Assembly (NCBI GenBank): GCA_017654855.1
Contig: CM030332.1
Span: 4,774,001 to 4,838,000 of the forward strand
Source: Podospora anserina
Lineage: Eukaryota
Reading direction: 5' to 3'
Length of the DNA stretch: 64,000 nt
In this document: in pieces, positions 1-64,000 of the stretch
Position numbering within the stretch: the stretch's first letter is position 1
Layout: each line of letters opens with the position of its first letter
Position numbers and translations under genes: made by a program
Notes under the pieces: model-generated
The model's database searches: none
Told to the model about the DNA's origin: nothing
What the model saw: only the letters and a program-made list of their open reading frames with translations

Positions 1-1
1 A

Positions 2-1075
2 CACAAGGATAACGACACCGCTGCCTACTACTTCAGAAGAGCAGCCATTGGCCTCAGCATCACCATGAAGCACATGGATCGCCACAGCTCCGGCCTCCTC
101 GACGATACAGAATGGAACCTCCTTAACAGTGGGCTCCCCAATTACTACAGCCATATCGTCTCTCTCTTCGAACGCCAAAAGGCTTACTCGTACGTCGTGG
201 AGTTTTCCCGCCTGGCTCTTCAATTCGTGCAAACCGGTGCGCAGGACACAGCAAGCATTAAGACTGAAATGCTGAGCCGTCTGTTCACCGCCTCCACGGC
301 CATCTCCCACTTTGAGGAAGCCCACTCTGCTCTCCTCCAAATGCAGGACGAAGCCCTGCAGAGATCCTACCTCCGCAAGCTCGTCGAGAAGATGTGCGAG
401 ACGGGCCAAAACAAGCAACTCATCAGCCTCCCCTTTTCCGGTCTGCAGCCCAAGGTGGATGACATCCTCCTCGAGAAGTGCAAAGCCACCCGCGACGTCC
501 TCAGCGGGGTACCCTACCACCAGATCCTCTACGCCTGGAGAATCAGCCACAACGATTACCGCGGTGGCGCCGCCATCCTGCTCGACAGGCTCCAAAAGCT
601 CCGCCAGGCAGGCGAGGGCGACAAGATCAACAGCGTCAACGGCGACGCGCTGGACACGCAGGTCACGAGGCAGTATCTTCTTTTGATCAACGCGTTGAAC
701 TGCGTGCCGCCCGAGGAAGCTTACATTCTGGAGGATGTCTCTTCCGAGGAGAAATCAACCCCCGCCGCTCCTAGAATTAACAACGGCGGCGGTGGTGGTG
801 ATGACCTCGACGCGCAGCTGGAGGATCTCTCCAAGAAGCTCGATGTCGAGAACGTGGTGGATGGGGAGGAGGAGGAGGACGCGGCGCTGGTTGCAAAGAT
901 GAAGTCGTTCTTGTCGAGGCCGGCGGAGGGGCAGGCGCCGAGGAAGCTGCTGACGCTGGCGGACATTAGGAAGAACTACCAGCTCGAGCTGGACAGGATT
1001 GTGGCGATTCAGAATAATCAGTTTGGTATCATGGGAGAGGGTGACGAAGACGTGGACATGATGGATATTGCTTAG
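2..1075 (+). CDS. NUP120: Nucleoporin Nup120/Nup160-family protein, C-terminal part (5' end outside the window)
   Basis: Frame is open from base 2 to the TAG at 1075. The helical C-terminal region (YYSHIVSLFE...EFSRLALQF...LYAWRISHNDYRGGAAILLDRLQKL...LLTLADIRKNYQLELDR) is recalled as typical of fungal Nup120/160; no search was run. Confidence 0.75.
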   Translation, partial: HKDNDTAAYYFRRAAIGLSITMKHMDRHSSGLLDDTEWNLLNSGLPNYYSHIVSLFERQKAYSYVVEFSRLALQFVQTGAQDTASIKTEMLSRLFTASTAISHFEEAHSALLQMQDEALQRSYLRKLVEKMCETGQNKQLISLPFSGLQPKVDDILLEKCKATRDVLSGVPYHQILYAWRISHNDYRGGAAILLDRLQKLRQAGEGDKINSVNGDALDTQVTRQYLLLINALNCVPPEEAYILEDVSSEEKSTPAAPRINNGGGGGDDLDAQLEDLSKKLDVENVVDGEEEEDAALVAKMKSFLSRPAEGQAPRKLLTLADIRKNYQLELDRIVAIQNNQFGIMGEGDEDVDMMDIA

Positions 1076-1649
1076 AACAGCAACAGCAAAAACGTAGAAT
1101 TTGTAGATGGAAGGGGGGAGGGGGAGTAAGCCAAGCAAAGGGAAGATGGATGGGTACCAAGGGATGCGGCGGCGGCTGGGTGTTGGTGTTTTTTGCTGGG
1201 TCTTGTAATGAATGCTTTTTCCGATTTTGTAGTAGGGGTTTTGTTTCTTTTATTTTAAAGCTTTTTGAGGAGAATCAAAAATTGGGAGATGCCTTTTTTG
1301 TTGCCATTGTCAAAAGGCTATCCCCATTTTGCGCTTCTGCTTGTGTACACTCGGTGACCATAAGCGAACAACTACTCGGGAGGAAATCCTTGGCTGACAT
1401 TGAAGACATGACAACCCCTTTATTTTAAACTCCAAAAAACGCCCTGCCCAATGCTGGAGAAAATTATCAAACATAAGCTTTGTACAGCCAAATTCGCTAA
1501 CAGAAACAAGAATCTCCTCGCTGTCACAAAAAAAAAGCCCTCTCTCAATCCGAACTGGCCCCTTCCTTCCTTTTCCTGAACCCACAAAGCTGTCAGCAAA
1601 GGATGCCTCTCATCACCGCCATGGCCACCGCCGCCAAGTCCTGACCAAC

Positions 1650-2790
1650 TTACGCCGGCACAGTGGTAATTCTATCCTCTGTTGGGGCTGGTAGGCCATC
1701 TGGCCCGTTGGTGAGTTCCGGGGCTTGACGATACAGGATGATCTCTGATTGCTTGAAATATCTCCTCGCGTCTACCAAGTTGTTAGAAGACCAGTCACAT
1801 TGGGAGTCGTAGCGAGAAAGCTGCTTACCTTCGTCAATAAGGACGAGACTGAGGTAGTATCTCGTGGAGAACTTCTTGTTGACATCTCTGAACGTTGGTG
1901 TTAGGTCAAACCCGCCCAGGAACAGCCTGATAGGTATCGTTTCTCCTCTTGATGGCGACCCGTCCATGATCTAAGGCTGTTAGCTGTCAAAGTCCTATTT
2001 TACAAAGGTGAGTAAGGAGTATGCAAATAGCCTACCTCGAACCGAACCAGCGTCTCACTCTCGTTATATTGGTTAGGCGCCGCTCCCGTCGTCTCTCGGC
2101 GGATGATGCTCAACTCCATGTGTTTAATCTTTAGGCGCACAAGCAAGAAGTAGATGCGCCCCACAATCACATCCTTGAGGTGGTACTTGCTCTTGCTGTA
2201 CTCAAACTCGATGTGCAGGCAGTCCTCGATACCAACGTCCATCTTGATGCTGCTGTTCATCTCGGGGGGGATGCGATAGCTGTAGACCCAAATGTCCTTT
2301 TCGCGAATGACGTCGGCCATGCGACGGGATACCGTGACGCGGACAAAGTAGCGCAGCTTGACGTTGATGCCGTTGTAAGACTCGTACTGCTTCTCGACAT
2401 TCTTGAAGTTGAAGTCGAAGGTCTGTGGGTGTTGGAGTTCGCCTGGGGCGGCGAGTTCTTGGACGAGGGAGAGGAATTCGTAGTGGTTGCCACGGTCGAA
2501 GAACATCTCTATTTGTCGCAATGGGGTTAGAGTTTTGGATTTGGAGGGAACTGGAGGACATGGGGGCGCATACCGATTGTGCCGATGAACTGGACCTTGA
2601 TGCCTGTGTGCTCTAGCCGCTTGCCATCTTTTGGCCGTATTGTGATGGCGCCTTTGACGGATTCGCCGTCGTTGTACAAGGGTGCCTTCTCCCGTCGGTT
2701 CTTATCAAGCTTGACATCGACCATTGACCTCTCGTCGGCATCTTCTAGCACTATGTCAATATCGACGGGGGTTGCAAAGAAGTACGACAT
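1650..2790 (-). CDS. VPS26: Retromer subunit Vps26 (4 exons)
   Basis: Spliced segments MSYFFATPVDIDIVLED..., KRLEHTGIKVQFIG, YESYNGINVKLRYF, IKMDVGIEDCLHIEFEY and MDGSPSRGETIPIRLFL...RRYFKQSEIILYR, separated by GT-AG introns. Confidence 0.95.
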
Positions 2791-4179
2791 GATGGGCTTG
2801 TATTCGTTCCTCTAAAGTTGCTGCCCTATTGTTTGTGTCTGGTTGTATGATATGATGTGTCGTCGTGGACTCGGATGTATGTGGAGCTGGACTGCTGGGA
2901 TGGCTGGACACTGATGGCGGCGGCTCAATTGTTGAGGAAGAAGGAACTGCAGAGCCCGGGGTTTTTGATACGTTTGTTATGTGTTATTTGCACAGGGAGT
3001 TACAAGGCTGAGAGACCGCAAGTTCGAATAAATTGTAGCTTGAACTGTGTTGCGCCGTCGTTGTTCCTGTGATGTCTGGAGTTGCGAGCTGTCGGTGCGG
3101 GCAGGAAGCACTGCGCGCGGCACGGGAGAGCTCCAGATAGTGGGTGGGACTCTAGGCTTCGTCGGCCAATGACGTCCATCGACTGCGAGCTTGGCTTTGC
3201 CGTCCTCCTGGCAAGTTGATATCGGTACTCTACTTAAACATGTGTCCAAGATCAAAAAGGACAAGTTAAATAACCGGTATTAAGTATATAAGGGTCTCAT
3301 TTGATGTTCAATGGATAAGTGCCTCGGTGAACTGAATAAAGCCTTGTGTGATGAAAGTTGGAATTTCATCAGCCCTTCTTACATGGCACCTCGTCGACTA
3401 CATGTGCATTGGGGATTGCAAAACCATCAAAATAGTCTAGTGAAGTAGCTTGAGAGACTGAGACTTGCAACTAGACACATTGAGAGTCCTCAAGTCTTTT
3501 AAGTACACAAAATTCCTACGGCATCAAACTCTAGGGTGGGCAAAGAGATGGTTGATGGCCTTCTTGATCAGTGAGAAGTGAGACACGTTCGACATATCCA
3601 TGTATAACGCAGCTCAAGGCCCGGGTCCCCATTTAAAATAAAGAGCTGAATCAGTATACAGAGCTGAGAACAAGCACCTGCGAAGTCCTAACATAGGACA
3701 ACAAGTGGTATCTCTTTTCAGGCCAATATTCATGGCAGATGTGATGTCAACCAACCAAGAGTTGCTCAGAATCAACTTCATGTGACGAATGTGGCCGAAA
3801 GTAACCTGTACGGGGCTCGGTTGAAACGTAGCGCGTTGTATTTCCCTCTTTTGCTTCGAAACGTCTTTTACAATCCACCCAGGCTCGACGTTGATGTTTT
3901 GCTGGTGGTGAGGGGTGAAATTCAATTGCGGCAGGCGACAGAAGAAGACGCACAGGCCAGAATGTACCCCACATTGCTCCAGCCTCCCCTCTTTGGACCA
4001 ATCGCAGGAGCGCTTGGACCTCTGCCCTAACAGAAGCTGGAGGCTCAACCGGCGCACAACTTGAATTATTCCGGGTCCCAAAATCGTGTGTGGTTTTTTT
4101 CGGGCTTGCAACTGACCTCCGTCCACCTTGACGACGAGAAATCAACTTGCCTCCTCACTAACCCAACAGCACCGCAGCC

Positions 4180-5295
4180 ATGCGTTACATCCACAGTGAG
4201 GAGACCATCGAGGTCCCGGAGAACGGTACGTGTGCAGTGCTGTCGAAATGAATCCATTGCGTCCCGCCCGATCAAAAGAAGGAGGAACTTTGGGCGCCAT
4301 CATATCGAATTACCAGCGACGACGACGATGACGAGACCCGACCGGTTTTTTTAGCCAGCGATTATTGGGACGATTCGATCGATATCGGGCGGGATTGCTT
4401 GGGATTTTGTCAATGGAAGCAAGGGCAATTGCTGACGGATTTTGCGATACAGTCAAGATCTCCATCAAGTCGAGACTTGTAACGGTTGAGGGCCCCCGTG
4501 GTAAGCAGAAACTCACAATCCTCACTTTGGAGCCGGGAACAGCTTCGGACAATGCGGCTGTCCCGTTCTGGCGAGAAACAGTAACCTAACAACGCGCTCC
4601 AACAGGCAAGCTCACCAAGGACCTGAGCCACATCGCCGTCAACTTCTCCGTCATCAAGAAGGGCGTTATTGGCCTCGAGATCCACCATGGCAACCGCAAG
4701 AACGTTGCCGCTCTCCGCACCGTCCGCACCCTTATCAACAACTTGATCATCGGTGTCACCAAGGGCTTCAAGTACAAGATGCGTTACGTCTATGCCCATT
4801 TCCCCATCAACGTCAACCTTGACGTCAACAAGGAGACTGGCAACCACGTCGTCGAGATCCGGTATGTTACGAACGAATGTGCAGCCCCAGGATGGCAGTG
4901 TGGGAGATGTGACGAACACTTGGAACTTGGGAACATGGGAGAAGAATTTGGGCTGACGAGTGGGTGTGCTACAGCAACTTCGTCGGTGAGAAGCTCGTCC
5001 GCACTGTCGTGATGCAGCCCGGTGTTGAGGTTGAGGCCTCCAAGGCTCAGAAGGATGAGCTCATCCTCCAGGGTAACTCCCTCGAGGCTGTTTCCCAGAG
5101 CGCCGCCGATATCCAGCAGATCTGCAGAGTGCGGAACAAGGATATCCGTAAGGTGTGTGAAGGCCCCAGCTACGGTGGACCAACAGCCACTTTGCTACAG
5201 TGCTACGAGGAAGATAAGGTTTATGGTGCTAACACTGCTTCTAGTTCTTGGACGGTATCTATGTTTCCGAGAAGGGCAACGTTGAGGAGGAGTAA
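4180..5295 (+). CDS. RPL9: 60S ribosomal protein L9 (uL6); exons 4180-4225, 4453-4500, 4606-4861, 4975-5152, 5245-5295
   Basis: Splicing gives [34 protein letters not shown]...[20 protein letters not shown]...RNFVGEK...[20 protein letters not shown]. Splice sites are canonical. Confidence 0.97.
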
Positions 5296-6584
5296 AGAAA
5301 ATGACCACGGGTTTCTTTGTGCTTTATGGGGTTACACCGGAGTGGCAAGGGGTCATGGGCATTTGCATATTTCTTGTAGCGTAAAAAAACGCTGCTGGCA
5401 AAATGGGCAACCTCCTTCTCAACCAAACGGGTTTTGCGGTGTGCATACCAATATCACGTCTTCGAGGTCACGCCTTTTTTTTCTCGAGCTAATGATGATG
5501 ATTTGCTCTCGCCTGTATTTGGGCGATGATGATACCCAGAGCAGACTGGTGATTCAGTTATCACGGGCGGAGCCAAGGTGTTTCTCGTGGGAAAAGCATG
5601 TGTCAATTACTCCCGGACGGAAAATGAATTTGGAAGTAACAAGCAAGTCAAACTACTGCGTGTTTCTAGCCTCTGATATTTGATATATGAGCATGGTGAC
5701 TTTATGGGACCCCCTTTTGTCCTTGATATCGCGTCTAGACAATTCCAGCTTGGAGCAATAGCAGGTCCAGAGAGCACTACATGGACTCTGGGGGCATCGG
5801 CAAGATTACATGGATTGATTGATTCCATGAGAGGCGCCAGCTACCATCCAGGTCTTTGGTTTGGCAGTGTTGCTTTCGTCAACGTTAGATCACCACGCTC
5901 CATCGTTGCCAAAAGCCTAGCTTATCCCCGCGCTTGGTAGCGTTATGATGTATATATAGTTCAGACTCTTCAGGTGGAGAGACGATGCGGCCAGGGACGA
6001 AGTTATTCGGATGGTTTGCTATATTAAAAAAAATACCATTCAAAGAGAAAGTACCACCGTAAGACCAGTTACATTTATCTCTCGTTTACATTCACTCAAC
6101 ACATTCAGCAGGCTCGTTATACAGATATCAGAATTCACATCATCTCATTTTCGTTTCTTCAGTTCCTCTACATAACTTCATACCACATCTCCATTCCCTG
6201 AGCAAAGCCCCCCTCCCTTTCCCTCTCGCATGGCTTGCTTGCTTCTCGACAACGCCCAAAACGCCAGTGCTGAATATAAACCACCCACCATCCCATACCA
6301 TACCAAAAAAAGGGTCAGGTTTCAAAAATCACACACAAATAAAGCCAAAACTCTATATCCCCAGCGTAGAACAAACAAAAATTGCAAGAGTAAAACACAG
6401 GTGCAGAAGGGGCAAAAGGGGCGATGTGTGTGTGTGTGCAAGGGGCTTAATATGTACAAGTCGACTTCGTGTTGCTCGTCGGAAAGAAAAAAAGATCCAT
6501 TTGGGTTGTGTTTATTTTTCTCCCTTGAATCTCTGAAAATATGGCAAGGGTAAAAGTCGGTGGTCATGAGAATAAGCTCAATCA

Positions 6585-7809
6585 TCACCGCGGGGGAGAC
6601 CTCCTTGGTGATCTGGCCGACCTCGCCGACGGGGCGCGGGATACACGTGTCGTGGTCGTCCTCGTTACCCTGCTCCCTTGCCTGCTATGGCGGTGGGATC
6701 GGCGGGTTCGTCTGTCGCTGCTGAGGGAGCCTGGTTGGGGTTGTTAGTGATTCATTTGCAAATGGTGTGGAAGGGGGTCAGGGAGAAAACGTACTAGGAC
6801 TATCGTTTGTGTAAACATCAGAGTAGTAGCTGCTGCTGATATCACTCCTGCTCTTGACCGGGGCTCTCTTCTTCTTATCCTTCTTCAATCCGAGCAGCAA
6901 CGCAAGAGTGCCAAGCGCGGCTCCCATCCCCAACAGGCCGGCGCCGCTCTTCTTATCCTTTCGCGATGATACTGTGCTAGGTCGGCCGCCATACCACGAA
7001 CCGTGGTTGGTGCGCCCGGCGTGCGAGGATCCGCGGCGGGTGTAGCGCTCTTCCTCGATGATGGTCTCCTTTGTTCTCTTGTCCTTCTTGCCGAACCCAA
7101 GAATGGCCATGACACCGTGCCAAAGACCCCTGACGACGCAGCAAGCGCAGATGGCGAGGAGAAGGGCGACACCGGCGATGGAGCCAATGACGATACCGGC
7201 GATGGCACCGGGGCTCAAGCCACCGGCTGTACCGCCCTCCACTGGTTCCGCGTCATCCCCCGTCTGAATAGCTCCACCAGCCGAGTTCGTCGTTGTCGCG
7301 GTGCCGCTAGTAACGCGAAATGGCGCGCTGAACTGGGTGGTGACGGTTTGCACGGCAGTGTTGGTGTTTGTCACGATAACCACGCCTCCGGGGCCAGCAC
7401 CGGGGTTGGCCATACACTGCCCGGCGTGTTGGCAGTATTGCCAAGAGTCGCAGCAGATCGAGCCGCAGGCAATCCACCCGCTGCCGGCCTCGGGAATGCA
7501 GTCGGCGCCGCTGACACCGGTCGCAGCTGGAATGACGGATTGCCATGTTTTGGTATAAGTCTTGGTCTCAGTCCAGGTTGTCGTGTACCAGGCCACTCCA
7601 CCGCCTGCTCCCGCAGCCGGTGTGCAGGCTGCTATCCCGTTGTTGGTGACGCATGCTGAGTTGGTGTCGCAGCAGTACTGGTTTTGGTAACCGCATGGTA
7701 CTGGGCAGCCGTCGCGCTGAACGAGATAGCCATAACCAGCGGCGTATAAACCGTTGTTGAAGGGGATCGCAGCGGCCGAGCCGGCTAGGAAAAGCCAGAG
7801 CCGCAACAT
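6585..7809 (-). CDS. Uncharacterised type-I membrane protein: signal peptide, two Cys-rich repeats, Thr-rich stalk, TM helix, basic Ser/Arg-rich tail (intron 6731-6794)
   Basis: N-terminus MLRLWLFLAGSAAA; repeats CPVPCGYQNQYCCDTNSAC and CGSICCDSWQYCQHAGQC; TM segment GLSPGAIAGIVIGSIAGVALLLAIC. GTACGT donor and CTAAC...CAG acceptor lead to a TGA at 6585. Confidence 0.85.
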
Positions 7810-9418
7810 TTTGGGGAGCGAGCTGAGAGACTGTCTCGGGAAGTTGGTCGCTTGATGTGTGTTCTGGTGATGATAACCGCAAAAGTGATTGAAAGCCCGC
7901 CGGAGCGGTGAGATGGCGCCGATAGTTTGTGAAGCCGGGAAAAATTCTCAGTGTTGACGCGATCCTGCTCGGCGCAATCCGATGAATGACAATTTGCCAA
8001 ATCGTAAAGTCGTGGATGTCGTGTGAAACAGCTTTTCGCCCGTGATCCTCCTGTCCGTTTGGGGGTCTGAGTTCGGCGGCGAGATGCGTGTAAGTCGACT
8101 CTTGGTGACAGACCCGCTCAAGATAGTTTGCGATAACACCTTGAATGGAGCTTCAAAGCAGCTCTCTTGTCAATGGTGTGGTGAGACAGTGTAAGATGCA
8201 AAAGAAGGAAAAATTCCAGGGGAAAAGAATGCCTAGAACTTGGGGAAACGGACTGGGAGGAAAACCGGGGGGGGAATGCAGTTTGGCGGGATTTATTGCA
8301 AAAGTCGCGAATTGGAAATGGCTGGGTGAGGTGACGGTGGTCGGGCTCAGTGTGGGTTGTGTTCCCAACCTCCCCGCGAACCGAAGCTGTCACGACCAAT
8401 CCACCCACTGTCACCCAGCCTCTCGGTTTTCACGCCCACCTCTCGTCATCTTTCTCTCCCCTTGCACCCTTGGTTGGACCTGACCCATCGTTTTGTAACG
8501 GATCCTTCTTCCCCTTCCCCTCCTTTCTGCATCGTGTTCAGGGTCCTGCTTCTTTTGCGCAAGCGTTTTCTCGGCCGATCTAGATCTTTGACCTACAACA
8601 GCGCCTCGGTCCTGTAGGTCCGGCTCGGGTGTTGCATGGACGGGGGAATATGCGTGAGTGAGCTGGCAGCCCGCAGGAGGTGCCTGTACCTGTCCAGCGG
8701 TCAAACAGCCCCAATCCATGTCCGACAGACAGGAGCCGGTTTGGCTTGTTGCCCTGCTTTTTTAGAGCTCCCCCTTCCGTGCCCCTTTTGATGGTGACGT
8801 CCACTGTTTACCACTCAGGCCCCGCCATCTTGGCTCACTGGATGATTATCACTTATCGCCATGATCCTTGCAACATCCCGTTGCGCGCGCATCTGCAAGA
8901 CCCCGTCCCCATCAGCCAAAGGCCTTGGCCATGGCAGTGAAGAGGAGACACCAACATATTCGATTTACTAGACACGTGATGTATGAGTGAGTGACGCCGT
9001 ATTATGTATATATATCTGCGGTATATCAACGACTTGGAAATCCCACTTATAAGAGAACTGTTATATACCTGTCAGGTTGGCCAAGCTGAGAACAGGATTT
9101 GGATATCCTGGATTTGTACGGAGTAGTAGACAATTTTTAATAAAGGTTGGCGCCAGTGTGCTTCTCGTAAAGATAGTAGCAATTGAAAAGCCTGCTGCCT
9201 TGACACGATCGAGTGTTTGGCGTTGGTTCGGTTGACGGCGCGGACAGCTGCAAGAGAGACGTCCACGCCTCACCCAGCGACGCCAAGCCCACTGGCGCAG
9301 TTACGTAACTTGGGTTGGCCCGCTCCCAGCTGCTGAGAGCTTCATGCCAACCTCGAAGTCCAAGCTCCCACATTGACATTCCCGACTTAACCATTTGATA
9401 CCCACGGTTGCCTGCACC

Positions 9419-11089
9419 ATGTCGCTCGATCCACCGACGTATCTGGCCTCGCTGCAAAGCAACATCCGTCAGCGACCGATTCCCTGGGATGGCGCCGTGC
9501 GCGCAGGAACCCTGACCGAGGAGCAGCTCGCTCGCATCCGCTCCGTCGATAAGGTCAAGAAAGACGTGCGCAAACAGACAATCGAGTCCGATCTGGAGGG
9601 ATATAGCGCCCTGTTCGTGGGAGGATCAGGGAAGAAGAGTGTGTTGGAATTGGCCGCCAAGCGCCAGGATGTGGTCCAGTATATCCTCGTCCTCCTGAAC
9701 GACCTCCTCACAAGTATGTCGTCCTTTCCCACGCCGAGCCATCACAGCTTCCCATGTGAAATCTGATGGCCCCTTCTTTCCGTGGCAGAAAGCAACTCCT
9801 CCAGGACGATGCCCGACATGGATTCTGTCATCTTTCAGAACTGTACCCTGTATTGCAAAGTGCTCTAGCTAACCTAGAATCCATCTTGCTAGCCGTCCCC
9901 GCGCTCTCCAAAGCACTTGCTAAGACTGGCGATCCCTACCAACATTTCATTCCTCTTCTCGGTCACAGAACTGTAACCGACGATCCTATCCCGCTTCTGA
10001 CCTCGACTGTGCTCGTCAGTCTCATGGCTGGTTCCAGAGACGAGTCCCAGGCCGCCTCCAAGGCCCTCCCCCTCATCTACAGTTATCTCTCGTCCCTCAC
10101 AACGAATTCCGACGCAGGTCTTCAGGATATCGGTGTGCAAGAGTACTCATCACTTTTGTATGGTCGTGTTCCCAGGGCGCAGTTTTGGGAGCAGCGGAGC
10201 GAGACTGTGGCCCCCCTGGTAAAGATTCTACGAGCGGCAGCGGGTATTGGCAGCGGTGGTGACGCCACGGCCAGCCTCTGGAGTGGGACAACGAATCCCT
10301 CTAGAAGCGGCTTTGAGGGCTCTCTCGGTGGAGGGGTCGGTCTTCAGTTGCTTTACCATGTGCTGTTAGTCATCTGGCAGCTCAGCTTTGAGGCTGCCGA
10401 TATTGGCGACGATCTCAACAAGTAAGGCGATGCCTATCTGTCACATGTTGTTCGGTAGTGCTAACTGACCCAGGGAATACGACTTCATCGCTCTTTACAC
10501 CCAGCTTCTCCGACTCTCCCCCAAGGAGAAGACCACACGTCTACTCCTCTCCACCCTCCTCAACATCCTCGCCGCTAATCAAAACACGCTGCTTGCCATC
10601 GCAGTGCTTGCCCGCCTCCCAACCCTTTTGGAGACCCTCAAAACGAGACAGTTCAACGACCCCGATCTGAGAGGAGATCTGGACCGGCTCCGCGAGCTGC
10701 TCGAGGAGTACACCAAAACCAAGACCACCTTTGACGAGTATGTAGGCGAAGTCAACTCTGGCCGTCTGCACTGGTCCCCACCCCACCGCAACACAGTTTT
10801 CTGGGCCGAGAATGCCCGCAAGATTCTAGACTACGAGAACGGCGCGCTTATCCGCAAGCTGGTGGATATCATGAAGCAGCCGTGGGAGGACGACAAGTCG
10901 GTGCTAGCGATTGCGTGCAATGATGTTGGGTGTTTGGTGCGTGAGGTGCCCGAGAAGAGGGGCCAGCTGGAGAAACTTGGTTTAAAGACGAGGGTGATGG
11001 AGCTGATGGGGGAGGCGGACGAGAATGTACGGTGGGAAAGTTTGCGTGCCTTGGGTGGTTGGTTGCAGTACAGCTTTGATACGAAATAG
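9419..11089 (+). CDS. VMA13: V-type ATPase V1 subunit H (3 exons)
   Basis: MSLDPPTYLASLQSNIRQRPIPWDGAVRAG..., LQLLYHVLLVIWQLSFE, KEKTTRL, TTFDEYVGEVNSGRLHWSPPHRNTVFWAENA, AIACNDVG. Introns at about 9714-9891 and 10422-10473. Confidence 0.95.
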
Positions 11090-11486
11090 GGGGAGGTTGA
11101 ATTGTGGTGTATGTTGAGTTGAGGGCGAGCATTGGGCAACGGGCAAGGGGTTTTGTAGACCGACTTTTTTTTTAGCTTCATCATGAATGTATTGAATGCA
11201 CCTGTATACCTGCCGTGTTTGTTTGTTGGTAGTCATCTCTGATTGACATGATAAGAGGGGTGAGTTGTTGAAAGAAAAGGGGGACATCCCTTATCTTATC
11301 GGAGCTCTCATCTGCATCTAAGTCATGTCTTGGCCGGTGACATCACTAGCCTCACTTCCATTCTTTATCGATTAGACATTGCTCTACACACCTAAATTGA
11401 TTGAGTTATCAGAATCCACATAGCAGTGTTGCCAGTAAAAGACGAAAAAACAATCAGAAAAACAAGAGAAATCTAGATTTCTCAAA

Positions 11487-12093
11487 ATGGTTAAAAGAGT
11501 AAGTGCGTCCCGTCTTATCATCTGGGCGTGAGTGATGGAGGGGTCAGTCTCCCCACCTTGTCTGGTCTCGCCCTGTCTGTCTCTCTCATATCAAAGGTCT
11601 GGCTAACACGATGATGATGGTTCTTAGGTTTATTTCCTTGCTCATGGGGGGATGGTGCAAGGTTGGTTAATATACCATGCCGCCCGATTACTGTAGTAGA
11701 TATTGTCTGGTTAACATGGTTATTTCCTTTTTTTTTTTCGAAATGAACAGGAGTTGGATTTCGGTATGTTTCTTTTTTTTTCTCGACTTAGCTTCCTCTT
11801 ATCACCCCCCCCCGTAGTGTCTGCTACAAAAAGATTTCGAATAGCTGGAAGCTGATATATACATCCATGGTAGATACTTCACCCGCGGCCGCGCAGCCGA
11901 ACACAAGCTCACCGGCTGGGTCCGAAACACAGACAACAACAAGGTCGAGGGCGAGGCTCAGGGGGCGGAGGACGCCCTCTCCAAGTTCCTCAAAGAGGTG
12001 GACAAGGGGCCGAGAGGCTCCCAGGTTGTCAAACTCGACAAGGAGGATCGGGATGTGGTGGAGGGAGAGGAGGGTTTTGAGATTCGTCGCTGA
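11487..12093 (+). CDS. Acylphosphatase, about 92 aa; exons 11487-11498, 11628-11661, 11751-11763, 11874-12093
   Basis: Manual splicing gives [50 protein letters not shown]...GPRGSQVVKL...GFEIRR*. This contains the acylphosphatase motifs VQGVGFR and GWVRN. It is absent from the ORF track. Confidence 0.92.
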
Positions 12094-12548
12094 TCAAAAC
12101 AACTACAACACCCCACCCACCCAATCTTGCGCGCCTATAGACGAGACCTATAGAGAGAGAGGGCAGAATAATCAAGACAACACCCAATTCAAAAGATCGG
12201 CCCACGCTTTATTGTTCTGTTTTGTGATGCTACTACTATCTTCATGTTTGCTACCGCTCACTGGATATCTCTCATCATTCGCTCCTCTTGTCTAAGTAAC
12301 CTAGCCTCGTCTGTTCTTGTATATATATATAACTTCATTAACATCTCTTCTTTCTTCTTTCCCTTAAACTAACCTATATCCCACCATTGCCGCCCCCATT
12401 AACCAACCTGCCAACTTCCCTACCACGCTATGCCCGCCCAGTTCATCCATGTGACAAAAAACTCAATGCTTTCAAAAAACAATTATATCCTCCTTCATGT
12501 CTTCTACCAATACCTCAATGTTTCTCTCCTAACCCAACAAACATCCAA

Positions 12549-15500
12549 CTACGCAAAAGTCATCTCAATCTCCTTCTCCTTCCCAAAATCATCGTCCTCG
12601 TAGTCCGCCCAGGGATCCGCCAACGCGATATTCGGGAGGGTTTGCGAGCCTCTCAGTTCCGGGCGGGGTGGCTCATGACTGTTGTTATTATTGATGCCGC
12701 TGTAGTCCATTCCCCTACTCGTTGACGTTGATGTTGTTGTTGTTGTTGTTATTGCCGCCGTCGTCGAGGAAGACTTGCGATCATCAATCCCAGTATCAAA
12801 CTTCATTTGTATCCCATCATCATGGTCCCCAAATCCACCACCGCCACCATACGCCGGGTAATAGCCACTGTCTTGCTTGCCGCCGCCCACAGAGGTGCTA
12901 GAGTACCCCTGATACGCCGGTGGTGATGCCGCCGAGCGGTACTCATCCGATCCCCCATTCCTGCTCGGAGACCCAAACCCAGACGGAACAGCATCATAAC
13001 TCTTGCTCTCCCTCAAACTGCCCCCCCTAGTCCGTGACGAATCCAGCTTCATAGGCGGCAGCGTACTCTTAATCTCCTTCACCTGCAGCACCTCCTCATC
13101 CACGCTCTGACCATTCTGCTTGCTGCTGGCCGCCTCCTTAGCCAGCTCGGCACGAATAGCGTCCACGTCAAACAACACTCCATGGTTATTCCCCTCCTTG
13201 TCCTCCGTCTTGCCGCTAGACTTGGCACCACCCGTCTTGGAAGAATCCTCATACACCTCCCACTCCTGTTTCTGCAGCTTCTGCTTCCTGCCAAACAAGC
13301 TAAACCGACTCTTCTTCTCATTCGACTTCCCCTCCCTCTCCAGCTCTTTTCTCGCCTCCTCGATCTCGTTGATGAGCTCGCGCTGCCGTTCCTGGTGGTT
13401 ATCCGGGTCTGGGTCTTCGATTTCGGTGAACTCGTCGCTCTCCACCAACCACCCGCACTCACGAAGCAAACGGGGCATAGCGGTACGATAATCCATATGT
13501 CCGACAACCCATTCAGACACATCCATGTTTTCAAGCCCAGGGATGCCCTCAATCGGCGCCAGCCCTGCGACGCGCCTGATGCCGCCGTTGGTCAGGCGGA
13601 ACAGGTACCCAAGAATCCAGTCATTTCTGTTGTATCCGCTGACGAAGCGCCCTGACACCACCGAGCGAGCCCGCAGGTACTCGTCGGCGTTGACGACGAT
13701 GGGGCTTCCAAACAGGTAGACATTTTGCACCAGGCCGAAGGCGCCCTTTTTGGCAAGCTCCTTCAAGCAAGAGAAGATGACGCGGCTGCCGAGGGAGTAC
13801 CCGACCAGTGTCACGGGACGAGTACCCAAGTTGCGGTCAATGAGCGAATCTGCCAGAATGAGACCGGCCATGTTGGCACGGTCGAGAGACACGGTCCATG
13901 GGTTGTCGATCAGATAGGAGAGCTTGGTGAGAATGACAGGGATCTGGAGACCAGACATCAGGACTGCCAGGAAGGTGCTGGCAAGGACCTGCTGAAGACC
14001 TTGTGTGAGAGCCTACATCACCTGTGTCAGCAGAGATTTCCCCCCCTCTCCTGCTTTTGTTAAACATACCTCTGTTGCCAGAATGTTGATGGTGTCACCC
14101 ATACTGGTCAACATTTCCGGCTCCCACAACACCGAGTATATATCACCCATGACTGGGTCTACAGTACTAAACGGCAACCGGACGTCGTCGACCTTGCCCG
14201 TCATCCATCCGGAGACAGTGACGATGAGGTTCACTCTTTTGTTGTTGTTCAGCGGTCTGTACTCGAAAGTCTTGACAGCTCCGGTTCTCCGGTTAGCAGC
14301 TCTGACACCAACAATGCTTCCCGACGCCGCTGCAGTCGACGTGATGATGGCAGCACCTCCAACGCCACTAAGAAACGCGGTTGTCCCACTGACACCAATC
14401 GCCGAAAACCCCGCTGCTAGACCGGTACCGATCATAGGAGCCGCCAATCCCGCAGATAACCCAATAATCAAGCCGCCGCCAACCGTAGCAAGGCCCATCA
14501 TGGCATAGCGCTTTGTCAAAGCGCGCTGCCGGCGATTTTCCATGTGCTCTGTTTCATCCCAGTTCTCCTTCTCAGCGCTCTGTTGCATTTCCAGCGCATC
14601 CGTCACCTTCTTCTCGAATCTGCAAATATCGAGCCAGCTGATTTCCAAGTCCTTCGCCACCCTTTCCAGCAGCACCCTGGCCCTCGAATCGTAGATGGAG
14701 TCCGCAATCAGCACAAGGAACAGATCACACAGAACCGTCCACCTGATGTCGATATCAATCTTTTGCGCCGTCGAGATCTGAGAGGGCACCTGGACAGGCT
14801 CAGCGAGCTCCGATTCGTTGTTACTCGAGTACGGCGGTGGAGGTTCTGCAGTGTCGTCCGAGTTGGTGGTGACGAGCGAAGCAGCACGGGAAGGCCTCGA
14901 GCTGGTCGACGTCCATTTCTCCTTCTCCTCCGCCATTGGGTTCTTCACACGAGCGTTCGCCATCAAAACAGGCGTCAAGTCTGCTGGAATGACCCCATGG
15001 GCGCTCAACTGTTCAATCATGACCTGCTCATCCGAACTGATATCCATGTGCGAATACAGTCGAATCATCATCTTCTGGCTCCACATTTGCATGCTCTCTG
15101 CAGCCGTGGCGACATGCTTTTTGCTCTTGGACGAGACTCCGATAGACTCCTCCACTGTCTTGACCATGGCTGAGAGCTCCAGTCTGGTAAGGCCTACATA
15201 TGCGATTCTCTGACCCTCTGTCAGCAAATCCTTGGTGGCTTGCAACTGGCTGACAGCGTCGCGCTGGTTTTCCTCATCCTCCGTGATACTGGTTCCAGCG
15301 GCGTCGCGGCCTTGAAATAGGTACTGTGTGTTCTCGTCCATGCTAGTCGCAGATTCGGCATCGTCGTCTACCAAGACTTTGGTATACCCTTTGCCAGCTC
15401 CACCCAAATTGCCATAGCCGTATTTTTGGTCGTCATCCTCTTCGTGGTATTCCTTAGCGATGAGCCTGTTATTATCGTCGTAGATATCATACGGAGCATA

Positions 15501-16229
15501 GGCAGGCATGGTTTGCCACCCATCGTCGTCACCTTGTACCTTTTCAGGCTGCTTGGCAGTGAGCTGCTGATGCGAGTACTCTGAGGCTTCAGCGGGCATG
15601 TTTGCGACGCTCGACTTGTTTCTCTGGTGGCCTTGTGGATTCTTGGTCTCCTGGACAGCCTGATCCACTGTCTCGTTCTTCGTCCTCTCTGAATCTCCTT
15701 CTCCACCCTTGATAGCGGCAGGCTCGGAATCGAATCCGGTGGAGGTTTGTGCTGGTGCTCCTGTTGGGGTCGCTTTGCTGCTCTGCTCCAACTCCTTTGA
15801 GAATGTGACCGACGATGCACCAGGTTCCTTCTTCTTTTCATCCACGCCCCCCCGCTGGGAAACAGCATCCTTGAACTCATCGTCGCTGCTGGATTCTTCC
15901 CCATTCCTAATGCCGTCCGACTTTGCTTTTGTGGACCCCGCAACAGACTGACCTGCCTTCCCTCCATTCTCTATGCGCCACAGACCGTCATCTTGCACGG
16001 TTGTCGCGCCCATCTGTGGACTCTTGGATCCATTCGCACTTGTTGCGACATCCCCGCCATCGCTTCCCTCGCTCATTTCAACCGGTGGCGGGACATACTT
16101 TCTTATCGGCAATCCAAAGTCGTCGAGCTCGACAGCTGGTTTCGAAGCTGGCGGCGCATCTTTTGTGGTCGTCGTTGGGGACGGGCCGTTCTGGTCGTTA
16201 CCAGCCGAGGGCCCGTCAACTCCCGGCAT
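12549..16229 (-). CDS. DUF726 / TMCO4 (Mil1-like) putative lipase-fold membrane protein (intron 14013-14069)
   Basis: Long disordered N-terminus; hydrophobic GLATVGGGLIIGLSAGLAAP region; GXSXG motif RPVTLVGYSLGSRVIF; SGYNRNDWILGYLFR; VVGHMDYR. Confidence 0.88.
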
Positions 16230-17471
16230 GGCTGGTTCAGGGGGGCGGGTTAAACGGGTACAGAATCAAATCGTGATCGACGGTGATATTCGGAAGAGGA
16301 GTCGCAAACGCGTACAACTGCCAAAACTTGTGTACTTTTGGACACGTGAGAGGGTTGATCAGGGGTGTTGTGTGTTCTCGGTAGAACAAAGTCGTCTTTG
16401 TTTCAATCGGGAGCTGCGGGAGCGGACGGACGAGTCGAGGCAACTCAAGATGGGAGGTCAAGTTAAAGTTGCGCGCACCCTGAATTAGTGCCCGTTCATC
16501 AAACACAGGGGCTGACAGGGGGCCCTCTGGTCTTTTTTTTTCTCGATGACGGAACGGGGTCGCGTCACGTCAGCAACTTGTCTGGGGGGCTGTTTCGTTT
16601 CTCTTCCCTCTGGGTACGCCAACCGTGAATGAGGCCCAGAAGAGGGATCTCCAGTTACAGATCGAACTGGAAGGTTGGAAAGAAGTCAACAAGAGGAAAT
16701 CTCATGAGCTTTTCGAAAATTTGTTGAACAGACAAATGCGAGCCCAAGACGACACACGGCAAGACGGTTGCAGCTTGGGTCTCACTTGGCATTTCCGATA
16801 AGACAGACGCAGAATTTTGGTGGGGTTGGCTCTGTCCCACCACTGAGCGAACAGCGTCGAACGACGCTAGAACTTCGCCGGTGACGACGCCTTCACAGCG
16901 GGGCGGAGGTCGTCAGATGTCCATCCACCCCACGGCCCATTTAGCGGGTTTGCACTTGGCTGCAGCGCGCATGCAGCGTATCAATTCCCCGTTTCCTGCC
17001 ATAGGCGGCATCCAAAAGCTTGTTAAGATAAAAATGTAACAGATTGATATATCTCACGAACAAGTACGAGCACTTGACGGGACCGGGGGGGGTTTATACG
17101 TGTACTGAATCTGGCTGCATTCCAGACCTGCCAGATCCCAACGGCTCAGCAGCCGACTTCGACGAACTGCGCCATCCTGTTGACCAACACTGACCGTGCA
17201 TCATCCTCTTGCGTAGACAGGCCGGTGTACATCCGGTGCTTCCGCTTCCGCAGTCCCCCATTCAACTCCGGTTGACATGTCACCCTGAGCCATATGCCAT
17301 TCAAACTAGCACGTGCTCCAGACGCCAAATACAACTGTTATTATGCTAGCATCTATGCCAGCAAAACCCTAGTTAATACATCAAAGTCAATACATCTTTC
17401 GCCCATGTGATGCCAGAAGTCTATGTCAGCCACGGGCCTATTGCAGGCCTATACAGCCTGGCATCGTCCTC

Positions 17472-18416
17472 TCAGTCCTGCATATCCGCACCCGCGATCG
17501 CAGCATCAACCGCGGCCGAGATCTCCTTATCACTAGCGCCCTCACCAGTCGTAGCCTTTTTCCTTCTTTTCCTCTTGGCCTTGTGCTCGCCCGCTACCTC
17601 CGCAGCCGGCGCTTCTGTCTCCTCTTTCCTAGGCCTTTGCTCCTTCTGCCCATCCGTGACCTTCTTTGCCTTTTTGACCGCTAATGGGTTCGGTCCCTTC
17701 TTGCCGTAGTTCTTCTTCTTCTTCGGCTTGTCGTCCTCACCCTGTATCGAACTCTTGCCCTTTTCCTTATCATCCTCCTCATCACTCCCAGACTGATCCT
17801 CATCATCCTCTCTCTTCCTCTTATGCGTCCCTCTCGTAATACCGCTCATAAACCTACACCCAGTCAGCATTTCCATCACCACGCAAAAGAACTCCAGGGT
17901 CACATACTTGGCCTTCTCCTCCCGCTCCCTAACCTTCAAACTCGCCTCCGCCATCGGCTCCAAAATCAACACACTCCTCTTGACATACATCAACGGCGTC
18001 GGCACCACAGCCCTCAGCTTCTCCCTCAGCATCTCGTCCTGCGTCGCAACCACATATCGAAACTTGTTCTCGTTCCTCCTCTTCGGGTCCACCACCGCCA
18101 TCACACACTCCCTCTCCGTCAGCGGGTCCTCGTCCATCAGGTGCCCGCACCTCCTCCTCTCAAAAGTCTTTGCCCGCTCAATCGCCGCCGCCACCCCCGG
18201 CTCCTTGTTCCGCGCGTACATGGCCCGGATGCAGCACTGCGTGATCATCGGCTTGAGGCTCTTGGTAGACAGCGCCTTTTCGAACAAGGTCATCAGGTCC
18301 AGCTTCATCGTGTCGAGCACAATGTCGGACGTCATGAGGAGCTGGTAGGGCTCGCGGAAGCCGAGCATCTGGAAGGACCGCATCAGCTTCTTGTATTGCT
18401 TGGTGCGTTTGCCCAT
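17472..18416 (-). CDS. UTP23: rRNA-processing PIN-domain protein Utp23 (in-frame intron at about 17853-17906)
   Basis: MGKRTKQYKKLM...FREPYQLL, ITQCCIRAMY, ERRRCGH, YVVATQD and the C-terminal KKGPNPLAVKK motif. Confidence 0.92.
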   Translation of the reverse strand: MGKRTKQYKKLMRSFQMLGFREPYQLLMTSDIVLDTMKLDLMTLFEKALSTKSLKPMITQCCIRAMYARNKEPGVAAAIERAKTFERRRCGHLMDEDPLTERECVMAVVDPKRRNENKFRYVVATQDEMLREKLRAVVPTPLMYVKRSVLILEPMAEASLKVREREEKAKYVTLEFFCVVMEMLTGCRFMSGITRGTHKRKREDDEDQSGSDEEDDKEKGKSSIQGEDDKPKKKKNYGKKGPNPLAVKKAKKVTDGQKEQRPRKEETEAPAAEVAGEHKAKRKRRKKATTGEGASDKEISAAVDAAIAGADMQD

Positions 18417-19183
18417 GGTGGTGAAATTGTTTGCCCGTCCGAATCCGGATTTTCTAAGTGGTGGTTTGTGGTGAAAGATTCGTGAACTGAGTGTGATTGA
18501 CGGAACAGCAGAAAAAAAGTCGCTGGATATTGTGTCAGGCGTTGATGAGGTTGATGAAAAGAAAGGTTTATGAGGTTGAGAAGCTTCATGAACTTTTGCT
18601 TGGCTCCCAAAAAAATTCCACAAGGCAAGAGCCCCACTTTGATACCTTGACGGCTGGTGGCCCAAGCTCCCAACATGGCTCCACTTTGGCTCTAAGATGG
18701 GACATCAACACTTTGAGGAAGTAATTGAGAATATCATAATGTTTGGCTGATTTAGATACTTCAGTGCCTGCTATTCTATAGGATACTTCAGATACTGTAA
18801 CTCGAGAAAACGCCAAACACCAAGCCCTCAACACCCGCCTTGCTTGCTGACCTAGCACCATATCGAATCCTACCCTAACCCACGCATGTGAAAAAAAAAA
18901 CCCGAGTATCAAGCCGTATAGATATCTCCCTTCCAAAAGCAGATCATGGAAAAGAAAAATCTCAAATCCCATCTCGTGAAAACCCCAATGTTTGGTTTCT
19001 TTGCCCGTTCAAGTCGTGCCATTTCCCATTACACAAACCAATCAATGCTCCACACGATCGATCCCATCTTCGTTACACCATCCCGGCCTGTTCAATGACA
19101 AGGCCCCCTTGATATCGAGTATCCAAGCCCTCAGCCCAGGATTAAAATGTTTCTTCCTTCGAATTTTGTCCATCTTCTTAAAA

Positions 19184-20651
19184 TCACCCCTTGTTCTTCC
19201 TGCACATCGCCGCAACAACACTGATATCATCAAGCTTTCCTACACACAACCGTCAGCAACAATATCAACATCAACTCAACCCCCAAAGAACTTACCACCC
19301 CCACTAGCCAAACCCTCCTCGATGGCATGCTCCATAAACGGACTCTCCGCAAAAGGATCAAGAGCAATCACCTTCGCCGCCTCCTTCAGCTCCTCCGCCA
19401 CAAACCCCATCATATCCTTCCCATCCTCCCCCTCCACAACCCCTTCCTCCCTCCCCTCCCCCCTCTCCCACCGTTCCACGCTATCGCTAACCTTTTCCAC
19501 AATCTCATGCGCCCACAGATTATCAATCACCCCGTCCGACATTGCGAGCACCACATCCCCTTCCCGTATCGGTACCTCGTCCACCACGGCACAATTCACC
19601 GGCGTGTCCGGACTGTTCGTACCAAGCTGCCTAGGGCAATCAAACCAGTGCCACTGTTCCTTAGATTTAAACACCATTTCCCTCGTTGACGGGCGCACAA
19701 CCATCACTTGCGAGTCTCCTATGTTGGTGACATACACCAGTGGTTCAGGGTCGCCCGTTTCGGAATTTTTCCGAAAGTGAAGCAGTGCGCCAGCCGCCGT
19801 GGTCGTTCCCTGCCAGTCGTTCGGTTCCGAAGTCGCCTCGACCGTTTGCTCGTACGCGTGCTGTAGGTAGGATACAGGATCGGGGTGGTAGTCTCTCTGG
19901 CTATGACTTGCCGCGTCTTGGAATATATTCGTCGCCCAGAAATGCAAGATTAACCGGGCCCAGAGACTGAATATGTTTGTCTGTCAGATTGGACTCCAAG
20001 AAGAAAGCAAGTGGGTGAGAAAGAAAGAGAAAAAAAATAAAAATCTAACCCAGCATGCCCCCTCGGCCTCATACTCCAAGCGCCCACCCCATCATTCGCG
20101 CAAATAAAGTACTTGCTCGCAAAAACAGCATCATCACCATTGGTATAACCCTGAATCAAATGCCCATTCACATACACCTTCCTCCTATCCCGACTTCGAT
20201 CATGCGTGCTAAGTGGATCACTAAACGACCCCGAGGGAGGCGACAAGAACGGCGGCGGGAACGGCCTTGGTGTTCTTTTGGCGAAGAGCCCAATCCCAGT
20301 GTCGAAACAAAACGGCAGTTTCGGGAAAACCGACGGGTCCAGTCTGCCGTCATCATCCAGCGGCAGCGGAGGTGGTGGTTCTTCGGAGGAAGATGCGGAG
20401 GAGGTAGATTCGGTCGTCGTCGCAACAGTCTCGGCAGCAATTGTGTCATTATTGTCCGTCGAATACTGCAACGGAGCCGCAGTCCGGAATGTCGCCCGCT
20501 GACTCGGCGTTGGCAGCGTCTCATGTAGCAATGTCGGAAACTTCGGACGAGGGGGCCATGGTGATCGCAGGACCAGGGCCGCCGGAACAGCCGCCCTCAA
20601 TCGCGCGTGTGTTGTCGGGGCTTTGAGCAATCGGGGAGCTAGTCTTCTCAT
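19184..20651 (-). CDS. PTC7: PTC7-family type 2C protein phosphatase with probable mitochondrial presequence (3 exons)
   Basis: NGDDAVF, ANDGVGAW, GTTTA, NIGDS, QWHWFDCPRQLGTNSPDTP, SDGVIDNL and spliced GGKLDDISVVAA. The N-terminus is Arg-rich. Confidence 0.88.
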
Positions 20652-21769
20652 TCCAGCGAGAGCGGCGCGCTGTCTCAATCAGCCGTGACGCTGGCGAGCA
20701 GCGAGCAGCATTCGAGATGTAATTGCAAGATGTGCGAACGTGTTCGATCGAGGGGTGGGTTGGGTTGAATCCAAAAGGTTGGAAACCGGGGAGTGTACGA
20801 CAGGTGGGCAGGGATGAGGGATGGTCGAAGGTCAAATGGAGCCTTGGGCTTATCTTATCAAAGCGAACAAACGGTTTGAGGCTCGATGACATCCCAGTCG
20901 TCTTGGAGATGCAGGGCCCTTGTTGCGCTGTCGCCACACAAAAGCTTTGGTAAGGTAGCTGGCAAAGTGGGGCCGATCCGGCAGCCGGGGGCCGGACTCC
21001 GCACTAAGTGGGCTCTTACACACAGAATCGGCCCGGGACTGCGATCCAACGGCCGCCCAAAGAGGCAAGAGTTGAAAATGTGTTCGTCCTTACTGGACAG
21101 CTGCTGCTCTGAATGTGGCTGACAGGCGAGTATCATAGCAATGGTTAAGAATCAGAGTGGTATCAGGCACCTAAACATTAGATGAACAGGACCATCGTTT
21201 ACACAACCGATCCCAACATGTCACAGTGGTTCGACGGACTCTGGCAACAAGTTGAACAGTTGAAACAAACTTATTATATCGGACCGTGTGGTATGAACGC
21301 CGCACAGCCGTACAACTAAGTACAACTAAAAAAGACCAAACGCCAAAGCAGCAATGATAAAGCTGAATGTATGGATGAAAACCCGACCAACACTAACCAT
21401 AATGCTCCTGGCAATCTAGCCTTCCACTTTGCTCCCATCAACTGGCCATGTTCTGAAACCACAACATCCACCCTTGAATCCAAGAAAAGAAAAAAAACAA
21501 CGCCGTGTGGCCCAAAAATCCAAAATTGTTGCCTGCTCTGGAAAACCTTTTTGAGTGTGTAAAAAACCAAGCTAACTCGTAGGTATGAAATGTTGGGAAG
21601 CCCTGTCGTGATCTATCCTGTCGTTATCTCAATAAAAAGAATGTCATCTGCTTGCATGAACGTCGTTCAACCGTCAAACCCGTCCCCCGCCCTGTGGCTA
21701 CTCGCAGCCTCAACTCGAGCCGCTATCCGACTCAAATGTCTTCACCAAATCCTTGACCTTGACCCTCTT

Positions 21770-24700
21770 CTAGAAAGCCTGGCCTTGAAACGTCATTCTT
21801 CCCGGCGTCCCAGATCGAGGACCGCTGGGCACCGTAGCCGCTGCAAACGGAGCCTGTGGTGGCGGCGAGTTGCTCATTCCTAACCCTATTTGCCCTTGCT
21901 GTCCCCATCCACCGCCAGACGCAAACGCTTGGTTAACCGGAGGCGCGCCACTCAGTGAGCCATGTTGAGACATCCCTTGGGGAGGCCATGACTGTGGCCC
22001 ATACTGAAGGGGAAACTGGGGGCGAGGGGAGCCTTGGTATTGAGCTGCAAAATGAGCCTGTTGCTGAGCGAAAGCAGCCTGGGCAGCTCGCTGCGCCTGT
22101 TGATGCTGCTCCCGATTTCGTTGATCAATAGCATGCGCAACAGCTTGGCCACCGATCCCTTGCCTCATCTGAGCCCTTTCACGCTCGCGCGCCTCAATTG
22201 CACCGACCAGGCCAACCCTGGCCTGGGGAGCGTTCTTGTTGCCAGCAATGGCAATGAGAGGGCTGCCCGTCATCCTCGCGACGTGTTCTTGCTCGCGTGC
22301 CGACAAGTGCGACGAGACTTCGCCGCTGGACAGAGCAAGCATCCCAGCCTGGCTCACAGGGCGACCAGATGAGAGTAGGTCAGCCGAATTCGACCGCGAA
22401 TGGGATGCTGGATTACTGTTTGGCCGCTTGTATGGGGATGTAGGGGTCCCCGCTCGAAACTCGTTGAGAGTGTAGCCCGAGGGGTTACGCTGATGCATAG
22501 TCGCACGTTGTTGGACAAACTGTTCAGGGGAAATTGATCTATCAATGGATGTGCTGGGGCCTGGTACGACACCCGGTTGCCAGGCCACGCTTCGACGGAA
22601 GGAATCGCTCGATTCTTGACGCCGATGGCAATACGCAGGACCAGGGCCAGGAGATTTTCTACCAGAGGGTGTGGTTGCATGACGTGGGGATTCCATTCCA
22701 GATCCAGAATCAGCTCCGTGTGAAGAGCCTGGTGCCGACAGCACCTTCCCAGGTGGAAGTGCTCCATAGTTCAAAGTCCGCCCAAAATCGATATCTGGAA
22801 TTTTGTACCCTTCTCCAGCCTTGACACCAGAGACAGGCGCATCCTCACCCGTGGACTTGAGCACGCCGATCCGCGGCCGTCCCGTCGATCTCACTGGCAG
22901 TTCTATCGAACCCCGGTGCGTGCTAGCGTAATCAGGGCTTACTGTGGAAGCGCCATCATCGGAATGACTTTCTGACCTGTTTGGAGGGGGCGGGGAAAAG
23001 GAGATGGGAGAGACTGGTTCCTGGTTCTTGTGCTGTAGGCTGATGGTTCTAGCAGGCAGAGGTTTGCGATGAATCGGGGATCTTTCTGGAAAATTGAACG
23101 CCATATCAGCCCTGGAAGGCGGTGGGGTCTGTCGGCCGCTAGGAGGGCCCGAAGACTGTGTTGTTTGATTTCCATGTGGCTGTTGACTCATTGCAGGGCG
23201 CATACCGGAGTCAGTGGGAGAGGGGCCGGTTGATGGACCAGAGTTCATGTGTCGCGTGGTGTTGCTATCGGGACCTAGGACGGAATGTTTTAGGGGAGAA
23301 TCTGACTGGTTTTGTAACGAATCCAGGCGCGGTGGAAGGGACCCAGGAGAGCCTTGGTAGGTAGTGGGAGCTGTCAAAACTTCACGAGATCCATTGTAAT
23401 TAGCATCTGATTCCATGGTAACGGCGCTGGTGGTTTGTGTCTGTACCGGTTGACCTCGTGGGCCGTTGTATCCAGATTGCGGGCTCATCGCGTAGTCGCC
23501 GCGCAGCTGCTCATCCGGGTATCCTCCAGGTCCCAAGCCTCCTGCGTTGGCCAGCTGGGATAGCGTAGTGTCGGATAACCTGTTGTGTTCCCGACGCAAC
23601 TCAGGTGAAGGTTGGGGCTTGGGATAAGGCCGAGATTCTGCGCCATGAGCAAATGCTGGAGGGGGAGCGACCGGCTCGGGGGTCATCATCCGCTGCATTT
23701 CGTTCAGGTTGTAGCCAGCCATGCCTCTAGGATATTCATCCTCGGAGCTGACCCTCTCCGGGGTGGGCGCCAAATCGCTTGCAAATGTCCTGGCTCGGTC
23801 AGCGGGGCGCATGGCCGAAGGGCCGACTGCGTGATGATCCATATCATAAGGGTAAGGTGAGTGGTTCTCGAGCTGGGTATCCGAGATGTTGCGCGTGTGC
23901 TTGCCATGACCGGCCATAGCGTATGGTGCCCTCTCCCTGTTGGCATCTGGAGGTGCAGAGTCTGTTCGCGTACCCGGCCGAGTCACAGACATGGACCTTG
24001 ATGACCGCCCAGAACTTCCATCATCCGATGCAAAACCTACTCTCGGCTTCGACTGTCCGCCCTGGCTTAGCCGCTTGCTGCTTTGGCTTGCGGTATCTCC
24101 AGCCGCCTCCATATCCAACATGCGAGTCCCCGTCAGCTCTTTCAACTTCTTGCGCCATTCCCTCTCCGACCAAGAGGAGCTTCCGTCGGTGGTGATGAGC
24201 CCACTGACATCGAGCAACTCGAGATATCCATATTTCTTGTGCTTTGGCATCGCAAACATGAGAGAGCGCGAGTCTCTAGGGCTTGCACACAACCGACCTG
24301 GACGACCGTACAGACCAAACGTGTCCCAGGTTGGGAAGAGGAAGCGCAGCAACATCTCAAAACCAGGGACCATCGGATGCGACTCGGGCATGATGAAGAC
24401 GAAGCCCTCGGTTGACGATGGTGGTTCGGAGTGGATGTGGATATCACCCTCAATTTTCAGCAGAGTCGAGCCATCGATCAGCGCCTTGGCCTGTGGGTAA
24501 ATAGCGTAGGCTGCATAGGCATCGGTGATGGTCGCTATTGGCTTTTGGTGCTTCTTCTTCTTCTCGGCCTCCTTCTTGGTGTCGAAGAACCTGATCTCAC
24601 CCTTTAAGATGGGTGCATGTGATCGGTCATAGGCAGAACGCTTCTTGTGCTCCTTTTGTGCCTTCTGATACTCCTTCTCGCTGGGTGGTTCTATCACGCA

Positions 24701-26190
24701 CCAACAACGTCTCCAGGGGACACCGGCACCGAACCTTACACGGACGTATTCCTGAACGGGAACCCTGGCGCGTTCCATGATGATGTTGATGCTGTTGAGG
24801 GTCTTGCCTTTGCCGGCCACCACGGCGCCCGTGTATGCCTCTTGAAGTGTCGAATGCTCATACATGGCCAACCGGATGCCGGAAGTCCACTGGATCAAAG
24901 AATGGTGCGAGTTAAAGTGAAGCAAATAGCGATTCCGGCCCGCGGTGCTAATGCTGAGAATATTTTGTAATGGCTGCTCATCGGCGGACCTTGTTGGAAG
25001 CGATTCGATCTGTGACCTCATGTTAGCAACAACTCACTCAACGGAGCGAAGCAAGGGTCCACTTACCATCTTGATCGAAGCATCGGTCAAGTTGATGAAC
25101 TTGGGCAACACCTCCCCGTCGTCACCAGCGGCATCCAACTCGGCGGCGTCCCACAACGACAACACAGTGCCGACAAGCTGAGCGAAGCACTCGGTCCATG
25201 TTCGATCGGGGTTAGGTTTTCCTTCTATATCGCAACAGCTGGTTAGTCGCTAACACCATATGCCAAGCGAAGACTTTCGCTGCGGTGGTTCTTACTAATG
25301 TCTTGGTCGTCAAGCTTGAGAAAGTAGCCCTCCTGATACAGCTTGTTGGAGTGACTGTTTAGCAGGCTAAAAATGGGCAGAAACTCTGCTGGGGTCTGAC
25401 TAGACAATTCCATGATGAGCGGACGGTATGTTTGCGAGAGGGAGCGAGGTCTCTCGCGTCGGTTCGCGTTAGGTCGAGGGCTTGGTGGGGGAGACGGTGG
25501 CAGCCGTTGTACCACTGGAGCATGTTCGTCTTCAGGAGACGAGATGGGTGTTGTTTCGGCAGTCGAGTCTGGCGGCAGTTCGCTCTCGGAGGACTCTTGC
25601 AGCGTCGGCGAGCCTTGCAGTGTCGGCGAGGTCTGGAAGGGTGGCGACGAGGAAGGTGAGGTGACGGAGGTGTCGAGCCTAGAATCCGGTTTTGACGGGA
25701 TCGGGGACGACTGGCAGGAGGATTCGATGCTCTTGGGTGGTGATGCAGGTGCGGGTGTAGGGGTCCCGGAATCCCTGCGAGGTGTGAACTGGGCTATAAA
25801 CGAGCGCACTAGAAGCACGACAAAACCCCGGGTGTCAGTCAGTAGATTGCAAATTGGGCGAGATTACACAGCTCCTCCAGTGGGCTGCTCTTGTTATTAT
25901 TGTTATTATTGTGCCGGGGACGGGGAGTGCCAGGGGGCCGACATCGTCCCAGCAGTCCAGCTAAGCATTTGAGAGCAATGATTTGCCTGCCTCAGTGAGG
26001 CGAAGCATGCCAGCCAGCGACCGGAGGGGGGGTACGATGGGGTGCCACGAGTCCCCAAGACATGCGCCAATCCCAGCGGACAACAACTAGAATTCCATCT
26101 AGGTCCCCGGCACACAGCTTCCACCACACCAACAAGTTTCTGGGAGTAAGGAAAATTGTTATGTCACATACCTCGTCCCTGGCGGGCCAT
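21770..26190 (-). CDS. Skg3/Caf120-like PH-domain protein; first exon MARQGR at 26172-26190, then an intron of about 363 nt
   Basis: PIFSLLNSHSNKLYQEGYFLKLDD, WTECFAQLVGTVLSLWDA, FINLTDASIK, NILSISTAGRNRYLLHF, RVRFGAGVPWRRCWCVI, FGLYGRP, followed by a low-complexity Gln/Pro C-terminus. Confidence 0.85.
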
Positions 26191-29100
26191 GATGGATGTC
26201 GAACGGATGTTTGTGCCGCGGAAGCTCCGGCACCGAACGGAGGGAAACGAAAAAAGGTGATGTCGCAGGGAAGATGCGGGTTTGGGAGGTAGCCGGAGCG
26301 GAATGAATGCAAAAGACGAGAAACGAAGTGGAGGTGAGGCAGAGGAAGCTTCTTTCTCCTGAATTAATCTTGCCGTGCTGCCTTCTCCGCGCCAAGGGGG
26401 TCCGATGGCCTGGGACTTTGAGGGCTGTTCAGTGTTCGGTCGGTTGCGGCTCCATTAGGCAATGTCGTTTCGGGATACGGAGGCTTCGGGACAGAACAAA
26501 GACGAAGCTCTTTGCTACGGATATAGGTCTGAAGACTGGATGACGCTGGCTGGGGCCGTCCCAAGTTTTGTACGGAGCAGTGCTGGAGCCAAGTAATTCT
26601 TTTTGGTAAAAAGCGCCGTTCGATGCCCCGGCGATCGCTAGGCGAATCGTTGTCTTTCCTGCATCAATCTTTGTAAGTGGAAGACTACACTAAGCTCGCT
26701 GAATCTCTCTCGATGTCCAGCTCGAACGGAGCGGCCTTGCCGGTACAGGCTTGGGTGCAAGACAGTGCCGTGGATGCCCACTTGGCGTGGCGATTCAGTG
26801 ATGCTCCAAATACCCAGTGTTCCCTGTCGAACCTCCACAGTCCGCTTGGCGACTCATTCACTCTGACAGTGTGCTATTTTCAGTCCTGACGAGACGGTGA
26901 CGGTGACGGCGCCGTTCTCTGGCCTGGGCTCTCTGAAGATACCGCCGGCATGTTGTGGTTGTTTCCAAGTCGACCAACATTAGAGGAACTTCCCTTTCGG
27001 GCAACATGGAATGTATAGGTGGACGGGCAACGGAGATTCAAACAAAGCAACTGCACAAAAAAACGTACCTCGATTCCGTCAAAGTACAAGTGACAGCTGG
27101 CAGCTCAAAGCTAAATTCGACTGGAGAACCAAAATGAAGACCTTTAGTAAAAATGATTGCAAAATCAAATCCCAAAAAAACTGCAGTTCGTAAACAACTG
27201 AGAAAAACGAGCTCAGTCAGCACGGCTGACCATACGAGAGGCACCAGATATGTCTCGTATTTGGAATTGCTACTTCCCGTCTTCCGCCCGAAAGCTCCGA
27301 GTTAAAGTACACCTGCCCATCTTACACCTCAATATCAAGACTCTCCCTGTTGTTGTCACTTTCCAGGGACATTTTCAGGCTCTGGCTCTGCATGCAGTGA
27401 TCAATGATCAGTGCGGCTTTCCCGGATCGTTGGACTGGGCTCTGCAGTCTCAGGATCTCTCTTGACCATCAGGAAGAAAGTCCCTTGGTCGATCCCAGGT
27501 AAGCCAGATCATCCCGCTCCGACAAGCGAGACGTGCAGCGAGTGCCACCGTGTCATGCACCTACAAAAGCCCACCCCACGACATCATCAGTGCAGGATAT
27601 GCAGCACACCATCACCCAGCACAGAGGCGCTATTCTTTTAGTGTCTTCTCCCGCCTGGCTATCGGCAGCAATTCTCCAGCTTTTTGCTGTCTTTTCTCTC
27701 CGGACACGCTTGCTGCTTGCTCCCCAGTCCTGCATTGCATCACCGGTTCTCAGATGTCGTTGGCAGTTAACGCTGCCCAGCAAAGAAGACCCCGCGATTA
27801 CTTGGCATAGAGGGCAGGGGGGTCTGGATTGGTCAAAAGTTTGCTTGGATGACGATGGGGTCCGGTGAAAAACCTCTTGTCGCCAATCGATGAGCCGCCA
27901 GATCCTTTCCCGCCCGACGAACCTCCAGCCTCCGCCTCTTCGGGGTGATGACGCTCTCGATTTCAGGTAGTGTACTCCGTAGCACGTTGTCACTGCGCTG
28001 CGATGGCTCATCAGCCAACAGATTTCCCTCACCTTCACCACCTGAAACCTCTTCGGGAAATTCCACAAACTGTCATGGGATTTGTTCACCAACGGTACCA
28101 AGCCCCGCCAGCATCAGCAAGCTGGAAGCGCTAGAACCGCAGGTCGGTCCCCACGTTGCCGTCCCCTGTCCGGCACCACTTTCCGATGCGATCCCAAGAA
28201 CTGGGCACTTCTGGGCGTTGCTGGGCATCGCTGATGAATATCAATGAGTTTGAATACGCGCGGCCATGGCGGTCAAGATGAATCCGTAATCAACTTGATT
28301 GTGCTGCGGTTGCCGCCGCCGAGAAGCTTTTTATGTTGGATTCGTGTAGCCAAGGTCTCATTGAGTGAGGCTTGGGAATAGGAAGGTGAGGCCAATACGA
28401 GCTTGGGTAAGACAAATCACCGAAGCAGCGGCTGTCGGTGCTGGCGTATTCGCACCAGCGCCTGTGGGGAATCCATCCCATCCAGAATCCTGGACCTGAG
28501 ACGTTATCTACACAGCGAGGCGGCATTGTCGTTGGCTGCCTATGCACGCTGTTTCTATTTGCCTGGATTCTTTCGTTTTGGATCACCACTTGTCTATATG
28601 TTGCACAAAGTGTATTGAGTGAAGAAGGGTTGCACTGATTTTGGTTCTGATTAATGAGGTTCCTCTTCTTGTCTTGGGCCTACAATAATTGGCACCCACG
28701 AACACTCCACCACTTCATCGTGGCAGACAGGCGCTACCCTGGGAGACGACGACGGTCAATTTTCCGGGAGTTCCCAGCCACCCGCGGACCCGACCTCGTT
28801 GGCTTTGGCCTTTCAAAGACACCTTTTGCCGAAGCCGGAACAATCTCCATCAAACTTACGTCATCGTCCCCTTGCTAGATTTCAACACCAGCTATGAACT
28901 GATCACAGCCATCACCAGCTCTGTACGTCCGTTACATGGTGTAGTCTGTTGGTCTCAAGACATGCACTTCGTCTATCAATTTCCCTCGTTTCCTAGAGTC
29001 TTGAGTCTTGATCACGAGGGGTATACCGAACGCTCAATGGCATCATTCGTTCAGACGCCTGGACAAATTTGTGATACTGAAGGGTCCAGCTGACAGGTTA

Positions 29101-31018
29101 CACCTCCATTCCCGCCCCTCCATCTGACTCCCACCTTTTCAAGAAAGCCTCTCATGCGGGTAGGACGCGCCTAGATTAACCAGCGGGAGCAAGGGGCGGA
29201 CGGGAGGCTTCGCCTTGTCGATATTTGCGGCGTCCATGGTGACGCTGTGCCACCGGTGTTACCAAGATATCGAGCACGGTAGCGTTTGAGTCCGGCAGGT
29301 GATCCCGATAGCCATTGCCTATCACTTCTGGTGTGGTTGGATGCCTCTTTAATTACTTTGACCAGGTACTTGTTGGGCGATTGCCGCACTACCTATCTTT
29401 TCAAGTGTAATTAAGACTTCTATACGAACAGGTATTTAAGCGGTTTGAACACTCCTACGCCCCTCTAAAGTTGCAAGCTCAGCATTTTGGCAGCGAGCAA
29501 TCTTCGTCATATTTCTGTACAGGAGACAGGCTTCACCACAGCAAGACGGTTGTTCAGTATCTTCGTATTTCCTTTAGCGTTGGCACCGCCTGATCATAAC
29601 AAATTCCCAGCTCCCAAAAATATATGTAAAATAAGATCCAGATCAATGCCAATACATTGTCTTACCGAACACTGTTAGACAAGGTCTTATCTCCAGTGAA
29701 GCTCCGGGTTCCTGACATGTTGTGTATTCGAGACTCGATCGAGATTGGTCTCCTCTCAAACCCAGGCTTCAGATGCATGATGCCTCTATCAAACACAGCC
29801 ATCCTCCAGCTGCCCCTCCATTGTCTTCTCTTAATGGTTCTATCAGAAGAAGCATTTACACACGCATTTTACCTTCATCCCCCAAGATGACATGCCATTT
29901 CATACACCCTTGGCCTTCGCAAATCCTTCTATTTTATAAGATTTGATGGCGAACCATGAAAATAACCAGCCACCGCCTCTTGCTTCAACAATACTGCAAG
30001 GGCTCCAGACTCAATCCTCTTGCCAGGATGACTTCAACCTCACAATTGTTCGCCGCCCCGACCGCCGTTTTGCTCTCGTACTCGGGTCGACGACTCAATT
30101 ACGTGCTTGACGCAGCCATCCGGATCCATCTGTTTCAACAAACAGAACAACCCCTCAATACGTTCAAACTCTGTCGATCGGAGATGTCTCACAGGGCAAA
30201 ATGATTGGAAGAGGGAAGGGTTCGAGGAGGAAAAAGCAATCGGGATGGAGCCGACGGTGCCGGAGGCGTTCGGTACACCAATTGACCCCTCCAAAACCCG
30301 CCAGGTTGGGAAGGCGATGTCCCCAAATCGAACGCGCTATCGCGGTCCAAAACGCCCTGTCAACCCAGTCGGCCGGCACGCGTGCACAGGGCAGGTGCTG
30401 CCCCCCAGCCAGTGTTGTGCAACTGAACTTGTTGAATGGTGGAAGTGAGACCCAGCTTGTGATGTTTTCTTTTTCTGTGGGTTGAACTCAGGTTCAGTTC
30501 GCTCCTCCGCCGTTGTCCTGCACATTTGTTGCTCCTTGCTTCCCTCCTCGTCGCTTTTTTCCATGCGAAGCTTCCAGGTTGACGTGAAGGTTGCCTCGCC
30601 AGGCCAATTTTTGTTGTTTTGCTTGCTGCACACGCCCAGTGCCGACTGACCACCAGTCCGCCGCGTTTGGACCCGCCTGGCTCGAGTCCTTCGTCCCCCT
30701 CAACTCGACGTGACCCGCTTCCCAACCTGCGCGCGCTCGCTTTTCGCCCGACGCGATCCCGTGAGGATTTGGCAATCAACTGCCACTCTCCGTCCGTGGG
30801 CGACGTGTTTCTTCGCTTCCTGTCGAATGCGCCGGAGAAAAAAAAAAGGGCGTATCCCACTTTTCCTATAACCACCGCGATCGCTTTTCATTGCTCTTCA
30901 TCAAAAGGCTGCCGCCACCAACGCCGCGCCGTTGCGGAGCTCCGACCTTTGAGACAACTGTAGAGCGCAAGTGGCAGGGCCATCAGTGCCGTAAATATAT
31001 CCATACCTTTTCTTTGCG

Positions 31019-34000
31019 ATGGACTCGTTTGGGGAGGATTCGCAGCCGACTCAAGGTTTGTTTGTTTTGATCTGCCGAAGCCCCTTTTCTCCTGCGTGTT
31101 TCTTAGTTCTAATCTGATTGACCCCTTTCTGCGCAGCGACGCAAAACGTCGTGGATCCGAGACGGCTGGGACAGCAGAACTCGGGCTTCTCAGATACAGA
31201 CATCGCCGACATAATATGTCTTCTTGTTCCGCAGTCGGATGCTGCACGCCGAGAAATCAGAAGAATCAGACTCCGAACACCAGAGCACACGGTTGGGAGG
31301 GATGAGGCGCTCAACTTGGATGTGGAAGAGGATGGGGAGGATGTAATTGGGGGCCAGGGCTTTCCGGGACATGGTGTAGGGGAGTATCACATTGCGCTGA
31401 GGTTTTCCACCGAGATTAAGAGTGCTGTAAATGGCTTCACCTTTGGACGAAACGAAAGTCGTTGCGACATTGTTTTCGAAGACGATCCGATGCGACGGCT
31501 GAGCAACACCCACTTCCGCATCTACCTCAACGACCACGGGGTTTTGATGATTGAGGACATGTCGACAAACGGCACCGTTGTTGATGAGCAGCTCTTACGA
31601 CGAAAGGGCGAGCCACCGCTCGATGTGAAGAGGACACTAAGGAGCGGTTCGAATATTAAGATTCTGATGCATGAGGAGGCAAGAGACCTCAAGTTCAGGG
31701 TCTGGATACCAATCCGGCAGGGCTACTCAAATGAAGCCTACAAGCAAAACTTACGAACATACATTTCAAATCGAGCAGCACTCACGGTAGATGTGAACGC
31801 AACCATCGTGCCCGGCCCTGGTGGGCGTGTAAGCTCATCCCCCTCCTTTTGGAAATCCAACCGTGGCCACGTGAGTAACTTGACATGTAGGTTGACATAT
31901 TCAAGCCCGCGGCACCCAGAGCAGCTCCTGCGCAAAGGCAAACGCCCAACAACCCGGTAGCTGTTCGTCGGGCACAGCCAGGTCCTTCAGATCAACAAGA
32001 TACCGATGATATCTTTGATGGTCTTCCAAAGGCGTGGGGTGGGTCGCAAAAGTATAACCGTGTGGGTGAGGTGGGCAGAGGCGCCTTCGCTACCGTCTAC
32101 AAGGTGACCTCGAGGTTCAGCGGTGAACCTTATGCGGCCAAAGAACTCGACAAGCGGAAGTTCATGAAGAACGGCGTCTTGGACCAGAAGGTTGAGAACG
32201 AAATGCGCATCATGCAAAAAGTCAAACATGTCAGCCTCCGCCATTCTTGAGTTCTGTTTTGCACAATTACTGACACCGCAACAGCCAAACATTGTAGAAT
32301 ACGTCGAGCATCTCGACTGGGATAACCGGCTGTTGATCATTATTATGGAATATGTCGGCAAAGGAGATCTCGGGAGGATGATCTCGGAGTATGGGCCTCT
32401 CACCGAGGACACCACGAGGACCATGGCAACCCAGCTGCTGGATGCCTTGGATTATCTTCACAAGATGAACATCACCCACCGTGATGTGAAGCCGGACAAC
32501 ATTCTAGTGAGCTCACATGATCCATTTGTGGTCAAGCTCACGGATTTTGGGCTTTCCAAGATGATTGATCACGACCAGACGTTTCTCAGGACCTTTTGTG
32601 GTACCCTCCTGTATTGCGCCCCTGAAGTATACTCGGAATATGCCGAATACGATAGCAGAGGCAGACGGCATCCCCGAAATCGACGTCTCCACCCACAAAC
32701 TGGTCAGAGATACGATCACGCGGTTGACATTTGGTCCTTGGGAGGCGTTCTTTTCTACACAATGACGAAATCACCCCCCTTTCCGGCTCAAAGCGGAGCT
32801 AGTCACTCGGCGCTCCTTCATCAGATCATGACCAAACCCCTCAACATAGCACCCCTTCAACAAGCCCAAATCTCAGAAGAGGGTATCAAGTTCATCCAGG
32901 GCATGCTCGACCGTAAACCAGAGAACCGAGCAACGATTGAAGCGCTCCAGCAGCACCCCTGGATTCAGCCGCCTCCGCCACCGCAGGTCGATGAAGTATC
33001 CGACCAGGAGCTCAGCTTCAATGCTTCACAGCTCAGCATCCAGGATCAAGACTTGCAGATGCCGTTTGAGGACCATCTGATTCCAGCCAGCGACGATGAA
33101 GATCTCCCTGATCAGGAGCCAGTTCCAACCGGCGGATACGAGTCCGAGAAGGAGAACTACACATTTGGAGCCGGTAACCAGCCACAGCCTCAACCTCAAC
33201 GTCTCTTTGGAGAAGTAAATCCGTCGGCTATGGGGAGTCAAGGCGCGGTGGCGGCCCATCGTCTGAATCTGCCGGTGTCCAAAGACAGCTTTGCGTCAAG
33301 CGCATCGACGGAGATTTTAGGATCCGACAATGAAATCAAGGACAGCTTTGAGTCTGACCAACACTCCACACCGCGGCAGAAGAAGCAGTTCTCGCAAATT
33401 CCCTCTGTCGGTCTGGAGGAAGGGTCCTTCTCGCTCAGCCAGAGCAGATCCACGGAGGACCTCAACACCAAGACCTTTGATGTGGCATCACAGAGCTTGG
33501 GGGGCGCCGAGTCCATCCTGGAGAATCTTAATATGAAGTCACGCGTCGGCTCCCTCCTTGCCTCTCGTGGAAGTGAGGTGAACTCCAGCAAACGCAAGCA
33601 GGATTCATCCAGCGAAGATGAGGCTCAGCGAGGGCCTGTATCCGATGGGCGCGGTCTGAAGAGGTTTCGATCAGACCCCACAACGGTTCAAAAGCAACAA
33701 CAACAGCAGCAGCAGCAGCAGCAAGAAGTCGCCATTCGCACGCTCGATAGGAAGGACTTCGATTTGATGTCGCAAATCCCATCGATTCCTAAGCAGTCGG
33801 TGCAGATCGACATTCCAGTCCACAAGGCTACATACTGGCTGGCTAATGACAGGAGCACCTGGCATCTGACGTACCCCGAGATGACACAGCTACAGTTCGA
33901 CGCCTTCAAAACGGCAGCCAAAGCCAGAGGAGAAGACTTTGCTCCAGGCAAAACCCCTCTTTGGGACCTGGCAATGAAGTACTTCCCACCCACCAATCGG

Positions 34001-34990
34001 GAGCGGCCAGGCAAGATCAGAAGGACCTTTGAAGATTCCGGAGACCACACGATGCCGTCTACTGCAATCGAATCCCAGGCGAGTCAGCATGTCGAGATCC
34101 CAGACACCCAGGACGCGTATACCACCATGGCTATGCACTCAGAGCGGATGAAGCCAGTGATTGCGTGTTTGAAGTCAACACCCAGTTCAGTGGTTCACTT
34201 CATTCAGGTCCTGGTAACCGAGTGCATGATCTCCTGGGGCCGTTCAGTCGACAACACTCGCTCGTACGAGCCCAAATCGGAGAGCAGAGTCCCAAAATAC
34301 GCATTCAAGCTCCTCCTGTGGAAGAACAACTTTGATGCGACCATCAACAGGAACTGGCGGCCTTGGAACAAGCGCTACGAGCCTGACGAGGAGGAGTTCA
34401 TGTTTTACATTTGCACCAAGGCGACCAACGGCATCTGGATCAACGGCGAGAAATTGCGCTCTCACCTGAACGAGAACAAGAAAGCCGACGGCCCTTACAA
34501 GTACTGGGCTCCCCTCTACGACGGCGACCGCGTCTCCGTCTGGCAGACCATCGACGGCAATTCCAGAACCGAGCTCACCTTTCGTTGCGTCTGGGGAGGC
34601 AGCGCGAAACCTCGTCCCGGCTACGGTCCTCAAGCTATCCCAACCATGGTCGACACGGACACTGCCCGCCAACTGGATCACCTCTGCGACAAGATTGAGC
34701 GCAAGATGCGCAGTCTGAACGAGCACGACCTCTGTATGGAGGAGGCGGAGTATGACATGAACGAACGCCACAAGCACATTGACCGGGAGAGGGAAAAGTC
34801 GAAGCAGTTTGAGAAGCTGAGGAGGCAGGCGGACAGGGGTGGGAGGAGGCCGAGCCCGATGCCGGGGATCACGTATGGGAATGCGGATTCCACGCCGGCG
34901 ATGTGGACTAGTCAGTTCAGAGGGGGGGTGCCTGTTTTTAGGAGGCCGAGTCCGACTGCTTCGGATTTGTTGAGGGCTGCGAGGTATTGA
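31019..34990 (+). CDS. Rad53/Chk2(Cds1)-family checkpoint kinase: N-terminal SQ/TQ motifs, FHA domain, Ser/Thr kinase domain, C-terminal FHA-like domain (4 exons)
   Basis: Exon 1 is MDSFGEDSQPTQ (31019-31055). FHA motifs FTFGRN...LSNTHFRI...DMSTNGT. Kinase motifs GRGAFATVYK, YAAKE, HRDVKPDN, DFGLSK, FCGTLLYCAPE. Second FHA-like region SWGRS...TKATNGIWING. Confidence 0.9.
33695..33724 (+). repeat. CAA/CAG tract encoding poly-Gln (10 Q) in the kinase
   Basis: caacaacaacagcagcagcagcagcagcaa, in frame. Confidence 0.9.
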
Positions 34991-36084
34991 TTGTGGTTTT
35001 GGAGAGAAGAAAAAAACATGATACCCGGTGGAGGTGTTTTTTTTTTTTTTGGTACGATTGTTGGAAGGTTTGTTGGAACTGTTTGGTGTGAGAGAAGGGA
35101 GGGGTGGGTTTTATGCATATTATTATACAGCACACAGTCGTTACGGTATAGCTTTGTTGGAAAGGGGTGTTTTATATCTGTTATAGGGTTGGATGAATGT
35201 TTGGGCGCAAAATTCATACATATCTCGTATTGTATTGTCATCTAGTTTTTTGGGGAGGGGGTTGTTAGTGGATGGATGGCTTGATGGATGTGGTTGTTTC
35301 TGGGTGTTTGTTTTGTTGACTGGTACTAGAGATCTATATTTTTATGTTGGAAGGATATGATGACGAGCTTGGTTTGTGTGGTTTGGGGAAGTGGTGATAG
35401 TGTCGAGATGGTTCGATAAGGAGGCTGGACTGGAAAGAGATGTTTCAAAACATGAAAATACAATATATATATCAGACTAGGTGCTATCTAGATGGTTTCA
35501 GTCATGTGTTTTTTTTTCCTGAGGGATTTTCTTGTGCCAGGTTGTCTTGGCTTGATGGGATGAATACATTTGGCACTCTTAGGGGGTGGGGTGTACGGTT
35601 GTTCCTTGCAATCATCCAGGCACATCTTAACATGAGACTTGCCTGTTTGTTACTTTGATTCAACCCTTTTATTTGGCATTGTGCATCAATCAAGGTATCA
35701 CACTCGCTCTTCCCCCTCTTCCTGAGGTCTTCTTTTCGGAAATACTTGCACCGGAATCTACTTGTGTTAAAGAGGGATCGATCATCAGATACAGCAAGCA
35801 AAATCACCCCAGCCCGTGGAACACACATGCTGTCTTCATCATCCTTTTGGACACTGTTCTTCAAAACGGCATTCTTCCACAATCTTCTATATGCCCCAGA
35901 TGTTACAAATTTCATCCTGTTCACGTGACCATGTTTGATGCCTGATTTCGGATTTCTCAGAACAATCTTAGTCAATGCTATAGAGAGAGATATCAGGGCC
36001 TGGTGTTTCTCTCATGTTTTTTTTTTTGCGTACCTACCATTACCATTGTGTCATATTGGGGTCTTCCTCCGCAAGAGTGACTGA

Positions 36085-36945
36085 GAGGTGATATGCACTT
36101 GCACAAGACTTTGGTGTCAACACAGAAGTGCTTTATAAGACCTTTTTGATCAAGATAACAGGACTTGTGTATGACTTTCTTGATAGGATGAAGGACTTTC
36201 ATAGGATCATTGAAGAAGATAACAGTGCTTGTTATGACTTTTCGAAGAAGATAGTGTGCCTCATGGTGGTTCTTGTCACGATTGGTGTGTTATATCAAAC
36301 AGCCCAAATTGAAGGGGGAAAAGAGAGTTGTATTTCTTTAGCTATGATAAGGTCTCAAACTTCCAATTTAAACCACCCAAAGGTGAGTCCATTACACCTT
36401 GCCACAGCAATGCCTCCTTTCCTTGCGACGAGCACCGCCGAATCGCCATAGTGATTACCGTAAGTGTACCAGGTGAGCGGAGGCGTAACGAGACGTGGTG
36501 ATAATCGTATGTAAACTACTATCGGCGATAAGGTGGTATAGAAATCGAAGGTGTGATGCCAAAAGCGTGTATGGTACAATGTGTGTGGTGATGACGGTGT
36601 TGAACTGTCAAATCGATGCGCAGCGAGAAAAAAAACCCTCCAAACTTCCAAAATAAGCTGGCAGCCCTCGTGCAAGGAATTTTCCGCAAAGACAGTAATG
36701 CTTTACATGTAATCTTTTTACAAGAGTAGCAGCGGTCAACAAATGAATTTTTCGTCAAGGTAACAGCGCATGCAAATGACTGTTATGGGAAAATTGTAGC
36801 GCTCGCGGTTGAGCTTTTCTGTCAAGATAGAACCGCTTGTAAATGAAATTTGGTTACCACAGCAGCGCTTGCACAAGAGTTGTATGAAAATAGCACCGCT
36901 TGCACAAGATATCAAAATCAAGACAGCAGCCCTTACCAGTGATAT
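36085..36945. repeat. Degenerate tandem repeat A, about 33-bp unit, in two blocks (about 36085-36280, 6 units; about 36655-36945, 9 units)
   Basis: Approximate consensus TCAAGATAGCAGCGCTTGCA(A/C)A(T/A)GA(A/C)TTTT. Block 2 unit starts: 36661, 36695, 36729, 36763, 36796, 36830, 36862, 36893, 36926. Block 1 CTT anchors: 36098, 36131, 36164, 36196, 36228, about 36260. Confidence 0.75.
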
Positions 36946-37645
36946 CTCTGATTAAAGCTTGGATTGGTCAAAATAAAGTTGGGATGGGTTCTTTAAATAT
37001 CATGGCTTGCATAATGTAGGGTAGAATTGTTCTGGTTGTGTCCTGCTACTACGACACATCTGAAATCCAGGACGGAGTCCCAGAGCGTCTGCATTCTGGT
37101 TCCTCCAGAGGATCAAGAATTTGACTTTGTCTCATTTTGACTGCCATCATGTTAGATTTGATCGGTTCGAGCCAATACTAAACTCACCATCAAGCGGATG
37201 AATGGTTCTTTGAGAGGCTCTCCTGTTAACTCCCTTGTTTGACTCTTTCTAAGGACCTCTGTCCCAATCGTAGCAGATGAGGTACTTGGGTTCTCATCGC
37301 AATAGTCAATACGCAGGTCAAACACCCTATAACGCAAAGCATGCATTTTGCAGTGAACTTTACACACCCAACACGATATACTGTACAGCTATACCCGCAC
37401 TTCTAATAACTGTGACTGTCCCAAACCCTTCCTAGACAACTTTTAACGCTGCCCATCTTTAACAATACACCTATCGATACAACTCGCCCCTTTTTGCTGA
37501 CCCTGAACGCCTTCGAACTGATATCATACACTAATTCTACACCCAAACTTTCCTTATCCCACTCGTTCCTCATATCGTAACACCCAGCCCATCCATCCTG
37601 CATTCCCTGTCCTCTTTCCGGCTCTAGAAAGGCACAAAACGCCTT

Positions 37646-40600
37646 TTACTCATCATATCTTTCAATCTTCCACGCCAGATCACTATCCACCTCAACCACC
37701 CTGTCTCCATCCTCCTCAAACAACGCATCCAGCTCACTCATACTCCTAACAACGCCACCTTTTGGCAGCTCTCTTCTCCGAGTCGGTGAGCCAAAACTGC
37801 CGAACGCCTGGCCTTCATACTGCTTCATTCTCTCGTAGGATTCGGCAAGCTTGGCGACATCCGGAATAAACATCTCTTCTTCCGACTCCTCCCCTCCAGC
37901 ATATTGCTGGTAATGCAGCAAGGGCTCTGACCGCTTCCGTTTAGGGGTACTGTTTACCTTGCCTTCACGGTTGCCGGGGGAACGAAAAGGGGTAGCGGAG
38001 CCACGATCACCCGGTTCAGAGGTAGGTATCTGAGTAGCGGTAGATTCGGGGGCAGCAACGGGGAAAGATCTGCGGAGTGGTGATCGTGTAAAAGGGGCGT
38101 GGGGGGTTGTCCGGAGTGACAAAACTGCGGCTCGGGCGCGGATGATAGCTCGGTGTCGACGAGAACGGGGCTCCCTTACTGGTGAGCTGGAGGGGGGACT
38201 GGGGGTTTTGAACCCTAGGTCGCGATTCACCTTGGATTCTGCCCCGAGGTTAGGGGCGAAGTAGAGGCCGGAGAGTCCCCTCGTAGTGGGAGAGGTCGAT
38301 GGGCTGGAGGAGGATGAAGGGGCGGAGCTCTTGGGATTGGGTCCAGGGGTTTGTTTGTTACCTAACGATATAGGGGCCGAGGGGGGGGATAATTCGTCCT
38401 TTAGGTTGACGCGGAAACGGGAGGGGTTGTGGCTTGACTGCCGCTGTCTTTTAGGAGGACTAGGCAAGATATTTTTACCTGTGACAACCTCAGGGGGGGT
38501 GTTGACTTGAGAGGAGGACTTCAAACTTCCGACGGAACCACGATTGCTTTGCGGAGGGCTGCGGTAGGCCTCTAAAGTCCGCAGACTGGCAGAAGGTAGC
38601 CTCCTTGACGATGTTGCGGAGGAGGAGGAGCCAAGAGTCATGGGCTCCAGGCTGGTTTTCGACAATGACCTCTCGTGTTGTTTACTTTTTGAGGAATCCG
38701 CAACCAAGGAATGTCTCTCGACCCCAGATTCGAGATTCGCGATTTGGTGTTCTGATCTCGATCGATGAAGGGCGGCAAAATGCAACTTAGAAACCCCTTT
38801 GGGCTTCCTTCCAGACGTGAGGGGCAACCTCTCTCGGCCATCCATTCCTTTTTCTTGGGTTCCGGCGGGGAAGTGGCGGTCTCCGTGGCGATTGGAGTCG
38901 AGGTTATACCCCTCGACTGCATCGAAGTCCCTTTCCTTAACCCCAAGCTGTTTGGGGATCACATCGGCAAGCTTATCAAGAGACGAGGTCGAAACACCCA
39001 GAGATATAGCCCCCGCAGAGCGATCCGTGGATATCAACCCCCTTCTCTCCCCCATCTCTGCCGGCAACTCTTCCATCTTGAAGCCTTCCTGGGCATCTTC
39101 CCGCAGACTTTCCTGCCGCTGAATCTTCCGGTCAAGACTCTCGAGAATCACACTCTCTCGACCAGTCTTCCTGGTCCTCCTCTTCGCCTCCCTCATGTCA
39201 ACGCACTGTTTACAAAACAGTTGGAGAGGGGTAAGGGGTGCCCCTGACTTGACCAAAACAAGGTGCATTTTTGATCGAGCAACACCACATCCATGACACC
39301 ATTCGTAGGGAAATTTCCCCTCTGCCCCCTATGTTAGCCATACAAATTAGCATAACAAACATAACATGACTATAAAATTGCTCAGACGAAATGTTGAGCG
39401 TTTCTGAACGCTGCTGACTTCATGTTTGGATGACAAAGTAAGCGTTTTCAAACGCTTAACTTGACACTCCCAAACGCTATGGCAATATTGTTGGGATGAA
39501 ATGTCAAGCGCCCCCGAGTGTTTCGGTGACTTGTTCGGATGACAAACTTGGTGTTTTCAAACACTAGAAAAAAGTGTTTGGATGAAATACGATCGCCATT
39601 AAGCGCAGGTGTAGCAATATTCAGATAAGATACCAAGCATCTCAAACCGCCAAGTCAAAAATCCAAATACTGTTTGGATGAAGTGGTGAGTGCCCCTAAG
39701 CGCTGTTGTAGGAGAGCTTGGATGAGATATGAAGCATTTTAGAACGCTAAGTCAAAAAACACAAAGTGTGTTTGGACGAAATGTTGAGCGCCACTGAGCG
39801 CGGATGTGGTGGTGTTTCGATGATATATCAAGTGTCTAAAAATGCCAAGTTCAAAAGCCGAATACTATCCGGATGGAATATCAAGCGGTCCAAAACCATA
39901 GAAGATTGTTTGGACGAGAGGTAAAAGATTACTTAGATGAGAGTAGGAAATTGTTGGGATGAGAAGCAAGGGTCTCCAAATAACAAGTGAAGAAAATCTA
40001 TATGTTTTTTGGATGATATATCAGCCTCTCTGAACGCTCAAAAAGCAACGTTTGAATATCATCTCAAGCGTTTAGAAACGCCAAGAAGAGAAGTCCAAAC
40101 ATTGTTGAGATGAGATTTGAAGTGCCTCAAAACGCCAAGTTAAATAAACCCAACACTCGTCGGATGATGAGTTGAGCATATTCGAACACCACTTGATGGC
40201 TTGTTCAGATGATATATCAAGCGCGTTCAAGTGTTGTTATAAAGGTGGTGGGATGATGGATGGGGTGTTGAGAAGTGTAACCTGTGAACAAGGACTGCTC
40301 AAAGCACTGTTTGAGTGTACTCCAATGACATATTAAGGATCGTAAAACACCGGTTGAAAACAAACCAAGGGCGTCAAAGTGCTCTCGTATGAGTGTTGGA
40401 ATGACCGCGGAAGAGTTTTGGGAAGGCAGATTCGAGCGAGATTAACCTTCTGTTGAGGAGTGTTCGCTGTTGAGGAGTGTTCGGAGGAAAGTTCCGTGAT
40501 TGGGATGGGGTAATCGTCACTTGACTGCCCAACTGACAGCTTGGGGGCCTGTCAAAGAAGAAGAAGGGGTATGGGCATGTCTTGCCGAAGACCGCTCACT

Positions 40601-40912
40601 CCACTTGGGATGAACAATGACCGTGTCGTAGGGGGTATGTTTGCCAAGGGGTTCTCCGGAAGTGAAGAAAAAGAACAGGAAACAGGATAGGGAGACTTAT
40701 AACATACCGGCTGTTGACGCCACAACTCGTACCTCTCACGGCACGAGACACACAAGCTGCTCCTAGCGAACTCGTCACCAGCGTGGAGACGCTGGTACGA
40801 CTCCTCGCGGAGTTGCCCGCACAGGAAGCAGCTGTGTGCCCCGGCCGGAGAGGCAGTGAGAGCGGCGGAGGCGCTGGTGTACTGGTTGGCTTCCAGTCGG
40901 GCTCTGAATGAG
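37646..40912 (-). CDS. Uncharacterised protein with two CxxC-(x22-25)-CxxC putative Zn-binding motifs and a long Ser/Pro/Arg-rich tail; exons 40707-40912 and 37646-39328; 5' exons (about 41030-41270) unresolved
   Basis: Exon 40707-40912 (CTAAC..TAG acceptor, GTATGT donor) reads ...HSCFLCGQLREESYQRLHAGDEFARSSLCVSCRERYELWRQQP. It joins in phase 0 to the acceptor GCTAACATAG at 39329, giving GAEGKFPYEWCHGCGVARSKMHLVLVKSGAPLTPLQLFCKQC..., which is contiguous with the 540-aa ORF. Confidence 0.7.
39378..40260. repeat. Intronic degenerate repeat array B: about 20 units of TGTTTGGATGA-nnTnTCAAGCG-nn-AACGC, spaced mostly 43-45 or 53-54 bp
   Basis: Core (G/A)GA(T/C)GA-like anchors at 39384, 39428, 39494, 39537, 39580, 39623, 39676, 39720, 39774, 39818, 39871, 39912, 39935, 39957, 40011, about 40054, 40108, 40162, 40207 and 40251. 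Confidence 0.85.
40450..40483. repeat. Perfect 17-bp direct duplication (CTGTTGAGGAGTGTTCG) x2
   Basis: Read directly from the sequence. Confidence 0.95.
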
Positions 40913-41790
40913 CTAGGTAGAAAGTGGAAGTTAGTTACGTATATCTATAACATCAGGACAAAAATTGAATAAAGTGTTTTGCATCGAGGGATGTGTTCCA
41001 GAAACACGGGGATGTTGATTCAGTGCCTCGCACATGGCTAGCAGATAGGGGCATCGAAGACTGAGGGTTAGTGCCTGGTAGTGTTGTATGAAATCGAAAA
41101 TGCCGACCAAAGAATTCTCAGGCCCAAACCTCGCTCTGGTCTCTCTTGAAAATCATTGTATCGAGGATCTGGTGCCGTGTCGTTGATAATGATGACGCTG
41201 CTGTTGGAATAGAGAGGTCGAAATGCCGTCGAAGACTTCAACAATGTGGCCAACTCGGAGTCGCTCATTCGAGGTCGAAGAAAGAGTGAAAACGCCAGTC
41301 AGAATATACTTGCAGGTTTGAATCCATGTCGCTGGCAAGGGCGCGGGCGACGACGACGACGATGGCAACGGCTTGCAAACGCTGGGCTAGGTGACGCGGC
41401 GAAGAAAGTCGTGGCGGTCGTGGTCGAAAAAGTGAAGGTGGGAAAGCAGCAGAAAACCAACTGAGCTGCTTTAGTATTGTCGAAATCGTACGGCAGAAAG
41501 AGCAAAGCTGGGACGACGACCAGACCATTCTCCCCAAATCACCCGTTCATTGACAAAGGACTGTGAAATATCAAGACAAGACCACCCAACACTGTACAGA
41601 TTTCACCAGCAACTTCCAAGAACACCCAAAATGAACATTGAATATGCATTTGCTTAACCCCCACGCGTTTTGGTATACAGTGCCCACACCAGGCATTCTT
41701 CTTTTCCCAACCCATATATCACTGTGGTAGATAGAGGAAAAGAAATTACAAAAAAATCTAACATACTCCTTGAGGAAAGCTGTTATTCCC

Positions 41791-44312
41791 TTAATCCACA
41801 CGCAGGACCCGAGACCCCCTCTTCTTGGTGGCCTTCTTCTTCTTGAGCCCCTTCTCGAACGCTGTCGCCGAGATATGGTCACGGCCAACGTTGTCAAGGT
41901 CCTTGACCTTGTAGATTCTGATGATCCAGTTCTCGCTGGTAAAGGCCTCCTCCAGGGTGCTGAGGGAAGGACCAACCTCGGGCAGACGGGCTTGGCGCAT
42001 GCGATCGACAGCCTGTCCTGGAGGGAACAGGTTGTTGAAGTTGTAGTAGGACATCTTGTACCTATGAGACTGTTAACAAGTCGTATTGTGACATGGAAAA
42101 GATGACTGAAACTTACATCAAGCTGTTCTTCATGGTCTCGGTAGCCTCGCCGTCGACACGATACTCGCCTCTTGGGGTGAAGAAGGCGCGCTCGCTGACC
42201 TCATCAGGCCAGATACCCTCAGCGATACGAACCATCCACAAGAACTTGTTGATATCGTCACCAGAATAGCCCAGAAGACCGCCAAAGACCACGAGAACAT
42301 AGTCGACCTCGTGCTGGCGCATGATGGGGTAGCTGACCTCCTCGCGCGAGCTCATGGCTTTACCGACAGTGGCAATGTGTGTGTTGTTCCACGTGTTGTT
42401 GTCGACAAGAGTTGGGCGGTCAGCCATGCCACCAATTTGGTAACCATAATCCCACCACGACATAATCTTGGCGTCCTCCTTTGTGTTTTGGCGAAGCCAC
42501 TGGTAGGCCTCACGGTAATCGTCAATAATGTGCTGGCTTCCGTCAGGCATCCTGCTTGCCAGGACAACGGAGGGAGAGGAGTATGCGTTGGACGTGACCC
42601 AGGTGCAGTGCATGACGAAAATGAGGAGGTAGATGGCCATAGCGCCCACCATCAAGATCTTGGACCACAGGCCATAAATGCCAACAACGGGCTTGTTAGT
42701 GGACTTAAGACCAGACTTCGAGCCCTTCTTCTCAGCGGCCTCGGCGGCTTGCTGGTCCTCCTCGGTAGGAGTCTTTGCGACAAGGTAGTTGTTGAGGATG
42801 GTCGAGATGGCGATGGCACCAGCAACACAGACCACAGGGGTCAATGTAAGCATCAGGCGGACCATGACACCAGCGAAGTAGCTGCCAAAAACAGCGTACA
42901 CAATGATGAACACATGCTCATCAGCAAGCTCCTGGAAACAGAGGTAGACACCAACAGGGAAGACGAAAATAAGCAGGTTGAGGTCAAAGAAGAAAGCTGG
43001 CCAGGCGGTGGGCTGATGTTCAGAGACGGAGGCAATGATGGGAATGTGGATCTTAGCATATCCGGTATCCCAAAGTGAGTAGAAACGTCCGCTCCACGGG
43101 GCGATAATGCCGGCGCTGGTGGCAATCACCAGAGCCGCAAGAGACAGAACGAAGATACCGCCAGCAAAGATCCAGAGGAATGTCTGGAACTGACGGCTGG
43201 GAATGGCTGACCGGACATAGTCCAAAAAAGCGAGGAGCTGGAGGAAGCCGAAAATACCAAGGGCAGGCATGTGCTCGCTGGTCTTGACAGGCAAGAAACC
43301 AACAAAGGGAATCTGCATGCTGGCCAGTGTGCCCAGGGCATACCAGGTAGTGTACGAAACGTATAGCCTGGTGCTGTAGCGGCCCATGAGGATAAGGACG
43401 AAGGCGTGAAGGGGAAGAAGGCAGGTGATGAAGGCATAACCACCCCAGGAGGCGACCATGTAGCCGTAAAACAGGGCGCAGAAAGCACCCCACAGCATGG
43501 AACCCTGCTTCAAAGCCTTGATCCAGAGATAGAAGGTGAAGACGAGCAGGAAAATCGCAATGGCTTCGTTGTCGTAGCTGCCAGCAACTGATCGAGAGAT
43601 GTAGCCGGGGGCGATGCCCATAAACAGAGCAGCCAGGAGGCCGGCCGAGTTGTATGTTGTCATTTCATTGGTGAGGAGATAGGCGGCAATAGCCGTAAGG
43701 CCAGAGAAAGCCGGCGCGAGAAGAACGCAGACGTTGCGAATATCGACGGGAATCGTGAAGGCGCGGAGGGCGTGCCAGATAGCACCGCTGGTTACCATGA
43801 GGCCAGGGTAGAGGGTACCACCCGTGACACGGCCCAGAGGATGCCATGTTCGGTCATCGAACCAGTCCCAGAAGTTGTAGAAGCCATTTGCGACGAGATA
43901 TTTTGTGGCGCGGAAGTTGAACCAAGGGTCGACTGGAAGGGTGTTAGTATATCTTGATATATTGGGCAGAGGACGCGATGGGGCCGCAGCGCAACGCATA
44001 TGGGAGACTGACATTCGTGGATAATACTTTCGAAACCTAGGAAACAAGCAGCATGTTAGCAATGCAATTGACGAACTATGGGATTCACAGGACCCAGAGA
44101 AGCACAGAAACAGCCCCAGTGAAGCAGCCGCGAGCTTGCTGTCCAGCCATGATAGCTTCCTCCATGCCCAGGGAACACCTACGAATGACGGAAAACAGGC
44201 GGCTTGCGATTGAGGCGCCGGCGATGAGGGCGAGGATAATGACCCGCAGCACGCTGCGAGTACTTTTCCCCTTGCCCACATCGGCAAGAATTTCAAGTGT
44301 TTCGGCCGACAT
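41791..44312 (-). CDS. STT3: Oligosaccharyltransferase catalytic subunit Stt3 (4 exons, including a micro-exon of about 24 nt, FESIIHE)
   Basis: RLFSVIR/FESIIHE/FDPWFNFRAT, SVAGSYDNE, IIASVSEH, catalytic WWDYG, DNNTWN and GDDINKFLWMVRI. Confidence 0.97.
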
Positions 44313-45174
44313 GGTGGCCTGCGGTTGGCGTTGTGCTTCCTCTCGTCGGTGGGAGTTGAGGAGAGGCTGCAACAGGTTCAAATTACCCAGAGCATCTCTG
44401 TCGAGTTGGAGAGGACAGTTTGGAGCTTTGCTGCATCATGGTCCAGGGACAGTCTTGGCACTCGTTATTGGACCGAGCCAGGGGTACACAAGCCCCACCG
44501 TTCCCGCCGTTCTGCCATATTCTGCCAGGGCGGTCAGAGAAAGTGATGCCGCACTTGGTCTCAGCAACACTTGGCATCAACATTGAATTTCCCTGCCAGC
44601 AGCTGCCATGGATATCATAGTCACTGATAATGGGGGGGTAATTTGGAGAAAGCACACCGTAAACGTCGGCATGGGCTAGTATGCACTTGAACAGCCCGTT
44701 ATGGCCGTTGCCTGACCCCAGATCGACGTAGGAAACCGAATTAGAGGCATGTCACGCTCACAACGGACAAGGGCACAAGAGCACGATAAGACAAACAGTG
44801 GTGGGCGTCCAGACAGCGGGTATCATATATCTGGCAACGTCTATGGGCTTCCCTGGACAGTTTCCTTAGCCCCGGCCGAATCAATCGGTCCCTACCAAGA
44901 CGCCGCCATAGATGCGCAAGCATCGACAGGCGCAACTAGCATTCCATGTGGAATCACCTCCGAGAGACCTCCAATGTGGGTGTTTAGTGCAGAGCTTTGA
45001 TTCGGTAGCAGTAAAGCTACCTAGCCGCATCGAAAAATCATTGACCTCGTAAACACCCCAAAACCCTAAAAGCAGATGACCCTGGGATGATGCAGTGTGC
45101 TGAGTGAAAGACCTTTTTTTAACCGCGCCGCTGGTGCCCTAGTACAACCGTCCCATTATCCTCGAAACGCCAAT

Positions 45175-45880
45175 TTAAGCCTGCAAACCCTGTCAGCACT
45201 CAAAGCTCCTCATAGATTACTGACATATCCCACGGTTCCTTCATACCTTGACGGCGAACTTCCGCTGGGGGAAGTGAGTCTGGCGCTTCTTGGTCTTCTC
45301 AAGAGTTCTGGAGGCGTCCTCGGGAGAAAGACGGCGGCGGATGGCACGAGTCTGCTTGGCGCGGAGGTCGAGGGGGAGGTACTTCTTGTTCTTGTAGAAG
45401 AGGCGGAGCTGAGCGCGTTGCTTGGCGTTGATGATGGTCAGAACGCGGGCAATCGACTTGCGGAGATCGTGGCTATTCATCCATCACACATGTCAGCCCA
45501 TCTTGTCCTCATTCGTCCTTTCCAACTCTCTCGGTATTTCGTCTCGGGGGTTCGTGGTGGCTCGGAAGTCGTCGGTAACGTACATCTTGGTAAGCTTGGT
45601 GCCGGAAGAAACGATCTTCTGGATGCGAAGCTGGCCCAACTCCGTCTTGAGCTCACCGAGCTGCTTGGTGAGCTCGTCCTTGTTCTTAGACCATAATTGG
45701 CCAGCCTTGACCTTGCCGGAAGACTGTCGCACGGTGATGTTAGCCAAACCGGTCGCTCAACTTTTTTTCGTGGTGACGATGCGACCTGCCCCCCAATCGA
45801 ACAAGTCAAGGAGGGCTCATCAATCGGCAAGATTGATGGGTCAGCATAACGACAGCAAGGGACCGTATCTCTCTTACCAT
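45175..45880 (-). CDS. RPL35: 60S ribosomal protein L35 (uL29); exons 45878-45880 (ATG only), 45584-45723, 45247-45472, 45175-45180
   Basis: Spliced sequence [37 protein letters not shown]...[16 protein letters not shown]...[18 protein letters not shown]...[10 protein letters not shown]. Confidence 0.96.
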
Positions 45881-46253
45881 CGTGTGGGATTTTGTCGTCG
45901 AGTCGAAAGGGCGATAGGCGACGGTTCCGTTGACTGCAGCGAGTCTTAGTATCCAGGGAGCAAAGGCTTTCGTAGGTACCAAACACTCAGTCCAGCAAAA
46001 TCTTGAGTGGGTGTGGATGCCAAAATCGCCAAACAGGGCGGAAAACCCTACGCCGGCAGCTGGTCTGTGCGCACTGTTCTGCCTGAGGCGCGGGCCCACC
46101 CGAAAATCCGAAAGCGGCTAGCTTGGGGTTTGGTGCTTTTCGAACTTGCGCACAACCAGGTTGCCAATCGCCCATTTCAAAATCTCCAGCAGCAGTCAAG
46201 TTGACGACCGACCACGAAAACCTACTAACCTCACCACACAGCCAAAGTCCAAA
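45881..46253. promoter_or_regulatory. Bidirectional promoter shared by RPL35 and RPL6
   Basis: The divergent ATGs are about 374 bp apart. GCAGTCAA occurs symmetrically 50-55 bp upstream of each ATG, and AAAACCCTA lies centrally at 46042. Confidence 0.7.
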
Positions 46254-47251
46254 ATGTCGGCTCCCACGACGAAGACCTTTGGCAAGTCCACTCGGTCGGT
46301 GCCTGCGCCGGCTGAAAAGGCCCAGAAATGGTACCCTGCTGAGGATGAGGCCAAGCCGCGTCAGGTACGTTGATATCTCGATGCATTCATGTTGCGAGCG
46401 ATGGATCGGCCCGGAGACTGTTCTCGATTGCGATTGTGGCGGGTGGGAAGCCAATTCGACATGTTGGCGGGGGGAGGCACGGCAAATCTACCTTCATGGC
46501 CCGAACGAAATTTACGACACCGCGAAAATGGAGACAGACAAGATCGGGATATCGTCAAGTGGCGCATCTACGTCGAAATGGGTCATATATCGCACGGCAA
46601 CGAGGCACAGCACTGGGAAAACACTGGGAACGGCTGTCTTGGGAGAAACAAACGTTTTGGATATGGCATCGTGATTCTAACATGGCTTCTATAATCAGGT
46701 CCGCAAGACCATCCGCCCCTGGACTCCCCGCCAGACTCTCGTCCCCGGTACCGTCCTGATCCTCCTCGCTGGTCGCTTCCGTGGCAAGCGCGTCGTCCTG
46801 CTCAAGACCCTCGACCAGGGTGTTCTGCTCGTTACCGGCCCCTTCAAGATCAACGGTGTTCCCCTTCGCCGCGTCAACTCCAGATATGTCATCGCCACAT
46901 CATACAAGGTTGACCTTACCGGTCTCGATGAGGCCAAGATTGAGGAGGTTGCCAAGCCCAAGTACTTCACCGCCGACAAGGCTCAGCAGAAGGCTGGCGA
47001 GGAGGCTTTCTTCAAGCAGGGAGAGAAGCCCCAGGTATGAATTTCTGAGATAGCGGACGTGTGTGAGAGTGTTGGAGCTGACATGCGTGAAACTACAGAA
47101 GAAGGAGGTTACCAGCAGTCGGGCGGCTGACCAGAAGGCCATCGACAAGGCCTTGATCGCCAACATCAAGAAGGTCGACCTTCTTGCCAGCTACCTCGCC
47201 TCCTCTTTCAGCCTTCGCAAGGGCGACAAGCCCCATGAGATGAAGTGGTAG
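46254..47251 (+). CDS. RPL6: 60S ribosomal protein L6 (eL6); exons 46254-46364, 46699-47034, 47099-47251
   Basis: [67 protein letters not shown]. Confidence 0.97.
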
Positions 47252-48044
47252 AGGGAGCCAAGTGGGTTTTGATGGGAGGTCTTGACGGCGCGGGTTTCGG
47301 AATGGCTTAACCAATTGCATTTGGACGTTTGGCAGTTCTCGGTCCATACGGCGTCTGTAATGAAGGGTTTACAGTCATCAAGAACACAAAATCACTGGGC
47401 TTTGCAAAAAGGATCGGAGCCCTGAACAACAACTGGGTTTTAGAGCACACGGGATGTCCACGGTGATCTGTACATGGAAACTAGTGATATTTGCACTGGG
47501 AATGGCAGATACCAGCCCAGCCAACTCGATGACGAACGACAGACAAACAAAACAAATACGCCACGAGGCAGAAGACTAGCATTTGCGGCGTCACATGAAA
47601 GTTATCTGCGTGTTGTATGTTAGTTGTGCATTTGGCAGAGTGCTCTCAGACAATCCGTTCCTGATACCTATCAAATTAATATTTCTCTCCACGGTCTGCG
47701 TTTTTGTGAACATCCTCCTTATTCACTTGTTTCTAGGCAATATCGAGATTGGCAGTCGTTGTTTGCGGAGGACCTTTGACTGTATAAGTGCACCTTGATG
47801 ACTCGATGTTGAATCTAGGAGGATCCGGGTTAGGGTTGAGGAGTGACATCAGCCGACCAGTACTTGAAATGCAAGCGAAGCCACGCCCCATTAAGGTACC
47901 TACACTACGCATACCTCGACCTGGCCTTCCAAAGAGGTTCCAGCAGAGCTGTTGAATTTGCGCAAACCACTTTCGACCCCGTGATCAATATTTCAACAAC
48001 CTCTCACCGGTTCTATCTGTCTGTGTCGACTGTATCGAGAAACC

Positions 48045-48867
48045 ATGGCGACAACAGCAGGCCAGGGCTGGACCCAATTACGGCAACAAGCCAGGGCGCT
48101 GGAAACACAGGTAAGAGAGGCGGCATGCGACAGCAGCGGATGACGAGTGGTGATGGTTAATAACCTGCCTTTTCTGTTTGCAGACAGAAACATACCTCCA
48201 CACATACTCCCAATTTTCGTCACAATCCAACATCCCACCAAAGCCGACAGAAGAAGAGAGGAGTACCGAGGCGAAACTCCAGGAGCTGCTTGAGAAGGTG
48301 TGTATACCCTCGCCATTTTACTCCTGAGTGATAAGACCACCACCACTGACCTTTCTCGTCAAGCGCGACAACGTCATTTCCCAACTCACCCGCCTCCTCG
48401 ACTCAGAATCAACACTATCATCCTCCTCCCTAAAACAAAACAACCTCTCCCTCCTCCGCGACAAGCTCACCGACCACCGCCGTGACCTCTCCCGCCTCCG
48501 GTCAACCCTCCAACGAGCCCGCGATCGCGCAAACCTGCTGGGTTCAGTCCGGGATGATATCTCTGCCTATCGTGCCGCGAACCCTGCCGCGGCGGAGGCG
48601 GACTACATGCTTGACGAGCGAGGGAGGATAGACAACTCGATTGGTGTGGCGGATGGTGTGCTCAGCCAGGCGTACGCAGTGCAGGACAGCTTTTTGGCGC
48701 AGAGGGAGACGCTGGCGAGTATTAATCGGCGGATCACGCATGCGGCGAGCCAGGTGCCGGGGATTAATACGTTGATTGGGAGGATTTCGGCCAAGAAGAA
48801 GAGGGATGGGATTATCATGGGGGGGTTTATCGCTTTTTGCTTTTTGGTGTTTTGGTTCATGATGTGA
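48045..48867 (+). CDS. GOS1: Golgi SNARE Gos1 (3 exons)
   Basis: MATTAGQGWTQLRQQARALETQ/TETYLHTYSQF..., RDRANLL, EADYMLDERGRID, INTLIGRISAKKKRD, with a C-terminal TM anchor. Confidence 0.92.
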
Positions 48868-49285
48868 ATTTGTTTAAGGGGAGGGTTGGGAAGAGGAAGA
48901 TGGGAGGTGGTTTCAAAATACCATGGGAGTGAGGGGTGGAAACTGTATAATTTGTCCGGATAGTTGGGGCGACAAGAGGGAAAGAGGGGATGGCGTGGGA
49001 TATATGGGTATTTCACTTCGACAAAGGGAGCATGGGTGTTTTATCTTGAGTAGCTGTTAAAGCGGACGGCGAACTTATCGTATGTGCATTACCAGTGCGG
49101 TACAGCAACGGTGTATTTAATAATCCTCATGCCAAAAATGGAAGAGAGATGTCTATTTTCGTTGGGGAGCCGTGAGCATAGCTTTCTGTCGTTGATGTAC
49201 ATTATATCGTCTATCATGTTCACTTTCAATATCCCACCATGTCCAACTGTATACACTCCCTCTCAATCCCGGGTATCTTACACGC

Positions 49286-50456
49286 CTATTTCTTGTCTCC
49301 AGTAGTAGGCTTGCCAGCCGCCAGAGGCTTCAGAACATGCCCCTCAGCCACACCCCCAGTCACACCCTCAGCCTTGATCTCCTCCAGCAACCTCCTCACC
49401 CCCTTCACCAACCCCTCCCTCTCATCCCCCTCCGCACTACCACTCCCCGCCCATCGTATCCTGCACCGATGATCCACCAGATAAGTATACCCAACCTTGC
49501 TGTTCAACAGCCCCACGCTCTCCCTGATCTCATCGGTGATCCCCTTCCTCACAAGGAAATACCTGTGCCAATTCTCCTTGCCCACCTTGTTCCTCAACGA
49601 CCAGGAAAACAGCTTGATCAACATCATCTTCATCCAGTCCTCCTCGACGTTGATCTGCACCAGCTGCGCCCTGCCGCCGCTCTCTTTGAGGACCCGGTGC
49701 AGGGCAGGGTTTTGCTCGGGGGAGACAAAGGTCTTGATCTGGTTCTCGGCCCACATGCCGCTGAAGACGGTGACGACGGAGGCGTGGCCGGCGAGGAGGG
49801 GGGTGGTGTCTGCTTTTTGGCGGGAGGCCAGGGTGCGGCCGAAGAGGTTGGGGAAGTAGAGGGAGAGGTCGGCTTTGAAGAGGCGGGGGGGCGCGAGGAA
49901 GGTTTTGCCTTTGTGGAAGGAGAGGTTGACCCAGTCGCGGAAGTAGGGGCGGGAGACTTTGTTTTTGCTACAGAGAGGAAAAAGTAGGGGGTTAGTGGAA
50001 AGGGGGGACAGGGAAGAGGGAAGTGGATAGGGGGGGGACAAACAGGTACTCCCGCTTGGCGAGATGTCTTTCGTAGTCTACGAAGTCATCACGGCGCTGT
50101 TTGAAGGTTCGGTGGTCGATGCCGGTGTTTTGTCCCGCGGCGGGGGGCGTGTTCATGCCAATTGGTCTTGACAGAGGGGTGGGTGTGAAGTCTTTTATTT
50201 TCTTGCCGTAGGACCGGGGGGCGTGGGCTAACGGGCTGTCCGGAGCCGGCTCCGTGGCGGCTACCGGGGCCGGGGCGAAGGTCTGTCTCGGTTTCGGTTT
50301 CCCATCCGGAGCGGCGGCGCCGGGTGTGTGGTCTGTGGGAAGCCGCTGGTAGCCAGTGGTGCTAAAGGTGCGCCATTGACAAACAAGGCAGGTTGATGTC
50401 CTTGCGCCTGTTCGGAGTCCTGTCCTAGCGGCTAACATGGCAGCGGTAGTGGTCAT
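49286..50456 (-). CDS. ATP10: Mitochondrial ATP synthase assembly factor Atp10 (intron at about 49969-50045)
   Basis: Presequence with CLVCQWR; PLSRPIG; RPYFRDW...KGKTFLAPPRLFKADLSLYFPNL; NSKVGYTYLVDHRCRIRWAGSG. Confidence 0.92.
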
Positions 50457-50857
50457 GTGTGTCTGAGATATCCAATCCGTGGGAGAGGTTTGAAGCTCAG
50501 ATACCCCGTTCCCAAGAAATTTCCACGCGACAATTCTCGGCGCCGGGCCCCACTTCCACTGCCGCTGTCAACTCAGATCAGCGCTCGAGCCCCAGTGAGC
50601 GGCCCTTGAAATCTGGGGTTTTGGGGGCGGTTAGGGTGCCAAGCGCTCGGTTATTCGCGGGGGCTCAGTGAACCCCTCGGCCCAACGTCATATCTACAGT
50701 GTATAAGCCGGCGCAAGCCATAGGTGAGACCGCTATGCGGGTTGTCGTTATCCCTTTGGTGCAGGAAGGAGGGACAGGTCAATTCGACTGAACTTTTGAA
50801 TCTGAGAAGTCACTGCTGTCTTTGAGCGGTTGCATCTTCTGTAATTTCCCGTTTGAG

Positions 50858-52486
50858 ATGTTTTTGAACCAGAGCTCCCGCGTGGTGCGCCAGCAATGGC
50901 GGCTCTCCAGCCGGCGACTATCGTCTCTAAGTCAACAACACCGCGCGCGAGGACCAACCCTCAGGACTCCGCTATCCCCACCGTTTGCGCCTCCCGCAAG
51001 GCTCTTCCATGCAAGCAGGAGTCTCTACGCTGTGAAGCCTGTGTTGCTCGCTGATATTGGAGAGGGTGCGTGTTTCTGTCACTTTGACTCTCGAGAACGA
51101 AGTTCATCTCAACTAACTGGTGGTGGCACAAATACAGGCATTGTCGAGTGCGAAATCATCCAATGGTTCGTCGAACCCGGGGCGCGCGTCGAGGAGTTCT
51201 CTCCACTATGCGAGGTTCAAAGTGATAAGGCTTCGGTGGAAATCACCAGCCGCTTCGCCGGTGTGGTTAAGAAGTTGCACTATGAAGCGGGCGAGATGGC
51301 CAAGGTGGGCAAGCCGTTTGTCGATATCGACATTCAAGGTGATGCCAAAGAGGCAGACTTGCAGGCTCTCGCACCTGCTGAGCCTGTGACCCCAACAGAG
51401 CCAACTACAAAGATCGAGAACCAGGTGGCGGCTCAGTTACCAAAGCAACCTCCACCAGCACCACCATCAGAGCATAAGCCTGCACCGTGGAGCAATGGGG
51501 TCTACGAGCATACCTCACCTAAGCCTCAACCAGGCGAGAAGGTGATTCTGGCAACTCCAGCAGTCAGATACCTCGCCAAAGAACTCAACGTCGACCTTCT
51601 CCAAGTCCAAGGCACGGGCAAAGAAGGCCGCATCCTAAAAGAAGACGTCTACAAGTTCGTCGAGCAAAAGAACGCACCCCCAGCTCCCACCCCAAGCCCC
51701 TTTACTCCCTCCTCCTCCACCACACCCACCAGTCAACAACAACAAGAAACCCCCATGCTCCTCACCCGAACCCAAGAAATGATGTTCAAAACCATGACCC
51801 GCTCCCTCTCCATCCCCCACTTCCTCTACGCCGACGAGGTCGACTTCACCTCTCTGGTCGAGCTCCGCTCCCGCCTCAACAAAGTCCTCGCCAAACAACC
51901 CCTGTCTCTAGACTCAGCCACCCACCCGGTAGCAAAACTATCCTACCTCCCCTTCATCATCAAGGCAGTCTCCATGGCCCTATACAAATACCCCATCCTC
52001 AACTCCCGCGTCGACATCGACCCTGCCACATCCAAACCCTCCCTCGTGCTCCGGAGTCAGCACAATATCGGGATTGCAATGGACACCCCCCACGGGCTAC
52101 TCGTCCCCGTCATCAAAAACGTCGGATCACTCAACATCCTCCAGATCGCAGCGGAACTCACGAGACTTCAAAGTCTGGCTACGGAGGGGAAGCTGAGCGT
52201 GGGGGATATGTCCGGGGGAACGATCACGGTGAGCAACATCGGGAACATTGGGGGCACGTACCTCAGTCCGGTGGTGGTGGAGAAGGAGGTGGCAATTCTG
52301 GGGATTGGGAGGATGAGGACCGTGCCTGCTTTTGGGGAGAATGACCGGGTGGTCAAGAAGGAGATTTGCAACTTTAGCTGGAGCGCGGATCATAGGGTTG
52401 TGGACGGGGCGACGATGGCGAGGGCGGCCGAGGTGGTGAGGGGGATTGTGGAGGGGCCGGATGTGATGGTTATGCATTTGAGGTAG
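50858..52486 (+). CDS. Branched-chain 2-oxoacid dehydrogenase E2 (dihydrolipoamide acyltransferase); intron 51066-51137
   Basis: Lipoyl domain LADIGEG...CEVQSDKASVEITS; E3-binding ATPAVR...GTGKEGRILKED; catalytic WSADHRVVDG; mitochondrial presequence. Confidence 0.93.
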   Translation: MFLNQSSRVVRQQWRLSSRRLSSLSQQHRARGPTLRTPLSPPFAPPARLFHASRSLYAVKPVLLADIGEGACFCHFDSRERSSSQLTGGGTNTGIVECEIIQWFVEPGARVEEFSPLCEVQSDKASVEITSRFAGVVKKLHYEAGEMAKVGKPFVDIDIQGDAKEADLQALAPAEPVTPTEPTTKIENQVAAQLPKQPPPAPPSEHKPAPWSNGVYEHTSPKPQPGEKVILATPAVRYLAKELNVDLLQVQGTGKEGRILKEDVYKFVEQKNAPPAPTPSPFTPSSSTTPTSQQQQETPMLLTRTQEMMFKTMTRSLSIPHFLYADEVDFTSLVELRSRLNKVLAKQPLSLDSATHPVAKLSYLPFIIKAVSMALYKYPILNSRVDIDPATSKPSLVLRSQHNIGIAMDTPHGLLVPVIKNVGSLNILQIAAELTRLQSLATEGKLSVGDMSGGTITVSNIGNIGGTYLSPVVVEKEVAILGIGRMRTVPAFGENDRVVKKEICNFSWSADHRVVDGATMARAAEVVRGIVEGPDVMVMHLR

Positions 52487-55474
52487 AGTTACATAAGTTG
52501 GGGGTTGTTTTTGGGCAGCAAGCGAAGAGGGATGGTACAGTACTAGAAGTTTCAAGAAAAGTTGGAAGTTATTTGGGGGGGGGGGGTGGCGGGTTATGTC
52601 ATAACTCGGTGTGTCTTTGTCGGAGTTGCGTCCCGGTTGAGCCGGCCGTCTTACCCGCACGGGGGGATTTTGGGCAGGCTTTATTGACTATCGAGTTTGA
52701 TTGGGACAGTCAAGGAAAGGCAAGGCAAGCAATTGCCGTGCTTCGTCAAAGTCGGTGACTCTTTTTGGGTGGTGGAGAGGTTGAGTGGAGGGGGGGGAGA
52801 CGACTAGAGTGTTACAAGGCATTTTTACTTAGATAAGAGGTTTCGAAAATACATACAAAAAGTACATATATTTTTATCTTGTGAGCATGGAGAGCAACGT
52901 TGGTGGGATGCCTGAGGGAACAGCCGAAGAAAAGAAGAAAAAAAGAAAAGTGATCCCGTCTCCCGATCCCGCGATTACACGGCGAGGCGGGGGGTAGGTA
53001 GGATATCGGTTGTATTGCATTAAATACATGACCGTCAGCCTACTTACCTTACCTGTCTTATGTAGTGTGTGTCGGATCGTGACTTGGTTTGTTCGCTTCC
53101 ATTGTCTCTCTCTCTCTCACTGACTCTTCAAACCTGGAGGGATGCATGAACGGGCATTAGATGAAGAATGTACCTAGGTAGGTGTGTGCATGGGCTATCC
53201 GGGTTTACCTATTGGTCTTTGGGTGTACGAGAAGGGGGGAGGGTGTGTATGTGTGTGTGTTGCCATACCGGTGTGATAACCCCACGACGGGACGGCATAT
53301 ACAGAGAGGAAGTTGAGCACCTAGCTATCGCTATCGATACCCCTTTGATGATGATGGTGGTGGTAGTGGTTGTTGAGCAAGTTCTTCTATCGGTTGTTCT
53401 ATCCAACGATCCATGCATTTGATAGAACGGGCCGAGTTGAGACTGGGTTCCAATCTGAGAGACATATTGGAAAAGCGGGCTTCTGTGCTTTGGGCTCATG
53501 CTGCCAGAGTAGGTGTGCTATAGAAGTTGACAGAAGGGTGCTTGGAATTATGCGGCATGATCAGATATTACTTGGTTGATCTAGTTGGTGAAGAAGGCAT
53601 TGGCCTACCTACCTACCTACTTGGTTGTCAGTAGGTTGACTGCACCAGGCCGATATGTTTCGTGCCTTTTCGCAGCCGAGCACCGCATTGGCACAGCTAG
53701 GCCAAGCTCCGGGCAGTTGCGCAGACCAGAGGTTCTAGTCTTGTGGTGGTCATCGCGGGACTGGGGGCAAAGCCATAATCTGTATAGTAACGATGAACAA
53801 ACTCCGTTTCAGCGCAGTAAGAAGAACCTGCGGTGCGAAAGTTGGGGTAGGTACCTCCAAGTACAGATGCTATACGACCTTGTATCGCTTTCCAAAAGCA
53901 AACACCTTAATAAGGCTTCTGGTTTCCCCCTTTCATTCGTCGTATTGCGTGCTTTACCCCAAAACGAAGGCTTTTTTTCCTGGTTGTTCGCCACGGGACC
54001 GATATAACACTCCGTGGAACGGCATTTGGTTTGGTTGGCCACCCCCCACCCTCCTCTATGCATAACTTGATATTGTTTCTGATTCTTGTTGACCATCCCT
54101 TCGACCGCCAAGCCGTTTCCTTCTGGGCAGAAGGATCGCGTCGAAAAAAGCGAGGCGGTCAGTGATGGTCTGCGGGTGAATCGACCGTTTCTTGTGACCA
54201 TCCTCATCCAGCGACCCGTTTCTGGGATTTTGCCAAGTGCTTGGTTTGCATTATTTGGGCGTTGTTGGGTGCGCGCCAAGCTGGTAGAGTAAGACTGGAA
54301 AGTAATAGATATTGAGTAGGTGCGTGTTGTGAGATGTGACTCGTAATCTTTACTTCGGAGCGTCTTTGTATGGAGATTACCGTACACTGAGTGAGGTTGT
54401 GTTTGCCGGGCGGTACGCCATACACAGCACACAGCAAATGCGGGATTGTCACGCCGGGAAACATTCGGCAGGTGTACCTTGATGTGCAGGTTGAAGAACG
54501 GGACAGCAAGTTGGTGTTGCTGCCTTGTCTGGGGATGTCGTTCGGTCATCTCGGGAATGCATGTCGAGTGGTTGCGGCAATATTGCAAGTGAGGTCAGCA
54601 ACGGCAGTAGTATCAAGTGATATCCTCCCTCGGCCCAACATACTGCTATTGAATACAACAGAAGTAGGGGGCTGCGGACATAGCAACCGTTGCCTAGGCA
54701 TGGCCAGAGCTCAGGGGGAATGTTTACTTTGTCTCAACTCACCCCCTCCTTCCCAGCAACTTGGTAAAGGCGTTCCTGTTCCTGCGTCGACTTGGTTTGC
54801 GTTGTCAACTCCATGCTAGATAGGCGAGCAGATGCTGCGGAGGAACCCGACAGGGCGGGGCCTGGCACCATTCGGAGATCGACGGAGAGAAGGGCGGGGA
54901 TACGAGACCAATCACTCATAAGAAAGAACACAGTTTCTCATTTGTTTCCTCAATCATCTTGTGTATGCTGGGTAGCACCAAAGAACATCAAATTCATGTT
55001 CGCTTGCTTAAAGAGTAACCTCAGGTAGGTCTAATACCTTACCAAACCCCGTCGCCATCCTTCCACCCATCAACCGAATTACCTATACTATGTATGTTAA
55101 ATTCCCAGAGATTTTTAAACGCCCACGACTAAAGACATGGACTCAGCCATGCTTCGTCAAATGCAAAGTAATGGATTGATCCGAACACAAGTCAGTGCTG
55201 GTCCATCTTCCCAAGTACCCCCTTCTGTTGCTCCGGCTTCCCAAGAACGATTGCGCCGCAAGATAAAAATCGACAAAAAAAAGCAATCCGTTTCGCCACC
55301 ACAATTCATGTGTCAGAGAAAGACGATTGTCGTTCAAGACAAGACTCCTTTCCCAATGCGACGGTGGGGCTGACTGACAAAACCCAACCCTTTCCCATCC
55401 ACCCCCCGGGCGGTGACTCTTAGCGCCATGCAGCTACGGCTTTGCTTGTCCCACCCATCATTTCGGTATGCACG

Positions 55475-56274
55475 TCACTTTCTCTGGGCTTCCGCCGCGA
55501 CGGTCTCCATCGTGTCCAGGACTCGGTCTAGAGCCTCAGCCATGACAGCTTCGGCTGGGCGACTGACGTCAATGCTAATAACATCGACCTCATCCGTGGT
55601 TGGCCTTTCCAAGACTTCGAATTGACTGTGGACCATGTTGGCTCCCATGTAATGGTTCTTGCGAGCCATCACCCTTTGCAAGAGGAGCTCCTCGGACGCA
55701 TCCAGATAGATGAAGTGGAGATGGAGGTTGGGCGAGAAATAGGGGGCGACACGGATGACATCGCGGTACTTGCGCTTCAAAGCAGAGCAAGTCAACACCA
55801 CGCCTCTGTTTCCACGTTCCAGCTCCTTGAGAGAAGCCTCCCGGAGAGCCGTCAACCAGTCCCACCGATCAGCATCCGTCAAGGGAATGCCAGCGCTCAT
55901 CTTGTCGATGTTGGCTTGTGGGTGGAACTAGTAATCATGATTAGCCCGATGCTATGGGTCATGGGACTTGGGACTTGGGACAAAGAACATACCTCATCAC
56001 CCTCGATATATGGCATATGAAGAACAGTGGCCAGGTACTTGGCAACAGTGCTCTTTCCACAGCCGGCGGGGCCAGTAACGAGCCAGATGTGGCGCTGCTC
56101 ATTTTTGGATAGTGACGAAGAGACATTGCCGTTGGTACGCACACCATTCGACAAAGATGATGTTGGGAGTCTCATGGTGCTTGGTGATGGGGGGATGTTT
56201 TGATGGCCGTTGGAAATAGCTGGTGACCCCGGGGTTTGTCCCTTCAAGGAGATGGCTGAGTCGTACGAAAGCAT
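55475..56274 (-). CDS. Gluconokinase (GntK/IdnK type); one intron at about 55929-55991
   Basis: P-loop VTGPAGCGKSTV; spliced IEGDEFHPQANIDKMSAGIPLTDADRWDWL; VLTCSALKRKYRD; HYMGANMVHSQF. Confidence 0.93.
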
Positions 56275-59200
56275 GTTGGGTTCCGGTACTGGTGGTGGTC
56301 TCGAAGATGGTGGTGGTATCCTCCGTCTTTGAAGAAAGCGTGGGTCCGGCTTGACGGCGAGAGTTAAAACCGGCGATGACGTTTGTAAGTGGGCGGTGGT
56401 GGTGATGAATGACCGGAAGTGGGCACGCGCTACCTAACGTGACAATTGGATGACGACGACAAAGGAATCACAACAGACTGCAGAATACTACGGCCCATTG
56501 AGAGAGGAAACGATCACGAAGAGGAGCTTGGGAAAAGGGACATTCAAACAAAACAAGGTGTGGTTGGGATAGCAGGGCAAAAGGGAGTCAGCCGATGGCG
56601 GCCGGCCGGCCATTTATATAGCTGAATCTTGTAGCAGGTCATACCTGGAAGTGATGACCTAAAAGTTTCCTCTTCAGCAGGGCCAGGCGGGCAGGCTGGG
56701 ACCCCAGAGCCAAAAAAAGGTACCACTGGTACTTCCAAGCTTGGGGGGCTTCAGCGGAACCCACTGAGCGATCTGCTGGGAACGCGCGGGAACCCCATGG
56801 ATCCTAGCCTCGAGGGGGCAACATGGAACCTCGAGAACGGGCGGGTGACCCGCTGGTACTGCGCCCATGCGCCGTACCCAGGTACTCACAGTGGGACTCG
56901 GCGGGCCAGAATCTCACAAGATACTAGACCCCATTGGTCCAGGAGCACTCGACAGCCAAAGGCGTCCCAGGACCATGACAGGTCGAATCCACCGCAGACA
57001 GGGAGGGCGTGTGCCGTGAACTCGTAGCCCAAGGTACGCTTCAAGTATCCACGCGTGATTCCCATGTACCTTGTCTGGAAGGTCGGGGGAAGCTTTTCCT
57101 GGAGAAAAGCGTGGGATGGGTTGGGAAGCCGTGTGGGGAGAAGTGTCGAGGAAGAGAAGGTGGCTGACTCGACAAGGGGGAAGCAACTTTCTTCCCCTCG
57201 ACAATGACGCCCGAAAGGGAAGCTCGCTGGGAGCAGCATCGCATCGCCAATCAAAACAAAAAGAGAACCGTTGTAAAAACTCTGATTTTGACACTTTGGA
57301 CGGGAGAAAAGACACGCGAAGGTTTGAGACGTGGAATGAGTGGCTAAAGGTCACAGGAATATTTATTGAGTTAAGGTACCTTGCGGGTTGTACCTTCTCG
57401 TGGTGTCCTGAAGCTCGGAACATCTTACGGCCTCGGTGTAAGGAAGGAGCGAGCCCACAAAAGGTACAGCCTGCCCGGGCTGGGAAAGAGGACGGCAACG
57501 ATGCAGCCCAGTGCTCGATCGAAATTTGCCCATTAATTGAATAACCTTGAGAGCGGTGAGTAGCCAGGCATGAGGTGCTTGAGGTGCGTGATGCAGGACG
57601 GGAAGCAATTCACGAGAGAACTCATCTTCCGTAAGACACTTCAGGTACGGGCATTCCATCCACAACCTGGATTCCCAGCAGTGGACGCTAGGTAGGTACC
57701 TGATGGCCGTGGGGTTGAGGTGGGAGAGCGGAAATGAGGGTGAATACCCACTGGCATCTGCCGGTACCATTGCCATCACGGGGTCTGCAGAGCACCGGCG
57801 CAACCCATAAAAATCTCCGCTCAAGAATTTTCACTAGCCCACACACCTCCCAGCCTGATGCGGACCGTCGTGCTAGCTGGCTAACTTGGAATTGGGAACG
57901 GCTCGTCGATGACAATTAACATTGACATGGAGCAAAGACATAGGACCGGAACGCAAACCAAACTGCTGAAAACAGTGCTCTCAAGACATAATCTTCGTCC
58001 CAGGACAGCCAGCATCTGGACAAGACTGCTCTCCCACATTGTATAATACACTCACTCTCTCGCGTAATTGGCGGGGCACCATTTTGATCTTTCGGTACGT
58101 TTTCGTTGATGGCGAGGTGAGGCACAAAAAGACATTTCTGCTCAACTAATAGCAGCTCCAGTAGAAGCGTGGGGGTCTGTCCCGGCCCCGCCACAGAATG
58201 GGGTTGAGGTTCGCCGAGAGACGCCGCCGATGGCAGGGGAGGGGTGTGTGGAGCTGCCCAACTGATGGATGGGAGCCCCGGGGACGATCTTGGGATGAGA
58301 TGCCATTCCTGCTTCCATTCTCCTGTCCAGCAGATCCAGATCCCACAGAACAAAACATGGCACGGCAAAACACATAATCGATACCCCTTCTACAAGGACT
58401 AACACAAGAGAAGGAGTTGGCCTTCCGTTATGGCTGCTGGCTGGTTCAAAGCCCTGTCTCTGCGGGCCGGTCGTCTGGGAGTGTCACAACCGATCCGTGA
58501 TTGACCCCAAACACCGCCCAGCCGCTTGCGACCAAAGCTCCCCATCTCGTGTGCGGTTCCCAAAAGGTCTGGACGGTGTCTGGACCGAAAGCTACGATGC
58601 TGCTAAAATGGCTCGCACGCAAGGCACCGCAAAGCAAGCCATGGAACTGTACCTGAACCAGGACCACACCTTCCTAGCTTACATCATTCTCATCTCTATG
58701 GGCCAATCACCAGCTAATTACGGCAGAGGTATTTCTTCCATTTTCCTGGTCGAATACTATGCAGAGTTCCATCGCTCACCACGACAGCAGGGCCATATAT
58801 GCGGCAAAGAGCCATTCGTGAGTAAAAGAAACGTCCGTCTCCGAACTGTGCTTTGCCTGCCCCTTCACCTCTTGGACGGAACCCAACGCAACCCCGGGCG
58901 CCACACAGCGGTAGAAACCCCTCGTTGGCCTCGTGACGTGCCTTGTTTTGCACGCCCCGGTCTGTCTGCCCCCTCACCGATTGTTTCGATACCCACTCCC
59001 CAGACTCCGAGAAATTGGACGTGGTGGAACTGCCTGTTGTTGAGGCACCCCGCTCGGCTCAGCTTCCGGGCTCCTTGGGCGGGGCTACTGACGCTTAGAT
59101 TCTTGGGTCGAATGTTCCTTACCTGATCGTGGGTTTCTCCGACTTCGCCATGAAGCTTCGCTGTCCTCGAAAGCCCGGTAGAAAATCATCTTCAAGATGC

Positions 59201-61850
59201 CGTTGCATCACTGGCCTCAAGCATGCTACTTTTACCCTTGCGGAGTGAAACGAGCGAATGCTGCACACACCCCGCATAGCCTGAGCCTTTCTCAGACTCC
59301 CCACCTCCATAGAATTCATCCTGCAGCAGCATGCACAGTCTTGCTTCCCGAGTGGGTTTCCGGAAAAGCAGAAGGGGAACGGCGTGGGCCTGACTGACAC
59401 CGAGTGTGCAGTACATGGCCAGCACATACATATTCCCTGCGGGGTGCGGTCAGTCTTGGTCGACGGGATGTGATGTGGGAATAGCTTCGTTCGCCGCTAC
59501 CGTCACGGCACTGACACCCCCAAGAACGGGACTCCCGCCCGGTAGCCTCAGGTACCTCGACGGCCCCAGATTATCACAGATGTTCCATTCTTCACCGCTC
59601 ATCCCCTTGTTGATCAAATCATACAGTCCCTAATTAGTTGAGCGGCTGCTGACCCAACCATCGTATAGCACTGCAGACGAAGCCCCAAGCGCACTTAGAC
59701 GCACATATCCTGCAAGCTGACCATTTTCTAACTCGGTGCAACCATTTCCTCTCTCAAACAAGTGGAACGTTTGACAGGCAATCTCAACAACAAAGCCCAT
59801 GGCTGGAGCGAGGTTGGTCGTCAACAACAGGCAGCCTGAGGAGTCGAACTTGCAAAGTACCACAAGTCGGTCAGCACAAAGCAAACAGATCGTGGCTGCC
59901 AAGGTCGCAGAGTTGCGTGTGTTCGCCATGCTCTTCTCCGTTACGGTGTATCGTTTCTGCAGACGCAACGCTGCCCAGAACACCCACCTGCCGACAAGCC
60001 TTTGCGGCCTGCCTTCGAAGACTCCGAGGCCCGGCATGCCGAGGGTATGTGTCTTTTTTCCACCAACGCTGACGAGGCAGATCATGCTGGTTTCTTCTGT
60101 CTTTTCGGCATAGCGCCATGCAGACACATCATGACACCAAACATACAAATTTCACGAAAAACGAGCTTCCCGCTGGTATCTAGCCCTGTCTTGGTGCTTT
60201 CCCAGCATTATTTGAGCTTCCGGAAGAAAGGTAACACCCACCTTGCTGCCAACCCGAGACTTTAGGGAAACGGGGCTCGTGAAACTACGGCTGCTATGGA
60301 GGGAAAGGTCACAAGATGAGTCCCTGAGCAAACCTGACGGACTGACTACCGATTTGTTGGTTTTGTGTTGGGAAACTACCCTCCACTAAAAGGTCATCCT
60401 ACATTGCTGACCCATGCTCTCTCTGAATCACACGTTGAAAGCTGATGAGTGCAGCTTTACGGGCAGCTAACAGTCCTATTTACTGTCAGAACAAGCGTTA
60501 TGCAGTTTGTTGACCTACATACAGTACCGATTATTCCGTGTAGAGCGTGCTGGAGGGACCCAGCTTCAGGGCCCAGAGTCTAAGCAGCAGTTGGACATCC
60601 AGGAGATGACGTCTCACAAGCCCGATCGATGCAGGCGGCCAATTGGAGGCAGGCAGAGGAATTTGTGCTATAACTGTCCATGCCAGCGCCACCTGGGATT
60701 GAATTGCCTAAATGCATTAGTCTTGGTTGGAAGCTGTGTCGTGGGCTGTGAATGGGTTTGTGGGCCTGCTTGTCCACACCACCGCCATCATCGCAATCAT
60801 CTTGCTATCAAGACGGCTCTGGCGCAATCTCGGGGCCTCTGATTGTATCCTGCGATGTCGGGTTTCCATGACAGGCACAGATGTAAAGAGCTGCCCCTGT
60901 TCCGTGATAGGCGGTCTCATTGATAGGAAGCTGTCAACAAGAATCATCTTCCGGTAGCCCACTCTTACACTCTATCTAAATCGACGGCGTCGGGAGGCAA
61001 CCCGTATGCACGGATACCATTTCGGTTCTGTACACGCCTTGGAGATTCATACTTGGGTCACTACGCTTGCCGTCGTTCAATCGCCGACATCGCACCGCCC
61101 ATGCTAGCCTCGATTGGTCCATCAAGGGTCTTATCACGGTGTGTGTGGATGGTGATGCTCTTGCTGTCCATGTAGAAGCTGAGGTACCTTGCAAGTCCAG
61201 GAAAGTACCGCCACCGTCAGTTCGTATCGTCTTCCGGCGCGTCGGACTGATGAATTCTTTCTTGTTTGTTCATCACCATCATCGGCTACTGGCTCAATCG
61301 TGGATCCGTTATGCAGTGGCACGAGCCGATGATGGTAGACCTAGGAAGCTGCCCCGCGTTGACCGCTTGATGTTGCCCTGCCCCTCATTGATTGATTTGC
61401 CAACCGGGGTCAACGCCGAAATGGGTGCAACACGCTAGAGATGTTGATTTTTTTTGTTCAATTATTATTTCTTGAAAGGGCATTGGGTATTAATTGAGGG
61501 GCATCAGTACATGGGCCCCAATGTTCCCTGCCTCGAGCTCATTTTGAATCCACAGGCAAAGTTTCCATCTGAATGACCCCTCCTTCCCTTCCGGGAGAAA
61601 AGCTCCCGTCTCGAATCTCGACCTTCCCCTCCATGTGGTGGCTTGCAAGGCTGACAGCTCCAGATGCCAAGAGTCAAGACCCCCGCAATGTGGCTGAATA
61701 GCAAGTGGCGCTCTGGTAAGGTCTCGGCCAGTCGCGGCTGCAACAGCTCCATAGTTGCAGGTACCGGCCGATTCGAGCAGTTTGGTAGTAGGAGAAGGTT
61801 GTCAACCATTGGAGCTCGGAGTTTTGGGCGTTATTGTTGCCGCCTTTTCG

Positions 61851-63953
61851 ATGCGTCTTTCCTTTCGAGCCCCTCTCCCGTCAAGAGGTTTGTTGAGGCT
61901 CACTTCTTCGGCACCAACTGCCCGGCCATCACTCGGTCGTCCATCAACAGACCTCAAATCCACCAGATCTCTATTACCGCTGCAGCCGCGCCGTCTATTC
62001 AACATGAACTCCCAGGAGCTTACCCAGTACTACGCCGATGCCCCGCCTGCTGTCGTCAGGCTCGAAATCGAGAAGCACTTCAACGCCTTGGATGACAAGG
62101 CAAAACGTTATGCCCACTTTATCAGCCGGTAAGGGAGCCTACTTATAACTCATTACTGGTCACATGAGTCCATCCATCCCTGAGGTTGGGCTTCTACGCA
62201 CCTCTGCCATTCCCGCGTGATCACACCTTATAATTCATATGTATTTGTAAACAAAGCAACACAATTGCTAACACCTGGGACAGAGCATCCCTTGCGGGTA
62301 ACCGCATAGTCTTGAGGCAGGTCTCACCCGAGTCCGAGTCCATCTATGATTTTATCATTACTCTTCACAGGGCCGCCGCTGGTGATTGGAAGGGTCTTGC
62401 CAAGAAAGTTGGTGTTGACGAGGCCGGTCTTTCAGCTTTCCTCCAATATGCTGCTCAGTTCCTCGGCAACAGTGGCAACTACAAGAGCTTTGGCGACTCC
62501 AAGTTCATTCCAAGGTGTGATGAGTCCGTCTTCACTACTCTTGCCTCTGCCTCGCCCGAGGCGGAAAAGTACTTGAAGGCTACGGATGGCGCCATCTTCT
62601 CAGCTGACAAGCCTGGCCTGCTTCACCTCGGTTTCACGGACGAGGGTCACTTGACCACGTACTACCCGGACTCTCCTAGCATCACCAAGGATGAGATTGA
62701 TGCTGTGGCCAAGTGGATGCAGGTCAAGGGATTGCTCCCAGAGAATACCAGACTCCGCAAGACTGAGGATGGTGTCTTTGAGCTGCTCATTGCATCCGCT
62801 ATCACCAGCCTTCCTGCCGGTGGTGGCGATGCCGGGAAGGAGGCCGAGTTTGTGATCAGCGAGGGGCCTCTTGAGGGCAAGACCATCAAGCTGGTCTATG
62901 GTGACTACTCCAAGGAGATGGCTGAGATCACCAAGAACATCAAGAAGGCGGCTGAGAATGCCGAGAACGAGACCCAGGTCAAAATGCACACTGCGTATGC
63001 CAAGTCCTTTGAAGAGGGCTCTCTTTTGGCGTTCAAGGACTCTCAGAGATATTGGGTGAAGGATCAAGGGCCGATGGTCGAGTCCAACATTGGTTTCATC
63101 GAGACCTACCGGGACCCTGCCGGTATTCGTGGCGAGTGGGAGGGCTTTGCTGCCGTTGTTAACCAGGACAGAACTCGGGCCTTTGGCGAGCTCGTCAGAT
63201 CCGCCCCATCACTTATCCCTCTCCTGCCATGGGGCAAAGATTTTGAGAAGGACAAGTTCCTGTCCCCAGACTTCACGTCGCTTGAGGTGTTGACGTTTTG
63301 CGGGTCCGGCATCCCGGCCGGTATCAACATCCCCAATTACGACGACATCCGACAACTTGAGGGCTTCAAGAACGTGTCTCTCGGCAATGTACTCAGCGCC
63401 AAGGCCCCAGATGAGAAGATCCCCTTCATTGCGGAGAGTGATCTTGAGGTGTATAAAAAGTACAGAGATGCTTCTTTCGAGGTCCAGGTCGGTCTGCACG
63501 AATTGACTGGACACGGTTGCGGCAAGCTTCTACAGGAGACCGCCCCCGGCGTTTACAACTTCGATGTCAAGAACCCACCTGTGAGCCCAGTCACCGGCAA
63601 GCCTATCACCACGTGGTATAAGCCGGGCCAGACCTGGGGTTCCGTCTTTGGTGGTCTTGCTGGTGCTTATGAGGAGTGCCGTGCTGAGCTTGTGGCTATG
63701 CATCTCAGGTTTGTTTTCTCGTCTAGATTATGTGCGGTATAGCCTCTGACATGGAGACAGCTGTGAATTCTCCGCCCTCAAGATCTTCGGCTTCGGTGAC
63801 GGCTCCACGGACATTGACGGCGAGGCTGGGGATGTTCTGTATGCCTCGTACCTCAGCATGGCTCGTGCTGGTTTGACATCCATCGAGTTCTGGGACCCCA
63901 AGTCTCAAAAGTGGGGGCAGCCTCACTGCCAGGCTCGTTTTGCCATTCTCAAG
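61851..63953 (+). CDS. DPP3: Dipeptidyl-peptidase III (M49 family), 5' part; continues beyond the window
   Basis: [64 protein letters not shown], zinc motif HELTGH and EECRAE. Introns at about 62129-62284 and 63709-63760, with a further donor at about 63954. Confidence 0.95.
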
Positions 63954-64000
63954 GTATGCTTTTGCGCTGTATAAGGCGCTGGAATTGTTGTGCTAACCGG

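Follow-up and report, generated by a model that had tools for sequence, protein, structure and literature searches.

The gene described here, from Podospora anserina, is interrupted between its two Cys-motif segments by an intron that is truly spliced, though unusually long, and the degenerate tandem array inside this intron is probably a fossil higher-order minisatellite that has bloated an ordinary spliceosomal intron to 1379 nt. All positions refer to the window, that is, the whole stretch of 64,000 nucleotides (64 kb) that was analyzed.

A Long Intron Joins Two Cys-Motif Segments

Logan contigs from four runs (X15, X17, X18 and X20), each belonging to a separate study, carry the same exon-exon joint, which runs from 39327 to 40707, skips 1379 nt and is bounded by CT..AC on the plus strand (cut +1); the four runs are RNA by guess and carry no RNA designation on record. 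On its shorter side the joint is anchored by 28 letters in X15, X17 and X18, and by 58 in X20. The exon junction 40708|39328 keeps the frame (QQP|GAEG), and the transcription unit can be laid out as follows:

40708..41460, minus strand: upstream transcribed exon (an X17 contig covers 41460-40707 and then joins 39327)
39329..40707, minus strand: spliceosomal GT..AG intron, 1379 nt (joint in 4/4 runs and sequence reading)
40702..40707, minus strand: 5' splice site GTATGT (sequence reading; the position agrees with the joint)
39329..39352, minus strand: intron 3' end with CTAAT and CTAAC branch-like motifs, then TAG; acceptor AG at 39330-39329 (sequence reading)
37646..39328, minus strand: downstream exon with an open frame of 560 codons (frames; contig cover in 4/4 runs)

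The fungal branch-point consensus is CTRAY, and by their match to it the CTAAC that ends 5 nt before the acceptor AG and the CTAAT ~19 nt before it are putative branch points. The intron thus combines GT and AG ends, a junction in transcript-derived contigs (RNA by guess) and a branch-like motif, as a spliceosomal GT-AG intron does. An initial annotation had described a giant intron linking two Cys-motif segments and had proposed looking for reads spliced across it; spliced contigs, in frame, exist in all four runs. Its span of 39329-40706 (1378 nt) was right at 39329 and missed a single base at the 5' end, the true span being 39329-40707. The mean intron length in P. anserina is 80 bp according to the available part of the source (PMC9801653), and at 1379 nt this intron is ~17 times as long.

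Contigs over the intron interior co-occur with the spliced form in 4/4 runs. This cover is patchy in X18 and X20, and the depths per contig in X15 and X17 (8.7 for the intron contig vs 26-28 for joint-bearing contigs) are no measure of retention. A single X15 contig spans the whole intron plus 29 letters of either flanking exon, which is under the 31-letter bar and proves nothing.

The Host Gene and Its Annotation in Related Species

The annotated start Met (39268-39266) lies 60 nt downstream of the intron and gives a 540-aa product. The downstream exon holds the second CxxC pair (CHGC...CKQC), the first half of which is upstream of that Met, and the upstream exon contains a further CxxC frame (CFLC...CVSC) that is open over 40708-40944 and has no ATG, with several short ORFs further 5'. 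When spliced, the frame reads C-x2-C-x23-C-x2-C, 21 residues, then C-x2-C-x27-C-x2-C (eight Cys). The upstream CxxC exon is only a candidate for translation, since this RNA-supported exon lacks an in-frame ATG. An upstream intron that would supply the ATG was sought among 424 in-frame GT..AG combinations and rejected, as none has a good donor and such a joint occurs in 0/4 runs. At 41528 there is a loose end in a T run, resembling the poly(A) site of the neighboring STT3 gene, and the 'MNG' first exon of the sister-species models would sit upstream of it; X17 contigs leave 41516-41662 uncovered.

The open frame across the junction was also considered as proof of coding and set aside: at the stop frequency of the window the probability of 99 codons without a stop is ~0.04, another leader frame is open for 75 codons, and the frame is weak evidence of coding. 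Together with the paired CxxC motifs, the junction-spanning frame suggests that this is possibly a coding-region intron and not a leader intron. Should translation begin at the annotated Met (39268), the array intron sits in a 5' leader, as do the introns of the 923 P. anserina genes for which the available part of PMC9801653 gives a 5'-leader intron. It differs from what that part conveys of such introns in length (1379 nt vs the 80-bp mean) and repeat content, as well as in the frame that is open across the junction and the paired CxxC motifs.

The host gene is best explained as an orthologue of the QC76x_113450 genes of the Podospora anserina complex. In at least five named Podospora species a 462-540-aa ORF is annotated that starts inside the second zinc-finger motif, and in 5/5 named orthologues the start lies beyond the fifth and sixth Cys. 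In three species a separate 90-aa 'gene' is annotated, with its last exon inside the repeat array. Part of the array is present in three sister species: over the segment 39997-39932, 20-22 of 22 codons are identical, although identity among such very close relatives says little either way about constraint.

The link to the Stc1 family consists only of the UniRef name 'Stc1 domain-containing protein' on two of the three sister-species models; hmmscan against Pfam with each half and with the 90-aa sister model found no Stc1 family at E <= 10, and a PDB sequence search with each half gave no match at E <= 10. In the ESM Atlas, the clusters nearest to the 90-aa model comprise small zinc-ribbon-like proteins, unnamed or unrelated, that share no Pfam family. 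No longer homologues containing the upstream CxxC peptide were found, which is weak evidence; a metagenome scan with protein alignment gave 598 pattern matches with no relative among them, and a literature search for 'Pa_1_13450', a locus name guessed from the QC76x_113450 tags, returned nothing.

Organization of the Repeat Array

The array consists of two monomer types and is divided as follows:

39379..40289, plus strand: degenerate tandem array of ~0.9 kb, 20 monomers, each with core TGTTTGGATGA, spacer, dyad AGCGY-N6-RCGCT and tail (unit delimitation)
39575..39832, plus strand: best-kept higher-order stretch, the A+B dimer repeating every 97/98 bp (TRF: 2.7 copies, 72-76% matches, score 223-225)
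40290..40490, plus strand: more decayed unit-like remnants on the intron 5' side (repeat families D1 and D16; weak nhmmer matches at 40325-40389)

A units are 41-45 bp and B units 53-54 bp long, the latter carrying AAGTCAAAAA..AAATAC, and their alternation is regular from 39379 to 39866 and less so beyond. With up to two mismatches, the core TGTTTGGATGA is matched 49 times across the 64 kb, shuffled sequence giving 22.3 +/- 4.8 (0 of 100 shuffles reach 49); 17 of the 49, every one on the plus strand, fall in 39423-40488 (~1.1 kb). The 39575-39832 repeat is the sole TRF array scoring >=80 in the window. Searching the window with a unit HMM (nhmmer) gave matches confined to 39379-40393, including 18 unit matches with E <= 0.002, all within the array from whose units the HMM was itself built. 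We thus find head-to-tail units of 10-100 bp beyond chance, with two monomer types in fixed order, as in a minisatellite. The initial annotation, which had proposed a ~900-nt array of ~20 degenerate units with 43-45 and 53-54 bp types alternating at a higher-order period of ~98 bp, was accurate on these points.

The array is a low-GC island (0.39-0.43 vs a window mean of 0.53), and an exact 17-bp tandem duplication lies at 40450-40483 (TRF: period 17, 2.0 copies, 100% matches). GATA sites in the spacers, examined by eye, were dismissed, nothing being clearly over expectation. In 19 listed runs, 50% or more of the 31-mers sampled from 38900-41300 are present, 31-mer presence being no gauge of copy number.

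The units are strongly diverged. Unit pairs share a mean identity of 0.53, the closest pair reaching 0.77 (Jukes-Cantor distance 0.27), the 98-bp blocks have mutual identities of 0.60-0.73, and decay is greater toward one array edge. We rejected RIP as the source of this divergence. The usual RIP thresholds are TpA/ApT >0.89 and (CpA+TpG)/(ApC+GpT) <1.03; the array, at 0.61 and 1.32, matches the averages over the window (0.62 and 1.26). Changes from the unit consensus comprise 163 transitions and 119 transversions. The array shows no sign of coding, with unit lengths that are not multiples of 3 and ORFs without a Pfam match (0/7 intron ORFs with a match at E < 0.06).

Palindromes and the Conservation of Units

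The four palindromes reported earlier were all recovered at their positions, and a second kind of dyad, absent from the earlier description, was found alongside them (all unstranded):

39397..39412: palindrome AGCGTT-tctg-AACGCT (family D8 and sequence reading)
39431..39466: longest dyad of the array, its 17-nt arms being 82% complementary and 2 nt apart, including AAGCGTTT-tc-AAACGCTT (inverted repeat I6)
39551..39564: palindrome GTGTTT-tc-AAACAC (sequence reading)
40068..40081: palindrome GCGTTT-ag-AAACGC (repeat analysis and sequence reading)
39661..39679: second dyad kind, ATCCAAA-tactg-TTTGGAT (inverted repeats I8 and I12, and sequence reading)

In this last dyad the tail of a B unit forms an inverted partial copy of the following core; the arrangement is clear only at 39661-39679, and other B-to-A junctions are weaker. 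The consensus unit is itself palindromic, with 69% of cells pairing in register vs 21-46% in slid registers, and a usable dyad is kept in about half of the units (outer pair 19-34 in 9/18, inner pair 24-29 in 7/18).

The suggestion that core and palindrome are better conserved than the linkers stands for pooled units but not for B units. With all units pooled, mismatch to the consensus is 0.17 in the core, a value biased by the use of the core as anchor for cutting units, 0.27-0.28 in the arms and 0.41-0.50 in spacer, loop and tail. Counting mismatches within types and pooling A and B, the dyad arms have 0.22 vs 0.34 for the non-core remainder (permutation p = 0.008). This arm sparing is driven mostly by the highly variable tails of the A units, and in B-type units all segments decay alike (0.17-0.25). 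The related statement that both arms change together near 39551 is correct for that one unit and for one inherited difference between the types, the A and B consensus dyads differing by a single compensated pair (C-G vs T-A, 5 vs 9 units), but there is no covariation beyond shuffles.

Covariation across units, which had been proposed as a check, speaks against a conserved RNA structure, pairing being equal to the expectation from column composition. In-register pairing is 69.4% vs 67.9 +/- 1.6 in column-shuffled units (126 of 500 shuffles reach 69.4%), the covariation score is 0.280 vs 0.255 (110 of 500 as high), and two pairs show double changes vs a shuffled mean of 3.0; across the array units and 500 shuffles, no conserved hairpin was thus evident from compensatory change beyond column composition.

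A Fossil Minisatellite as the Probable Origin

The history that best accounts for these observations would start from a ~44-bp founding motif, with a short dyad already present, that was duplicated, the copies diverging into A and B monomers, after which the 98-bp A+B dimer would have been amplified to ~10 dimers via slippage or unequal exchange. Amplification and homogenization would have ended long ago, and the copies would later have drifted through ordinary point substitution and small indels rather than RIP. The array is transcribed in the pre-mRNA and removed with the intron, whose splice signals lie outside the repeats, and the palindromes and the 'conserved core' would mostly reflect inheritance from the founding monomer and the way in which units are recognized, not selection. 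We infer how and how long ago the array arose, and also that it lacks a function, the latter from negative tests. Several observations sit less comfortably with a fossil: the intron is far from the 80-bp mean and so old a neutral insert might have been deleted, and there are the pooled arm sparing, the one compensated A/B pair, an excess of G-U over A-C cells (13 vs 5 on the plus strand) and folding below shuffles.

Repeats of this general kind are known from introns, and the earlier remark that no description of such an element exists was overstated. MSB1, a minisatellite with a 37-bp unit in an ATP-synthase intron of Botrytis cinerea, was reportedly described by Giraud and colleagues in 1998. 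Like the Podospora array, it is a head-to-tail non-coding repeat of tens of bp in a spliced intron of a filamentous ascomycete, with a presumed origin by slippage and no known function. The Podospora units, however, have drifted much further apart (mean identity 0.53), which makes the array look dead and not actively mutating, and it has a dimeric higher-order period within an intron ~17 times the species mean. Higher-order repeat organization in satellite DNA is exemplified by alpha-satellite dimers, and here too two diverged monomer types alternate, the true period is that of the dimer (97/98 bp) and one edge is more decayed. Unlike alpha-satellite, the Podospora array is ~1 kb long, euchromatic, in a transcribed and spliced intron, at a single locus within the searches made, and without sign of recent homogenization.

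Alternative Explanations

The array could instead be a cis-regulatory DNA element, its dyads (AGCGY-N6-RCGCT and/or TCCAAA..TTTGGA) forming multivalent sites for a dimeric DNA-binding protein and enhancing or silencing transcription from within the intron, or serving as promoter for a proximal start that leads to the 540-aa product from 39268. We regard this as unlikely. The dyad in the consensus unit, the ~20 sites in phase, the position-dependent conservation of pooled units and a start codon just 60 nt downstream of the intron are what it would predict, but about half of the units lack a usable dyad, core and dyad are unspared in the B units, and among the contigs of the four runs no end suggests an internal start, the whole-intron contig of X15 again proving nothing. 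The suggestion in the initial annotation that the host Zn-finger-like protein might be the one to bind is conjectural, translation of the first CxxC exon being itself uncertain.

It also seems rather improbable that a non-autonomous mobile element (MITE, hAT, Mutator or Helitron-like) was inserted in a short intron, has copies elsewhere in the genome and contributed the array as its internal or subterminal repeat block. Some DNA transposons have subterminal regions that combine short dyads with direct repeats, and both this combination and the low GC content are seen here. Against this, the unit recurs nowhere else in the 64-kb window by nhmmer, none of the 25 inverted pairs listed forms terminal inverted repeats around the array (I4 alone spans it, with one arm within the exon), and the Pfam search of the intron ORFs revealed none that is transposase-like. 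A three-core DNA pattern matched 94 loci in metagenome contigs, none of them above chance (nhmmer E of 0.03 at best, and no match by blastn), and neither the window nor the metagenome-contig searches gave a transposon match to the array.

Quite doubtful, too, is an action in the pre-mRNA, whereby a factor would recognize the repeated motifs or hairpins, or these would fold, slowing or switching intron removal and setting the ratio between a message for both zinc-finger halves and an unspliced one that can yield only the downstream-Met form, or whereby the array would be a source of small RNAs. Intron-interior contigs do accompany the spliced form in all four runs, but this cover may be pre-mRNA or DNA, the runs being RNA by guess and contig depths no retention measure. 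The array folds below shuffles on the pre-mRNA strand (z -5.7), but the opposite strand folds about equally well (z -4.9; 20 shuffles each), as DNA-level dyads would, and the folding is therefore no pointer to a strand-specific RNA. Stems are very weak (RNAalifold on the units: -0.87 kcal/mol, four predicted pairs), and covariation does not go beyond inheritance. A snoRNA or other Rfam family was rejected: over 38500-41500 no family was found, the four matches having E 1.5-8.8 and 12-22 bits vs gathering thresholds of 36-145, and only one of them, 26 nt long, lies inside the array. Pairing of array units with the start of the downstream exon was likewise rejected, this exon-intron complementarity being at chance (best duplex -39.7 kcal/mol vs a shuffled mean of -41.5; 31 of 40 shuffles equal or better). 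The nearest precedent for such a role is CeRep25B, a minisatellite in C. elegans introns that, in the available part of its description, is over-represented near alternative splicing regions (PMC4039745). Like the Podospora array, it is a minisatellite located in introns, with motifs that may regulate splicing; it is, as far as that part goes, a dispersed multi-locus animal family identified statistically, while the Podospora array occupies a single locus and offers possible intron retention as its only evidence of alternative splicing.

Least probable of all is that the array is a selected multivalent cis element, DNA or pre-mRNA, gating the intron that splits an Stc1-like tandem zinc-finger domain and so switching between the full two-finger protein and an N-terminally truncated form from the downstream Met, a reading for which the only support lies in the dyads, the position-dependent conservation of pooled units and the co-occurrence of spliced contigs with contigs over the intron. 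Since the host would then belong to the family of S. pombe Stc1, which, according to the available part of PMC2875855, couples repeat-derived RNAs to chromatin silencing, it is conceivable that the repeat might feed back on its own host gene.

The earlier proposal of a function is therefore sustained in its description, a phased higher-order repeat with a dyad per unit, and not in its conclusion, no positive sign having come from pairing, Rfam or the uniformly decaying B units. Unenriched core or palindrome conservation, absence from orthologous loci, lack of spliced reads and a transposon match had been named as counting against it, and what we found is enrichment in pooled units, presence in sister species, spliced contigs and no transposon match.

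Implications

The finding is, as it stands, of value mostly for annotation. The transcription unit is annotated in pieces across at least five named Podospora species, and these gene models need revision because transcript contigs (RNA by guess) join both parts across the 1379-nt intron; the true start codon of the host gene calls for experimental determination. The locus also provides a clean example, from a compact fungal genome, of a tandem repeat that expands an intron to ~17 times the mean of the species with splicing retained. If the array were found to be constrained in more distant relatives, it would offer a tractable repeat-based element for the control of splicing or transcription in a genetic model fungus.

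A dimeric repeat array inside an intron

The initial annotation had proposed a giant intron filled with a phased, palindrome-bearing repeat array, and this structure is real, unusual and almost exactly placed. Its phasing was borne out by TRF, which gave periods of 97 and 98 at 39575-39832, the array being the sole TRF repeat with a score of at least 80 in the 64 kb. Twenty units could be delimited at 39379-40289: short units (A, 41-45 bp) and long units (B, 53-54 bp, with a AAGTCAAAAA..AAATAC tail) alternate over 39379-39866, beyond which there are two truncated units and a looser unit order. The four palindromes described at the outset were all found in place. The core segment of the unit, with up to 2 mismatches, matched 49 times in the 64-kb window against 22.3 +/- 4.8 in shuffles, and 17 of these 49 matches lie in a single orientation within 39423-40488; a profile HMM of the unit gave no match elsewhere in the 64-kb window. 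Fainter pieces resembling the unit, together with a perfect 17-bp duplication, carry on to ~40490, so that repeat-derived sequence makes up about 1.1 kb of the intron's 1.38 kb.

39661-39679: second dyad at a B-to-A junction, the B tail being an inverted partial copy of the following core
40450-40483: 17-bp exact tandem duplication, within the intron but outside the array proper (2.0 copies, 100% matches)

The 17-bp duplication resembles a degenerate core in sequence, and no other duplication in the intron looks recent.

Splicing of the intron

Contigs from four sequencing runs of four studies (X15, X17, X18 and X20), which are RNA by guess only, were aligned to 37400-41800. A single joint, 39327->40707, was common to all four, with 1379 nt skipped and ends reading CT..AC (cut +1) on the plus strand and hence GT..AG on the minus strand; its shorter side comprised 28 letters in X15, X17 and X18 and 58 in X20. 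Since the splice signals are canonical, splicing is much the likeliest reading of this joint, even in contigs that are RNA by guess. The span first drawn for the intron lacked a single base on its 5' side. The exon join 40708/39328 preserves the frame (...ELWRQQP/GAEGKFPYEWCHGC...). For comparison, PMC9801653 gives a mean intron of 80 bp for P. anserina.

39329-40707, minus strand: intron, from the contig joint read against the sequence
5' end of this intron, minus strand: donor GTATGT, by sequence reading
3' end of this intron, minus strand: CTAAT and CTAAC motifs, whose ends lie ~19 nt and 5 nt from the acceptor TAG, by sequence reading

Contigs of all four runs also cover the intron interior, and one 1437-nt contig in X15 comprises the entire intron with 29 letters of each exon, below the 31-letter bridging bar. 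This cover may reflect pre-mRNA, intron retention or contaminating DNA, between which per-contig depths do not discriminate.

Conservation, age and origin of the array

With all units pooled, conservation is uneven along the unit, a pattern to be interpreted with the caution that the core served as the anchor for cutting units and that many "variable" columns are merely A/B differences. The expectation that core and palindrome would be better conserved than the linkers held for the pooled dyad arms (within-type mismatch 0.22 vs 0.34 for the non-core remainder, p = 0.008) but not within the B units, where every segment decays evenly (0.17-0.25); within the A units, loops and tails are highly variable (0.44-0.50). 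Overall there is little evidence of selection or structure in the array. For an array of DNA binding sites, the pooled conservation speaks in favour and the even decay of the B units against; we consider this reading unlikely.

The units are strongly diverged, with a mean identity of 53%, a closest pair of 77% and 98-bp blocks that are 60-73% alike; none of the array duplications is recent. RIP was ruled out as the source of this divergence, as the array matches the window averages in its RIP indices and transversions are frequent (119, vs 163 transitions). In a 90-aa model annotated in three sister species, the last 22 codons map to 39997-39932 with 20-22 of 22 residues identical; this portion of the array, if not more, is older than the split of these very close species. 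Two metagenome scans for relatives returned nothing, or chance-level matches only. The array could also be what is left of a mobile element, which we regard as unlikely for a repeat with no copy elsewhere in the window and intron ORFs that matched no Pfam family.

The consensus unit is palindromic, 69% of cells being paired in register vs 21-46% with the partner slid. With the 3' letters shuffled within columns, 67.9 +/- 1.6% were paired and the observed value was reached in 126 of 500 shuffles; covariation across units, looked for as originally proposed, did not lift pairing above these controls. Because the column shuffles match the observed pairing, it is not maintained unit by unit and is a product of the inherited consensus. 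The sole compensated dyad position is C-G in 5 units and T-A in 9, a split that follows the A and B types and therefore counts as one event. On the plus strand, G-U cells exceed A-C cells by 13 to 5 (counted from pair types), which is mildly odd, with few independent events behind the count. RNAalifold retained just four pairs (-0.87 kcal/mol), and no family in Rfam matched. On either strand the array as a whole has a lower folding energy than its shuffled versions (z -5.7 and -4.9, from 20 shuffles per strand); this is expected from DNA dyads, and so no single functional strand is indicated. Pairing between the unit and the downstream exon start seemed suggestive at first and proved to be at chance level against shuffles. 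An RNA-level splicing or small-RNA element, despite the folding excess, is unlikely.

Intronic minisatellites are already a known kind of element. The best-supported explanation, and probably the correct one, is that the array is a fossil dimeric minisatellite: it would have expanded inside an ordinary intron and would be removed together with that intron, and its dyads would be an inheritance from the founder unit.

The host gene and its neighbourhood

37646-39328, minus strand: long ORF, best named relatives in Podospora
40708-40944, minus strand: open CxxC frame of the upstream exon (CFLC...CVSC), in frame across the junction

Relatives of the long ORF include P. bellae-mahoneyi QC761_113450 (71%) and Apiosordaria backusii (38%), and its 90%-identity cluster holds proteins of P. 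comata, P. pseudocomata, P. pseudoanserina and P. pseudopauciseta, which places the window within the Podospora anserina species complex. The P. bellae-mahoneyi orthologue (481 aa, aligned to 37649-39328) is only 71% identical and contains an internal stretch that reads as this DNA translated in a different frame. This suggests that the gene model is frameshifted or mis-spliced, and not that the protein has truly diverged.

The intron may split an Stc1-like tandem zinc finger in the coding region, or it may be a leader intron. All five named orthologues start at Met 39268 or its equivalent, which is downstream of the CHGC motif and therefore leaves the CKQC motif without a partner. The upstream CxxC frame, though open across the junction, has no ATG, no joint upstream of its exon was found in the four runs (contigs, 37400-41800), and an X17 contig is unspliced from 41460 to 40708. 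Its 99-codon open run has a chance probability of ~0.04 here. In favour of coding, a 65-residue upstream stretch shows 1-2 residue differences in three sister species, with every Cys kept, and two of the three sister-species models carry the UniRef name "Stc1 domain-containing protein", for which Pfam on each half separately gave no support. The Stc1 tandem zinc-finger family is described in PMC2875855, and PMC9801653 reports leader introns to be common in P. anserina, being present in 923 genes.

At 41327-41068 (minus strand) the transcribed leader carries two upstream ORFs, the stop of the first and the start of the second sharing ATGA at ~41268. From the intron to the annotated start there are three further ATGs, all out of frame.

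start 41327, minus strand: leader uORF, 20 codons
start 41268, minus strand: leader uORF, 65 codons
starts 41156, 41054 and 41035, minus strand: further short leader ORFs
42116-44377, minus strand: STT3 oligosaccharyltransferase gene, upstream neighbour (Pfam E = 2.8e-126)
32168-34987, plus strand: protein-kinase gene

Run X20 has a loose T9 end at 41528, only ~70-150 nt from the start of host-gene contigs, that looks like the STT3 poly(A) site; in X15 and X18 one contig spans both genes. Downstream of the host gene, a second low-GC stretch (35100-37500, 0.41-0.44) adjoins the protein-kinase gene, and contains no TRF repeat with a score of at least 80 and no array-unit copy.

The 90-aa models of P. 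pseudopauciseta, P. pseudoanserina and P. pseudocomata combine "MNG", the CxxC exon (40708-40902) and a 22-codon last exon within the array. In the contigs the CxxC exon is instead joined with the long ORF downstream; these models look like prediction artefacts. In practical terms, the gene models at this locus are split and probably wrong in several Podospora genomes.
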